A DNA stretch of 63,812 nt, counting the filler, from Folioceros fuciformis (lineage: Eukaryota), in the NCBI GenBank assembly GCA_049999805.1. It is 4 parts of 4 records of this genome, joined end to end, with 100 filler letters (N's around TTAATTAATTAA, not from the genome) between each part and the next. Parts side by side here need not be neighbours in the genome. Positions count along the whole stretch, not along the records: positions 29,273 to 52,699 come from JBNGIO010005798.1; 3 more parts are not named here. One strand, 5' to 3'. Under the pieces are notes generated by a model that saw nothing but the letters and a program-made list of their open reading frames with translations, was not told the origin of the DNA and made no database searches. Both the position numbers and the translations under genes were made by a program. Numbering within the stretch: the first letter of the stretch is position 1; each line of letters opens with the position of its first letter. Below are positions 1 through 63,812 of this stretch, in pieces.

Positions 1-1
1 G

Positions 2-1366
2 AGTGACCCCGACCTGCTCAAGAAGTTCCCCTCGCTCTCCAGTGTCGCCGGCGGGTCCTCGCAGCCCTCCAGCATTGGCGACAGCAGCTGGAAGCGCCAC
101 CAGCGGGCTGAGCGGAATCCCAAAACCGTGGTGGTGTCCAAGGACGGCAAAGGAGATTACAAGACCGTCGCCGAGGCGGTGAATGCAGTGCCAAAGAAAA
201 ACGCCCGTCGCTACATCATCCACATCAAGGAAGGGGTGTACTGGGAGAAATTCGATATTCCGAAGACCAAGCCCTACATCACCTTCCTGGGAGACGGGCA
301 GGACAAGACCATCATCGCCTACAACGCCACTGCCAGCACCGACGGGCCCGGGGACCTGCCCCTCAGAACGTTCCACAGCTCGACCGTGGGAGTCAGTTCG
401 CAGTACTTCATCGCCAAGCACCTCACCTTCAAAGTCTCTGCCCTGCCCTGCCCTCTCCTTGCCTTTCCCGTGGATTTCGCACATGCCTTGTCCTGCTTGT
501 CCTGACGCAGCAGCTACTGCTTCTGGTTTCCCCTGCTGCAGAATACGGCACCCGCTCCCAACCCGGGAGACATTGGCAAGCAGGCTGTGGCCTTCAGGAT
601 TTCAGCTGACCGAGCCGCCTTCTACCATGTCAGCTTCCTCGGCACTCAGGACACGCTCTACGACCAGCGGGGGCGCCACTACTTCAAAAACTGCTACATC
701 CAGGGATCCATCGACTTCATCTTCGGCTACGGCAGATCGCTGTACAAGGTGAGTACGGTGCCGCTTCTTTCACGCCATCTCTTTCCCTCACCGATCTCCC
801 GCCGTGTGCTTGCGCTTCAACTGTGCACATCCCGTGCAGAACTGTCACCTCCACTCCATCGCCAAGACCTTCGGCTCTCTCACAGCACAGAAGAGGAACG
901 CAACCCTGCTGGACACTGGCTACTCCTTCGTCGACTGCAGTGTGACGGGTACCGGTTACGTGTATCTGGGACGAGCCTGGGGCGCTTACTCGCGAGTCGT
1001 TTTCTCCTACACCTACTTCGACGATATTATCGTGCCTGAAGGCTGGCAAGATTGGGGAATTCCCGAGCGTGAAAAGTAAGCCTTGAGAACATTGGGATGG
1101 GATCGGTCCGGTTCAATTCGGTCTGGATCGGTGACTGGGAAGTTTTCTCGCTTGTGCCTGTGCTTGGACCTGTGCTTAGGGATGCTTGCTCTCGTTTGTT
1201 GCTGCTGATGCACAGGACGGTTTACTATGGAGAGTACAAGTGCTACGGGCCAGGAGCAAAGAATCCGCTGCGAGCCAAGTGGGCCAGAAAACTGACAGCC
1301 AAGGAGGTTAAGCCCTTCCTGACAGTGGGTTTCATCAACGGCAAGGGCTGGCTGGAGAGCTTTTGA
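2..1366 (+). CDS. Pectin methylesterase (pectinesterase), 5' partial; exons ~<2-433, 542-748, 840-1075, 1216-1366
   Basis: Spliced translation has the PME motifs [13 protein letters not shown], GxYxE (GVYWEK), [27 protein letters not shown] and [16 protein letters not shown] junctions restore the frame. Confidence 0.95.
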
Positions 1367-1934
1367 TGGTGGCAAGCCACGAGCATAGTGTAATTCAGCG
1401 CTGGATGTGCTTGGCAGTCTAAGCAGCATTGCGGGTGTGAGTGAGGCTTGTCTCTCACGGCCTTCACCACCTTGCCCGGCCCGGATCATTCGGCTGCTGG
1501 TTTCCTTCAGTCTGCTTCTGCGTTGAGATTGAAGCCAGAAACTGCAGCCTGCTGGTCCCCTCACTTATTTGCTACACATGACTCTGTTTATGTGGGCATA
1601 AGCACTTGAAGCTAGCTAGCTCTCCATGTGGCAAGTGAAACTTATGTAGAGACTCCTGGTAGCTCTCAAGTTTTGCTAGGTAGGACCCCATTTTTATTCC
1701 ATTGCATTGCATTGCATTGGCCAGATATCTTGGAGACTGTTACCTTCTTCGATGTATAGTTTGGCTGGGGGCACAAATCCAGATCCTGTATCTGGTGCAA
1801 TTCATTGTTTTCCTCACTTTTGTCTCTTTTCTTTCGTAGAAAGAAAAGTGAGCATCCTTTGTAGGAGACAAAATACTAGGCAACCGTGTGCATCTACTAA
1901 AGCATTATCACATACAACAATTGCTGGTTCAGGT

Positions 1935-2520
1935 TTAGTTGTGCTTCTGGCAGATGGCCTGCAAACAATAGTAAATGTATATGGAAAAAAAAGCTTGCCC
2001 TGGCGCATTAGCCGCAATTCTCGTCCTACTCACTGGCTTCTTGATTGGTGAGGAAAAGCTGCAGCCTTGGGGACAAGGACGCCAGGATGACAGCGAGTAG
2101 TCATGGAATTTGCAACTCGACGACTTGGAAGCTTGTGCCAGAGTAGCCTCAAGGCTGAGGTCAGTACAATGCAAATGGGGTCCGCAACCGGCAGGCCAGC
2201 AGGCTGAAAGCTGGGCACATGAGACGTACGCCCTCACTGCCAACTGCACATGCTTCTTTCTACCACTCCCGAGGTAGAGAGAACGTGGAACATGCCAAAT
2301 CACGCTTATCATCCTAGCTTACTAAGCAGATAAATTGCTTTCAGATTCTCGTACCCCTTCGGGACCGCAAATGCAAAAGTGCTTTACGGTTTGAGGTTAT
2401 TTTGAATCTCTCGCATTCCCACCTGATACAGGAGCCTGCAACCTGCCAAATCACGCTTAATGCATCGTCTGATGTGAGTGAATGTTTCAAGATTCCCCGC
2501 TTGTTTCGTTCACCGGGGTC
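1935..2520 (-). pseudogene. Degenerate PPR (E-motif-like) fragments
   Basis: Fragments such as SVIW...GRKKHVQLAVRAY and DDALSVIWQVAGSC resemble the PPR E motif, with many stops and frameshifts. TGCCAAATCACGCTTA is duplicated at ~2293 and ~2444. Confidence 0.35.
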
Positions 2521-3479
2521 CATGGTGGAACGTTCGGCTTCAACCTTGTAACGCCCCCAACTGCAAAAGAAACGTCCTGAAACTGCAAGCCTTAAACAGG
2601 TAGGTGATGCAATTACACCGAATCACAAACAGCCTGAAACGTCTAATCTGAAGCAGAATGCAAGATGCGCGAACATGACTGTTCAGGCGCCGGACAAGCC
2701 ACACGGCATCACCACCGTCGGAGGGAGCCTCGGAACTGGAGTGGGGAAAACCCTTCCGTTATTAGGTCTCACACAAAGCAGGCTGACAGAAACTTTCTTG
2801 CTCCAGATTTCAGGTAAGACGAGGCAGATTTCCGTCGTCTTCTCGGTGAGAAGCTGCTGCGTGCATCGTGTGTGGCCAGAGAAGCATCCAAGAACAGAAC
2901 TGCGCGACATAGGAATACTCAAAGTGTTGGCAGGTGGATAATACATAGATGATTCAGTTGCTATTCGTACGTATGCCTGGGTCTTCACAGAGTGTCACAC
3001 TCCCCGATAATCTACAAGTCGCTAAGTGGATGTGAAACAACGACAACTCTCCACCGAGGGGGGAATTCCCTGGAAAGACAGCATCGATTCGCGAGCTCCG
3101 TGGCTCACCGCATGTCTACAGCATGCCAATGTCTCCTCTTCTCTCCTCGGCCCTGCTCTCCTTCGCGGAGCGGAAACTGGAACGGAAACCGGGGCGGCGG
3201 TTCAAGTTCAAGTCTCACCCATAATGAAATATATTTTCCGTAAATGGCCACCATGCGCCAAATGGCCGCGGTTCGCTATCCCGCCTCTGGTCCTTCCGGC
3301 CCAGCAACCGCTCCCTCCTCCTCAACAACCTCATCGTCGCCCACTGCAACCACGTCGGCCAGACTGCTGGCGCATGTTTTCCAGTTCAACGCATTTCGAA
3401 TCAGCAATCACTATGTGAGTGCCACTGTCTTCCCCTGTATAGGGCCTGCATCGGCCTCTCAAAAGCACCATGGTTGCCT

Positions 3480-5200
3480 TCTTACCCCATTTGCTTGTAC
3501 GTACCAAGCCCCTCATGTCCAAGATCTTGCTGGGAGGACCATGCTACGATATCCTTTGTATTCATGTTATCAGAAACCTCGCATGCGTCTTCCTGTTCAC
3601 CACATACACGTCGACCAGTACAACCCCCCGCAGTCCTCTTTGAACAGTCTGCGAGTGCGTCTGCCTGCCCTTCAGAGCGAGCACATTCAGCCAAAGAGGA
3701 AAATGCAGTTTCCTCTGGCGTACACACTGGTGCTCCAGGGAGTGGGAGTACTTCATTACTCTCACGGTCGACCATAACAAACTACAACAACCAGGGCCAA
3801 ATCGACGCGCACGTACCGCCTTTCTCTTGCAAAACTGTCTTTTTGCTCCACCCTTGACATTATCTCCGCAACAGTGGAAGGCGCTGCAGAGGCATAGATT
3901 CTTCCGTCACCAGCAGAGATGGACATCCCACTCGGAATGTTCACTACCATCCCCAGGACATCGCTTTGGCCCTCTCGTGAGGATATCACGTTCTCTGCCT
4001 CATTCATCTAAGTGGCCCGCACGCCCACCCAAGGATATCAATCATGCAGGTGTCACGCTCAATGGTAGGTTTGATGCCATAGAATCAGGGTGATTATGAC
4101 CCTCGCCAGCCAGTCTCCCATGAGTGCCTGGGGCTAGAAGGCAAGTTTAGTAGCACCACCAAGCTGAAAGCCGGCAACTAACCTCTCCTCGAAACAAGCT
4201 AGTGCCTCGTGAGCTTGAACACTAGCATCATACCCAGATATTGGAGAATTCTCTGTCACCAATGCTTTGTAGCCATGCTGTAAAAAACGTGGCGTGCATC
4301 TTCCATTGCACCACATGTCCAGCAGTGAGCTGCCCGACACTACGCCTTCTACCAGTAGTGTTCTTTCCACAGCTTCTGAGTGCAGCTGCCTGCCGTCCTG
4401 TTAGGCATCAGTGCTTCCACAGGCATGCAGAAGGCACGAAATAAAGTAACATCGTTAGACATCATCATCCCCAACTCCTCCACTTGTCCATACAGAAGAT
4501 GCGCCTCACGTCAGACCCCTTGGTCTACATACCCAGCAATCGGCACGGTCCATGTCACCACATTCTCTGTGGTCCTGCTGGCCAAGACCTGGCGTGCATC
4601 CTTCATTTCACCGCATTTTGCATACATGTTCATAGCCAGGTGCCGACAGAGAACTCAAGAGGAATGCTACGGGGAAACACATCAGAATGAACTTCTCTAC
4701 CACATTCCAAGCCGGCTGCAAGTGCACAAGCTTGAAGGGCAGCTACAAAGACGTGAAAATCCTCCTTCAATTCTGATCCACGCACCTCATGATACAGTTT
4801 CATGTCCTTGTTAGGTCTCCCAAGCTTGGCATATGCAGAAATTACGGAAACCCTCCTCAGGGCATCTGGTTTACCCACCCCGGTGTAGACATCCATGGCC
4901 TCCTGCACACGAACTCCACATACATAGATAGAGCTCCCCAAGCACGCACACGAATCGGACCCGAGTGTCATGAACTCGTCGTCCCACAACCAGCTCCTTC
5001 TTAGTTGTACACAGTTATATAGCACAGCGTAAAACGGACAGTGAGGCATAGCAGAGTCTATCTGCGCCAGAGATTTCAGGGCCCCGACAGCCTGAGAAAG
5101 CTTCCCCTGCCGATAACGTGCTCACGAATACAACCCCATTTCTGATCCTGCACGCCTTCCAGGTTCAGGCCAATCCAGAGAGGTTGAGTCGGACGGAGAG
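3480..5200 (-). pseudogene. Degenerate PLS-class pentatricopeptide repeat gene
   Basis: Fragments VISAYAKLGRPNKDMKLYHEV...DFHVFVAALQACALAAGLECGREVHSDV, VSGSSLLDMWCNG, ISGYDASVQAHEALACFEE and DACEVSDNMNTKDIVAWS are PPR-like. The frame is broken repeatedly. Confidence 0.7.
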
Positions 5201-5714
5201 CCACCCGCAGTTGGTAAGTCAATTTTGAAGATATTTAAATTTAATTTAATTAAGGGTATCCGTTGCATTTGCATGTGCGATGGATTGCTGACCTACGCTT
5301 ACTCTCGGTTTCAGGTGTGGCGTATGTAGTGTACCTTCAACCAGGATAGAGTGCAAACATGCTGACTGGAGGCTGACGCGGCAAAGCAGGTCACATTTTA
5401 TGCATGTTCAAGAGGCCAGCCAGTTCAAACTGTTGACAGGGCATCCAGGGTGAGTGTGACACAGTGATCAACCCAGAGATATGTTACAAAGCCAGCAAAT
5501 CGACAGAGCGCTCGGCAGCGGGAGAGCTGGTCATCCTTACCTGCCTCCTGGTACGAGGATAACTGCAGGGTGCAACGAATATCTGCCCAAACAGGAGTGG
5601 GTACCTTTCAGTCCTTCATCAACCTGTGACATACGATACACCTCCCAACCAGTCGAGTTCTCGTCCCACAGCAAGCCAGAAGCTGTCACGTTCCAGACCC
5701 CCAATCTCCAACCC

Positions 5715-8700
5715 ATGGCGCCCTCCTGTGGGAAGAGAAGCATCACTCCTGGAATTTCCATCTTGGATGCCCAGTTAATGGTGTGCGGGCAGCCCATACT
5801 GTCCAACTTGCCCACCAATGTGCGCCTCACTCCTGATCCAGGATTGGGAGTGTTGCATGGCGCGTTCTTGGGAGTATCAGCCTCAGAGCCCAGCAGCCGT
5901 CATGTTCTCCCCATCGGGAACCTTGAGTTTGTTTCTCAACTCGTCACGCCCTGGTCTTCCTGACTAACGTATGTTTATGTTTTGCACCATTTCTTGCTTC
6001 TGCATCAGCTCTTGTGTACTTATGTTTACCTGGCTGTTCTGATCAGCCTTGTGTTCTCGCGGTGGAATGGGGCACAGGGGCCGACGTTTCATGTGTTGTT
6101 TCCGATTCAAACTGTGGTGGATGACTCAGAGGATGGGCAATGCGGGACGGCATGTGCCTCAGGAGACTCAATTTATGCTTTTGGAGAGCAAGACGGAGTG
6201 CTCTTTGAGTGAAGGGGAGGAGCTGGAGCAGGATGATCAGACAGTGTACACTGTTTTCTTGCCTCTTCTGGATGGGCCGTTCAGGGCTTCACTTCAGGGG
6301 ACTGATTTGGATGAACTGCAGTTGTGTTTGGAAAGCGGTGTGTAATTTCAAGTGCTTGGGTGATGTTCGTAGTGCATGTGCTTTAAATGCTAGATCTTTC
6401 CCATTCGATTTTCCCAGACCCGTGTTATGCTCCACCTCATAAAGGGAGAAGACTGATTTGAGTGTCCCAGGTGATCCCGTGGTGATGACATCTCAATCAA
6501 GCCACGCCATGTATATTGGAAGTGGAGCAGATCCCTTTGAAGTTGTGTCGGATGCAGTACGGTGAGCTTGCTGAAGAGAATTTTAACCCCTATCCTTGCG
6601 GTATTGTTATGTTCTGTGGACTTGTTCTGTTCAGCAGAACAAGTAGCAGTAGAATCATGACCCTGGAAAATATTAGTGCAGAGCTGTTGAAGCACACTCA
6701 TGTTCGTTTGCTCATCGGGAGAAGAAGAAGGTGAGAGCTGGAATGTGTCCGTCTCTTTCAATAAACATCCGACTTTCAGATTGTGGATGGAGCCCGTGAT
6801 GAAAAAACTTGTACAGATGCCTGGCTTGCTGGATTGCTTTGGATGGTGTACTTGGGATGCTTTCTACACAGATGTCACAGCAGATGCTGTAAATGAAGGC
6901 CTGAAAAGGTACTTGGGCTCCCTGAATCTGCTGGTCACCTCTGCTGCTTCTTGGAATGTTGACCTCTAAATTGGAAAGCGAAGGGTTTTTAGTTAAATGG
7001 CTGTTGGAACCATTGACAAGCTTGTTCGAGGGGGGCACTCCGGCACGATTTTTAATCATCGATGACGGGTGGCAATCTCTCGACTCAGATGATAAAGGTG
7101 GGAATGCAACAGTCTCTGTTGGCACACAGTAAGTAAGACATCTCAAACCCCTTGTTCTATGAAAAAGTCACTAACATAATTGCTTCGTTTTCATCTACCC
7201 CCTGCATTGAACTTTGCACAGATACGCAAGCAGATTGAGTAGCATCAAAGCGAATCACAAGTTTGAAAGGGATGACAAGGAAAATGGTGCAAGCGTGGGT
7301 CTGCAGCATTTAGTCCAGGCATCAAAGGCGAATTTTCAGTTGAAGTAGGTGATTAGTCCAGACATGTTGAATGCTTGGGAGCTAAATGGCAGTATGTCTG
7401 TTTGCAGTTTTTGACGGGTTTTTGAATGGGCTGTATATCACGCTGATCAGGTACATTTACGTTTGGCATGCTCTTGCTGGGTACTGGGGAGGAGTGCAAC
7501 CAAATGCTGAAATGGATCAATACAAGCCTGTGGTGACGTATCCAGTGCATTCCCCTGGAATATTAGCCAACCAGCCTGATATGGCCACAGACAGCCTCAC
7601 CGTGAATGGGTTGGGCCTGGTCAACACAGAGAAGTTGTACGAATTTTTCAATGATCTGCATAGCTACTTGGCAAGCGCGGGCGTAGATGGTGTGAAGGTG
7701 GATGCACAGTCAATCATTGAAACCCTCGGAGGTGGGTGTGGTGGCCGTGTCCAGTTGGTGAAGCAGTACATACAAGCACTTGAAGCATCTGTAGCTCAAA
7801 ACTTTCCGGATAATGGTTGCATAGCATGCATGAGTCACAGCTCTGATGGAATTTACAGGTTAGCAGTATTTCCATGCCTTGGAACAAGTGAATGTATGCT
7901 GTTTTGCATGTCTCACACTGAAAGTGTTTTCTGTGAGCAGTACCAAGCAAATAGCTGTTGTCCGTGCCTCGGACGACTTCTATCCCCGGGATCCTGCGTC
8001 GCACACCATCCACATTGCTTCCGTGACGTACAACAGTTTATTCCTAGGCGAATTTATGCAGCCTGACTGGGATATGTTTCAGGTCAGGTCAAGTCATGTC
8101 TCTTTTCCCTGACACCATTCTGTCATGTATTACCTGCATCACCAGTAGTTTGACTAGTGTGTAATGGGCTCTGTTGGTGCAGAGCCTGCATCCGGCCGCA
8201 TCTTATCACGCAGCTGCACGTGCTGTTGGAGGGTGTGCGATCTATGTCAGGTGGACGTTGTTTTGCCCGCCAAGATATTGGCAACAGAAATGCTTTTGCT
8301 ATGAGATCCATGTTCGTGTGCTGCTTGGGCTAACAGGAGTGAGGGTGGTGTTGCAGTGATAGGCCAGGACAGCATGATTTTGAGTTGCTGAGGAAGCTTG
8401 TGCTTCCTGACGGGACTGTCCTGCGAGCAAAACTCCCTGGGCGACCAACCTGTGACAGCCTGTTCGTAGACCCAGCTAGAGACGGGACCAGGTCAGTTGC
8501 CTGCACAGTCACTGGAAGCTGTTCCTCATATCTGGGTTGCGGTGATCGAGAAGTTAGAAATTCTTGTAACTGGATCCTCATCGTTTTGTTTCGCTGTGCA
8601 GCCTGTTGAAGATCTGGAACTTGAACAAGTTCACGGGTGTTTTGGGAGTGTTCAACTGCCAAGGCGCTGGCTGGTGTAAAGATGGCAAGATCAACAGAAT

Positions 8701-9446
8701 ACACGACACCGCTCCAGCCAGCGTCACCGGAGGCATCCGGGGACTAGACGTGCATTTGTTAGCCGATGTGGCTGGAACGAAGTGGAATGGGGAATGTGTG
8801 GTTTTCTCTCACCAAGCAGGTTCTCATCTGTCCGCTTTTCCACTAGCTCTTTCTTCCCTTGGTGCACTCTATATCATTTCTGAGTGTGTGCGAGGGACAT
8901 GTGGGCAGGGGAAGTATGGCGACTTCCGAAGGCCGAGTCACGACCTGTGACCTTGAAGGTTTTGGAGTATGAAGTGTTCACTGTGACACCCGTAGAGGTG
9001 CGGCAGGCTGAGGCGTTGTTTAGTCAAGTTCAGTTCAGTCCAGTCCTGCACGTCTGCACACGTCCATATCCTCCCGACGTGCAGCGGAATGGAAATAGCA
9101 ACAGCCTGAGCAGGTGTATCCGCATGTGCAGGAAGTGGCGGCAGGAGTATGGTTCGCTCCCATCGGTTTGCTGGACATGTTGAACTCCGGAGCTGCAGTT
9201 GATGCACTGAGCCACGATGCCACCGAACCCGTAGTTCCAGGCGGGCAAGGGGACGGGACCTGCAGAGTAACGATGAAGCTCCGCGGGTGCGGAAAGTTTG
9301 GAGCTTATTCGTCTCGCAGGCCGAAAGCTGTGCTGCCTCTCGCAGTAGGCGCCGGGATGTGTTACCGCGAGGCGGATGGTCTAGTCACCTTCTCCCTCCC
9401 GGTCCCCGAAGAAGGGCAGCTGTGGGACGTGACTATTCATCTTTGA
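5715..9446 (+). CDS. Raffinose synthase / seed imbibition protein family (alkaline alpha-galactosidase, GH36), multi-exon
   Basis: Motifs [77 protein letters not shown] and [22 protein letters not shown] occur in exons joined by GT-AG introns. Start taken as ATG 5715; an in-frame upstream ATG exists at 5481. Confidence 0.95.
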
Positions 9447-10555
9447 AAAGAAAGAATGTCTCCTCCTTCTCCTTATGCCTTGTTCGCGAAGAAACGCAAG
9501 GAATCATGCACTGGCCGCGGGTGCGTCGGGACTGCCATAGCCGTGCCGTGAACACGTAAACCATGCAGATGATTCGTGAGCTCGAGGAAGCAGCATACGA
9601 AGGGGCCGGAGAGCTTCCCGGATCCGGCATGTGCCAGGTGAGACAAGGCGGTGTCCTGCACTGCCGTGAGGTGGCCATGGATCACTGCGCACGGGGGCTG
9701 CGACTGCAGAGAACGCGTCTCCACGTGCCCCGGAGCCGTCGCCCTGTCTGAACGAGACATGCTGCATATCAATGTGTACCGTGGCCGTTACTGATGCCTC
9801 GAGTGCCACGTCGTCAGAACCACCGGATGGCCGGAGAACCGGACGGACGAAAGTCGCCAGTAGCCAAACCCGGATCACTACCGCACGATATTTTATCTAT
9901 GGCGCATGGTTATCCACCCGGTGACTGGACGAAGCCTGCAAAAGAAATATTGTCCATATATTCATGACCGCATGGTTGGGACCAGGCGGGCGGTTTTGGG
10001 TGGCTGGTGCACGGTTGAGGTGGGATGGACGGAGGTGGCTGTACTCCGTGATGACGTGGCCGTATTTGCCAGCACTCCAAGCGTCATACATATAGCATGG
10101 AAGCCTCGCGAACGACACAGCATGTACAGTACGTACTTGTACATACAAACGTATGAGCGTGGTGGCGCAATACACGTTACGTATATGATATTGTATAGGC
10201 GTTGAAGTCGAAGTTGTCACCAACCCGAGTCAATGACCAGAGTGTCCGGGTCAGTGGCGGTTGCACCGAGTCTCAATCCCGTCAATGTGCTCGGCCCTTT
10301 TATCTACTTCTTCTCCGCCCATTTGCATCGAGCGGGCTTGACCCACTGATGCATCGTCGTTTGCTCACCTTGTCTTCTTTCTCAAGTTGCACGCGCTGCC
10401 GACGATCCTGCCGTTGCGGTCCGGGCGAGGCCAATCTGGGCCTTGTGAGGGCAAGCGGAAGAGCAACTCTCGCTCTCGGGTGGGTAGCTGTGCTTTCTTC
10501 ATGCGCACACTGCAGTGCTCATTTCGCTGAGGTAAGCGCCACTCCTTCAGCCTTT

Positions 10556-10595
10556 CCCTTGCCTTGCCTTGCCCTGCCTTGCCCTGCCTTGCCTT
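10556..10595. repeat. (CCTTG/CCCTG)n pentanucleotide microsatellite in the probable 5' UTR intron of BRK1
   Basis: Seen directly: ccttgccttgccttgccctgccttgccctgccttgccttg, inside a GTAAG(~10532)...CCAG(10700) intron-like stretch. Confidence 0.8.
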
Positions 10596-10713
10596 GTACG
10601 TGAGCTGGGGATTTGCGGGCTTGCTGCTCTGCTCTGTTAGGGCATGGATGTGCGCTCACGCCTTCCCCTCATCTGCCACACCACGGCTTGCATGGTCCAG
10701 GTTGGGCAGCAAC

Positions 10714-11077
10714 ATGTCGAAGACGAACGCGACAAATAGCGTCGGCGTAGGGCTGGCCGTGCAGAGCGACTGGGATAATCGCCACTTCTCCAGCTCGCTC
10801 AGTGTTAATGTGCGCCGCCTTTTCGAGTTCCTCCTGCAGTTTGGTAAGCTGGATCTGCCGGAGCTGTAGCCCCAACTGGGATTGGGAGGCTGTTTTAATC
10901 GCTATTTTGCCCTTCCTCGCATCCAGCTCATGTCCGCTGTTGGGGCACTTGTCGTGACCAGAATCTGCCACCAGAACCAAGCTCGCAACCTTGAATGAGA
11001 AGCTGACGGTGTTAGAGCGGCAGCTGGAGTACTTGGAAGCGCAGTTTAACACGGCCTCGGTTACCGGGGCTCTTTGA
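10714..11077 (+). CDS. BRK1: BRICK1/HSPC300 subunit of the SCAR/WAVE complex; exons 10714-10843, 10962-11077
   Basis: Spliced protein MSKTNATNSVGVGLAVQSDWDNRHFSSSLSVNVRRLFEFLLQF-ESATRTKLATLNEKLTVLERQLEYLEAQF matches the plant BRK1 signature. Confidence 0.95.
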
Positions 11078-12249
11078 GGATGCATCCTTCCACCTTGTAT
11101 CGGATGACTGTTCTTCCTGCCATCCGCTCTTCCTTCCTCCCCCCGGAGTCCCGCAGTCGTGAGGCGCGATGAGACAATGCGGACGCAAAGCTGGCTTCCG
11201 CTCACACCAGGATCACTTCATTGGAACCTCCAGTCTTGCTATCTCGTTCGCAGCAGCTAAGGTTCAGGGTAGTCGGAGGTGCTGTCCACCAAGATCCGGT
11301 CGATTGCCTTCTGGCCTCTCAGATTCCCTTATGACAGCTTGTGTCCCGTTTACCGGAGTGTCCCTATCTTTGTACATTGTGTCACTATATCCATCGTAGA
11401 TTGGTAGGGTTCTGTTCACCACCATTGTTCCTGTTGAAGGGACCCTGAAAATTAACGGAGACAGCCAGCCGGGTCGTGGTATGTCAGCACCCTGTCACCG
11501 GTCTTGCACTCACGAGCAACTACACAGGAAGTAGGCACATGAGACACCTCAGAGCCATTTTTCCGCCTTGCAGATCTGATGGAAATATGTTTTTGCTTCA
11601 TGCATAACCATGAATCATCTCGCGATCGGTCATTCGCATCGCAGTTCATGTGATGCATGCAATGGATGCGCGAACATCACGGTGACACATTTGATTCCTT
11701 TGCTCCCAGTCTGGCCTCAGTACCCGCAGTCACAGTAGAAGCCCATTACGTCCACGGCACTCAACCTACGCCGGCGAAACTGAGTGATCCTACTCGTTGT
11801 GGCTATTTCGAGCCCACTAGGAAGTAGCCTACGAACAGGTCTCTTGAGCTCTCTTTCTGCTACGTCCTGCATGTATTTACTTCTAAGGACCAAACCGTTG
11901 CGAAACGACCGCGAAGCTTGCCACAAACTTTCGTTGGAGCAAATTTGGCACGTTGGTGGCAACCGCTTTCTGCCAGTGGATGCTTCTTCATGGAAACATG
12001 ACATTGCAAAGCGGCGATGCCTGTTGTGTTCACCGTGCTTGCCAACCATATTTGCCTTCGTCTGGTCTTTCCTACTGTCTGCAGATGTTTAAGTGGGGCA
12101 AGAAAAGCAATCCGTACCCTGTCCCCCATATGCACAGACCCTAGCATGAAGGCAGATGGCCATGTTCGTTCTGGCAGCACTTCAGGTCTTTACGCTTCCC
12201 TCAGCCCACCCACGCATCGGAGATGAGAAAGCTTCCCCACCGTGAATCA

Positions 12250-13100
12250 GAGGAGGAGGACATCAAGCTCATGCTTTGGTAGCCACCAATTTGGCAGTTA
12301 TGCATGCAAAGCGTGGCCGCTTGAAAGACACTCAAGAGTAGTCTTGGAAGCCTGCGCTTGAGGTCGAGGGACTTGGATTTTTACAACAGCAGGGATTTTC
12401 TTGCTGTTCAGGAGGAGGCAGGCATCTTGTCTTGAACTGCGTCACAATTTCATTTCCCCCAGCCGGCATGCTCAAGTTTAGGGCACTACAATTTCGGAGA
12501 TCCGAAGGCTGGCTTGTGCTTGTGCTTGTGTGCGATTAAACTGTCTTTGTAGGCAGATGTTTGGCTTAACTCAGCTTTGCCATATCTCGGGGTCTACCTT
12601 GCAATAATGCATGTGAAGCCGAAGCCGGACAAGATCCCGTTGAGAATGTGTTCATGTCATGCATGCACACAGATGCTCTCATGTAGTAGTACCTGCGTAT
12701 GTATGCAGCAGGCACCAATTCCAATGCGAGCAGTAAGACAGAGGGAATATGCAGGACAAAATCGACGGCACGGTGAATACAATTATTGGTCAGGTATGAG
12801 AAGCATGGATCATAGTTTATTGGGTGGGACAGCGCATCCCAGCAGTGGAGCAACGCGGACAAAGATACTTTGCAATGAAGAAACCAGGGCATCCTTTATC
12901 CTAGCGAGTCAAATTTGGTGGATGCTATGGTGCCTCTCGCCCAACCATGATTCATTGAAAAATCATCCAGTCAGGCGCTGCCTAGTGTCGAGCTCCATCA
13001 CCAATGCTCCCTTCACTGGACTGCATTACGGATCGTGAATCCTGAATCGGAATAAAGACCTGGTCACGCATGAATGTCTGGTGTCAGCCATTTGACTTCA
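12250..13100 (+). pseudogene. Highly degenerate PPR remnant
   Basis: LVATNLAVMHAKRGRLKDTQE (~12277-12338) resembles the PPR S/P motif (VATALVNMYAKCGSLxDA); ADVWLNSAL at ~12553. No intact ORF. Confidence 0.4.
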
Positions 13101-13456
13101 AAAGGAATGTATGCAGTATGTAGTAGTAGTCCATGTACACGAAGTGTCTACATACATTTGTCACCCTGGCGTGCAGGTTTCCTCTAGCATTCCCGGCTCT
13201 GGCTGCCTACTCGTCGTCTTGAGCAACGTAGAGACGCACAACGTGGACTGAAGCCATTCGCTTCTCTCGACGCGTCACGTCCGGAGATTCCCCGCCACTT
13301 GGCCGCACTGTCTGTAGGAAGGCCCTGGGTCGCAGGCATTACCTGTGCCTGGCCCCGCAACATCTTCACAGCAACTCCAAACCTCATCAACTCCAGCTTC
13401 AGCGCTAGTGCCTTTGCCAGACTGCTAGAGCGATTGCCAGGGCCACGAGTTTCGGG

Positions 13457-13969
13457 ATGATGAGGACTATGGCGGTCCACGACCGGGGCCCCTCCCCCGC
13501 GGTCGACTTGCTGCTGCTGATCATCGTGCTCACGGCGGTAACGGTACGTTGGTTCGTGGAACGCGAGCCCGATGTGGTTTCTACGATCCGGAGCTTGGGA
13601 TCAATGACGTTTCTGCTGCCGGTACTACTTCTTGGCGCCATCTACTACTTCAGCCAGCCACCCGGGAGCTCGCAATACTACTACAACAACGGGCAGTACC
13701 CTCAGCAGCTGCACCAATACCCCACAGCACAGCCTTACCACCAGGGATGGGGTCGCCAGGGTCCCTCCTGGCTCTCTCAAGCCTCCTCCTGGCTCCCTTC
13801 CTCCTACAAGTACCGGGGTCGTGGCTGGGGCTCCTCCTGGTTGCCGGCCTCCTCCTTCGAGCTGGGAACTATGCTCTACGGGCTTGCTTTCGTGGTCATG
13901 GCCGCTATGGTGTTCGGCTCGCTTGCATCCGCCTGGCAGGGTGGCGGCTCATCTCAGTCCCGGTCTTGA
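13457..13969 (+). CDS. Small intronless multi-pass membrane protein (170 aa) with a Q/Y/G/S/W-rich loop; possible in-frame extension to 14143
   Basis: Three hydrophobic segments (LLLLIIVLTAVTV; MTFLLPVLLLGAIYYF; MLYGLAFVVMAAMVFG) and GC3-rich codon usage like the neighbouring genes. Family not securely recognised. Confidence 0.7.
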   Translation: MMRTMAVHDRGPSPAVDLLLLIIVLTAVTVRWFVEREPDVVSTIRSLGSMTFLLPVLLLGAIYYFSQPPGSSQYYYNNGQYPQQLHQYPTAQPYHQGWGRQGPSWLSQASSWLPSSYKYRGRGWGSSWLPASSFELGTMLYGLAFVVMAAMVFGSLASAWQGGGSSQSRS

Positions 13970-14302
13970 CTAGGGGACGTGGCCGCTGCCGGCTCCAATG
14001 CGGCGGCCGACACGCTGTCTTCTGCGCTGCGAGGGCTGCTTGTCTTGCTGGACGGCATCGTCTCCACTCTTGTGGGCACAGTGACCCGGCTGATCTCCGG
14101 ATTTTTCAAGCTGCTGTGGGCCTTGACAGTCAGACGCAGATGACATTTTTAGTGTCAACTGTTGTAAATATGCACACACTTGCAAACCAAACAACACTTC
14201 ACTGTCAACTTGTGTTTTTCCTGTTGTGTCCGTCCTGCGTTGTCCGCCACTCCTCTCCGAAGGCGCTCTCACCTGGCCTATGCTCGCCACACCCGTGGCA
14301 TC

Positions 14303-17300
14303 ATGGACTCAAGCAGTGCATGTCAAGTGATTCACGTCTGGTCAGGGCCCCGATCGCTTAGCACCAGTCTCATGTACTCCTTCGCACAGGTGGGATCTGG
14401 TTCTGTATCTTCGTTGGCGTCAGAAAAATTGCACACCCTAGTGTGCACCGGTTGATCCTCACGGAATCTTCTATCTGGATTTGCTGATGTGATCGCATCT
14501 CTAAAACGCTCTGCAGAGAGATGATACAGAAGTCGTGGATGAGCCTTTGTATGCCCACTACCTTCGGGTGACTGGTGTGCAGAGACCATACAGAGAGCAA
14601 TTGTTGGCTACCATGGTGGGTAAACGCAGCTGGCATGAATCATGGCACTATTACTGGTGCTTCACGTTTAGCAGACAAGGGTATGCAACACCATATCAGC
14701 TGTGGGACGTGTGTGTGCAGGAAACAGATGGTGAACAAGTAGTTCATGACCTCGTCCATGGGCCGTGCAAGAAAAAAAACAGGTTCTGCAAGGTGTGAAA
14801 CATCATGCACAACACCTTGCATGATGTTGTGTCTTGGGAGTACTTCTCCACAGCTGCAGCGAACTTTGTGCTACATGTTTGATCCAGGCACGTCTTTGAT
14901 GGCTTTGTAGCATATGGCGAAGCAGTGGACACCCGATCTGCCAAAGGATTTATTGGAGGGCTTGCATGTTGTGCTAATCAGGAATCCAGTAGACTCTCTT
15001 GTGAGTATGTTACGGCCCGTTCCTCGGTCATCATGAGAGGTCACTGAGTAACGGGCAAACTCTGGTTGCTGTTTAACAGCCCTCCTTCGATGAGGTCGTG
15101 CCCGTGTCGTTTGGAGAATTGGAGTTGGGGCAATTGCTGTCCATATTCACAAAGCTTCGCGAGCAAGGTCGCCCCCCTCCTGTTGTAGATGCAACTTCTC
15201 TACAGATCAATCCCGAGGTTTGTCTGTGAGCCGAGAGTGGACTGGTATAAGCTGTTACTGCAACCATACAAGCGTGTTCCTACAAACTTGACGCATACTT
15301 CCCCTACAGGGTACTCTGAGGTCACTGTGTTCCGCCTTGAAGATCTCATTTCAACCTTCGATGCTCAAGTTGGATTCTTACCCATCCATGATTCTAGCTC
15401 AAGTACTTACTGGTTATCCCTATAGAAAGGGTCACTGGCTACAACTGTCTTACAGATGGCAAGCTGGAGGTAGACAAGAAGATGGCATTTGGGCACCGTG
15501 GTGGTACAACACTGTGCACAAATCTACAGGGTTTGAAACTCCTAAACTTCCAGCGAAGGTTTGGCTCGCATCACGGCACGCTAGCGTAACAGTTTTGTCA
15601 ACCCCTTTCAACACTTACCGGTGGTTGCATATGTGTCCATGTCAGCCATTTCCGGCCAATCTGTACGATTTGTTAGAGGATTGCCAGCCTTTTTACAACA
15701 TGTTGAAACGTCATGCGCTGCAACCAGCTGATTCGATCCCGCTACCGTCTCTTCCTGTGCCTGCAAATAACCACATACTGGTGTGGGTGGACGATCAGCT
15801 CGTACCTCGTGATGCAGCAAAGGTACATGTCCTGCCAATTCTCATTGGTACTTCCCAACCTTGGTCAGCTTCTTTTGATTAGGTTTGCACTTCAGTGCAG
15901 GTATCCGTGTTTGACTCTATCGTTCAAGGAGGAGATGGTGTGTGGGAAGGGCTTAGAGTGTACAATGGCCGAATTTTCAAGCTGGACCAACATTTGAGCA
16001 GGTACTCATGCACAACAAGTACCTCTGAGAGTTGCTTCCAGTTCTCCCTCCCTACTAATATGACAGGGCAACGGCGTTCTGCAGACTGTTTGATTCAGCG
16101 AAGGCTTTGTTCTTCGCTGACATCCCAAGTTATAAACAGGTCAGTAGTTGTTGAGAGTTACTCGAGGAGAGTGATAGTGGCCTTGGCTGCAAAGCGGGTG
16201 AAGGTGTGTTGACTCTAGGACGTTGTAGGTAACGAACGCTATCTTCACAACGTTGATTGCCAACGGTATGCAAGACAATGCTCACATTCGTCTCACCCTC
16301 ACCAGAGGTAAAAAGGTATCTCATCATCCGCCACGATTGTACTTTCATGTAGTCATTTGCTACTTAAAGTGTACAATACTTGTGTCTGGAGCCTCCCGTA
16401 TGACGCTCTAAGAGTATGCACTGCGATGAAATCCAGGTGACATCTGGTATGAGTCCTTCATTCAACAGATATGGATGCACCCTCATAGGTATGGTTAACC
16501 TCTAGAGGGGAGCTATTTGGCTAGTAGACACACTTCTAAAAGTAGCTGAGTCTGTGGTTGTTAGCAGAATGGTACTGAGTGAGCGTTGCACATGCTTGCA
16601 GTCCTGGCAGAGTGGAAGCCACCTGTGTACGACAACTCGACCGGAATACGCCTAACTACTGCTTCAACGCGTCGTAATTCTCCCAATGTACTCATGCTTT
16701 TCCGTCAAGCTCAGTTCATGCGCTACCACAGCAAAATAAAATACCTTACGGTTGTGCAGTGACATCTGACTCTCCGGTTTTGAATCTTGCTGCAGTGCCT
16801 GGACTCAAAAATACATCACAATAATCTTATCAACAACATCCTCGCGAAGGTTATTGCTCTTTTTCACCTTCACAGGCTGTATCCTTTTCCACGTTCCGGC
16901 TCCTCATTTTGTTAAGACCAGCACAGGTGGAAGGCAACTTACGAGGAGCGGACGACGCCATCATGCTGGACTGTGATGGTTTTGTCTCTGAAACTAATGC
17001 TACCAATATCGTAAGAGGTCTTGTTTTCTTCTTTGTTTGAAATGGTTTCTGTGAATTGTGAGGGTCAACTGACATGTGTGCTTAACCGATGGAGCAAGTT
17101 CATGGTGAAGAGAGGGACAGTGTTAACTCCCCACGCCGATTATTGTCTCCCGGGGATAACACGTGCTACAGTACTAGCCCATCCACAACAACTCATGTCA
17201 GGCTGTTGAGCTGTAACTTTGTTTTCATTGTTCTAACAGCATTGTATCTGCCTACAGATCATTGACATAGTCAAAAGGGAAAAGATTGCTTTCATAGAGC

Positions 17301-17658
17301 GGCGAATCAGCCTATCTGAGTTCCATACGGCCGATGAGGTGTGTTTTCCTCTCTTCTGAAAATTCAGCATATTTTATCGTGGTATGTGGCTCTGCACAAT
17401 TCGCCTCTTTCGTCGTGCAGGTTTGGACTACGGGAACGATGGGCGAAATCTCCCCAGTGAGTTCCCCCCGTCGAAGTGAGAGTTTGGGCTTGAGTTATGG
17501 TTTTTATGTGTTCTATGTCCTAATCACAGGCGATGCAGGTAGTTGAAATCGACGGGCGTGTCATTGGTAATCACAGTGTGGGACCGGTGACATCGTACAT
17601 CCAAGCTTGCTATGCTGCTTTGACCGACGCCGAAGGACAAGCAGTTGCCTTAACCTGA
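14303..17658 (+). CDS. Branched-chain amino acid aminotransferase-like protein (N-terminal P-loop/sulfotransferase-like domain fused to a class IV aminotransferase), many short exons
   Basis: IHVWSGPRSLSTSLMYSFAQ, DEPLYAHYL, DGIWAPWWY, VSVFDSIVQGGDGVWEGLRVY, LDSKIHHNNLINNILAK, ADYCLPGITRAT and VWTTGTMGE lie in GT-AG-bounded exons; stop TGA at 17656-17658. Confidence 0.93.
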
Positions 17659-17849
17659 GGATGCTACGGTGGCCAGCGGTCATTCACCCTTCCAGTTCGC
17701 GTGCTATGAACAAGCCTCCTGTTCTAGTCCATGTCATATTTTATCACTAATTGATTCAACTTCTCTTCATGCAACTCTTAATCGTGGAAGATGGTTTCTC
17801 ACGGAATGCCTACGTCCCATGCATACTCATCACTTTTTGTAGTTATTAA

Positions 17850-20467
17850 CTATGAACTAGTTCGGGGTCTTTTCGACAGGCCCGAACACCTGAGTGTTTG
17901 ATCGTATGGCAAATCCCCTTCTACCTCCCCCGCGAACGCAACCTTCTCTGCTAGATCAAAACTGATGCAGAGCATAGTCTGCAAACGAAGAAGACGGGTT
18001 ACAATTTCAGAGAACGGGTGGTTGCATTCAAACCAGGATGGCAGGATGGTCGTTGAGTACCTTGTTCGGCGCAACATCGCGGACAGTCCAGACAGACACC
18101 CGTAGTAAAGGGCCTTGCAAGGTAGTTTCTGCAAGCTGCTCATAACGATCGGATATAAGCGATCAAACAGAAAACTCGAGCACAACTTACCCAAGTTGTT
18201 CAATGGAATGACATGAAAGCTACCTCAATGACATCCGCTACTGTCTGGTTCGATCTTTTGAAGCAGTAGCAATGTACTCGTGGCAGAGAGCCCTTCCAGT
18301 GCTTTGCTGATAATAGTCCCATGAAAACATCTGCACAACTCTATTGGTTCAGTTAGGGCGGTCATGCCTCAAACAGCTGGCACCTCATACACAAACGTGT
18401 CAGGAGTTGTGTATACACAAGACCTAAGAATTCAAGAGCTGAAGCAGGCAGGTTCATGACGACGTGATCAAAATGCTCCCAAGGCTCGCAGGTGCTGCTG
18501 TCATGCACGAAGGGTGTTGTGCTCTTTCCCGTCTTCCGTCTTTTATCAGATGATGCTCCTTTATCTGAGGATTACGATATCCCAGACACACTAAAATTAA
18601 AGACTTCAAACGACAAGTGCCAGTCACTCGAACGCGAGAAAAGCGCAAGTTAATGGGTAGAAGCAAACCCTGGGGCCATACCTTTCTGTTGCTTTGTAAC
18701 CTCTGGATTGGTGCTGCTGGCTATCAGATCAGCAGTCAAACCTGCAGTGCCAGTAGAGTTTGCAACATTTTCAATGGATGGCGTCACATGTTCAGCCACA
18801 CTCAAGGGACCACATCCATCCTTCACATGTTCATCACTCTGATTCTCACCCCCATCCTCATCAATGGGGCAGTTCTCAGAGGAGTGAACCCGGTCAGTGC
18901 TTTTGACTATATGTCTTAGGAAGTGCCGGGCATCCATATTGAATGCATGCACTCGCCCTTCCACTTTATTGAGCTTGGCATTGACTCTAAGGTACTTGAC
19001 ACTAGATGGATTGAGATCATTCGCATATACAATGCACCCCCTTTGTGCGGCTGGGATCGCAAACGGTCCTACTCCTGCAAACATGTCACACACGACCTGC
19101 CCAGACTGGAAGAGACTGGCCAATCGCTTGTGCTCAAACTCTAGCCTGGAATTCCAATACACCAGGCCATAATCCAACCTGAATGTTGCTCCATGTTGCT
19201 TGACTTCAGTAACTAAACTCTTTGTTCCAGCCAGTACCTCAAATTCAGGTACTCGGAACTCATTGCTAATTGTCCCAACCTTGTTCACTACAGTTTTTAT
19301 CTTAGGCTGATTCTTCTGAAAGTCAATCAAAACAAAATAAGTGAGATAAGCACAGGTAGGACGAGCGATGGAGATACAGCAGATCAAGATAGACAGAAAC
19401 ATCCTCGGAGGGAAATTTTGCTGAGTCGTCACTCACATCCAGGAACACTTGGGCAATGATGTTGCGGTAAGGAAGAAGTTCATCCCGCAAATTCAGATGA
19501 GCTATGTGCCCTATTTGCCATGAGTAAAAAGAGTTAGCCCACAGCTAGCATGTGGCACAATCAGCCATGCTTCTTTCCGCTACTATGCAATTCATCTAAG
19601 ACTCTGATTGCTAGCTGGTTCAGATGGCAATTCTTACCAATACATTCAAAGGCTGAGGGCACTTCGCAGCCAGCTGGTAAAATATCCTTCAGGATGTGAT
19701 CTGAAAAACACACTTCCGCCATAAGAAGAGGCCGCTGCGCCTAGAGAACGAATACAATCATTCTGCTGACGACAGTCCTCACGTTCTTCAAATGCTTCGG
19801 AAGTATCTCAGGCATCAAGTTGTATGCACATGGGATCACACCTACAGGCCAGTACGAATAATCCAGCAGCACATCATGCGGAACAATGTCTATCTCCATA
19901 AACTCCTTCAATTGGATCAATTTTTTCTCTGGAAGATCTCGTAGACCTGAAAGAAATACGCCCAGACAAAACTCGTAGTCATGCACTCTTCGTCAGGTGG
20001 AGAACAACATTCTTGAACCAAGGAAAAGGAATTACCTATGCCCTCAGACAGTATGACACGACGAAGAGCCTGGTCAGTGGGGTCTTCAACAATATGCTTA
20101 ATCCTCGGCTTGTCCAATACATGTCTGCACACAGTGGAGATCGTAAGAGGCCAATCAGAGGCAGTCATCCTTTACTGAATGTCAAAATCCAAACCTAGTC
20201 AATATCCACAATGTACAGGGCTGCGTAGAGAAATGTAAGCTCGCCATTTCCAGAAAGAATCCGTTCAAGGTTAGTCTATCTGAATACACTGCTGTAAGAA
20301 GCACGGGCTATGGTACCGAAGCTCTCAAGACTTGCAACTTACTTGGACAAAATTTTGGCTGCCTCCTGAGAGAACCGCTTTGGAACCCGCAGGGCGTACA
20401 GATGCAGAAACGTATCGAACTTGGACTTATCCACCATAGCAACCAACTTTTGATCCAGCTCAACCAT
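17850..20467 (-). CDS. TRM5: tRNA (guanine(37)-N1)-methyltransferase TRM5 (Met-10+ family), multi-exon
   Basis: Motifs [61 protein letters not shown] and MLCISF. Start codon inferred. Confidence 0.92.
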
Positions 20468-21484
20468 CTGGCCCTGGTGCTCGAATGCGCACGTCTTGGC
20501 CTCGCACAAGTCCTTTGTGGATGCCAGCTGAAGCATCGTCAGGAAAATTCCTCTACGTTACGCAAAATCATCCCATCGCTACGGCCATAACTTGCCGAGT
20601 ATTTCGTACAGGGGTTCTGCACGGACTGTATCAAGGGAAGGTACCACGAGCCTAAGCGATCGCAGAAACGCCACCTCGACCAAATTAACAAAATATATAT
20701 ACAGCGCTGTGGTATCTGGCCCCCGCTGTGGAATCTGGCCCCGGTTATGGAATAATGATAAAGACACCACCGTATAGTATACGGCCCCGTATCTTAAAGC
20801 TAATGGACATTGACTAATGCTATCAGGGCGTCCCAACCCGGCCATCACCCGACAAACAAGATTTTCTAGGTTACATGGTACAGTCCATTCAACTTTAACG
20901 GAAGGCTATGTCTATCAACCATCATCCTACAACACCTCCGGAAAGGTAGGGGCTCTGCCAATAAATAGTGTGGCAAAAGTGGAGGCTGCCAATGGGGCGG
21001 AACGAGTTGCCTTCCCTGCCCATTTTGACTCCTTATGTGTTGGAGAAAACGTTTTGACTGCTTGTGTGTTGGAGGAAACCTTTGTGATAGGATGAAGATT
21101 GTGGTTGAGTTGCGGGCAGGTGTATCCCTGCACGAAGGTGGGGATAGAAGATGAACAAAATCATTAGGTTGTGACCAGGCTTCATATTAGTAATGACATT
21201 GTAGTGAAGTTCTAGTTTTGCAGCATAGAAAATGAGCAGAGAATGTAGGCAACTACATAGGCTTGTTGCAAACTTAGAGGAAAGCTAGCATGGTTGTTTG
21301 TGCAGTATAGTGTGGGTTGCAGCCATTGCAATACCCATGCCCCTATCCAACCTGATCACAAAGAATGAAACAGAGGAGCTTGATGGTGGGCAGACTGAAC
21401 AACCGTTTTGGTAGAATTATAACCGGAGGAACCTATGGAACTGCAAGGAGCACTAAACCAAACACACCTGTTCACATTGTGTTC

Positions 21485-21706
21485 CCAAGTTTGAGATTGA
21501 AGAGAATGCATCCTTCCTGCAAGATACTAGGTGTTGTGGCCCCAAATATGAGCTTGCAAGGTACCAGAAACTATGGCCCCAAGTCTGAGTTTGAGCCTGC
21601 AAGGTACCAGGAACTATGGCCCCAAGTTTGAGTTTGAGCCTACAAGGTACCATGAATTGTTGCCCCAAGTCTGAGATTGAAGAGAACACACCGTTCCTGC
21701 AAGGTA
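21485..21706. repeat. Tandem array of a ~43-bp unit (TGCAAGGTACCAGRAACTATGGCCCCAAGTYTGAGTTTGAGCC) with diverged flanking copies
   Basis: About 3 near-identical units from ~21556, plus longer variant units on both sides. Confidence 0.8.
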
Positions 21707-22976
21707 TGTGAGTGCCCTCACTTTGACCATTACCCTAAATCCTCAGAAAGGGATGAACAATTGCATAGCAAGACATGAAGGTCTTTCATGCCCCGTTGCA
21801 CTTGCGGTGTTATTGGCTACGGTAGATACAAAGGATCCTAGTGCACACCCGAAACCATCCCTCCGCAACACTTGTGGTGTTATTTCCTAAGGTAGATACA
21901 TCGGATGCTGGGGCCCACCCTCACTTGAAACCATCCATCCTTGCATGGATGCAAAGAATAGTCGTGCACAGGATGTAGGCGCCATCCTTTGCTCGTCGGG
22001 CACAAGGTGGAGGTGCCACCCTGGGCTCCCTGAGCTGTAGGGTGAAGTGTGGAAGAATGGTGGCATGAAGTCCAAGGCATGATGTGGGTAGAAAAAATAT
22101 AGCTTATGCATAGAGAAGCTTGTGTATGGAGAAGAAAGAAAGTTATAGACCAAAAAAGATTGTGAATGGAGAAGAAACAAAGTTATGGACCAGAATTCAT
22201 TGGCAAAACTTGTAATGTGGAGCCATGAAATTCGTATGTATGCAGAAAATAACGTAGAATATTCATGTAAAATATCGGATTGAAAAGAAAAACCTAATTG
22301 TGGATCGCATGTCTATATCGATATTCCTTATGGGTAGCTTTTGGTTGGGTTTTTTCTGTCTTTTTTATGGAGTAAATAATCTTTAATAAAATATTTATTT
22401 TTCATTAAAAATAGATATGGATATGTTTCTGTTTCTTCTTAAAGATAAACGACATGGAGATAAAGGGAGAGTATGCTGTAGGTGAGCGTGTGCTCACCTG
22501 GATAGGGACAGGAAAAGACAGAAAGATGTGTCATGCATGGAGTTGCTCATTCAGACATGGCATGGCAGTGTAGAATTGAAATGAAAATCAGCGCGAGTTG
22601 AGCTTCCCGCCCACATGACCAGGGTTGGAGTTTATTATAGAGGTTGGTTACTTCAGGTGCTCGTCTTCACCTACGGAACCGGTCCTACAGTACCGTTGGA
22701 ACCGGTTGTTAAGGTTTTCGGACAGCCGGGCCCCAGCGTAACCTTCACTTCCCGCTTCCTCTGCTGCTGCTCTTCCGCTTCCGCGGCCTCCGATTGCGGC
22801 TTTTCCACTAGGCATTGGTCCGCATGTCCCTCGTCTGCATTGCTGCCCCAGCCTTGTTCTTGGTGCCGGCGCTGGATTGCATTGCGGCTTCCTCAATTGC
22901 ATTTGCGCCGCTGCTTGCGGCTCCTGGCCAGCTCTCTTGACTGCTCCTTCTTTGGACAGACGCCACACTTCTGGCA

Positions 22977-25452
22977 ATGGCGGCCGCTGCTGTGAGCGAT
23001 GGCCCGCCGGAGGGTGCAGTTGAGACCTTCGCCTTCCAGGCAGAAATTAACCAACTTCTGTCTCTTATCATCAACACCTTCTACAGCAACAAGGAAATCT
23101 TTTTGAGAGAGCTCATCAGCAACGCCTCCGACGTAAGGGAGGCGCAACTCCACTTCTCGCTCTTGTTTCCTTTCTGCAGTACCTGCGCCCGCTGTTCCAC
23201 GTCTGTTTCCTTTGGTTGACCTTAGGTTCTGCATTGTGACAGGCTCTGGATAAAATTCGATTTGAGAGCCTGACGGACAAAGGCAAGTTGGAGTCTCAGC
23301 CGGAGTTCTTCATCCACCTCGTTCCGGACAAGGCTAATGGCACGCTCACCATCATTGACAGTGGAATTGGAATGTGCAAAGCCGGTAGGACCGCCGTCCC
23401 CTTCAGTTGCCGGCCAGCTCTGTTCCACTACTTCCCGTAACTGTAACCATGGAGTTTGTGCGTGCTTTTCCTTGTCAGACCTTGTGGCCAATCTGGGAAC
23501 CATCGCCCGGTCCGGGACCAAGGAATTCATGGAGGCTTTGGCTGCTGGCGCCGACGTGAGCATGATCGGCCAATTTGGTGTGGGCTTTTACTCTGCGTAC
23601 CTTGTGGCTGAGAAGGTCATTGTTACGAGCAAGCACAACGACGACGAACAGTACATTTGGGAGTCTCAAGCTGGGGGCTCTTTCACCGTAACGAAGGACA
23701 CGACTGGGGAGGTTCTTGGAAGAGGAACCAAGATAACATTGCATCTAAAAGAAGATCAGGTGGATAGCCTTCACACTCCACATTTGTTTCTACTCCTCCA
23801 GATGCGAAGCAACAATCTGCAGGCTCGTGTGCTCCCTTCGCTCGTTGCTAACATGTCTTGTCTGTTTGAAGCTGGAATACCTGGAAGAACGGCGCTTGAA
23901 GGACTTGATCAAGAAGCATTCCGAGTTCATCAGCTACCCTATCTCCCTGTGGGTGGAGAAGACCACCGAAAAGGAAATTTCAGATGATGAGGCCGAGGAA
24001 GATAAGAAAGAGGACGCGGAAAAGAAAGAAGAGGAAGGCAAAGTTGAAGATGTTGACGAAGACAAGGAGCGGGAGCGGGAGCAGAAGAAAAAGAAAAAAG
24101 TGACGGAAGTGTCACATGAGTGGAACCTGGTAAATAAGCAGAAGCCTATCTGGATGAGGAAACCCGAGGATATCACTAAGGAAGAGTACGGAGCGTTTTA
24201 CAAGAGTCTGACCAATGACTGGGACGATCATCTTGCGGTGAAGCACTTCTCGGTTGAAGGGCAGCTGGAGTTCAAGGCAGTGCTTTTCGTGCCAAAGAGA
24301 GCGCCATTCGATCTATTTGACAGCCGGAAGAAACTGAACAATATCAAGCTGTACGTCCGCCGAGTGTTCATTATGGACAACTGTGAGGACATCATGCCGG
24401 AGTTCTTAGCTTTCGTCAAGGGTGTGGTGGACTCCGAAGATCTTCCTCTGAATATCAGTCGAGAGATGCTGCAGCAGAACAAGATTTTGAAGGTTATCAG
24501 GAAGAACCTTGTGAAAAAATGTCTGGAAATGTTTTTCGAGATTGCTGAGAACAAGGAGGACTACGACAAATTCTACGAATCGTATTCTAAGAACTTGAAG
24601 CTGGGTATCCATGAGGACAGCCAGAACAGAGCTAAGTTATCCGATTTGCTGCGATATCACTCCACCAAGAGCGGGGAGGGCATGACCAGCCTTAAAGATT
24701 ATGTCACTAGAATGAAGGAGGGACAAAACGAGATCTATTATATCACTGGAGAGAGCAAGAAGGCTGTTGAGAACTCTCCCTTTATTGAGAGGTTAAAGAA
24801 AAAGGGTTACGAAGTGCTGTTTATGGTTGATGCAATCGATGAGTATGCCGTGGGGCAGCTCAAAGAATACGATGGTAAGAAGCTCGTGTCTGCCACAAAA
24901 GAAGGCCTCAAGCTGGATGAGACTGACGAAGAGAAGAAAGCCAAGGAGGAGAAGAAAGCCCAGTTTGAGATATTATGCAAGACAATGAAAGATATTTTGG
25001 GTGACAAAGTCGAGAAAGTTGTTGTGTCAGATCGTATTGTGGACTCGCCTTGCTGCCTGGTCACCGGAGAATATGGGTGGACCGCTAATATGGAACGCAT
25101 TATGAAAGCCCAGGCGTTGAGGGACAATGGAATGTCTGGCTACATGTCCAGCAAGAAGACAATGGAGATCAATCCTAACAACTCCATCATGGAAGAACTG
25201 CGGAAACGTGCTGATGCTGACAAAAACGACAAGTCTGTCAAGGATCTTGTACTGCTGCTGTTCGAGACAGCTCTGTTGACATCTGGGTTCAGCTTGGATG
25301 AACCTAACACTTTTGGCGGGCGGATTCACCGCATGCTCAAGCTTGGGCTTAGCATCGACGAGGAGTCCTTTGCGGGGGATGCCGATGCGGACATGCCCGC
25401 TCTGGAAGAGGATGCGGATGCCGAAGGCAGCAAGATGGAGGAAGTCGACTAG
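22977..25452 (+). CDS. HSP90: Cytosolic heat shock protein 90; exons 22977-23132, 23243-23384, 23479-23759, 23872-25452
   Basis: [62 protein letters not shown] and C-terminal MEEVD. Confidence 0.98.
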
Positions 25453-26825
25453 ATGACGTGAATGGTGGAAATTGGCCCATTTTGTAGCTTGCTACCGGTA
25501 GTGATGACTGCTGGTGCGAGGGGTTGGGTGTGTCCTCCTTAGGTGGGCAGTGCATGGTGGACTAAACACCTCCACGGGAGAGTTTAGGTGTTATTTCCGC
25601 GTTAGATCGCGACTGTGCATCATAACTCTGTTACCACATTTATTCCGAGCGCGGAAGGTGTATGTCAGTGTTTTCGATTCAGGGAACCGTTTCGCATGGG
25701 TTCACTGGCGTTTCAGCGTTGTGGGGTTAGAATGCATACATCTAAGCTGCAACGTATGGGTGGTTAATTCTATCGAGTACTTAATCTTTCTTTTTAAAAT
25801 TAATATAATAATTAATAATATTTTATATCTTGAATATATATCAAAGGAATATCCAAAAAAGAGAAATAAGATGACAAATCTGGCCAAACTATGGAATACC
25901 GGACATAGGGGCCTCCAGGTTTTTTTTTTCAAGTTTGTTTTTTTTCACTTGTCGATTGCGGTATATAGAGTACTGGACCCAAGTGAGCTGCCAGTTGTGA
26001 TCAGCCCTTTCGTAAAGAGCGGTGTCCGGCCCAGTCTCCCAAGTGACTGGTTTGTAACATTGTCTCAAACCCTGGCTCTGCGGACTGCTAACCGAAGACT
26101 TGCTTGTGTTCCCGCTTCGGGCAGTTGCTAGACCGTTACAATGTTTGGTAGCAGCCGCACCCTAGCGATCGTTTCCTAGCCGTCGCAAGGCAGTTAGGGC
26201 ACGCTCGTCTCCTCGCGATTTGCGGATGCCATAAACACTTCCTTGGGCCAGGGTTTTGGCACTTGAGTTGTGTTCTCGTCGCTGCACTGCCGCTGGAGTC
26301 TGCCTCTGCGTGACCTAGTTGTCGGAAGGAAGGGTCTTCCCCCTCCGCTTGGGCACCGAACCCTGTCTTCACGTAGCACCCCGCATTGCTGCTTTCATGC
26401 CGCTTTCACGCCTGCTTGATGTGAGCGCCGTCGTCGTCCCCGTGTTCTTGCGCGGTGCAGGACGTCGGGTTCTGTAGCACCGGCTAACTGCGATGCGATG
26501 GTTTTTGTCCCTGGCTTGCTTATTTGCACTCTCCTTCCTCGTGCATGTCTGACATATGTTTCAGTACTTGCCAACTGGAGATTTTGCAAGATGAAGGAGG
26601 CGAGTGGGCAGTTAGGGCCGCATGGCATGCAGTCGCTAACAATCACGAGCCCTACATCCTGAGCTGTGTTGCCTTCTCCCCTCCCCTCGCTGGGGTGCTC
26701 TTGTTTTCGCGTTGGTCTCTCCCACGTCCAGGGTTGCATTGTCTGGGAATTACGTTTATTTTCTTGAAAGGTTGGGTAGTCACGCTGGCTGTGGATGAGT
26801 ACTGACTCGTGGGTATGCTTGAGCC

Positions 26826-26925
26826 NNNNNNNNNNNNNNNNNNNNNNNNNNNNNNNNNNNNNNNNNNNNNNNNNNNNNNNNNNNNNNNNNNNNNNNNNNN
26901 NNNNNNNNNNNNNNNNNNNNNNNNN
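26826..26925. other. Assembly gap (100 N)
   Basis: Run of N. Confidence 0.99.
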
Positions 26926-27122
26926 GGAACGAGACCCAGAAGACGGGAACGGGTGTTTCACTCTGCGTGTGCGCCACGTCGCAACGAAAACAGCTGGGAA
27001 CAGATAAGGCAAGATGGCAACACTCAATGAATGAACAGCGTCGACCGAATCACAGGCACCCACACGAACGAAAAAGCCAAACACCTTGTCCTCGGATTCG
27101 AAGAGGAAAAACACTTCAAAAC

Positions 27123-29162
27123 TCATACCTGACGGGCACCTTGCATTAATCGTCGGCTGTCACGAGAGCTTTCCGACAGTATACTCCCCGTGGCCTGTGC
27201 ATCGGTTGCTGCTGCTGCAGCAGAGGGTCTTGAATCCCCCCTGTCGGAAGGAGGGGTCACTTTCTCCCTCCTCTTCCTCTTCACAGCTAATGGCTTTGTT
27301 GCTGCTCTATTTTCGAGCTCCTGCTCAGCCACATTCGCTAGCAATATTTCACCTGACACTTGTCCAGCCTCGGATTCAGCCACAACAGTCTTCATTACCT
27401 TTCCACCGGTTATGATGTTGGCCGCTCCATGTTCCCCTGCCTGTCGTAGCAACGGAGATGTGGCTCTCCACTCAGGCCTGTCAGCTTCTCCATCGTTCAC
27501 AAGAACATTTCCATAACCCTCGTCATCCTGCTCTGAACACAGTAAATTGCTGTATTGCTGCCTGGCTGCCTGACTCGTGGCCTGAGGCCCTCCGTTGTTG
27601 GAAATCCCAAACTTCTCACCATGATAGTTGATGCCAGGTTCTCTACACTCAAGGATGCTCTCATCCTGAGCCAGATTCGAGCTGTCCCCAACACCTGTCT
27701 TGTGTGGATCAACAGGACGCGTGTCACCACAGGTGCTGAGGTCATCCCTGAGGGCTCTCAAACCCAAGTCTTTGGTGGCTTGACCTCCTAAGCAGGAAGT
27801 CCCTGCCTGTGTGATACCTCTCTTCATCCAGGATCCAGAAGCTTCTACGTCCATGTCAAAATGTCCATCCCTCACCTGGTCAGCTTTATCAGGGGCATGA
27901 AAAATGGGAACTGTGCTTTTCGATCTCACCCTGCTTTCCTGTTCGCTCCCGATCCCATTCCCCTCCCATTTCCGTCTCTTCCAAGGCTGTACATCGGCAT
28001 CTCTCAATGCATTAGAATCCGCAGTGGTCATGAGAATTCCAGCTTGTTTACTGGGTTGATCCGCAATCTGCTCCAGTAACTGCTTATCTGAAAAGAAGGC
28101 AGGAACTCCATCAGTCCATCAGTCACTTAAAAACATAACAATTTTGAAAGAGAGACATACACACACAAGGAGTTCACAGCTTGAACCACTCTTACAGACC
28201 TTGCATGTCTTGAGCAGCAATTGCAGTAGAAGTAGAAGCCCTGGCTCTCCCGCCTCGTTTCCTTCGATCCAACCCTTCACTTGCACTTGCCGGCATTGAA
28301 GTCTTCACACAGTCTCCGTCTTCTGGCTGAACTCGCTTTTGCAGCTCCTCTACCATGTCCGACTTCCGTTTCAATTCAACCTTCATCCGCTTGATGGTCT
28401 CTTGAGCACTATGAAGCTTAGCCTCAGCTTCCTGGGCTCTCCTCCTCTCTATCCCATACATGCGCTCGCCTAATGCCCCCTGTTGCAAGACATGAAAACT
28501 GACTGCCCCGTTTGCAAAGATGACGCATAACAAAATCAGTTGCACATAAGACACCACACCACCAGGCCCTGCTTACCTGCTGAGTGGCAGCATACCGCAG
28601 CCGAAGTAGCATATTGAGGGCCTCTGACCTGGTGTTCTTCAGCTCCTGCTCCAACACCGCAGCCTTTCTCTTTGCCGCCACGATATGCATAGCAGCCTCC
28701 CTCCCCAGGTGATCAATGATATCCTTACCTGCCTGTTCCAACGCATCCAACAGCTTAACCTCCACGGCTTCAGACATGTGCTGCAGCGCATTACGTAACC
28801 GCATCTCCACCTTCTGGACCGTGTCCGCCACATCGGGGATCTGCAGATTTCTCGCCAATCATGAAGCTGGCAACACTAAGCAACCCTCTGCCCTTCCTCC
28901 ACACCCACGCAGAATACTAACCCAAAACCAAATAAACCAACAGGCACCATACCTCCTCGGACACCCCATTACAGCTGTGCGGGGCCATGTCAGAGCGAGC
29001 ATCCGAGGACACCACGAACGACAGATCCTCCCCGGGCTCCACGTCCCGAGCAGGAACGGCGTCACCCTCACCCTTCCCACCACCCAATCCACGTTCCTCA
29101 CTCGAAGGCGACCTGAGGTTCGTCATGGCACACCCTGAGCCGCAATTTTCCGCGATGGCCAT
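27123..29162 (-). CDS. Uncharacterised plant coiled-coil protein with a long disordered C-terminus; about 4 exons
   Basis: Exon AAMHIVAAKRKAAVLEQELKNTRSEALNMLLRLR resembles, from memory, a conserved plant unknown-function family (ALxMLLRLK motif). A second coiled-coil exon and a ~320-codon last exon with NLS-like WKRRK and KRKRR follow. Confidence 0.75.
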
Positions 29163-29172
29163 TCCCGCCCAG

Positions 29173-29272
29173 NNNNNNNNNNNNNNNNNNNNNNNNNNNN
29201 NNNNNNNNNNNNNNNNTTAATTAATTAANNNNNNNNNNNNNNNNNNNNNNNNNNNNNNNNNNNNNNNNNNNN
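29173..29272. other. Assembly gap with artificial TTAATTAATTAA spacer (29217-29228)
   Basis: 44 N + 12-mer with stops in all six frames + 44 N; identical at 52700 and 60959. Confidence 0.97.
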
Positions 29273-29273
29273 G

Positions 29274-32200
29274 TTAGATAGTAAGGATACAGGGAGCAGC
29301 GTCATCACGGCCGTGGGGAGCGGCTTGGATGAGAGCAGTAAGTGGGGGCTGGAGAGGACCGTGGCGCACGTGCTCGACATCCCTCCCCTGTCGGCAGACG
29401 CCGCGCTGTGCTGCCCGGATAATACCATTCACCCGGAGGCTGTGAGGAACTACTTGGAAATAAGGCTGCAGAGTGTGGATGACACGCAGCCGCGGGACCC
29501 CGATGGAGTCTTCGCTGCAGGGAATGGGGTTGTCGCCATGGATAGGGATTCTGCGTCGGGTGATATCGGATTTGATGACGCCTGCTTGCTGCTGGAGAGC
29601 AAGTCTAACTTCAGCAGTGCCAGGGCGAATGCATGTGTGTGCAGGGGGCGGTGGATGTACGAGGCCACGCTGGGTACCGCAGGCATACAGCAGCTGGGTT
29701 GGGCGACGCTTTCCTGCCCCTTCACTGACGGAGAAGGTGTTGGAGATGCAGCAGACTCCTACGCTTACGATGGCAAAAGGGTGAAGAAGTGGAACGTGAA
29801 ACAGGAACCTTACGGCCAGGCTTGGGTCACGGGCGATGTTATAGGCTGTTGTATGGACGTGGATGCAGGGAACATTCACTTTTACAGGAACGGTTTGCCG
29901 CTAGGCTTAGCCTTCGTTGGGGTCAAGACTCCTCCTACCGTAGCAGATGGCTACTATCCTGCCATCTCCCTGTCGCACGGTGAACGCTGCCAACTCAATT
30001 TCGGAGGCAGGCCCTTCAAACATCCCATCCAGGACTATCTACCTGTGCAAGCTCCGCCCACCGTACGGGAGGGTCTGACCATAGCGTCTGTAAGTGCTGG
30101 CGCTGCCTTTCTGTTTGGATCGCTGCAAAGACTTGTGCAGCTGGGTAGCAGAGAGGTAGCTGCTGCCATGCCTCTCGCAGACAGGTTGAGGAGATACACG
30201 CCCATTTCGAACGAGGACACTGCCATGCTGGGAGCGGAGATTTGCTCACAGTTAGCCTTGCTTCTCACTACTGATGCTGCGGCGGATGCCGAGGGAAATT
30301 TGGAGTCTTGGAAGGTGGCAGAATATTGCATTTGGGGGTCATTGGTCCCCTTTCTTATTGACCTATACCGTCCTTGTGCCCCTCACGACGGACCCAGCCT
30401 GGATCGTGCATTGGATCTACTTCTTCCATGTTTAGAGAGCATGGATCTGAACCGTACAGTTACTGGCGTGATGGATGCCTTGGCTTATGGGTGCAAAACT
30501 TCTCCTTTCACTCTAGAGGATCGGCCTTACACTGGGTCTTATCGCTACCTTGCACTCGCCTGTCATCTGTTGCGGAGCTATGAGTTCATGGCTGTGTGGT
30601 GGAAGTCCTCAAAATTCCAAGAGGGTGTCGAAGGCCTACTTACACGGAAAGGCCCTAATAAGCACGATCTTGAAGTGTTGATGCCAACAGTCTGGTGGCC
30701 CGGATCGCGGGAGGATTTGTGTTCAGAGCAGAACATGAAGCATGCCGCCAATTCTCTATTCAAAGCTATCACTAAGGTAAAATTTTCTGATTTGAAACTG
30801 GTGAGCTGTTTGAGCTCGACGTGTCCTCTCTTTCTTCCTTCGGTGCAATTAGATGCCTTTTCATCCGACAACACTGCTAACCCTGTTGAAATTGTTGCAG
30901 GTTGAGGAGCTGCAATGGGACCTTTGCCGCCGCCTGCTCCATTTTGTGCCACCTTGCAGCACCGAGCCTCATACTGCGCAGGTTCCAGGGCTTGTCTTCA
31001 GGCAGTTGTTGCGGAATCTTATTGATAAGAACCGGGGTGCAAACAGGAATGTACCTCCACCTGGACTGTCTGACAACTCTGTCCTTGTTTCTGCATACTG
31101 TGTACTGCTTCGTTTCCTCTCGGAGGGGTTGTCAAGTGAGGATCTTATAGATAGTGAGAAGGAGCAGGATGGATCCAGTGGTTTCCTTCATCGAGGGGGA
31201 AAACTACGTTTCCCTGTGAGCGTATTTCTGAAGCAGGATTCGTACATCAATGAATTTGCACGACTTGGTGGAACATTCAGCCACGTTTCTAAAATATACC
31301 CTGCCAGTGCAGAGGATCTCACTGTCGTTGAATGGGATGAAGGCTGTGTAGATGATGACAACAAAGTCTATCACGATAGCAAGCACAAACCCTGCTGTTG
31401 TTTGGAGGGGGAGTATGCTTCTGGTAGTGATGGCAAGACTGCCGTTAGAGGTGGGGAGAAAGCCGTCAATCAAACTCAGAATACTCCAGCTGCAAGTGGC
31501 TTGAGCGAACGTAGTAATCACCTGAGCAGTGACTTCAATAGGAGAACGTGCACCAGTCTCATTCAGGAAGATAAGCCTGATTCAAGTGGGCGAGTGGATG
31601 ACTCCAGCTTAGACAACCTGCTACCAAGCAAAAGCAAGAGGATAGGGTTCAGGTCAATGAAGGAACTTTGTGAAGCCATAAGGGAGGAAGAGCTGCTGGA
31701 TTCTATGGTTCTGCTTTACCATCTTGGACTTGCCTCCAATTTCAAACAGGTTCTTTTCATGAGCTGCCACTATTCTGTCAGCTTGTCCCGGGAGTCTCTT
31801 TCGTTCGTCCCCAATCAGCGTGCTAAAGTACCGATGTTGAGTTTGTTACCTGTGGAGCAAGAGTTTGGGAATATTAATCGGGCAAATGCTATTGTCAAAT
31901 CTGCTGCAAGCATTTGGACCAAAATTTGGCCTGTGTCTGGACCAACTCGTTGCTGTTTAGGGCTGAGTGCTGGGGCAGGAGTCTGTTGTTTGCCATCTAC
32001 ATATTCTGAGTTGCATTTTTGTGCGTTTTTGGTGTGCTGGAACAGGCTTCGCACTGTATGCAGCATCAAATACAATTTATCAGTCACCTGGATGACACTG
32101 ACCGTCAGATTCGTGCAGAGAAGAGTTCAAGTGACCAGCTGAAAAGACTAAAAGAGGCTCGAACAGTGTACAGAGAGGACCTTATAGAGTGTGTACGACA

Positions 32201-34538
32201 ATGCACCTGGTATGTCCGTCACGTCCTATCCCTGTTGGGTGCCGAGTTTTGAAGGTCTGAAGCTGACAGGAGGTGAAGTAACTGTTGTATAATCCAGTAT
32301 TTGCCTGACTTGTTTGAAGCTACGTAACTATGGTAAATAAACGAACTATGGTTCTGCTTGTGTCGTCCTAACTCGCCCACTTCACAGGTTTCGGGTTTCG
32401 TTGTTTTCGAGGTGGAAGCAACGGGGAATGTATGCCACATGCATGTGGATTGTCCAACTCCTGCTAGTGCTCAGCAAGAACGACCGCATTTTTCGATACA
32501 TTCCTGAGTTCTACGTGGAAACACTGGTAATTTGTCAGGAGCAGGTTCACTAGGGGTGTGGATGATCTTTCCAGTTAGATTTGCATTGATGCCATCGGTT
32601 GCCTCCTTTTTGCTGCAGGTGGATACTTTCCACGCATTACGCAGGAGTGATCCACCTTTTGTGCCACCTTCTGCTCTTATTCAACACGGGCTTGCTCCTC
32701 TTGTACGTTGCAACCTGTTTTGAATTGTCGTGTTTTAAACATCTTGTGTTATGTGCAGGCAACATGCTAACAGCGGTGTGTCCTTTTCACAGGTCACCTT
32801 CCTTGTCACACATTTTAATGATCAAAGGATAGTGAACTCGGATATCAGAGATGTTCTCCTTCAGTCTATTTCGGTCTTGGTGCAGTATAAGGAGCATGTA
32901 ATTGCCTTCGAGAACAACCAGGCAGCTCGAGAGGGGATGATTGGGGCCCTTCTTTCAGCGTTTGACAACCGATTTTGGATTCCTGTGTCAAACATCCTAC
33001 TTCGGCTCTGCAAAGGCAAAGGATTTGGAGCATCGAAAGGCTCTCCCCATGGTGAACCTTTCTCGTTTGTTTTCCAGGTAGTAATTTTTTTCTTTCTGCT
33101 TTAGCCTTTAGCCTTGGGTGGTTCGGCTTCTGGTGCGTCAAAGAATGCCGTAGATGGTTAGCATGGAATATGGAAAAGAGTCTGCTGCACTGTGGGTTGG
33201 CTGAACTGAATTGTGGTTTCTCGTCTTGGGAGCAGCAATTGCTACGGACGACGTGCATCCTCGATGACAAGCTGTTCAGTTCTTTTCTTAATCGGCTGTT
33301 CAACACCTTGAATTGGACAATAACTGAGTTTTCAGTATCAATAAAGGAGATGCAGGAGCTTCCTGACAAGCGACAGGTGCACTGATGATTTTTTTGCTAC
33401 TGCTGTTTAATTCTATAGAACGCTTAAGACAGTGAGTCGGTGGTGGTCGTAGAATGAAGGCGTGATCAGGTGGTTTCCATAGCTTCGTCACCCATGAAAT
33501 GACATACTTTCACAGGTACCTGAAGTGCAGCAGAGAAAGTGCACGATTATGTTTGAGTTATCATGCAACCTTGCAAGAATTCTCGAGTTCTTCACACAAG
33601 AGTTACCGCAAGCATTTCTAGTGGGTGCTGAGATGAACCTCATCAGGCTATGTGAACTGATAATCTTTGTGTTGAATCACACGACATCCAGTGCCGATGC
33701 TCAGCTCTTTGACAGGCAAGAATACAGTACATACTTGTTAAGTTTGTTTGTGAACTCCTGTAGACGGCACTTGTGAGGCGCTGACTGGGATATTTCACGC
33801 TTGCAACAGCACCCTCAGATTGCAGGGTCAGTCGTTGGAGAAGGTGAACAGGTCAATGATCCTTGCTCCTCTAGTGGGCATTGTTCTAAACTTAGCGGCT
33901 GCGAGGGATGCTGAGAACCATGGCATGGCACATGATATTGCACATGCGATTGCCAATGTAGATGCTTCATCAGGAGCTCTGACGAACTTCCAGTATTTAC
34001 TCGAGTATAACTGGGTATGGCAGAAGTGGATGCGGAGGAGCATGGTTGTGGCTTGACTTAAGTATGAGTTATTCTACCCTTGGGGTTGCTTATGTTAGAT
34101 AGCGTGCTGCAGGGAACATCGTTCAAGGGCGATCCATCTCTGAGAAGGGTGCCGGAGCTGCAATTGTTTGTGAAAAAGCTGCAGAGAGAGACTGAGGAGG
34201 CAAGTCAAAGGGCAACTGAAGAAGAGCTCCTAGCTGCAATTGCAGCTTCTGTTGACGAGGGTAAGGAGCCAGCACTGGTGTCAGATCCTACTCCATGCAG
34301 TTTACGGACCCCTGCTTGTCCTAACTTCCAGTATGTCGCAGGGATGATTGGAGGGAGCGAAGACAGGGTGGATAAGGTGGAGGTTTGTAGCATATGCTAT
34401 GCTTGTGAGATCGACACCATGTTCAAGCCTTGCAAGCACCAATCCTGTTTGCGCTGCATCTCACGGCATCTGTTAAATAATCAGCGCTGTTTTTTCTGCA
34501 ATGCAACCATAGCCGAGCTGTCTTCTCTCTCTGAGTGA
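29274..34538 (+). CDS. RKP: E3 ubiquitin ligase RKP (KPC1/RNF123-like; SPRY domain plus C-terminal RING), 5' end lost in the gap
   Basis: SPRY motifs (SSARANACVCRGRWMYEATLGTAGIQQLGWAT...SYAYDGKRVKKWN), central VDTFHALRRSDPPF and FDNRFWIPV, and RING CSICYACEIDTMFKPCKHQSCLRCISRHLLNNQRCFFC. Confidence 0.95.
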
Positions 34539-35397
34539 GAGGTGAGATAGGCCAGCTGGTTATGGGCGGGTTCTCGAGACGCAAGGGGTAGAATGGTAAC
34601 ACTTACTGCCAATTGATATGGAAAGCTGTGTTGTCTGATGTGGTTGGTGGTCTCCGTCTCATGTGTGATCCAATTCTGGATAGGTGAGTGCACCTTCTCC
34701 GTAAGGTGGGTGTGCTTGGTGCGTTGTTGTGGGAAGTCTGATCCGACTTCTCGGCCTTCAGAATTGTATGTGTTCATTACAGGGCACCACCTGGGAGAAC
34801 GTACCGTTCAATTGTATACCTATACCTTTCTGGCCAGGCAAGTAGCATGTCACTTTTGGACATCAAAGGAAACCCTCAGGATCTGGATCCAAAAGTCTGT
34901 ATATTTTTTGTAAGCGACAGAAATAAAGTTAGAATTTTACAAAGTGAGTGCGGAAAGAGGTTCTGCATCGTGGATGTTTACAACGAACATGGCAAAAGCG
35001 TTAACGTTGATTATGGAGACTAAGTTCACAGCTTCGTACAGGGGAGGGGTGTCCTTGGTGCAAGTAGCGTTGTGGTGCAAGTTGCCAGGGTGCCAGGCCC
35101 CATGACGTGCCGTTGGTGCAACAATTGACTCTGCAACAATTTGACTGATCCCCTCCATGCTGGGTACGCATAGATACCTGGTGGACTGACTACAATGGCA
35201 ATTCTTACACTGGATTAGAAGTTTATCAGAGAACAAAGAAGAGCAAAGCTCTTCCAGAACACGGGCATCCTGCATGATGGAGCGGAGGTTCCGAGGGGAG
35301 CTATCCAATTCTGCTGGTGCTGATTTCCATCGCCCAATTCGAAGTTGGTTGGACTCTGGCCAAATACGGCCACAAGCTTACCATGCGTCCCAGTCGC

Positions 35398-37104
35398 TCA
35401 ACAATATGTCGCAACGAACCTCTCCACCAACGGGTTCACCAGGTTGGGTGCCTCATCCTGAACGAGCGCACGTTCCGATAAGAGGCCGGCCAGTTCATGA
35501 AAGCTTCAGGTGGTGGCAGGTGGTGTATGTAGCACGAACCTGTGGACAATGGCCCACATTGGGCAGCACGACAAACTCCTGCACTGTGTCAAACTCTTGA
35601 TACGCTTTCCCTAAAGCAAGAGGTTCCCAAGGATCCTTCTCGCCCCATCCAAACCAGACGGGACACTGCAGTACAGGCCGTACAAGATTAGCGAGGTTCA
35701 AGCACGCATCTGCTTGGCTGCCTATGACTGACGACTTGCCAGCAACAACCTACCTTGACGAAAGGGAGCATGTCTTCAGGCAGGGGGCCCCCAGAGTAGC
35801 ATATGAAGTCCAAGAACACGTCCACTGCTCCTGGCTGCAGACCTGGTCCCAGAATGAGCTCCACGAGCTCGTCCGTCACAGCACTGTCATCATGATAGCA
35901 CTGCAAAAGCACGCTCACAGAAGCGTCAATCAACAGCCGGCGAAAGCACCGGGTGCCGGAGCCGCTGCCATATCAATTTTCACCTCACACAGGATCCTCT
36001 TCACTGCATCTGGCTTTGCCACCGCCTTGAAAAACCTCTTCCCGATATCTGTGTTTCTGCAGCAGCTCCCGGAAACCAGGTACAGTCAAGTGAGAACCCC
36101 CGGGCGCGACGGTGTACACTTGGCCCAGGAGTTTGCTTGCCCACACAAGTGCTGGCCACAACTAACCTTAAAACATCCTGCAGAGCTTTCACAAATGGGC
36201 GAGCATACCAGGCCTGCTTCTTGAGGTGCAGCATACGCAGCGATATATTGAGCAACAGCAAACCCCTCACAGCACCCGGCTCCAGCACCGCTGCCTGTAG
36301 GCCAACCACGCCTGCAAAGCACGTCACAGCTTGGTTTCCCAACAACGTGCACTGAAGCGGCAATGTGGCACAATCACGACCAACCTCCAACCGAGTTGCA
36401 GATCACGAAAGGACGGTCGTTGATCACCTCCGCAGAGAAACTCAAAATCTGCTTAGCCCACGACTCAAACGTATAGGGAGATTCGGGCTGAGACCTCGGC
36501 TTATCCGAATAGCCATACCCCAGCAGGTCGATGGCAAACACTCTGTGTGACGTGGCCAGCACAGGTATGTTCTTCCGCCAATGGTCACTGCATACTCCCC
36601 CAATTCAGCTCCCTCGGCACATAATCCTTCCTCTTGCCGAAAATCAAAACAACATAGCACTCTACCAGTTGGCTCCGAACCCATGAACCAGCAACAGCGC
36701 AGGGCCTTCCTCTCCCGCAAATTGGTAGCGTATGTTATAGTCTCCCCATTTCCAAATGCTGCAATGCAAGCACGCAATCCAACGAAATCCCGTTTGAGAA
36801 TCAAACTGCCTCAGCTCTTGTTCTGTAAATCAAGCACCCTGGACAAACACCTCGTTTGCACAGCAGGTATTGTTGATGGCAAGGTTAGAGCAGCCTCCTG
36901 CTCCGCCCCGGGACTGTCTTCTCGCATCTGTAGAGCTCGCACTCCTGTCCTGCTCCTGCGTCTAGCCATGGCAGCCCTCGAAGAGCCTGCTCGGTTGCAC
37001 CCACATTCACGCCTGATGCTCAGAGGGCTCGCACAATTCGTGACGGCCCGCTGCGCCCGAGACGCAACGGGAAAACACGCTCCCAAAGCTGAGGACGCTG
37101 CCAT
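35398..37104 (-). CDS. Alpha/beta-fold hydrolase (pheophytinase-like family), probable plastid transit peptide, multi-exon
   Basis: LLVHGFGAN, HWRKNIP, VFAIDLLGYGYSDKP, nucleophile elbow CNSVGG, WGEKDPWEP and GHCPQDE. The N-terminus is S/A/R-rich. Confidence 0.92.
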
Positions 37105-37210
37105 CGTGCACACGGTGGAGTCAGGCCGTCTTGCGATGACTGAAATGGGAACAGTGCATCACATTTGTAAAACAATATATAATTTTATCACATCACGTAC
37201 GTTGTGCATC

Positions 37211-37294
37211 GTCAGGATGGCCGAGTGGTCTAAGGCGCCAGACTCAAGTTCTGGTCTTCGAAAGGGGGCGTGGGTTCAAATCCCACTTCTGACA
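37211..37294 (+). tRNA. tRNA-Leu(CAA)
   Basis: GTCAGGATGGCCGAGTGGTCTAAGGCGCCAGACT-CAA-GTTCTGG, long variable arm, GGTTCAAATCCC T-loop and acceptor stem GTCAGGA/TTCTGAC. A T-run terminator follows shortly downstream. Confidence 0.97.
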
Positions 37295-37920
37295 AATTCA
37301 TCTGATTTTTGTTTTCTTACTTTCAGTTCAGGAACAATTTGGGCCTGTTGAAATTTAACGAAAATGATATGAAGACCTTCGACGCAAAATTATTTGCCGA
37401 GGTCGAGTGGCCGACCGTTTATAGCTTTAAAAAAAAATGTGACGGATTGAATACCAATGTAAACTGTAATCATAGCACACTACGGTCTAAAAAGGTTGGT
37501 GAAATCTTCTCAGTCTGCCAACTCATTGGAAAGAGAATGGCCGCCACACGCATAAAGAGGATGGAGGTTCGACAGCTATGCGAAAATAGCGCCATTTCGC
37601 CCACTGTGTGTCGGCGCCGCTGCAGGGCGTGTGGCTCACAGCCAGCTAGGAACGTGTTCCTGCCGCTTTCACGTTGGACGAGCCTTTGTTTTGGTTCCGC
37701 GGGGCCCGCCTGCAATTTTGCGCTCTGGCGGACGACGTCAGCCTTAGACGTTTGTAACTGGCGCGATGGGCTTGCATCGCTGATCTCGGTTCTGTGAGTC
37801 GCGAGTGGAGCGTAGGTGGAAGAAGAGCGGTGTCGCTGCCACTATCGCGTCCCACTGCTGCAAGAGTTGCCGTTTGATTGAGCGCCGAGGATATAGCAGT
37901 GGAGCAGGCAGACGGGAAGC

Positions 37921-38802
37921 ATGGCCCGGTTTTCGTGCTGCTTCGGGTCCAGATCTGGGGGAGACAAGGGGAGCAAGGTGGAGGATGCCAAGGCGGCTGC
38001 AGCTACGGCGGAAGGTAAGGGACAGAAGCAACAGCAGCAGCAGCAGGAGCAGCAACAGCAGAAGAAGGGAGGAGGGAAGGGAACGAGCTCGAGCGCTGTG
38101 CTGGTGGAATTTTTTACCTCGCAAGGATGTAGCTCCTGCCCGCCCGCGGATCTGGTGATGTCGAGGCTGGCACAGGAGGGAGCGGGCGTGGTGCCTGTGG
38201 TGGTGTTGGCGTACCATGTGGATATTTGGGACCACCTAGGGTGGCGGGATCCATTCGGCAGCAGCGCCTGGAGCTTGCGCCAGCGGACCTACGCGGAGGT
38301 GTTGCAGCAGGACTCCATCTGCACGCCGCAAGCTGTGGTCCAGGGAGCGGCACATTGCATCCCCAGCACGGCCGGAGAACTTGGCGGCCTTATTGCCGCG
38401 GCGAAGCGCTTTCCTCCTGCCGACTTGCACCTGGCCTTCTCGAGGCCCGCGGCTGATCAGCTCAAGGTTACGGGATTCGTTGTTCCTAAGCTTAAGATCG
38501 AGGATGACTCCAAGGTGGACGTCATGGTGGCGCTGTTTGAGGATAATCTGGTCACCATGTGCAGCAAGGGGGAGAACATAGGACGAACACTGACCAACGA
38601 CTCCGTGGTTCGGGCCTTGGAGAGGTTGTGCACCCTGGAGCATCCGCTGCCTGCCAAGAAAGGCAAGGGGGATTCGGAGGTGATGCTCCCACTGTGGCAG
38701 GGTTTTGGCAGGGCCCGCGCCGGTGTTGCAGTCTTCCTGCAGAATCAGAGAACCAAGCAGGTTTATGGAGCGCAGCGAATTGAGCTGCCTGAGAATTTGT
38801 GA
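37921..38802 (+). CDS. DUF1223 (thioredoxin-like) domain protein, intronless, with a polyQ tract and N-terminal di-cysteine
   Basis: VLVEFFTSQGCSSCPPAD, LAYHVDIWDHLGWRDPF, TPQAVV and GENIGRTLTNDSVVR are DUF1223 hallmarks; (CAG)n at ~38028-38061. Confidence 0.92.
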   Translation: MARFSCCFGSRSGGDKGSKVEDAKAAAATAEGKGQKQQQQQQEQQQQKKGGGKGTSSSAVLVEFFTSQGCSSCPPADLVMSRLAQEGAGVVPVVVLAYHVDIWDHLGWRDPFGSSAWSLRQRTYAEVLQQDSICTPQAVVQGAAHCIPSTAGELGGLIAAAKRFPPADLHLAFSRPAADQLKVTGFVVPKLKIEDDSKVDVMVALFEDNLVTMCSKGENIGRTLTNDSVVRALERLCTLEHPLPAKKGKGDSEVMLPLWQGFGRARAGVAVFLQNQRTKQVYGAQRIELPENL

Positions 38803-39534
38803 GCTTGGTCAGCTCCTTTCCTCCCTGGCGTAATGGAACCGAGCTTGGAGCTTGCTTGGATGTAGCAGGCCAAAGAGGCTAGGGACATTTTTTTTCTCCA
38901 GCCTTCTCTGTTTGGGTGGATGATACCAAAATTCTTTCTTAGTGTGTTGTATACCTAGTAAGCTAGTGACTGTGTGATCGACTCGGTCAGCAGCCGGCAT
39001 AGTTCTAGAGCCCATGTGCTCTCGCACATCCTCAGCAACTTAATTTGGCCAGCATGTGGAGATTCTGGGATGAATGCAGCTAGGTGAATGCAGCGGTGGC
39101 AGCTGTCTCCTCCGAAAGCCTTGCATCGTGGTCACTTCTCTCTTTCTCGGCAGGTACTAAATGGGATTTTTATCATCCATGATGAGGATGCGTTGACAAC
39201 AGTCTCATCAGGACTGGTGTTGAGAGCGGATTCAAAGTTGCCCGCTGATACTTTCTCCGTCCCCGACGAGACCAGCGTTTCGAGGCTGACAGCTCGAAGT
39301 CTCATTGCGGCATCAGTGCTGTGGGAGAACGTGTTGTCGGAGTTGCATTGGATTGCCTTGCAGCGTACATTGTTTTATAACGGATAATGTGCTACGCATT
39401 CCAGATTCCAGTGTGGCTGTGGGTGCAAATTAGATTCTTCTTCTTCCCAGGTATAGTAGATCCTTCAGTTGGCTTGAGATGGCCCATTGACGTCTGTTGT
39501 CTTAAACATATGCTTTCCTAATAGATTTGCTCAG

Positions 39535-39628
39535 GTGGATACGTGCTACATAGAAGTGGATTCGTGCTACATACAATTGGATTCGTGCTACATAGAATTG
39601 GATTCGTGCTATGTAGATGTGTATTCCT
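39535..39628. repeat. 21-bp minisatellite (TGGATTCGTGCTACATAGAAK), about 4.5 copies
   Basis: Seen directly. Confidence 0.85.
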
Positions 39629-40169
39629 TCATATACCAAGTTTCTAGATTCATTTATATATTTGGTGGACTGAAGGACGTCACGCAAGGATCAATTAGCT
39701 TCCCTGTGATATAGAAAATCAATTGTACCAAGTAATTTGTTGGCGTATGGATTTATGCGCTGTCTCAGGTGGGGCATTTCCTCCCTCATGCAGTTGTCGT
39801 ACCTGAAAGATGCATATGGACAAACGAATGGGAGGGTGGCAGGTTCAGTGCTGCCAGCAACGAGGAGCTCAGTGCGTTACTCACTGATCGGTATGGCGCA
39901 CTCATCCAAGCTCGATTGGAGTGGCCCACTTGGGCTAGCAGACTCACCCGACTCTTTAGTATGGGACTTGCCATTCTTCGAGGATTCTTTGTTGCAAGGT
40001 CCTTTATTACCAGGCAGCAGATAAATGGCTTAAACACATATGAGAACTTGAAAGAACAAACAACCTGTTCCGTTTTCCTGTACAGGTCTGTTTTACATAA
40101 GTGTTCATAGTACATGTATGTACTCGCACCGTGTTTTCGCGATTAACACGAGTTTCGCTTGTGAACAGT

Positions 40170-41300
40170 TCACGAGACGCAACCGAGCTCGGAGTCCCAG
40201 ATAACGGTGCCATCGCATTTGCACAACGTCTTCCTCAGCTGCCCCACAGTCTGCCCTGCACATCTGGCAATCACAGCCGCTGCGATCCCGTCGCTGTGGT
40301 TCACTGTCTGGTAAACGACGATGGATCTCCCAATCACATCCGACACGCTTAGCCGGTTGCTCGTCGATGAGTATTTAGCATGGCCTCGTGAGTCCGCATC
40401 CAGGGTTCCCAGCTCTCCAGCAGCCGTTTCCTTTTGCTGTCCCACGATTGCGCTTTTAGGGTCGGGATTGAAGGGCCCGCCTGTGCTGGTCGGACCCCGA
40501 GTTAGGTCTCCGAATTCGTTCAAGCTCCAGTGGTGTAATCCTGGTTGTAAGCCATCGAACGTGGCCTCTATACTTGTCACTTCCTTTGTCACCTGGATGA
40601 GATGAACAAGCCCGTGGACAACCGGGCCTTTAAACTCGGCAACTGCCACTTTCAAGGCCCCTGTGTCTGCCACAACACGAAGGGATTATGGTGTCCGTTC
40701 CGTAGACAACCGTGCTCTGCATTCAATGTGAACAAGCTTGAGTCAGACGTTGGAGTTTTACGTTGCGGAACTTACAGCTTCCGGCCAAGTGGTTTTGGTA
40801 ATCCGGAGCAGCGCATGCAGAGGGCTGGCTTGCCAGGATGGTCTTGCAAGCCATGAGCTGCGCAATACCTTGCCTGTCTGTGTTCTTGCTCTGAGCTCGC
40901 ACTGGCACAACCTAGAATTTTATGCCAAGCACGGGCACAGTTCAGGCTTACAGTGATAAAGGCTACGACCCGGCAGTATGCACCGCACCACCTTCAAGCC
41001 GTCTTCAAACGGTTTTCTAACCACATTTCACGCACACTTCACTCCTACAGCCACAATTGAACTCAAGGACTCTGCGAATGGATCTCGAAAGGCCAACTTA
41101 CGACCGAATCCGAACTACTCAGCATCTGCCGATTACAAAAAAAGCAGCCATACGAGACAAGCAACAGAACCAAACGATCGAATGAACCAAGTTGTGTCAT
41201 TGGCATCTCCGGTTTACCATGTCAGGAAACAGTTTGGTGCTTCCCTTGGGCTCCACAACGAAGTTGCTGGCGGAACCAACAGCGTGGCCTGATGATAGCT
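40170..41300 (-). CDS. CCS: Copper chaperone for Cu/Zn SOD: intact SOD-like and CxC domains (40170-~40667); upstream HMA-domain region apparently disrupted
   Basis: VAVAEFKGP...IEATFDGLQPGLHHWSLNEFGDLTRG...IGRSIVVY...AAVIARCAG...LCKCDGTVIWD. The region near 40990-41045 resembles the HMA exon only with frameshifts. Confidence 0.75.
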
Positions 41301-43014
41301 GCATGGTAAACGACCTACTATACAGACCTGCAGGCCGGCAGATATTTACACACATTCATACATATGCAAAAAGCCTCACGAATTTGCATCCGCCAGCAGA
41401 AGAGTCCCTCGCACAACCAACAATTTCTGCAGGGTGTTCTTGCAGCAGAAGTTTGCGACTGAGCAACTCTAGTTTCGTCCCGTAGGAAGAAGATCCCGTC
41501 AATGCGACCAGTTGTTGGCAACAGCAGACTTCGCAGCCCAAACGAGTTCGCCAGCGCAGAGTACTCCGGAGTCCCTTCCAGACACCAAGGCGAAGAATGA
41601 GAGTACGAGCGTATACGAGGCAAATATGTAGGAGCTCAATGCACGACACCAGCTCCGTGTCGTACAGACGCGAAGTGCCCATGGGAGCCTGCATGTACTG
41701 GCAGCAGTACAATAGTTTCCCAAGAGACTGAAAGCCCAACCGATGGAGCAAGGATGTCGTCATCCCATCCCTGACAAATCATATACATACTGTAGGAACC
41801 CCAACGGCCGTTAACACCAACTTGCCAGGTTACAAGGGTTTTCTAGTTAAGTACTTTTCAAATTAGGCTCTATTAGGGCTTCACTTTTAGGGTTAGGGGT
41901 TCCGATTTGTGCGTTCTTTGTTAGTGTTAGCGAGTCGCGAAGATAGGCTCCGCCGAATTACTGTACATTCAGCAGCCGACCGACCGCGATCGATTCTCCG
42001 AGGACAGATTGGGATTGCATCTCCACATGAAGCCGACCACGGGAGCAAGACAAAGCCTGATTGCGAACCTCCAGGCCTTAGCGAGGCTGATTATTTATTT
42101 CCACATCTACTAAAAGACAAGCCTGATTTGCGAGCATGCGAGCCTTAGAGAGGAAGGTTCGAGCACATAATACAAATGGTTGAGTCATTTTTCAGTGACC
42201 TAGGATGTGATAATTTGAATGGTTGGTCGTATGGCTTAAACCTTAGCATGTAGCATAGATCCAAACCTTGTAGTCCTGCAAGGCCTATATATCTTATCCA
42301 TGCAGTTAGAAGCCAAGGTTAGAAGCCAAGGTCACTGAAGCTTTGCTCGGCAACAGCTAAGTATGACCTTGTAAGAAACATGATGTTGTTCAATAAGCTT
42401 CAAAGTGTATGCAATGTATCCACATCTTAAACCCAAAGGCCAAAAGATATCACACAAAATATCACATGATGAGTCCGATATTTAATATATTTATAGCTAA
42501 GTTTCATAATAATACATAATATTATATATAATGCAGTAGATAGTTTTTGAAAATGATATTTGTAAGAGAGAGTACTTCTTTTTGCCTTTAGCGCAAACAG
42601 GGTTGGGTTGTTCCTCCGATCTTTGGAGTAGATGGGACTTTCCATCTCTTTTTCAATCATAGAAAACTTCATATATAATCATCATATAATCTAATCTAGA
42701 AAAATATTAAAATGTTCATGGAAGAAAATGGAAAATAGATACAAAGGCATAGACTTTGAAGTTCTATATTCCATAATTGGACATTTTTTAGAAAGCTCTG
42801 GAGTAGGGAACTTGAGGGGAGAGTTACAGCATGTATGTATGTATGTATGTGTATATATACAAGCCATCATGGCTTGCCAATTGCCTCTTATGAGGACTCA
42901 CACACCCATTAACCTTGGCTTATGTATGAGGTGAGAGGGAGACCTTGGATCACGTAGAGTGCTAGCATCAGAGCACTCATAAAGTTATAATTCACACTCA
43001 TGGAGTTATAAACA

Positions 43015-43198
43015 TGGGCTTGGTGTGGCTACAATCACTCACCCAATATAAAAAGTTCAGCTCGAGATCTTGGGCTTGGTGTGGCTACAATCACTCACCC
43101 AATATAAAAAGTTCAGCTCGAGATCTTGTCATAGCACTGTTAGCTCATCATCAAGTTATCAGCAATACACGCTCATCATCAAGTTATCAGCAATACAC
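43015..43198. repeat. Two exact tandem duplications: 56 bp x2 (43015-43126) and 28 bp x2 (43143-43198)
   Basis: Seen directly. Confidence 0.9.
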
Positions 43199-43506
43199 AC
43201 ACGAATCAATGCATCGTATTAGAACAATTAGTAGGAATGTCCCAAGCACACCAAGCAAGTGGACATCCTAGCTTGCTTGCTGTATACACTTAGGGCGAGC
43301 TACTGGTGGGGCAGCCCCTCTATCCCCCCTTCATCAGCTCCAAAAGGGACATCATTGGCATGGATTTCTGGATCCATGGCACCTAAGCAGCAATGAAAAC
43401 CAAAAACCAGAAACCAAGTCCTAACATGTTCATGTTATTTGCTAATACATTTTCAAGTGGACAGATCTCAGTGGTAAGCGAAACAATCACTTGGTCAGAA
43501 AATCCA

Positions 43507-43655
43507 ACACCCAAAAACTAAGATAGGAGCAAAGCAATCACCTGGTCAGCACACCCAAAAACTAAGATAGAGCATCTCCTCCAAAAACTAAGATAGGAGC
43601 AAAGCAATCACCTGGTCAGCACACCCAAAAACTAAGATAGGAGCATCTCCTCCAA
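43507..43655. repeat. Higher-order tandem repeat built on CCAAAAACTAAGATAGGAGCA (4 cores, two alternating spacers)
   Basis: Seen directly; spacers AAGCAATCACCTGGTCAGCACAC and TCTCCT alternate. Confidence 0.85.
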
Positions 43656-43967
43656 CCAAAAGGTTAGCTGTAGAATAGATTTCAAAAAGAGTATGTGGGC
43701 AAACTTACTGAGCCATGTAGCAGTAGCCGGTCTTCCTAAAGGCACCAGGGTAACAAGGAGTCAACCAAGGAGAGGGCTAAGGGATCAACAGGAGGGGGAG
43801 GGGATGCAAGCTAAGAGTGAAGGACCACCAAACTGTTCTAGGTATAAGAAGAGGAGAAGTTAAGACAAGAACCAAGCGTTGCACAAGGAGTGCATAATGG
43901 GACACAGTTCTTCTTGATGGTTAGAACTTGGTGGCAAAGCTGCAACATGGTGGTAGAGTACGTTAAC

Positions 43968-44100
43968 AACTCCTTAGCATCTAAGGAGCCGTTAATTCCA
44001 TCATTGCGCAACCTTAAAAGATTAAAGCCCTAACCTCCTTAGCATCTAAAGGAGCCGTTAATTCCATCATTGAGCACCCTTAAAAAATTGAAGCCCTAAC
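43968..44100. repeat. ~66-bp tandem duplication, each unit starting with a CTCCTTAG-CAT-CTAAGGAG hairpin
   Basis: Two slightly diverged copies seen directly. Confidence 0.85.
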
Positions 44101-44262
44101 CCACTAGCTGGCAATCCGGTGTAAGCGATGCTTTTATCACATACATACATACCAAAGTGTATGTATGTATGTACTCAGAGTCGCGACCTTGGAGCAAGGA
44201 CCCTGGCTCCAGCTCTCGCCGTTCCACAAATGTCATACAAGGCTCCGAGATCTGTATTTCGC

Positions 44263-44285
44263 TAGGGTTTCCCTTGCTAGGGTTT
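44263..44285 (+). promoter_or_regulatory. Two telo-boxes (TAGGGTTT) upstream of NOL6
   Basis: GCTAGGGTTT occurs twice within 100 nt of the ATG. Telo-boxes are established promoter/5'UTR elements of plant ribosome-biogenesis genes. Confidence 0.7.
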
Positions 44286-44360
44286 AAGGCGGGGTTGTAG
44301 ACCCCTTGGCTATTGCCTGTAGCGTTTGGAGCTGCCGCAGCCAGCTCGCTGTGCGAAGGA

Positions 44361-47300
44361 ATGGCGGAGTTCTCCCTGGGTGAGGGGAAAGTCGGGGAAC
44401 TTCTCAGTGAAGTCAGGGTGGATTACACCAAGCTGAAGCCTCTGAACGATGCTGTCGCGGCGCTGCGCGAAGTTCTGCTCAGTTTGCCTGAGCAGCAGGT
44501 ATTTGCCGATGCATTTGGGTATCGGCTTGATCTTTAAAAAGCGTCTTGCAGTTCTGCTAGGTTTTTGTGCCCATTTAAGCCGGCGTGCTCGTAGCAATCC
44601 GTTGGGGTTGTGGTGATTTGCACGTGACTATGAGCACACATATTGACTGTGAACTCTGTATGCCTCTCTTGACTGGCCTGCGGGTCTTGACTTGGTGGCT
44701 TGGATTTCCCCACATTGTCTTGTGATATGGTTGGGATGTCGGGATTGTGTATGTGCGTGTGTGTGTGTTGCCCTGAGGTGGCTTATTCGTCTGGACTAGC
44801 TCTGCCGGTGTGGAAGTCCTGTTCTTGACACTCTGGTATAGTAGTCTAGGTTCTTTAGGCTCTGATTGATTCCGATGCCGTCATACTTCCGCCAGGTTTC
44901 GGCCTCTCTGGCTCAGCAGTTTGTCAAGGACCTGGGGGTGGCAGAAAACAAAGCAAGATTTCAGTTCGCCAAGCCCGAAAGCGTGAACGTTATTGGCAGC
45001 TATGCACTGAAGACAGTCACGAAACCTAACCTGACTGCAGATTTGGCCGTACGAATCCCCAAAGTACTTCTTCATTCCTCCCTGTTTTTGTTTTGTGTTC
45101 ATGCAGATACAGTAGGCTGGGTCCTTTCGTTCTTCTACTGACTTTGAGTGTAACAGTGCTGCTTCGGGGAGAAAGACTATTTGAACCATCGCTATCATGC
45201 AAAGCGAGCCCTTTATCTCACGGTCATCCAGCGACGACTGGAAGCCTGTCAGTTTGTTGCGAGGATTGAGTGCTCGTCTTTGTGTGGCGACTTTAGGAAA
45301 CCAGTTTTGTTAGTGCACTTTGGTGGGTATCCCCAGTCCCTCTGGCTATATTGTACATTTTTGGTGTCTTGCTTTGGGATTTTCTTAATTTTAACATGTC
45401 TTTCTAGTATCCGAAGCAGGTGCTTCTCAAGGGATTGTTGTCAGGGTAGTCCCCACTATTGCAAGCAACGTATTTCTACCGTCCAAGTTGGCACTCGGTC
45501 GGAACAATGTGAGAGATGCGAAATCAGATCGTAAGTGCCTTTCTGCTTTCGAAGGTGGCCCTGCAGTCCTCAACTGCAATAGTGGCCCTCTGTTCATCGG
45601 GCGGGAGACCTCAGCCTGTGGCTTTTTCTTTCTTCTTCTTGACCAATGGTATATGTGATGTATGTTGGCAGGACAGAAGGCCAGGTTCAACCAACCCCTC
45701 ATTATAGTGCGAGTATTCTAGAGGATGCCTTTATCGAAGAACATCAGGATATTCTCAAAGACCTGCTCTCCGGTGCAGATGCTATCCGGGATTTAGTGTG
45801 TTTGCTGAAGGTCTTTGCCTCACGACTTGTCACTCTCTATCTGCCTGATCTCTGTTTTCTCGGACCTAATTCTTGTTCTTCATATATTCTAGGTGTGGTC
45901 AAGGCAAAGAGAATTTCATCTTTCTTATGACGGGGTGTCCAGCTACCTAATGACTTTGCTTGTCGCCCACCTGACTACAACTGCTGGTGGCAAGCGAGTC
46001 AAAAGTCATTTATCGGCATTGCAACTGTTTCGTATTGTGATGGATTCCATTGGTATGACCTTACACCTGGCTGTCCTTTAGTGTACAGTGTTTGGTTTTG
46101 CATTTGTTAACAACTGTTAGGTGATGACAGCCACTTCTGATATTCTGGGGAAGGGTGTTTTCTTGCAATTTGAAGAAGGTCTCCCGGTACCTAATGAGGT
46201 ATTGCTGAGTCGTGTGTTATTCTGTTTCATCTAATGAGGCTTTTGTCCTGTGGCTAACGCATCCTCTTTGTCAGAAACGACGGTTGATGGAGCAATCTTT
46301 TGAGGTTATTATTTGTGATCCCTCTGGAGTATACAACTTTGGGCACAGAGTATCAAAAAGTGCACTGGCTGAGGTGAGCTTTGTTGTATTGACCTTGATG
46401 GATCTCAGCTCCACTGTCTTACCTTTCCTTTGTGTCTCATTTATGTGTTCTCTTCCTTCACAGTTGAAGGAAGCTGCAGCACAGACTCTTGCCATTATGA
46501 GCTCTAGCAGGGACAATGGATTTCATGCAGTGTTTATGACACGCGTCGATTTTGCTGCGAAGTATGATTACCACATAAGGTTGGTGCTGATGTGCTGTTC
46601 ATCTGCTTTTCGTCTTCATAAGTCAAGACATGTTTAAATTTGACGGCGATGGACTAGAGTCACTTTTATGCCGTAACCTAATGGTATACAAAGCGCTGAA
46701 AGTCGCCAAAACTTATGGGTTTAGCTCCTCCTGGTTGTGGGGTTTTATCTCCTGACCTTGGTGTTTATCCGAACACGAATTTGTTGATCACGCCGCAACA
46801 TATCACAAGTGTGTGGGATTCTTAGGCTGTGTCTATGGCGATGGACTAGAGTCACTTGTGTGCCTGGTGTGGTGGCACATAGAGCGCTGAAAATCGCCAA
46901 CACTGTTCAGCTCAGAGATTTGTAGTGTAAAGCTAGTTTATTGCGTTTGCACTGTTTGAAGGCTGTATATTCTGTTATTCCACTCCACGAACCTCTCCTC
47001 CTGAGCTTGCTTAGTAAGAGTCATCTACAAGCTTCTTCACGTAGATTCAACTACAGTCTCAATATGTGGTCCTTGTTTCTCAAGGTCTGGAGAGTCTTGG
47101 TACGTGGTGTCTGTGGCAGTGGACTCGAGTCACTCGTGTGCCCGGTGCGGTCGCAGATAGATAGCTAGAAACCGACCTAACTGGTTATGTAGTAGAGGTG
47201 GAGGGCTTTGGCTCTGTTATTCTGCAGTAAATAGAATTCTATGTGCGTGATCAGATATTATCGTACAGCAGTTGGAAAACCCTAAAACTCGCCGTTGCAC

Positions 47301-50300
47301 ATGAATTGGTGGAATTCCCTTGAGTGGTGTCCTCGGTGGAAGTTTAGAGTTCTGTGTTGAGTCCTGTTGTTTGAATTTTGGTCCCCTTAGGTCGATATAC
47401 TGTGTGTGCGGGCTGTTCCGTATGGAGTGCTTGGGGGGGTGGGTTGTAATTATTGGCAGTTGATTCAATTTCTCGTGTCTCAGGTGGGATGCAGCAAGAA
47501 ATGCTGGATCTAACCCCTCTACTTCGCACTGTCTGGATGAAGAATCCTGGAGAATTCTGGAGCGTCGTTTTGAGTCTGTGCTGTACAGAGCATTACAGGA
47601 TAGAGTTAAGTCTGTCCGGGTGTTGCGAAGAACACTACCTAGTGGATGGGACATGAAAAAGGTCAGTGGTGAGCTTGTATGATTGCTGTAGGCCATCTTG
47701 TGTACATTTGTGTGCAGTCTTGGGCTCATGACAGGTACTTTTTAATCAGGGCCTCTCTCATGTCGACAAGGGTCCACTTTTTGCTGGAGTGATTCTGAGG
47801 GATCTTTCAACTGCTCTACGCATGGCAACGGTTGGGCCAAGTGCGGAGAGGAGTGATGAGGTAATGTTCTTGTGCCTTTGTATGCCATATACTCACCAGT
47901 ATATGGATGTGTTTTGATGATGCTTCTTCACCTTTTAATTTCTTAGTATTTACAGGCTGAAGAGTTTAGGGAATTTTGGGGTAGCAAAGCTGAACTCCGT
48001 CGGTGGCCTGATGGAACCATCACTGAAACTGCAGGTTTGAGCTTAATCGTGCTGTCTCTTAGTTCATAAGCTTGTTTTCGGTAGTTTGCATTGGGCAGGA
48101 CCACAATGAGGAAATATGAATCAACCATAGTGCGGTGTACCTGTCGAGGTTCTGTATGATGTGGTGGAAAACTCGTTGTCTGAGTGGTCTCATGTCTTGT
48201 TTCAGAAAGTTGTGTGCAATTAGGGTCTGGAAATCCGTTTTGACATTGAACCTGCGTGATAACAGCTTGGGAATGCCAACCCTGGCAGAGGCATCTAGTG
48301 ATCAGAAAGATAGTTGAGCATGTGATTACCCGCCATTTAGGAGCAGCTTTGAATGATGTACATGTTGTTGCCGGACAGCTGGATTTCTCTTTGTTGGAGT
48401 CAACAAAAGGTATCAGTTACGTGGTGCTCATTTTCCTTGCAGCGTCATTATGATCTTGCAAATCCTGATGAAGTTTACTGTTTGATAAAAGCAGATTGTA
48501 TGTCTTCAGCTTCGAAGTTGGTTGCGGCCTCAAAGGACTTGTCTGACCGATTGAGGAACTTGGAACAGGTGCCTCTGAAAGTTGTTGCGGTGCACCTTTT
48601 AAGTCCAGGTACGGGATGCGCCTCCTTGAAATGGGTATGGCTGCTAGCGTGGATGTCTGCCTGCTAAAGAATCAGGTATAATCTGACATCAGAACTTTCC
48701 AGCGTTCAGGCAAGCTGCTGTGTTTCCTCCTGAAACACATCCTCTAGCGGACGAAACAGAATCACAAACACCTCCCAAATTCTTACCCCGTTGCTTGGAT
48801 CCTTTGGAGGTTGCAATTGAGGTATGTCAGGTCATGGTTGTTTGCCTGGCATCTGATTTCAATTACTAGAATCTGGAGTGTGGAGTGAACAATGGGTTTG
48901 CCCTGTAGCTTGAAGGATCCGGTAGTTGGCCGGCTGACTTGGGTGCTGTACAAAAGATCAAAATGGTATTTCTCTTAAAGATAGCAGAAAGGTATGATAA
49001 TGTGCTGAGGCTCTCCCTTCGAGCACTTTGGCTGATCCTGAATTTGTGGTCTAACGGTTTTCTTCACCTTGCAGCTTGCAGAGAAGTTGGAGGGTGGCAT
49101 ACACCTTGATCAACAATGCGGTCGATGTCCTTATGCATGGCTTTGCCTTTCGCCTAAGCATCTGTTACGAGAAGGATCCCAGTATACTGGGTAGAACGGT
49201 GGCATTTGGTACAGCATCAGAGGACTACAGTGTGGACTACACCATGAAGCCGGGTGCGTTTGGAGCAGTCCGCCCGAGTGAAGATCTGCTTCTGAAAAGG
49301 TATCACGCGAAGCTGCTGGACAGTCTTCAGGGTTTACACCCAGTCTTTGGGCCCACTGTAAGGTCAGTTTCTACTCTGAGACGTTTTCCTTCGTTGCCTA
49401 TGCTTGGTTCTCCTGTTCCTGGACGCACTTGCACCCACTGGCTCAACCATTCTTTCTTGCATCAGATTAGCGAAACGTTGGGTGGCTGCGCACTTCCTGG
49501 GAACTGCTGTTTGTGATGAAGCAGTGGAGTTGTTAGTTGCTCACCTATTCACGAATCCTTTTCCATTCTCTCCTCCGTCCTCCCGTATCACTGGATTTTT
49601 AAGGTAATCATGGTTAGAGGTGCTTCTGGTCTGTCCCAGGCGGTGTTTGTAGTTTCTTCAGCAGGACATGTCTAGGGGAACATTACTGTTGAACACTCGT
49701 GGAAATTATGTTGATGGAGTCATGTTGCAATGATGAGAACACAGGTAATGTCGATCACGGTCTTCGGACCCGTGAAATGAGGCAAGATTACTGATAGCGG
49801 TTAGCTGAGCAACTCGGTCTTGAGGTGATGGGTTCCTGCTAGATTTGATCTTGTAGTTTGTCCTTGTTGACAAAGGAATCGTGAATGACGGATGCAGGTT
49901 TTTGAACTTACTTGCAACACATGATTGGGATCTTGTGCCCATAGTCGTGGACGTCAACAAAGACTTGTCAGTCAATGACACTGAGAGGATCATGGTACCT
50001 TCCAAGTGCGCTGGACCTGATGTTATTTTTTCAATGAACATGTGATGAAAAAGTCGTTGATTTCCTAGGATGTATGCACTGAGCAGGAGCACTTCGATGC
50101 TTTAAGGTCGGGGGAGAAGCAAGGTGAGCTGAAGGGACCACCGATGTTCATCTGTACCCCATATGATAGAGTCTCGCGAACGTGGACATTTTGTTCTCCT
50201 TCCGCCCGTGTAAGTGTGCCGTAGATGCCGTAGAACTTGTATATTTTCATGTGAACCCTCTAGGCACATTGACAAAACCTAACAGTCTGAAGGGTTTGTG

Positions 50301-51255
50301 TACAGGAATTGAAAAAAATTGTTTCCTATGCGCGAGCCGCGGCCGTACTTCTTGTACGGCTCATTCACAAAGAAGAAGACGTATGGGCGGTAGGGTACTG
50401 AATCATGGTGTTGTGGTTTTCAGGCATGATATTCTTCCTGGATCCTGACTTCATTGTTGTCTACTCTGTGTAGTCTTTGTTCCGAACACCTCTCAATTGC
50501 TATGATGCAGTAATACATCTGCATCACGAGAGTTTGCCTCACCCTGGTCGTGTCCTCTTCAAAAACGATGTCTGGATGCAAGGTGTGTAGAGTGATCCTA
50601 ATTTTTGTTTTGCGATTGTGCTGAGGAGACTCTGACGACTTGCAATCTCGGTTGATGCAGGAACTGTGTGCGAGGACCCGAGGCCTGAGCTTATTGGGCA
50701 CTTGTCAAAATCCGTTGTAAAGCTCGGAGCAAACAGGTTGCGAAGTCAACTACTTGTTGGGTTTGACCCGATATCGTGCTTTGTCAGAGATCTGAAGGTA
50801 CCATTGTGCTAAGGTTCTTTCCGTATGTTTTTCACTGTGGCAAGGCTTTTATTTTGAATTGAATTGGTATGAATTCAGGTCAAGTTTGCGAACATTACCG
50901 TTTTCTATGATCTGTTGGGTGGGAGCGATGTTGTGTGCTTGACTATGGAAAACCTCACGGTAAGTTTGACCTCATCGCTTGACTGTCACTTTTGCTGAAT
51001 CAACTTGAATTTGGGGGGTTATTATGACGCTCGTTTTTTGGAACCCTTGATCGGGTTACGCAGCTGAAGCGTTTGAAGGACTCGGAGAGGAACACGCTTT
51101 CGAGGAACGGCGCGGTGGGGGGCATCACCCGGAAATTTAAAGAAGACGAAACGCCAGAGTTAGACGTGCGAAGTGTAGTGTCAGCCATCTGTGAAGTGGG
51201 ACAAGGCCTTGTGAAAAGTGTCCAGCTCGTAGAAGATGCTCGAAAGGTCTTTTGA
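44361..51255 (+). CDS. NOL6: Nucleolar protein 6 (Nrap/Utp22), many exons
   Basis: VIGSYALKTVTKPNLTADLAVRIPK, EKDYLNHRYHAKRALYL, PTPHYSASILED, FWGSKAELRRWPDGTITE, LEGSGSWP, VDVLMHGFAFRL, PTVRLAKRWV and LVGFDP in consistent GT-AG exons. Confidence 0.93.
46645..46713 (+). ncRNA. Candidate intronic guide-RNA hairpin copy 1 (H/ACA-like; antisense to 25S rRNA UGACUCUAGUCC)
   Basis: GGCGAT/GTCGCC lower stem, GGACTAGAGTCA antisense element, and upper stem CTTTTATGCCG/TGGTATACAAAG. Confidence 0.55.
46836..46905 (+). ncRNA. Candidate intronic guide-RNA hairpin copy 2 with ACA box
   Basis: TGGCGAT/ATCGCCA lower stem, identical 12-nt antisense element, upper stem GTGTGCC/GGCACAT, and ACA (46900-46902) 14 nt after the start of the 3' pocket strand. 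Confidence 0.65.
47114..47180 (+). ncRNA. Degenerate third copy of the same hairpin
   Basis: TGGCAGTGGACTCGAGTCACTCGTGTGCCCGGTGCGGTCGCAGATAGA aligns to copy 2, with substitutions that break the stems. Confidence 0.45.
48099..48189 (+). ncRNA. Candidate intronic box C/D snoRNA 1
   Basis: Perfect 6-bp terminal stem GACCAC/GTGGTC closing box C-like ATGAGGA and box D CTGA, with internal C'-like ATGATGT. Lies in intron 48035-48265. Confidence 0.7.
49724..49813 (+). ncRNA. Candidate intronic box C/D snoRNA 2
   Basis: Terminal stem GTTGC/GCAAC, perfect box C ATGATGA and box D CTGA; D' TCGA and C' ATGAGG flank a cUUCGg-capped hairpin. Lies in intron 49604-49897. Confidence 0.8.
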
Positions 51256-51793
51256 TGTTTTCTATTGGTTCCGATTTTTTGGTACCTGCATTAGTTACGA
51301 CGTGTGCGTCTCTTTTGGTGACGACATCGAGAATATAGGCACTGTACCTCCTGATGGATGGCGGATAGAGGAGGGTGAAGGTGGGCTGTGACAACTGTAG
51401 AGTCCCCGGGCCTGACGTACGCGATTATGATAACGTGACGGTCAACTCTGCTGTGTACAATTCGATAATGTTGCGGATGGGATGTTCCCACGTGCCTGTG
51501 ACGTGGATGAGAACTTGTACTATGATGTACATCCGAGTGCTTTATCACGGACGTATCTTCGATTTGACAGTGCTCCTCGTGGATTCCCAATCTGAGTGGT
51601 TTTGTAGTATCCTATGCTTTCAGAACACCAATCCAAAAGAAATCTGGTTCTTCCAAATCGTTCCAAGACCATCCTATCCTCTCTGCGCATGATAGATTTG
51701 TTTCCAGAGCATTCCAAGAGCATTCATACAGGTTTATCCAAGAGCGTTCTTGCACCAGTATCCTTTCATTTTGTTTTTTTTTCCCTCCTTACA

Positions 51794-51868
51794 CTTATCG
51801 AATCAAGTTCGTCCTTAGGCTTATGAAATCAAGTTCGTCCTCAGGCTTATCAAATCAAGTTCCTCCTT
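51794..51868. repeat. 26-bp tandem repeat, about 3 copies (ATCAAGTTCGTCCTYAGGCTTATSAA)
   Basis: Seen directly. Confidence 0.8.
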
Positions 51869-52084
51869 CGGTATCAATCCACTTGCAAGATGATGATCTC
51901 TTCCCTACAAATCATTTTTAGAGTGCCTTTGGAATTGAATATGCATATTCTTCCCAACCTGTGATAAAATATGATCATATATGTGGCTGAACTCGGGGGT
52001 ACGCCAAGTTTCTATTAGCTGACTATAGTACAGCGCCCAGGTTCAGGAATGAACCTAAAGCAGAAACCTTCAACTAAAACCTAA

Positions 52085-52699
52085 CTATGCCTGATGTGCA
52101 TTTGAGGAAAGAGTTGCAGATTGTGAGAGACTCTCGGTACCGTCGTTAGCCGACACATGACCGTCCACTTTCACTTGCCTGGAATATAGCTGATCGAAAT
52201 GTCTCCACATCCCTTGAGAAGAGCAGCTGATAAAGTCGGAAGAGTTGCCTTCCGCCACCTCCCACCAGCCGTGAAGATCAATCTCGCAGGCGAGCTGCTC
52301 TGTAGTCCATTCAATGTGTCCAAGATATACCTTGGCGTCTGTGACAGGCATGTAGCCCGTGGTACTGCTGTGAAGCACGCTTTGTAGAGCGTGGACATCA
52401 CCAAGGTAAAGCTCCGGCATCACTCTGTCGAATCCTCGAAGTCCCTTCCGTGTTGTCAGGATGTGCAGGCGAGGGCTGGATGTGACTGGTCCTCCTAAAT
52501 AGGTAGCCGCAGATCGAAACTCGTCCTCAGCCTCCACGCTCAATTGCTTCCCCAAAGCTAAACACGCCCCCACCCCGTCCGGCGCCAAGGTCTTGGCCAT
52601 ACCCGGTGGCAGAGCCTTGTTGAGGATCAAACCTCGGAGCCTGCAATTGTCATCATCCGGAGGTCCAAAAAGCAGGACGACAGCCTTGCTGTACAGAGG
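52085..52699 (-). CDS. DUF179 (AlgH/YqgE-like) domain protein, 5' end lost in the gap
   Basis: KAVVLL...GLILNK, YLGGPV, VYLGHIEWTTEQLACEI..GWW and a later MW match the DUF179 pattern. The frame is open up to the gap. Confidence 0.8.
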   Translation of the reverse strand, partial: PLYSKAVVLLFGPPDDDNCRLRGLILNKALPPGMAKTLAPDGVGACLALGKQLSVEAEDEFRSAATYLGGPVTSSPRLHILTTRKGLRGFDRVMPELYLGDVHALQSVLHSSTTGYMPVTDAKVYLGHIEWTTEQLACEIDLHGWWEVAEGNSSDFISCSSQGMWRHFDQLYSRQVKVDGHVSANDGTESLSQSATLSSNAHQA

Positions 52700-52799
52700 N
52701 NNNNNNNNNNNNNNNNNNNNNNNNNNNNNNNNNNNNNNNNNNNTTAATTAATTAANNNNNNNNNNNNNNNNNNNNNNNNNNNNNNNNNNNNNNNNNNNN
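52700..52799. other. Assembly gap with TTAATTAATTAA spacer
   Basis: N run with the 12-mer at 52744-52755. Confidence 0.97.
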
Positions 52800-55700
52800 G
52801 CTCAGGGTTTCGCAATCCCCTTCGCACCGTCGCTGCCGCCGCCTTCTCCGTTTTTCTGGACCTCAGGTGCCCACTCCCCTGCTCACCTGGCCTGCACCAT
52901 TTAGGCCCACACACCTGCTCCCTTGGCGTGCAGCAAAGTCACACGCTCGTCGGCTCCCTGCCCCGCACCCTCCCTGAAGGATCGCTAGAGGAGCATGGTG
53001 AAGGAGAGAAGACGAGAGGAGGAGAAAGGAGAGGTCACACTCTCAAAATGAGTCTCTCTATAGCAAGGGAGCTGAAAGCGGTATTTATACCCTCTAGAAA
53101 AGCTCCCTAGGAAGCTTCACAGGAATCGCACAGGAGGCTGCTCAAGAAGATTAGCTTAAGCTAATCTAAACTAATGATACTTAACTAAACACTAATCTTA
53201 GACTAAACACATTAGTCTAAGCACATTGGGCTTTAACAACCCTACAACCTCCCCCTTAAAGGCCAATTTACCTTCATAGGAGAGCGGTCTACCTCATGCC
53301 CATAAGTGTCCAAGCTTGTGCGAATTGCTCCAAAGAGAGCCCCTTGGGTAAGAACATCTGCAGGGTTCTGACTGGTGTGAACTTTGACAAGCTGTACCCT
53401 CTTGTCTTCCAACACCTCTCGAATGAAGTGATACTTCACTTCCACATGTTTGGTCCTCGCATGAAACAATGAGATTCTTCACCAATTGGATAGCACTCTG
53501 GCTATCACAATGCAACACTGGCAGCTCAACCTTGATCCCCAAATCTCCCACTAAACGAGCAAGCCACATGGCTTCCTTGCACGCCTCAGTCGCTGCAACA
53601 TACTCGGCCTCTATGGTAGATAGCGTTATGCACGATTGCAAACAAGATCGCCATGAGAGTGCGCCTCCAGTGCACATGAAAACATAACCTGATGTTGACC
53701 TCCTTTTGTCCATATCCCCTGCATAATCAACATCCGTATATCCCACGACAGATGCATCTTCACTACCAAAACATAAGCACAAAGCTTTCGTACCATTTAA
53801 GCACCTCATAACTCCTGTTATTGCCTCCCAATGCTTCCTGCCAGGGGTTTGACATAAACATGCTAACCACTCCCATTGCAAAAGCAATGTCAGGACGTGT
53901 AGCAATCATTGCATACATCAAACTCCCTACAGCTGATGAGTATGGAACCTTCTCCATTTTAGCTTTGTCCTTCGTAGAGCTTGGACAATCCTTGCTTGAA
54001 AGTTTCACATATGGAGGTAACGGCGTACTCAATACCTTCCCCTTCTCCATATTGAAACGTTGAAGCACCTTGTTAATGTATTCAGTTTGAGACAATTACA
54101 GCAAACGCTTCTGTCTGTCTTGACGAATACGCATGCCAAGAATATGGCTTGCCTCTTCCAAGTCTGTCATGTCAAAACGACCATTCAACTTTGACTTCAA
54201 TGTTGAAATCTCATCACTGTTAGTCCCAACAATCAGCATATCATCCACATAGAGGACCAAAATGAGCAAGCTTCCATCCTTAGCTTGCTTCGTATAGAGG
54301 CAATGATCCTCATCGCTACGCTTATAGCTTTGAGAAAGCATAAATGAGTGGAACTTGAAATACCACTCCCTAAGTGCTTGCTTCAAACCATAAAGGCTCT
54401 TCTTTAACCTGCACACCAGACTCTCTTTGCCCTTCTCAATGAAACCCTCTGGTTGCTGCATGTATACCTCTTCCTAGAGATCACCATGCAAAAATGCCGA
54501 CTTCACATCCATCTAGACAAGGTCCATGTCGTGCCTCGCAACCAGACCAAAAACACATCGCAAGGTTGTCATTTTGACAACTGGTGAGAAAATCTCATCA
54601 AAGTCAATACTTTGCTGTTGCTTAAAACCCTTAGCAACCAATCGTGCCTTATACTTGGGTTTGCCATAATAGAGGATGTCCTTCATCATATACACCCATT
54701 TGCATGGCAACGCCTTCTTGCCCCTAGGCAACCGAACCAACTCCCAAGTTTGGTTCTTGTGGAGCAAATCCATCTGCGACTGCATCGCCTTCTCCTACTT
54801 GTCTTTGTCAGTGACTAACATGGTCTCTTGGTAATAAGAGGGTTCCCCACAATCCGTCAGCATGACATAATCAAGAGATGCAACATACCTATCAGAAGGA
54901 CGTGAGATCCTTCCTGACCTACGAAGCACTGGCGCCTCAAACGAAGCTGGTTGCACTCTCTCCTCTTCTACAAGGGGAGGCACTTGTTCCTGCACATCAC
55001 GACGTTCAACCTGCACATGACGATCAAATCCATCTTCTTGAAAAACCACCTGTCGCACCTCCACGGTTGGAGTAGGCTTCTTGTGCATCTTGGTCTCATT
55101 GAAGAACACATCATTGCTGCGAACCATTTTCTTGGCCTTTGGATCCCATAGATGGTATCCCATCTCACCAGACTCACCATAGCCTAGAAAAATACATTTC
55201 TTGGACTTGGGTGCCAACTTGTCCCGAAACTCCTTCGGAACTTGATAGTATGCCTCACAGCCAAACACTGGTAGATGCTTGTAAGACGGCTTCTTTCCAG
55301 ACCACATCTCCTCTGGAACCTGCTCATCCACAGCCCTATTAGGAGATATGTTCATAAGATGCACGGCAGTAACCACTGCTTCTGCCCAAAATCTGCTAGG
55401 CAATCTAGAGTTTGACAACAAACTACGCATCCTCTCCTGGATGGTCCTGTTCATTCGTTCGGCCACTCCATTTTGGGGAGGAGTATACGGCGCCGTCAAT
55501 TCTCTCTTGATTCCCTTGGAATCACAGAATGACTGGAAAGCCTTCGAGACATACTCTCCCTCATTGTCTGTCCTCAGACACTTCAGCCGGAGGCCAGACT
55601 GATTCTCCACAAGGGTGACGAATTTCTGAAATACTGTCAGTGCATCATAAGTGCTAAACCACGCCCTATGCGGAGTAACATGGAAAGATGCTCCAGAGTC

Positions 55701-55810
55701 AATTATCCAATTAGAGAATAAGTGACTCTCCACGGCTGTCAGCTGTGCAGAATCAAAGGAAGAAGAGGTAAGAACATCTCCATCATCAACAGAGTTCACC
55801 TCATCATCAC
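52800..55810 (-). mobile_element. Ty1/copia element A (decayed): protease/integrase/RT/RNase H remnants, PPT ~53248-53257, partial 3' LTR 52800-53246
   Basis: WIIDSGASFH, LRTDNEGEY, PPQNGVAERMNRT, KARLVAKGF, LYVDDML, YTDVDYAGD and HARTKHVEVKYHF, with multiple stops and frameshifts. Purine tract AAGGGGGAGG precedes TG; TATAAATA lies in the LTR. Confidence 0.93.
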
Positions 55811-55984
55811 TGATAAGCCGAATGCTAGAATCGATAGAGAAAGCATCGGTCACGCGTAGTGCACCGTGCATCTTGCAACTGACACTTACACGTACATGTC
55901 CCGTGAAAGAGACATGACGGTTATAACGGTTAGGGTTAGCTAACCTAGACCTGAACCTAACTAAGGGTAATTAATACCCTATCA
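55811..55984 (-). repeat. 174-bp 3' LTR of copia element B
   Basis: On the minus strand it reads TGATAG...CTTATCA (TG..CA with TGATA/TATCA inverted ends), directly after the purine tract GAGTGGGAG. Confidence 0.75.
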
Positions 55985-58900
55985 CTCCCACTCAGGTCGA
56001 ATGGTTAGTGTAGTTATAGTTCCGTACTAATTATCTATCTATTTGTTTGTTTGTTTGATTAGAAATTTCTAAAACCATTTAAGAAACTTGAACTAGACCT
56101 ATAAACGTTGCCCTAGACAAATAAACTTCGTTGTCGGGCTCCGTTCTTCGACCTTCAGTCTTCGCGACATCGCCAGTCTTCACGCCGCTCATCGCCATGC
56201 CTGCTGCTCTCCGGATCGAAGCTGGTTGTCCACCGCAAGCTTTTCCCCGAGGCTCTCAAGCCAAGCGCAACTGCATGCTCATAGTGTTTTACGCGTCCTA
56301 GGGCCTTGGTCAAGATATCCGCTGTCATTCTCTCAGTTGGGCAATAGACAACCTGGATAATTCCTGCTGCGGCCATCTCTTGGACGATCTATGCTAGATT
56401 TCGATATGTTTGGTGCGGGCGTGAAACCTGGGATTCATAGTGAGTGCTATCGCACTCTGATTGTCACAGAATAGCGTGATCAAGAGCTGCTGTTCAAAGC
56501 CAAGCTCGCGCAATGCTCCCACTGTCCACACAACCTCCTTGGTTGCTTCTGTAAGACTTTTAAACTCTGCCTCTGTGCTGGATAGAGCTATGGTGGTTTG
56601 TTTCTTACTGCTCCATCCTACTGCAGCGCCTGCCAGGAGAGTAACGTAGCTGGAGACGCTGCGACGGTCATCTGGGTCCCCAGCCCAGTCGGCGTCGCTG
56701 TATGCCAGAAGGGTGAGTGGCTTCTCTACCTTGGAAGTGTAAAGCAAGCCCCAGTCTGACGTGCCTTACAGGTATCTATACTATCTGGTCATCAGGTCAC
56801 TGTGAGAGGCATTTGGATTTGACACAACCTAGACGTCAGCCCCGAGGTGAAGCTAATGTCTGGTCTGGATCCTATCATGAGATGCATTGTGCTGCCGTTC
56901 CTGGATGAATAATTTGCTACAACTGCTAGCTCCTTCTCAGGTGGGTGTCCTTCTTGAGCCCGATACTTAACATTTTGTTCAGCAGGTGTTGCCATTGGTT
57001 TGCAATTTTGCATTCCGTATCTCTCAAGAATCTCTCTTGTATACTTCGCCTGATGCAGGACGATCGTCCCTGCCTACCTGTTTCTGACTAGGTGCAGGGC
57101 TCCGGCATCTGTCATTTTAAATTCAGCACTCAGCTGCTCCTTCGGAGTCCTTATCTCACTCCAAGAATTGCTCATGACGATCAGGTCGTCTACGTATACA
57201 GCCAGTGCTATGAACTTCCTTCCCTGTCTCTTGACATACACATTGTTGTCTGCATGAAGGCTTAGGAAACCTAGTGCCTTCAGAAATGCATTTATTCTTG
57301 CATACCAGGCTCGAGGGCTCTGCTTCAGCCCGTAGATAGTCTTCTTGAGCTTGCAGACAGGTCAAGGGATCCTTGTGGTGACTACAACCCCTTCAGGTAC
57401 ATCCATGTAAATTTCTTCATCAAGGTTTCCGTACAGGAATGCTGTTTTGACATTCAGCTGTTCTAATTCCAGGTCTTCCACAGCTGCTAGGGCAACGAAG
57501 AGTCTCAAGGTTGTAAGCTTGACGACTGGGCTAAATGTGTCATCATAATCAATGCAAGGTATTTATGAATACCCCTTGGCTACAACCCTACCCTTGTATC
57601 GCTCGACACTTCCATCTGCCTTCAATTTTATTTTGAATACCCATTTACAGCCGACTGCTTTGCGGCCTACTGGCAGGCTAGTTAATGTCCATGTGTCATT
57701 TTCATGTAGGGACGCAAGCTCCGAGTCTATTGCAACCTTCCACAAGTCAGCATATGGGCAGGACATAGCCTCCGCATAGGACTGAGGCTCATATAGCTGT
57801 GCATTTGCAGCAAGACAATAAGTCAGATGTAACTTTGGATGTCTAAAGTCCTCTGGCTGGTAGAATTTAGGTTTCCTATGTGTTCTGGTCGACTAGTGAG
57901 GTGCCAAGCGTGTGTGCTTGTCCCTTCTTCTCTGCTGTGGCCTGGCTGGAGATACATTAGGATTTGACAGGGCATGATCCTGTGTAAACCCTAGATCAAA
58001 CTCGACATGTTGTACTTGAGGTGAGTCAAACAAACTCTTGTTGCTCACTGCTCTTCCTGGCGTCTTTAGCGGTGTCTGAACACGTGGCTTTGCAGGTATT
58101 GGGCCCTGAACAGGTGCAGGTGCTGGTGGCATGACTGGTGCAGCTCCAGTTGCTGCAGACTGTCCAGGTGGTGCTGACTGTCCAGGTGGTGGCAGAGGCA
58201 CTCTCACATTGCCTACCTGTACTTCGTCCATGCCACAATCAGAATCTTCATCCGAAGAGTCCTCAAAATGATTGCTTGAAGCTCCCACTTGCTCACTAAA
58301 CTCGACGCCTTCCACAAACACTACATCTCGTGAGTGTATGACCTTCCTCGTTCCTTTGTCTAGAAGCTTGTAGCCCTTAATGCGATATGTGAACCCAACG
58401 AATATACATGGCCTAGACTTGGGCTCAAATTTCTTACGGATGTCCTTGTGTATCTGGGCATATGCAGGTGATCCGAACACACGCACATGAGCTAAGTTTG
58501 GTCTCCTTCCCGTCCAGAGTTCATAGGGCGTAGTGTCCGGAACAGCTGCATGTGGAATCCAGTTCTGAAAATAGTTTGCATAGGCTACAGCTTCAGCCCA
58601 GAAAGATTTCGGTAATTTTGCATGCTGTAGCATGCTGGAAGCGAAGGTCTCCAGGCTCCAATTTTTGTTCTCCGCAATGCCATTTTGTTGGGGAGTGTGA
58701 GGATTTGTTAGTTGTCTCACTATGCCTTGGCCTTTGCAGAATGCCTGAAATTCACCCGAAGTGTACTCCCCGCCATTATCCGATCTCAAGGCCTTCAGTT
58801 TGCGGCCAGTTTGTAGCTCAGCCCAGCGCAGAAACTCCAGAAAGCATTTGAATGTCTCTAACTTGTACAGGAGAAAGTACACCACGCAAAAGCGTGTATA

Positions 58901-60958
58901 ATCATCAATGAAGGTGATGCAATGCTCCTTTCCGCCTATGGACTTGGGAAGTGGCCCAAACAAGTCGGTATGCACCAGTTCGAGTATTGTTGATGCTCTC
59001 GTTGAGAAGTCAGTCGGAAAAAAATGCTTCTTGTGCTTGCCAAGGATGCAAGCCTCACAAACCCCGAAGTCTTGCAAGGGATCTGAGGTAATGCCTTCTA
59101 CCAACTTCTCCTTCTGCATTTGTACAAGCTTCTTATAGTTGACATGGCCAAGGCGTAGGTGCCTGAGATAGGCTGGTGAAGGCTGAGCATAGGATTTGCT
59201 AACAGCATTTGCCTTGGCTTCTTGCAGATCAAGGTGATACAGGTCGTCGTCCTCCAATCGTCCAGTGGCAAGCAAGGTGTCAGCTCCAGACTCCACAACA
59301 CACTTCCCTCCGCCAAAGCACACAAAACAACCTGATTCATCAACCTTCCTTACAAAGACCGGGTTTTTGGTTAGTCCAGGTACGTAGAGTACATCTGGAA
59401 TTGCAAGATGCTGTGAGGGCTTGAGGTCTAACTGTATAGTACCCTGCCCTTCAATTTTGTGCCGGGTATCATCCCCGAGGCACACGAACTCCACAGGGGA
59501 GCTCTCTCGCATGTCAACAAAATAGGAAGGATCAGGTGTCATGTGTTGGGAAGCGCCATTGTCTATGTACCAGGTGTTCTCCTATTGGTTAGCATAGCAA
59601 GTAACCACATTGCATTGTGAGTCCTTAGATAAATGAGTAGGACTTGTGGTATCACCTGAGGCACAACTTGTGAGAAAGGCTCTGCTGTACTTGTTCATAG
59701 TTACAGCTAGGTGTTCAGAATGGCTGCTGCCTTCGCCTGCAAGGCGTTTCCTACATGTTTCCTAGGTTTGATTAGTCATTCCACAATGACCACATGACGG
59801 CCGACCTTTGGGGTTGTTGTACTGTTGAGGTCTCGCTCCTCCTCGACCACCACGGCCACCTTGACCTCCTCTAACGAAGGGACGGCCACGGCCCCTGCCT
59901 CGGAAAGGTTTGTTTGTGTACAAGGCCTTATCTGAATTTACACTTACAGTTGCAATGCGTTTGCGAGATTCTTCCGTAAGCATTGCAGCGATCAGTCTGT
60001 TGACTGTAAGGTTTTGAACCTCTTGCAAGCTCTAGACAACTCCAGTCCATGTTTCAGGTAGTGTGGCCAGGAGTATGACTGCCACCAAATCTTCTTCCAG
60101 GGCAAAGCCAGCAGAAATGAGCTTGCCCCTCCACTTTCGAAACTCCAGGACGTGCTTGTCTACAGAGTCCGCTTCTGTCATCTTCAGGCGAACAAACTGT
60201 TTCAACACATAGGTTTGTAACATCAGATCCCTTGAGTTGTAAACTTCCTTCGTTTGTTGCCAATACTCAGCAGTCGTGGCGCCTTGAAAGACGCCAATGT
60301 GTGTGCTTTTCACACTCAGCTGCAGCAAGGTGCGTGCTGTCTGATCAGCCTCCTCCCAGATTGCAAGGTCGGCTGGGTCTGCTAGTTTCGAAATTATGGC
60401 TGGAGGTGTCCCCAAACCTCCTACATATCCCCACAAGCGTCGGGACTTCATGATTTCCACCATCTTGTCTCTCCAGATGTGGTAATTTGAGCCATCGAAT
60501 TTATCCTCCTTGGCGATTGTGAGAGCCAAGTTTTGAGAGGCTGATGGTGCATTCCCAGCCATCTCAAGCAGATATTTAAAGAATCAGGGGTTCGTAGGTC
60601 GTCTTGCAGGACAGGGTGCCATCTTCGTCATCAGCAATACACAAGGTAACCTTCAATCTTTCTTGCTTGTTCAAATCTTTCTCAGTCTGTAAATATTGTA
60701 CAAACCGAGAGGTGTATTCATGGATTAACACCGATGATGGATGTTGATGCACAGGTTCTCTGCCATAAAGCTCACAGAGATAGCAATGGAATGTTGCGTA
60801 CAGCTCAATCGTGGAAATGCGAAGTTGCACAGAAAAAGAGAAGATGCGTGGGAGTATCATCTTCCTCAGAGCAGGTCGTCAACTTTGAAGCTGCTCCAGT
60901 TGTACCCGTCCAGGGCTTCATATCCTTGGACCACATTCTGCGCCATCAACCACAACAT
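55811..60958 (-). mobile_element. Ty1/copia element B (decayed gag-pol from ATG 60562), inserted in element A; 5' LTR not visible (gap)
   Basis: Gag KFDGSNYHIW, zinc-knuckle remnant CGHCG, WYIDNGASQHM, HLRLGH, LRSDNGGEY, GRVVAKGY, YSDADWAGD and FHARTKHIEI, with in-frame stops. Confidence 0.92.
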
Positions 60959-61058
60959 NNNNNNNNNNNNNNNNNNNNNNNNNNNNNNNNNNNNNNNNNN
61001 NNTTAATTAATTAANNNNNNNNNNNNNNNNNNNNNNNNNNNNNNNNNNNNNNNNNNNN
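60959..61058. other. Assembly gap with TTAATTAATTAA spacer
   Basis: N run with the 12-mer at 61003-61014. Confidence 0.97.
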
Positions 61059-63812
61059 AGTCTGGCTATTAAATGTTAAACCTAACTATTCACGCATTTT
61101 CCACACTCCCACTTAGCCAGAACTTCGTTAATTCTTCATGTCTCGCCGGGTTTCGATCTGCAGCTAGGGTTTTCGCTTGCGCTTACTGCCGCCGCCATGG
61201 ATTCCTCTGCTGATGGCCAGGTTTTGGTCGCTTGCGTGATGTTGCTGGTCATCGTGCTGGTTGTTCTTGAGCTCCGTCGGCGGAGACCCTGCTCCTTGTG
61301 CGTTGAGTTTGCAAATTTGTACACTGCTGAGGCTGAACTGGAGGCCGCGTACGCTCGTTGGAAGCGCCTTCAGGGATTTCCTCAGCTAGCACCAGATGCG
61401 TCCTTCAGAATGCTGCCCAATTGTATGGACTGCTTCTTGTACGCCGGATCAGACTTCACAGACGAGGGGCGGCTCATTCTTCGCTATGATGCGCCGCCAC
61501 AGGCTTCTGCAAGGTACTTGCTGCTGGTTTTCCTCCTGTTTTGGTGAAGTCCTGACCTTTTTCCGCCTTGCGCAGAACCCTGGTACTTGTGCTCCACAAA
61601 GATGCCAACTCGCCGCTTTCAGAGCAGCTAGCTTGCAGTCCTGAAGGTATACATGAAGTCCTTGCAAGTGCTGACCTCGTGGGATGGTTTCTTGGTGCTA
61701 TTTTCCTACTACCAGGCCTAGTGCTCTACAGAAGCTGTCGTGTTTTTCTTTTGCTAAGGCTTTGGTTAGCAGGTCCGACACATTGTCGTTGGTAGGCACA
61801 TACTGTAAAGTAGCCTGCCCATTTAGTAGCACCTGTCTAATGAAGTGATGCTTCACTTCTATGTGTTTAGTTCTAGCATGCATGATAGGATTCTGTGCTA
61901 ATGCTATAGCGGACTGATTATCACACAGTAAGAGCGTGGGTGCAGTTTGGTTTTCACCTAGTGAGGAGAGCAGCTCCCTTGCATATACAATGTCTTGGGC
62001 AGCAGTAGCTGTAGCAGCGTACTCTGCCTCTGTTGATGATAGGGCCACAACTTGCTGTTTCTTGGAATGCCAGGAAACTACTGTGGCCTCATATTCATGG
62101 GCTCCCAGTAGAAGGCAATTGGCAGAGATGGACCTGCGTGTGTCAGCATCTGCTGCCCAGTCAGCATCGCAGAAGCATGTCAGGAGCAGGTTCTTTGGCC
62201 TTTGCCTATACAGCAGTCCAAGCCTCAGCGTACCCTTCAGGTACCTCATCACTCTCTGCACTACTGCCCAATGAGCTTGTCCATAGCATGTCAAGAATTG
62301 AGATGTTACTCCCACTGCGTAGGACAAGTCAGGCCTCGTCCAGTTCCTGCAATAGATGAGCGAGCACACTGCTGACCTGTACGGGATGCTTTCCATCTGC
62401 CGTCTCTCCATTTCTGTTTTAGGTGCCTGCTCAACACTCAATTTTTCTCCAACAGCCATTGGCGTTGCAGCAGGTTTGCACTCTGACATTTTGTATCTGG
62501 CTAGTACTTGACTGATGTACTGAGCCTGATGTATGTGGATGGTGTGTTGTGACATGTCTTGCAGGATCTCAATGCCAAGGAACCATGTGAGTTTCCCCAA
62601 GTCTGTCATGGAGAACTCAGAGGTGAGTATAGATTTCACCTTGGTCATTATATTCGGGTTACTCGCAATAAGTACAGCATCATCCACATAGAGTGCCAGG
62701 AAGACAACTCCGTCTTTGTCCTCCAACTTGTACACATTTGAGTCCGATTCTGATTGGAGGAAACCTGACTGTTTGAGGTATGTATCAATGCGTTTGTACC
62801 AGGCTCGAGGGGACTGCTTCAGTCCATAGATGGTTTTTATGAGCCTGCATACCTTTCCTGGCTGCTTAGCATCTACAAAACCCTCAGGCTGACTCATAAA
62901 AATTGTTTCCTCCAGGTTCCCGTTTAAGAATGCAGTTTTTACGTCCATGTGTTCCATGGCGTAGTCTCTTTGTGCTGCAATTGCGAACAGGGTGCGAACT
63001 GAAGTTGCCCTGACAACTGGTGAGAAGGTTTCTGTATAGTCCAGGCCTTCCACCTGGCTATACCCTCTTGCTACAAGTCGAGCTTTAAATCTTGCTATAC
63101 TTCCGTCAGCTGCAAGCTTTTTCTTAAATACCCACTTGCAGGTTACAGGTTTCCTGCCAGCAGGTAGGTCCACCAATTCCCATGTCCCATTATCTAATAG
63201 AGACTGGTACTCAGATGCAATTGCTGCATTCCATTTTTCAGCTTCAGGTCCACTAACTGCTTCTCTGTATGACTGTGGCTCGTACAGGTTGCCCGGCTCA
63301 CTATCATCCTGCACCAGGAAGGAACTGTATGTGAGACGTGGTTCAAACCATTCGTCAGGTGAGGCAGTATGCCTCCTGCTGCTCCGTCTTGGACCTTCAG
63401 GTTCTGGAGCTGACTCCACCACCACTTCAGAAGACTGCCCTTGTTCAGTCTGTGATTCGGCAGCCTCGTGATGACTGCCTGCATGAGAACCCTCTGTATC
63501 CTCAGCATCTTCATTGTCAGCCGGTGTTTCAGTTTGGGTGTCATAGGATGATTCTCCCTCTTCATCATCTGGGAAAACACTTGCTGACAAGTTTCCAACT
63601 GCAGCAGGTATGTGCACATGCTGCGTTGTAGTTGTTGTGTGCTGGAGGGTTTCCTCACTGGTTTCTCCTTCTGACACCTCGCTTGTGGAGGCCTCTTGTG
63701 CAGGAATCCGCTCTGTGAGCTCAGGTTGAGGTGCGAGCAGTGACAACTCATCAAACACCACACTCCGACAGTGTGTTACGCTCCTGGTACTGGGGTCCAT
63801 CAGTTTGTACCC
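61059..63812 (-). mobile_element. Ty1/copia element C: uninterrupted RT-RNase H frame (61698 to window end), PPT 61106-61114, start of 3' LTR at 61105
   Basis: 700-aa open frame with KARLVARGYSQ, MDVKTAFLNG, YGLKQSPRAW, LYVDD, CDADWA and HARTKHIEVKHHF; PPT AAGTGGGAG followed by TG. Confidence 0.95.
61197..61547 (+). CDS. Antisense extra ORF of copia element C: 116-aa putative membrane protein
   Basis: Start context GCCGCCGCCATGG; N-terminal hydrophobic helix followed by RRRR, two CxxC pairs and a hydrophobic C-terminus. Lies wholly between the pol stop and the PPT. Confidence 0.45.
   Translation: MDSSADGQVLVACVMLLVIVLVVLELRRRRPCSLCVEFANLYTAEAELEAAYARWKRLQGFPQLAPDASFRMLPNCMDCFLYAGSDFTDEGRLILRYDAPPQASARYLLLVFLLFW

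Follow-up and report, generated by a model that had tools for sequence, protein, structure and literature searches.

In Folioceros fuciformis, an intron of a gene for a pre-ribosome factor holds three related units with complementarity to 25S rRNA, which raises the question of whether these units are guide RNA genes and, if so, of which class. A first-pass annotation of the locus had described a triplicated, covarying hairpin and had preferred single-hairpin H/ACA-like guide RNAs, ranking a box C/D reading below that. We analyzed the whole stretch of DNA (63,812 nt), here called the window. As judged from sequence, the units resemble guide-type small RNA genes that are encoded in an intron, are antisense to rRNA, and are directed at 25S rRNA around yeast positions 2416 to 2421. 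We lean toward reading them as tandem copies of a ~63-nt box C/D-like 2'-O-methylation guide gene for the site equivalent to yeast Um2421.

Host gene and intron

The intron is exactly 904 nt long, with GT..AG ends, and occupies positions 46578..47481 on the plus strand, as given by a spliced contig of sequencing run X3 that joins 46577 to 47482. The label of this run, "RNA?", is a guess; one of its contigs is spliced across nine GT..AG introns. The reading frames flanking the intron match Nrap domains 1 to 4 (Pfam), which identifies the host gene as Nrap/NOL6, and all three units lie on its sense strand. The 5' exon (46462..46577, plus strand) is a piece of the spliced contig and belongs to a frame (46209-46634) that matches Nrap_D2 (E value, 2.2e-6). 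The 3' exon (47482..47659, plus strand), also a piece of the spliced contig, shows a weak match to Nrap_D3 (E value, 0.013) that fails the Pfam cut-off. The length of the intron and its assignment to NOL6 in the first-pass annotation are thus borne out. Another intron of the same gene holds a second C/D candidate, which is canonical.

Two X3 contigs lie fully within the 904-nt intron (46654-47014 and 47052-47253) and give a weak hint of RNA from the units. The intron stretches outside X3 contig cover (46578-46653, 47015-47051, and 47254-47481) and zero-depth bins elsewhere were not counted as evidence, and contig depths were not taken as copy number or expression level.

Three related units, one of them decayed

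A repeat search and a covariance model both recovered three related units on the plus strand, at 46645..46707, 46837..46898, and 47115..47177, and the model matched nothing else in the 63,812-nt window. Units 1 and 2, as described earlier, share the lower stem GGCGAT...RTCGCC, the 12-mer GGACTAGAGTCA, and the segment GCTGAAA. The 12-mer occurs three times with at most one mismatch, against 0.45 expected, and none of 100 shuffles reached three. Unit 1 (63 nt) is an intact hairpin (82.7 bits; fold, -20.8 kcal/mol; z score, -2.65), as is unit 2 (62 nt; 87.0 bits; -25.7 kcal/mol; z score, -1.92). Unit 3 scored 31.1 bits, and its fold is no better than those of shuffled sequences (z score, +0.29). 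Its antisense element carries an A-to-C change that leaves one mismatch, its CTGA has become CTAGA, and both of its stems are broken, so that its losses fall precisely on the guide match, the CUGA, and the stems. Unit 3 is a decayed copy and a probable pseudogene.

The spacers between the copies are no more similar to each other than shuffled sequences are. In the DNA run X1, contigs break at unit 2, and one 53-nt variant contig has two differences from it; this variant could be another near-identical copy or an allele.

Anatomy of the unit

In unit 1, all features of which are on the plus strand, the sequence GCGATGG at 46646..46652 resembles a C box. The consensus of this box is RUGAUGA, and it lies near the 5' end of a C/D snoRNA. 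GCGAUGG agrees with the consensus at five of seven positions, retains the GAUG core, overlaps the terminal stem, and is the same in all four intact forms (units 1 and 2 and forms from metagenomes, described below). The 12-nt antisense element follows at 46651..46662 (46843..46854, plus strand, in unit 2) and is succeeded by a degenerate D'-like CTTT at 46663..46666, a putative role assigned from the alignment. This tetramer reads CTTG in unit 2, and unit 3 and the metagenome form share CTCG, leaving CT as its invariant part. The fold places an upper stem-loop at 46664..46691 (arms, 46664-46672 and 46683-46691). A D box, CTGA, lies at 46696..46699 in unit 1 and at 46887..46890 (plus strand) in unit 2, and 8 nt separate it from the unit's 3' end; both intact units and all six metagenome loci carry it unchanged, and unit 3 has lost it. 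It forms part of a conserved 3' segment, AGCGCUGAAARUCGCC.

The terminal stem GGCGAU/RUCGCC has 6 bp, is paired in 100% of alignment cells, and shows a single change, from U-G to U-A. The upper stem keeps its pairing through sequence changes (about 91.7 to 95% of cells paired). The earlier description of the hairpin as covarying was overstated: a two-sided change occurs in only 1 of 15 pairs, and 253 of 500 shuffles reach the same value, a nonsignificant result from four intact forms that give the test no power. Short helices are visible by eye in the unit flanks (UUU/AAA, GUGU/ACAC, and UUCU/AGAG past a 3- to 4-nt 5' bulge) and are too short to be set apart from chance.

Antisense element and its predicted target in 25S rRNA

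A eukaryotic large-subunit rRNA fragment (L002) is complementary to the 12-mer at every position, with one further G-U pair; the guide alone forms a duplex of -22.2 kcal/mol with this fragment. Against a second rRNA fragment (L001), 11 of 12 positions are complementary. A third sequence, L003, contains the 16-mer by chance and is not rRNA. The target segment corresponds to approximately positions 2423 to 2434 of the Rfam model RF02543, and within the motif a single register gives U at yeast positions 2416, 2417, and 2421. According to PMC5699541, the yeast modifications here are Psi2416 (guided by snR11), Um2417 (snR66), and Um2421 (snR78). The first-pass annotation was thus correct in placing the 12-mer antisense to the 25S segment that carries these sites.

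Counted upstream from CUNN, the fifth nucleotide of the guide pairs with the counterpart of yeast U2421, which corresponds to Arabidopsis Um2422 (2411 in the old numbering) and human Um3904/3925. PMC8817022, PMC8583080, and PMC8053127 document methylation of this U for yeast, human, Dictyostelium, and Arabidopsis. For an antisense element of the C/D type, at least 9 to 10 nt ending at D or D', with the target opposite the fifth nucleotide, are expected; here the element has 12 nt of exact complementarity plus the G-U pair and ends at a D' that is merely CUNN. Its length counts in favor of a C/D guide, because guide-target pairings in Arabidopsis are mostly 10 to 14 bp, as stated in PMC8053127. 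A full-text literature search with a 10-nt guide stretch gave no snoRNA paper among the matches listed, as judged by title and abstract, and the main text of PMC8351944 does not mention the site.

Related units in metagenomes

A pattern scan of metagenomes found six loci with the same 63-nt unit, 81 to 84% identical to units 1 and 2. The loci longer than 10 kb (n = 4) have a GC content of 31 to 32%, compared with 49% for the window, which indicates that they come from another organism. When window positions 43000 to 52000 were compared by blastn with 55 kb of these loci, all alignments fell on the units, and the flanks gave no alignment. The metagenome unit is not in Nrap; it lies between two canonical box C/D snoRNA-like genes. 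At locus L007, the unit (9261-9323) is located between C/D-like genes at about 8958-9045 and 9601-9700, all on the same strand, and these neighbors have canonical boxes (GTGATGA...CTGA) and are closed by terminal stems of 6 and 10 bp. The neighbors presumably have 18S targets; when viral contigs were scanned with their guide stretches, rRNA-like flanks were found in none of the 26 loci of one scan; a second scan gave at least 118 loci. The arrangement at L007 is a polycistronic layout as in plants, for which such a layout is standard according to PMC5122169.

Among the four intact forms, 16 of 17 variable columns fall in the 28 middle columns, which comprise the loop and the upper stem, and the 36 outer columns contain only 1 (P, ~8e-7 by the hypergeometric test). 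The first 20 and the last 16 positions are kept letter for letter, except for one R change, despite the very different base composition of the two organisms. This confinement of variation to the loop and upper stem argues for a discrete RNA gene under selection. The three metagenome haplotypes are ~90% conserved overall, which is too high to single out snoRNA islands convincingly. A reading on the minus strand was rejected: ATGATGT is present on that strand in the loop of the homologue but in neither unit 1 nor unit 2, and host gene and cluster neighbors all lie on the plus strand. The general idea of the first-pass annotation, that these are rRNA-antisense guide-type RNA genes, is strengthened by the conservation of the unit in a C/D snoRNA-like cluster of a second organism.

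A candidate box C/D-like methylation guide

The conserved features of the unit are better accommodated by a C/D reading than by the H/ACA reading ranked above it before, as far as sequence can tell, in that CUGA is invariant and the fifth nucleotide falls on a known Um. Under the C/D reading, the RNA would be trimmed out of the spliced or unspliced Nrap/NOL6 intron, and the mature product would direct 2'-O-methylation as a box C/D-like RNA with one active guide. Its terminal stem, GGCGAU/RUCGCC, would place the C-like GCGAUGG, with its GAUG core, beside the invariant D box CUGA. Directly 3' of the C-like element, the invariant antisense element of 12 to 13 nt would pair with domain V of 25S rRNA and would end right before the degenerate D'-like CUNN, with the internal hairpin standing in for a recognizable C'/D' motif. 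By the fifth-nucleotide rule, the target would be the U that is Um2421 in yeast, Um2422 in Arabidopsis, and Um3904/3925 in human, and the proposed job would be that done elsewhere by snR78, U52/SNORD52, and snoR37. We infer from this a stable ~63-nt RNA, a fibrillarin-type RNP on a noncanonical C/D core, and methylation of the target U.

Several features count against this model. A scan of the intron allowing up to one degenerate position found no RTGATGA, and in the units there is no recognizable C' box. In the predicted fold, the 6-bp terminal stem ties up the GA of the C-like box in Watson-Crick pairs, so the earlier objection that a C box would be buried in the stem is a real one: the C-like box is noncanonical and overlaps that stem. 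In the model, GAUG and CUGA could give a G-A/A-G/U-U/G-C core only if the terminal stem opened partially; a standard kink-turn (stem I, 3-nt bulge, and tandem G-A pairs) needs either an opened stem or AARUC looped out on the wrong strand. Divergent C'/D' motifs, including that of snR78, are still active in yeast (PMC3116282). No second guide is apparent, in that the sequence upstream of the D box varies between forms and its fifth nucleotide is A, G, or C.

Rfam scans, proposed in the first-pass annotation, matched no snoRNA family, and none gave a match to the snoR37/SNORD52/snR78 clan (CL00063). The whole window at the gathering cut-off yielded tRNA; 1001 nt at an E value of ≤10 yielded one chance match (mir-286; E value, 6.1); and of two 88-nt scans at an E value of ≤10, one yielded two chance CRISPR-repeat matches (minus strand; E values, 3.4 and 6) and the other none. 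Six metagenome loci (L004 to L009; 55 kb) also gave no matches. This negative result carries little weight for the units, because in the metagenome loci Rfam also misses the two C/D genes that look canonical.

Alternative readings

The shortcomings of the C/D core would be explained if the units encoded a functional nucleolar-type RNA that acts on the 25S segment other than as a standard methylation guide, such as a single-hairpin RNP, an rRNA-folding chaperone, or a competitor modulating neighboring modifications, with proteins other than or beyond the C/D core. Conservation, cluster context, and rRNA complementarity are explained equally well by such an RNA. The missing canonical C box, D', and C', the terminal stem that occludes the would-be kink-turn, the failure to match an Rfam family, and a conserved 3' segment that exceeds the need of a D box and a stem would all fit it. 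However, a C/D guide is the simplest account of the invariant CUGA, the opposing GAUG core, and the exact fifth-nucleotide geometry on a universally methylated U, and an alternative protein-binding motif was not identified. We consider such an RNA unlikely.

About as improbable, in our estimation, is that the units represent a minimal class of nucleolar guide RNA of the plant lineage that has not been described before: a ~63-nt hairpin with an H/ACA-like internal loop and a C/D-type D box and with neither a canonical C box nor an ACA. Such an RNA might form a nonstandard RNP on a GAUG/CUGA core within a Watson-Crick stem and act on 25S rRNA near the peptidyl-transferase center, where it would either be the only guide for Um2422 or regulate the Psi/Um cluster.

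It is very unlikely that the units are nonfunctional, be they decaying remnants of a canonical snoRNA that was retroposed or duplicated, or a small mobile repeat. In favor of this reading, copy 3 is plainly decaying, the C box is imperfect, and movement and duplication of snoRNA genes within genomes are known (PMC3511168). The X1 contig breaks and variant at unit 2 could likewise mean another near-identical copy or allele, and the search for copies covered 119 kb rather than the whole genome. Against this, the noncanonical form has the same ends in a second organism with a very different base composition, and variation falls in the middle (P, 8e-7), pairing in the upper stem survives the changes (~95% of cells), and the 119 kb searched contain no further copies. 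There are no target-site duplications beside any copy, and a MITE was rejected on this ground.

Also very unlikely is the reading preferred in the first-pass annotation, in which each unit would guide pseudouridylation of the counterpart of yeast Psi2416 as an atypical single-hairpin H/ACA-like RNA, its 5' loop strand pairing 3' of the target and GCUGAA 5' of it. In the hairpin fold, a large internal loop does separate lower and upper stems, and the 5' loop strand is complementary to rRNA immediately 3' of UU, where yeast has Psi2416 (PMC5699541). One nucleotide past the stem, each intact form has an ANA-type triplet (AAA, ACA, or AGA). However, the triplet differs in each, and ACA is present in only one of the three, following unit 2 (46900-46902); unit 1 has AAAACT and the metagenome form TAGAGT/TAGAGC. 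For H/ACA RNAs, the spacing from pocket to ACA is 14 to 16 nt. The ACA after copy 2 does exist, but it is not conserved, and the distance from pocket top to triplet, earlier given as canonical, was counted at 17 to 18 nt. The earlier statement that neither H box nor partner hairpin is visible remains correct for units and flanks: no ANANNA hinge box follows any copy, and the conserved element is a single 63-nt hairpin without a conserved second one. The 3' strand pairs imperfectly, as was noted (GCUGAA/UUGAGC, 5 of 6, with a central mismatch), but it does so at the bottom of the loop, adjoining the lower stem and leaving 4 to 5 nt unpaired below the upper stem, where H/ACA pairing should start. 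A one-sided pairing of 12 bp is atypical, and the invariant CUGA would be without a role.

Comparison with known guide RNAs

The closest functional counterparts of the proposed C/D-like guide are snoR37 of Arabidopsis, SNORD52 (U52) of human, and snR78 of yeast (RF00333, RF00276, and RF01176), which form clan CL00063 according to PMC3511168 and are box C/D guides for Um2422(2411), Um3904(3925), and Um2421, respectively. Their nucleomorph homologue GtNM-R6 has a D' guide (PMC6461891). The units resemble them in the predicted target nucleotide, in a D'-type guide just downstream of the C-side box, in the D box CUGA, and in their location in a snoRNA cluster or intron; as in snR78, the C'/D' motif is divergent (PMC3116282). 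Unlike these snoRNAs, the units have no canonical C box or recognizable C'/D', are ~63 nt long, and match no Rfam family in the scans described above. AtsnoR37 also guides Cm2366 (2355 in the old numbering), as reported in PMC8583080, unlike the units, in which no second guide is apparent.

With H/ACA guides such as yeast snR11 (Psi2416), the units share a hairpin, a large internal loop, and one strand antisense beside a U that is pseudouridylated in yeast. They differ in having no conserved ACA/AGA, H box, or second hairpin, in a 3' pocket strand placed away from the upper stem, and in the invariant CUGA. Single-hairpin H/ACA-like RNAs with an AGA box occur in trypanosomatids and Euglena.

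Intronic and polycistronic snoRNA clusters occur in rice. In Arabidopsis, snoR79a-c lie in one intron of At1g31860 (PMC2875012), and a Chlamydomonas paper on such clusters is cited by title in PMC5122169. The units resemble these plant and green-algal clusters in that tandem isoforms of one snoRNA would share one intron of a protein gene; the metagenome loci mix in other C/D genes. They differ from them in the host gene, Nrap/NOL6, in the noncanonical isoforms, and in that one isoform is already a pseudogene.

Implications

If the RNA is made and does guide, an rRNA ribose methylation that is among the most widely conserved, present in yeast, human, Dictyostelium, and Arabidopsis, would be set here by a guide invisible to standard tools. 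This would bear on the completeness of snoRNA catalogues in nonmodel plants and on the minimal needs of C/D RNPs, specifically on whether a helix-buried GAUG/CUGA core can recruit Snu13 and fibrillarin. If the units are instead an ordinary divergent C/D snoRNA, the gain would be one of routine annotation. Nrap/NOL6, itself a pre-ribosome factor, would join the snoRNA host genes, and with two intact copies and one dead copy, the locus offers a natural series for functional tests.

A repeated hairpin unit in a Nrap intron

Three related units of about 63 nt lie on the plus strand at 46645-46707, 46837-46898, and 47115-47177, as the first-pass annotation had proposed and as the sequence, a repeat search (one family of three members, whose start positions are 46645, 46837, and 47115), and a covariance model of the intact forms all bear out. 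The covariance model matched units 1, 2, and 3 with 82.7, 87.0, and 31.1 bits and no other place in the 63,812-nt window, and the repeat search also linked copies 2 and 3 in a 77-nt family. The antisense element of the unit, the 12-mer GGACTAGAGTCA, occurs three times with at most one mismatch (0.45 expected; 0/100 shuffles reach three). Units 1 and 2 fold, as first drawn, into a hairpin whose lower and upper stems are separated by a large internal loop (-20.8 kcal/mol, z -2.65, and -25.7 kcal/mol, z -1.92, respectively; 5/200 shuffles as good for each). In unit 3 the fold does not surpass that of shuffled sequence (z +0.29); the guide match has been lost there, as have CUGA and both stems, and this copy is best read as a pseudogene. 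In DNA sequencing run X1, a 53-nt contig over unit 2 (46842-46887) has two differences from the window and unitigs break at units 2 and 3, which suggests an allele or another near-identical unit copy in that sample.

The earlier placement of the units in a 904-nt NOL6 intron is correct, because a contig of X3, a run taken as RNA-derived on a guessed label, joins 46577 to 47482 and skips 904 nt (GT..AG), and the flanking exon frames match Pfam Nrap domain 1 above the cut-off (E, 3.8e-12); matches to Nrap_D2, D3, and D4 in these frames were weaker and below the Pfam cut-offs. Among X3 contigs mapped to 45500-48500, one of 3,643 nt spans nine GT..AG introns, and no such splice joints were found there in DNA runs X1 and X2. 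Two intron-internal X3 contigs (46654-47014 and 47052-47253) cover part of unit 1 and units 2 and 3; these are a weak hint of persistence of intron-derived RNA, because the contigs show neither RNA ends, strand, nor level. Another intron of the same gene, of about 250 nt, contains a canonical box C/D snoRNA candidate (49724-49813, plus strand), for which Rfam made no call at the gathering threshold; its boxes are ATGATGA (C) and CTGA (D), its terminal stem (GTTGC/GCAAC) is 5 bp long, and it has an internal hairpin. The window also carries an 84-nt tRNA-Leu (CAA) at 37211-37294 on the plus strand (Rfam, 59.2 bits; also ARAGORN) and contains 364 N's.

Homologous units in metagenome contigs

A metagenome scan with a pattern of the guide plus the GCTGAAA strand matched six contigs (55 kb in total), each with a 63-nt unit. 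In all six, the first 20 nt and last 16 nt are the same as in the window's intact units, the upper stem is paired, and the loop differs; they are 81 to 84% identical to units 1 and 2, which share 78% identity with each other. These loci correspond to about three haplotypes or close species, 90 to 93% identical over kilobases, and the four longer than 10 kb have a GC content of 31 to 32%, compared with 49% for the window. Judged from these alignments, the unit is a discrete module retained in two unrelated genomic contexts, because blastn alignments of window positions 43000-52000 to all six loci fall exclusively on the units, tblastn with window reading frames detected Nrap in none of them, and the 50-nt unit flanks of window and loci do not align.

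In locus L007, the unit lies about 230 to 280 nt from two same-strand genes with canonical boxes (GTGATGA...CTGA...CTGA), one at about 8958-9045 (plus strand; 6-bp terminal stem) and one at about 9601-9700 (plus strand; 10-bp terminal stem and an internal hairpin after D'). Their guides are presumably complementary to 18S rRNA sites; scans of viral contigs with both guides for 18S targets gave chance matches only among the 26 loci examined, none of which had rRNA-like flanks. A GT donor near 8821 and an AG acceptor near 9783 seem to bracket the cluster, upstream of which is a roughly 120-nt tandem repeat (8324-8564; copies 82% identical). The arrangement is the plant-type polycistronic snoRNA layout, described as standard in plants in PMC5122169.

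Complementarity to LSU rRNA

Rfam detected no rRNA in the window, and comparison sequences came from viral contigs scanned with the 16-nt motif of the first-pass annotation, which yielded three loci. Two of these, L001 (14-271) and L002 (1695-2056), are eukaryotic LSU rRNA fragments by Rfam (80 and 116 bits) with the motif at the start of the match, near model position 2420; both contigs are filed as viral, and either the host rRNA was captured or misassembled or the contigs are misclassified. The proposed complementarity of the guide to the 25S segment holds on these fragments: L002 contains the exact 12-nt complement followed by a G able to pair with the unit's U, and L001 is complementary at 11/12 positions. 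Since UAG occupies model positions 2429-2431 in the printed alignment, the complementary 12 nt lie at about model 2423-2434. Yeast Psi2416 (snR11), Um2417 (snR66), and Um2421 (snR78), of which the three sites and snR11 were named in the first-pass annotation, are tabulated in PMC5699541. Only a single register within the motif has U at 2416, 2417, and 2421, and the Rfam model numbering is therefore that of yeast plus 6.

A probable box C/D-like guide

The intact units most likely encode a box C/D-like guide to the Um2421/Um2422 site, carried in an intron and duplicated in tandem. CUGA is invariant in intact forms, and the dead copy alone lacks it; across from this CUGA, inside GCGAUGG, lies GAUG, the C box core (C-box match, 5/7). 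The antisense element directly follows this C-like box and runs up to an invariant C-U (the initial half of a D' box); counted upstream from this D'-like C-U, the fifth nucleotide pairs with the counterpart of yeast U2421. The equivalent position is methylated in yeast (snR78), human (U52), Dictyostelium, and Arabidopsis, where it is Um2422 (formerly 2411) guided by AtsnoR37, according to PMC8817022, PMC8583080, and PMC8053127, the last of which gives 10 to 14 bp as a typical guide length. The nucleomorph homologue GtNM-R6 has a D' guide listed for the equivalent site (PMC6461891). The unit would thus be a functional equivalent of snoR37/U52/snR78 of non-canonical build.

Against this reading, the C box is non-canonical and, as had been pointed out, buried, its GA being base-paired in a conserved terminal stem of 6 bp; D' amounts to CUNN only, and no C' is visible. 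Divergent C'/D' motifs do work in yeast, including that of snR78 (PMC3116282), which the unit resembles in this respect. Unlike the unit, which has no second guide, AtsnoR37 also targets Cm2366 (PMC8583080). The Rfam scan suggested earlier, run four times on the whole window and on sub-stretches around the units, gave no snoRNA family match to them; this is a weak argument against a C/D guide, because Rfam also returned 0 matches on the 55 kb of metagenome loci despite two canonical-looking C/D genes per locus. A functional small RNA of another kind that pairs with rRNA is a less probable explanation.

That the units are a neutral relic is improbable. Among four distinct intact forms, the 28 middle columns hold 16 of the 17 that vary, leaving one for the 36 outer columns (P, 8e-7), and similarity among the spacers that separate the copies in the window does not exceed that of shuffled sequence. 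The hairpin had been called covarying: its upper stem does stay paired despite changes (91.7% of paired cells kept across substitutions; lower stem, 100%), but covariation is not demonstrated from four sequences, because only 1/15 pairs changed on both sides and 253/500 shuffles do as well.

An atypical H/ACA pseudouridylation guide, the class preferred in the first-pass annotation over a C/D one, is the most doubtful reading, and the invariant CUGA and the fifth-nucleotide pairing reverse that ranking. The ACA noted downstream of copy 2 is present, but the triplet one nucleotide past the stem is AAA, ACA, or AGA across three forms. Neither an ANANNA hinge nor a conserved second hairpin occurs in the units and flanks, as the annotation had itself conceded. 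The imperfect GCUgAA pairing 5' of the target exists (5/6) but sits at the loop foot instead of under the upper stem, and the pocket top lies a counted 17 to 18 nt from the triplet, whereas the H/ACA rule is 14 to 16 nt to the ACA. H/ACA membership was rejected on these grounds.

As a probable box C/D-like guide, the unit is of moderate interest, chiefly for its missing C box and its hairpin-with-pocket shape.

Follow-up and report, generated by a model that had tools for sequence, protein, structure and literature searches.

The locus under study, within a 63,812-nt window of Folioceros fuciformis DNA (the whole stretch that was analysed), is a protein-coding gene of the Nrap/NOL6 (Utp22-like) type, whose open reading frame encodes 1078 aa when the in-frame acceptor of intron 4 is used. 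Single exons of this gene match the Pfam families Nrap domain 1 (E 8.8e-13), Nrap_D2 (1.2e-7), Nrap_D4 (4e-4) and Nrap_D5 (1.2e-14), and run X1 supplied a spliced RNA contig, 3643 nt in length, that spans its joints with an identity of at least 99%; at least 15 of these joints are of the GT..AG type, with 9 further joints beyond these. The 5′ end of the contig, at position 44273, falls within the stretch that holds two copies of the telo-box-like 8-mer TAGGGTTT, which are two of the five occurrences of this word in the whole window. According to PMC3022908, the telo box is typical of plant promoters for ribosome-biogenesis genes and snoRNA hosts.

The introns of NOL6 have a median length of 92.5 nt (n = 24, long ones included), and 20 of the 24 measure between 76 and 146 nt. 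The first-pass annotation of this DNA had singled out the remaining four, giving their lengths as 397, 904, 231 and 294 nt, and these values are exact, each of the four introns being delimited by a GT..AG joint in the X1 contig (Table 1). Three of them, introns 9, 12 and 18, harbor candidate RNAs on the sense strand of the host, so that these candidates lie inside spliced Pol II introns, the arrangement by which a host gene is recognized.

Table 1. Positions of the host gene, its long introns and the candidate RNAs within the window
Feature	Position	Strand	Remarks
Two telo-box-like 8-mers, TAGGGTTT on the + strand	44263..44285	.	5′ end of the transcript
Protein-coding host gene of the Nrap/NOL6 (Utp22-like) type	44361..51255	+	25 exons, 24 introns, ATG to stop
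Intron 1	44499..44895	+	397 nt; long, no supported embedded RNA
Intron 9	46580..47483	+	904 nt
Copy C1, intron 9	46645..46709	+	MFE -20.8, z -2.6
Copy C2, intron 9	46837..46901	+	MFE -25.7, z -2.1
Copy C3, intron 9	47115..47178	+	degenerate; z -0.3, 3 mismatches in 16
Intron 12	48035..48265	+	231 nt
Candidate B, box C/D snoRNA, intron 12	48098..48190	+	93 nt; orphan so far
Intron 18	49604..49897	+	294 nt
Candidate A, canonical box C/D snoRNA, intron 18	49724..49813	+	90 nt; snoR128/129-like

A simple C/D scan over both strands of the whole window returned five motifs, whereas 30 shuffles gave 2.0 on average and 5 at most. NOL6 introns contain two of the five, both of them in long introns and on the sense strand; given that these introns make up 3,658 of the 127,624 scanned bases (2.9%), approximately 0.06 motifs would be expected there. 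Guide targets were mapped on metagenomic stand-in rDNAs and not on the rRNA of this organism. 11-mers that are antisense to conserved rDNA words occur frequently in the window, with 148 instances on its + strand (about 2.3 per kb), and complementarity to rDNA alone is therefore weak evidence.

Candidate A displays the elements that define a box C/D snoRNA (RUGAUGA, CUGA and a short stem), with C box AUGAUGA at 49730-49736, D box CUGA at 49805-49808 and a terminal stem of 5 Watson-Crick base pairs (GUUGC/GCAAC). It constitutes the top non-tRNA Rfam match of the window, aligning with RF01428 (snoR128) at 31.5 bits (E 0.11 in a 6.1-kb search and 1.1 in the whole window); the gathering threshold of this family is 40 bits, and by covariance-model score candidate A hence falls short of membership. 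It has in common with the snoR128 consensus the guide core AGCGGUUA, which lies directly 5′ of the D box. Since the guide core is shared and the score remains below threshold, we name candidate A snoR128/129-like by target, and not as a member of the family. On stand-in LSU sequences, as opposed to this organism's own rRNA, the D guide pairs with UAACCGC and, past a one-base bulge in the guide, with AUCAG, yielding a duplex of 7 contiguous pairs, bulge and 5 pairs with energies of -17.4 and -18.1 kcal/mol. The run of 7 before the bulge counts against the assignment, a box C/D guide being expected to offer about 10 or more complementary bases beside box D or D′; position 5 of the guide corresponds in these stand-ins to the equivalent of Arabidopsis 25S C1847, a known methylated site. 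When the first C of UAACCGC is taken as C1847, all 5 methylated bases known from Arabidopsis are recovered in five of the six loci, and 4 of them in the remaining locus, with alternative shifts reaching at most 3. In PMC8053127, Arabidopsis SnoR128-129 is assigned to 25S C1847, also by way of a bulged duplex. Judging from its sequence, candidate A would be the counterpart of plant SnoR128/129 and a predicted guide for the C1847-equivalent position of 25S rRNA.

The RNA of intron 12, candidate B, likewise combines the boxes and terminal stem of a box C/D snoRNA. Its C box, AUGAGGA (48106-48112), carries one deviation at position 5, its D box is CUGA (48180-48183) and its terminal stem, GGACCAC/GUGGUCU, comprises 7 pairs, 6 of them Watson-Crick and 1 G-U; internally it contains the motifs UGAUGU (C′-like) and CUGU (D′-like). 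No convincing rRNA target for candidate B was found in 109 proxy rDNA loci, which are stand-ins for the rRNA of this species. The best match, at UUAACGAG, has 7 pairs including one G-U and puts position 5 on C2323, which is absent from the list of methylated sites in Arabidopsis. At first pass, the distances from the ends of the two C/D candidates to the 3′ splice site had been given as 76 and 84 nt; the value of 84 nt is confirmed for candidate A, and that of candidate B was measured at 75 nt.

Intron 9 contains three tandem copies of a C/D-like element of approximately 65 nt, compared with 0.51 copies expected in the window. Copy C1 consists, in order, of a terminal stem (6 pairs), a variant C box (GCGAUGG), the guide GGACUAGAGUCA, a D′-like CUUU, a hairpin and the D box CUGA. 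The terminal stem of C1 and C2 reads GGCGAU/(G or A)UCGCC. These two copies, both intact, are identical in their first 21 nt, which encompass box and guide, and their D-box/stem region presents a single change, from G to A in the 3′ strand of the stem, that keeps the pair. The middle hairpin of C2 has diverged from that of C1 yet pairs, with A-U and G-U pairs both turned into G-C, so that conservation is focused on box, guide, D box and stem and changes in the internal hairpin are compensatory. Based on the identity of box and guide, and on the preservation of pairing in the middle by two-sided change, we read the relationship between C1 and C2 as one typical of selection and not of decay. Copy C3 has lost these features together: it shows the box GCAGUGG, an A-to-C change in the guide and CUAG in place of the D box, and its terminal stem is gone.

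The guide of C1 and C2 forms 12 Watson-Crick pairs with LSU UGACUCUAGUCC in four stand-in loci (L001, L007, L026 and L094), and it is directly followed by CUUU or CUUG. If this tetramer is taken as the D′ box, a role for which CUUU was picked only after the duplex had been seen, position 5 of the guide falls in the stand-in LSU on the equivalent of U2422, a site that snR78 guides in yeast. Of 12 sites known from Arabidopsis, this register recovers 11, and the 12 alternative shifts recover 7 at most. C1 and C2 present a D box, a terminal stem and, on stand-in rRNA, a known site at position 5. They contain no canonical C box, the sole C-like motif, GCGAUGG, deviating at positions 2 and 7, and a standard kink-turn cannot be drawn with the 6-pair terminal stem formed, because three bases separate that stem from CUGA. 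As the copies depart from the canonical C box and kink-turn, we term them C/D-like. In Arabidopsis, U2422 is assigned to SnoR37 (PMC8053127), and PMC5122169 reports seven C/D families, SnoR37 among them, as conserved in land plants.

Intron 9 sequence is also present in RNA contigs. X1 record 2 (46654-47014, 361 nt) includes most of C1 and all of C2, and X1 record 3 (47052-47253, 202 nt) covers C3; both lie inside the intron, reach far outside the copies and resemble precursor or unspliced RNA. A fourth X1 contig, likewise precursor-like and from the 3′ part of intron 18, seems to start inside candidate A, a placement obtained by depth arithmetic only. Mature-size RNA from NOL6 introns was not seen in this one RNA contig set.

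The first-pass annotation had described each long intron as holding either a box C/D fold or a stem-loop followed by ACA. The former was borne out for introns 12 and 18; the stem-loop/ACA combinations of introns 1 and 9 amount to no more than chance. An H/ACA RNA was defined here as a hairpin, an H box (ANANNA), a second hairpin and an ACA located three bases from the 3′ end, and the strict scan for this arrangement yielded 0 candidates in the four long NOL6 introns. Fifteen ACA triplets of introns 1 and 9 were inspected; 9 of them had an upstream hairpin, and none had an H box with a second hairpin. For intron 9, an H/ACA RNA was rejected on the empty strict scan and on the content of the intron, which is the tandem C/D-like copies. 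The proposition that all four long introns hold structured RNA, in the form of H/ACA snoRNAs where introns 1 and 9 are concerned, is very improbable. It can draw on a 71-nt hairpin in intron 1 (44567-44637, z -1.8) followed by ACA, on a weaker second hairpin with ACA at 44712 and on the sole Rfam H/ACA match, to snoR100 at 44611-44717, but the second hairpin has a z of +0.3, the box ANANNA is absent between the two, the hairpin region as a whole (z +1.0) folds no better than shuffles, and the snoR100 alignment reaches 18.4 bits (E 5.9) where the threshold is 50. The Rfam scan that had been put forward at first pass returned sub-threshold alignments for both snoR128 and snoR100, and candidate B and the intron 9 copies had no match at E up to 10.

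That all of these motifs are due to chance, in introns whose length has other causes (the usual size of first introns, for instance, or a local duplication), is scarcely credible. Shuffles do yield about two C/D-like motifs per window and the snoR128 match is below threshold, but 2.9% of the search space contains two well-formed C/D motifs, each in a long intron and in sense orientation, position 5 coincides with known methylated sites for both candidate A and the intron 9 copies, and the three copies exhibit a pattern of conservation that chance does not account for. We consider it rather unlikely that only the RNAs of introns 18 and 12 are functional, the intron 9 array being a decaying tandem duplication (of former snoRNA copies or of plain repeats) that has ceased to form a C/D particle and the contigs remnants of intron or pre-mRNA. 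The identity of box and guide in C1 and C2, the near identity of D box and stem, the divergence of the middle with pairing kept by two-sided change and the 12-base guide, whose position 5 coincides exactly with a methylation site that is known and conserved, all speak against decay. They have to be weighed against a C box that is non-canonical in all three copies, the missing standard kink-turn, the degenerate state of C3, contigs that run well beyond the copies, the lack of any Rfam match at the E value given above and the frequency of chance antisense matches to rDNA. A more specific proposal concerning the array is decidedly doubtful: C1 and C2 would be functional methylation guides despite having no canonical C box or kink-turn, representing a compact, single-guide C/D variant of about 65 nt that would assemble via a GAUG/CUGA core and a 6-pair clamp, was tandem-amplified in a ribosome-biogenesis host and would replace the SnoR37-type Um2422 guide in this lineage.

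The reading that we favor is that Nrap/NOL6 is probably the host of intron-encoded box C/D guides, located in intron 18 (C1847), intron 12 (orphan) and intron 9 (array, U2422), with intron 1 being merely long. The idea of a multi-snoRNA host gene advanced by the first-pass annotation thereby stands for introns 9, 12 and 18 and lapses for intron 1, which has no supported RNA. In the host gene that we envisage, the RNA of intron 18 would direct 2′-O-methylation of the 25S cytidine equivalent to Arabidopsis C1847, and C1 and C2 would guide methylation of the uridine that corresponds in 25S rRNA to U2422, the position assigned to SnoR37. The array may have been born of local duplication, with C3 as a decayed copy. 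Mature RNAs would presumably accumulate from these loci, bind protein and bring about methylation: once the intron has been excised and debranched, exonucleases would free candidates A and B by trimming it as far as the bound C/D proteins, and release of the array would additionally require an endonuclease to cut between its copies, as happens in plant polycistronic clusters. NOL6/Utp22 works on the small-subunit (18S) side, in the 90S pre-ribosome. The suggestion that the locus pairs this 90S factor with its own guide RNAs had to be abandoned, since both mapped guides point to 25S (the C1847 and U2422 equivalents) and the pathway of NOL6 is that of 18S; an association between NOL6 and these guides is unsupported beyond general co-expression with ribosome biogenesis.

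With these results Nrap/NOL6 would join the known snoRNA hosts, here in a genome of seed-free-plant-like type, and they support the old idea that guides placed in the introns of ribosome-biogenesis genes tie guide supply to ribosome production, leaving current understanding unaltered. A single gene would combine a plant-style layout (a tandem array per intron) with an animal-style one (one snoRNA per intron at a fixed 3′ distance), and could help ask how early-diverging plants process intronic snoRNAs. For annotation purposes, the proposed RNAs would account for three oversized NOL6 introns and flag RNA genes that gene finders overlook.

Candidates A and B are similar to vertebrate intronic box C/D snoRNAs, whose assembly depends on splicing, in that they occur one per intron, on the sense strand, and with their ends 84 nt (A) and 75 nt (B) away from the 3′ splice site; the optimum distance for vertebrate intronic C/D snoRNAs is approximately 70-80 nt. 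Unlike vertebrate hosts, NOL6 holds an array in intron 9; to our knowledge, vertebrate introns are generally free of snoRNA arrays. In plants, the processing of snoRNAs is described as splicing-independent in the title of a work cited in PMC5122169. With Arabidopsis SnoR128/SnoR129 (RF01428), candidate A shares box C/D organization, a size of about 90 nt, a guide core that immediately precedes the D box, the predicted target cytidine and a bulge-interrupted duplex (PMC8053127). The bulge of candidate A would lie on the guide side, in contrast to that of Arabidopsis, which lies at A1851 of the target; its internal part is unrelated to that of snoR128, and candidate A lies in a NOL6 intron. C1 and C2 resemble SnoR37 by predicted target, the U2422 equivalent. 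Unlike SnoR37, which guides both C2366 and U2422 of Arabidopsis 25S, they show no C2366 guide, and they are short (about 65 nt) and have a variant C box. A literature search, with supplementary host lists falling outside it, found no description in print of NOL6/Nrap as a snoRNA host. Green plants and algae are already known to carry intronic snoRNAs, and intronic clusters in ribosome-biogenesis genes, as an ordinary arrangement. PMC2875012, PMC7671301 and PMC3022908 describe Arabidopsis clusters (snoR155a/b/c in intron 2 of RPL23A and snoR100a/b/c in an intron of At5g08180), intronic clusters in rice and Chlamydomonas, and snoRNAs in consecutive introns of one host in Ostreococcus tauri, in which 33% of the intronic snoRNAs described reside in ribosome-biogenesis hosts. 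NOL6 resembles these green-lineage systems in bearing tandem variants within one intron together with several introns that hold candidate snoRNAs, and in being a ribosome-biogenesis gene with telo boxes at its promoter.

The host gene is upheld as NOL6/Nrap/Utp22 because translations of its single exons match the Pfam Nrap domains (Nrap domain 1, E = 8.8e-13; Nrap_D2, 1.2e-7; Nrap_D4, 4e-4; Nrap_D5, 1.2e-14). Its splicing was analyzed with X1, the sole public sequencing run for this stretch, whose contigs were mapped to positions 44200-51400; the type of the run ('RNA?') is a guess, but its spliced contig shows that it contains cDNA. Four X1 records, each at least 99% alike, fall in this range. 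The first is a fully spliced transcript of 3643 nt, with 15 GT..AG joints listed and nine more unlisted. Skips of 397, 904 and 231 nt are among the joints listed, and the 294-nt intron 18 was set by depth and record arithmetic, so that the lengths originally proposed for the four oversized introns are exact. Contig-fixed junctions also place introns 3, 4 and 19 at 97, 141 and 92 nt, and 20 of the 24 introns measure 76-146 nt, the remaining four being those of 231, 294, 397 and 904 nt.

The 3′ end of intron 4 (45531-45676) offers two acceptors separated by 5 nt. The one chosen by the X1 contig, at 45671, gives the 141-nt intron and shifts the frame, the ORF stopping after 210 aa, whereas the acceptor at 45676 (146 nt) preserves the Pfam-supported Nrap frame over 1078 aa; use of 45671 may represent an unproductive isoform or merely the assembler's choice. 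Just 5′ of the gene lies a direct repeat of ~35 nt (~44001-44037 and ~44066-44102), both copies of which end in AGCCCTAACC, and 3′ of it there is a run of N at ~52.7-52.8 kb.

Features of the NOL6 locus and its intronic RNA candidates
Feature	Position	Strand	Length	Characteristics
NOL6/Nrap gene, ATG to stop	44361-51255	+		Pfam on single exons and spliced contig
Copy C1 (intron 9)	46645-46709	+	~65 nt	direct copy in 904-nt intron
X1 record 2	46654-47014			word depth 7.6; within intron 9, over copies
Copy C2 (intron 9)	46837-46901	+	~65 nt	direct copy in 904-nt intron
X1 record 3	47052-47253			word depth 3.2; within intron 9, over copies
Copy C3 (intron 9)	47115-47178	+	~65 nt	direct copy in 904-nt intron, degenerate
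Candidate B, box C/D RNA (intron 12)	48098-48190	+	93 nt	C box AUGAGGA, D box CUGA, stem GGACCAC/GUGGUCU
Candidate A, box C/D RNA (intron 18)	49724-49813	+	90 nt	C box AUGAUGA, D box CUGA, stem GUUGC/GCAAC

Both strands of the window were scanned for C boxes that carry no more than one deviation and are followed 45-135 nt further on by a CUGA, with an adjacent stem of five or more Watson-Crick pairs. This yielded five motifs, whereas 30 dinucleotide shuffles gave 2.0 on average and 5 at most. Two of these motifs fall inside NOL6 introns, which make up 2.9% of the space and where ~0.06 would be expected. These are candidates A and B, the pair that the first-pass annotation had placed close to the 3′ splice site; the distance of 84 nt for A is exact, but that for B is 75 nt and not 76. 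The three other matches are all on the minus strand (18729-18837, 63211-63310 and 4408-4468), the first with a perfect GUGAUGA, CUGA and a six-pair stem; with chance at ~2 per window, some may be real snoRNAs of other genes. At the gathering threshold Rfam returned a tRNA alone, a gene at 37211-37294 (+) that scores 59.2 bits, its variable arm being long and its anticodon loop CAA as read from the alignment.

Below that threshold, the Rfam check recommended at the outset yielded an alignment for A and none for B. In its boxes, stem and length, A is a textbook box C/D RNA candidate. The snoR128 model aligns to it end to end at 31.5 bits versus a threshold of 40 (E = 0.11 in a 6.1-kb search, 1.1 in the whole window), and besides boxes and stem the main common block is the eight bases AGCGGUUA immediately 5′ of box D. 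Candidate B has a stem of six Watson-Crick pairs and one G-U pair, one deviation in its C box and internal UGAUGU and CUGU motifs, and it matches no Rfam family at E up to 10.

Targets were sought on stand-in rDNA, that is, metagenome contigs found by a plant ITS primer pattern, with SSU and LSU mapped in three, which do not represent the host's own rRNA. An energy-based duplex scan of the guides against these three stand-in rRNAs proved too permissive to inform. Antisense 11-mers to conserved rDNA words gave 148 and 134 matches over the whole window (~2.3 per kb), a background too high for such a scan to serve the discovery of new guides; one such match, in intron 1 (44615-44625), does not exceed chance and was rejected.

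For candidate A, the relevant site is Arabidopsis 25S C1847, assigned to SnoR128-129 via a duplex in which a single base bulges out, an assignment validated for SnoR129 (PMC8053127). The LSU motif UAACCGCA(U/G)C(A/C)GG is present in six stand-in loci, and setting its first C as C1847 reproduces five of five known methylated bases (C1847, C1850, G1855, C1860 and U1892) in five loci and four of five in the sixth, while other shifts reproduce at most three. Pairing of the guide with UAACCGC in the stand-in LSU puts the C1847 equivalent opposite guide position 5, and past a one-base guide bulge the pairing resumes at AUCAG (-17.4 and -18.1 kcal/mol for the two loci with AUCAGG). We read A as a counterpart of SnoR128/129 by predicted target, and not as a scored member of the family. 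For B, no convincing rRNA target was found in 109 stand-in loci; its best match, seven pairs at UUAACGAG, would place position 5 at C2323, adjoining the known A2322 but off it, and B is for now a putative orphan guide.

Intron 9 holds three tandem copies in direct orientation. C1 and C2 do not differ in their first 21 bases and hardly differ in box D (CUGA) or in the 3′ strand of the stem; their middle has diverged with an internal hairpin preserved, one pair having changed from A-U to G-C on both sides and one from G-U to G-C. C3 is altered in box, guide, D box (CUAG) and stem, and folds no better than chance (z -0.3, against -2.6 for C1 and -2.1 for C2 relative to shuffles). The conserved 12 bases GGACUAGAGUCA are the full complement of LSU UGACUCUAGUCC in four stand-in loci (L001, L007, L026 and L094). 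With the fifth base of the latter set as Arabidopsis U2422, 11 of the 12 bases known to be methylated in the range 2322-2494 are recovered, and the twelve alternative shifts recover at most seven. If the adjoining CUUU/CUUG is taken as a degenerate D′ box, picked post hoc with the duplex already seen, the U2422 equivalent falls opposite guide position 5; no guide for C2366 was seen in the copies. U2422 is the SnoR37 site (PMC8053127), and SnoR37 is one of seven C/D families conserved across land plants (PMC5122169). The sole C-box-like motif is GCGAUGG, and a standard kink-turn cannot be drawn because three bases part CUGA from the stem. Given this variant box, the missing kink-turn, the post hoc D′ box and the antisense background, we call the copies C/D-like, with moderate odds of function.

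For introns 1 and 9 the first-pass annotation had instead proposed a stem-loop followed by ACA, which would point to an H/ACA RNA. A strict hairpin-ANANNA-hairpin-ACA scan of the four long introns returned no candidates, and a looser inspection of introns 1 and 9 found an upstream hairpin of some kind at 9 of 15 ACA triplets, single hairpins only. What intron 9 holds is the three direct C/D-like copies, not an H/ACA RNA. After the best hairpin in intron 1 (44567-44637, z -1.8) come a weak second one (z +0.3) and an ACA at 44712, and the two hairpins have no H box in between; a snoR100 alignment at the same spot is weak (18.4 bits, E = 5.9), and the region overall does not fold more stably than shuffled sequence (z +1.0). 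We regard intron 1 as long only, with no supported RNA in it, so that the proposal of an RNA in each oversized intron holds for introns 12 and 18 (C/D) and 9 (C/D-like array) but not for intron 1. An 8-mer of the C-copy guide region, UGGACUAG, recurs in intron 1 (44790-44810), and 23 nt there (44815-44837) are 74% like 47360-47382 in intron 9; both likenesses are probably due to chance.

The intron 9 records of X1 have depths of 7.6 and 3.2, versus 54.7 for the mRNA contig, and look precursor or unspliced rather than mature, since they overrun the copies. The fourth, unlisted record was placed by depth arithmetic alone in the 3′ part of intron 18 (bin 49743-49983), its start apparently falling within A. 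X1 contigs are missing from introns 1 and 12, from all 20 short introns and from intron 18 in its 5′ part, an absence that was not counted as evidence. The intron-derived RNAs thus look like precursor-like pieces, and RNAs of mature size are a prediction.

A and B would be trimmed as single snoRNAs from the excised intron, their distances to the 3′ splice site resembling the spacing of splicing-dependent vertebrate C/D snoRNAs. Release of single units from the intron 9 array would require cutting between them, as for the polycistronic clusters of plants (PMC5122169, PMC7671301). Two telo-box-like motifs stand at the 5′ end of the NOL6 transcript (44263 and 44278, spanning 44263-44285), out of only five such 8-mers on both strands of the window; another lies in intron 9 (47277-47284), 99 nt past C3. 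Promoters with such boxes are described both for ribosome-biogenesis genes and for genes whose introns carry snoRNA clusters (PMC3022908). The notion of a 90S factor paired with its own guide RNAs is not supported by the mapping: the predicted targets of A and of the C copies are in 25S rRNA, outside NOL6's 18S pathway, and with both mapped guides aimed there the host link would be one of general co-expression and not a dedicated protein-guide pair.

A literature search, with supplementary host tables outside its scope, found no printed report of NOL6 as an intronic snoRNA host. In Ostreococcus, one third of intronic snoRNAs lie within ribosome-biogenesis genes, and two or three snoRNAs may occupy consecutive introns of one host (PMC7671301); intronic snoRNA clusters are frequent in rice (PMC3022908); and Arabidopsis snoR155a/b/c in RPL23A are tandem variants within one intron, like the intron 9 array (PMC2875012). 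NOL6 would join these already-known intronic snoRNA hosts of the green lineage, the variant-box array alone being mildly unusual.
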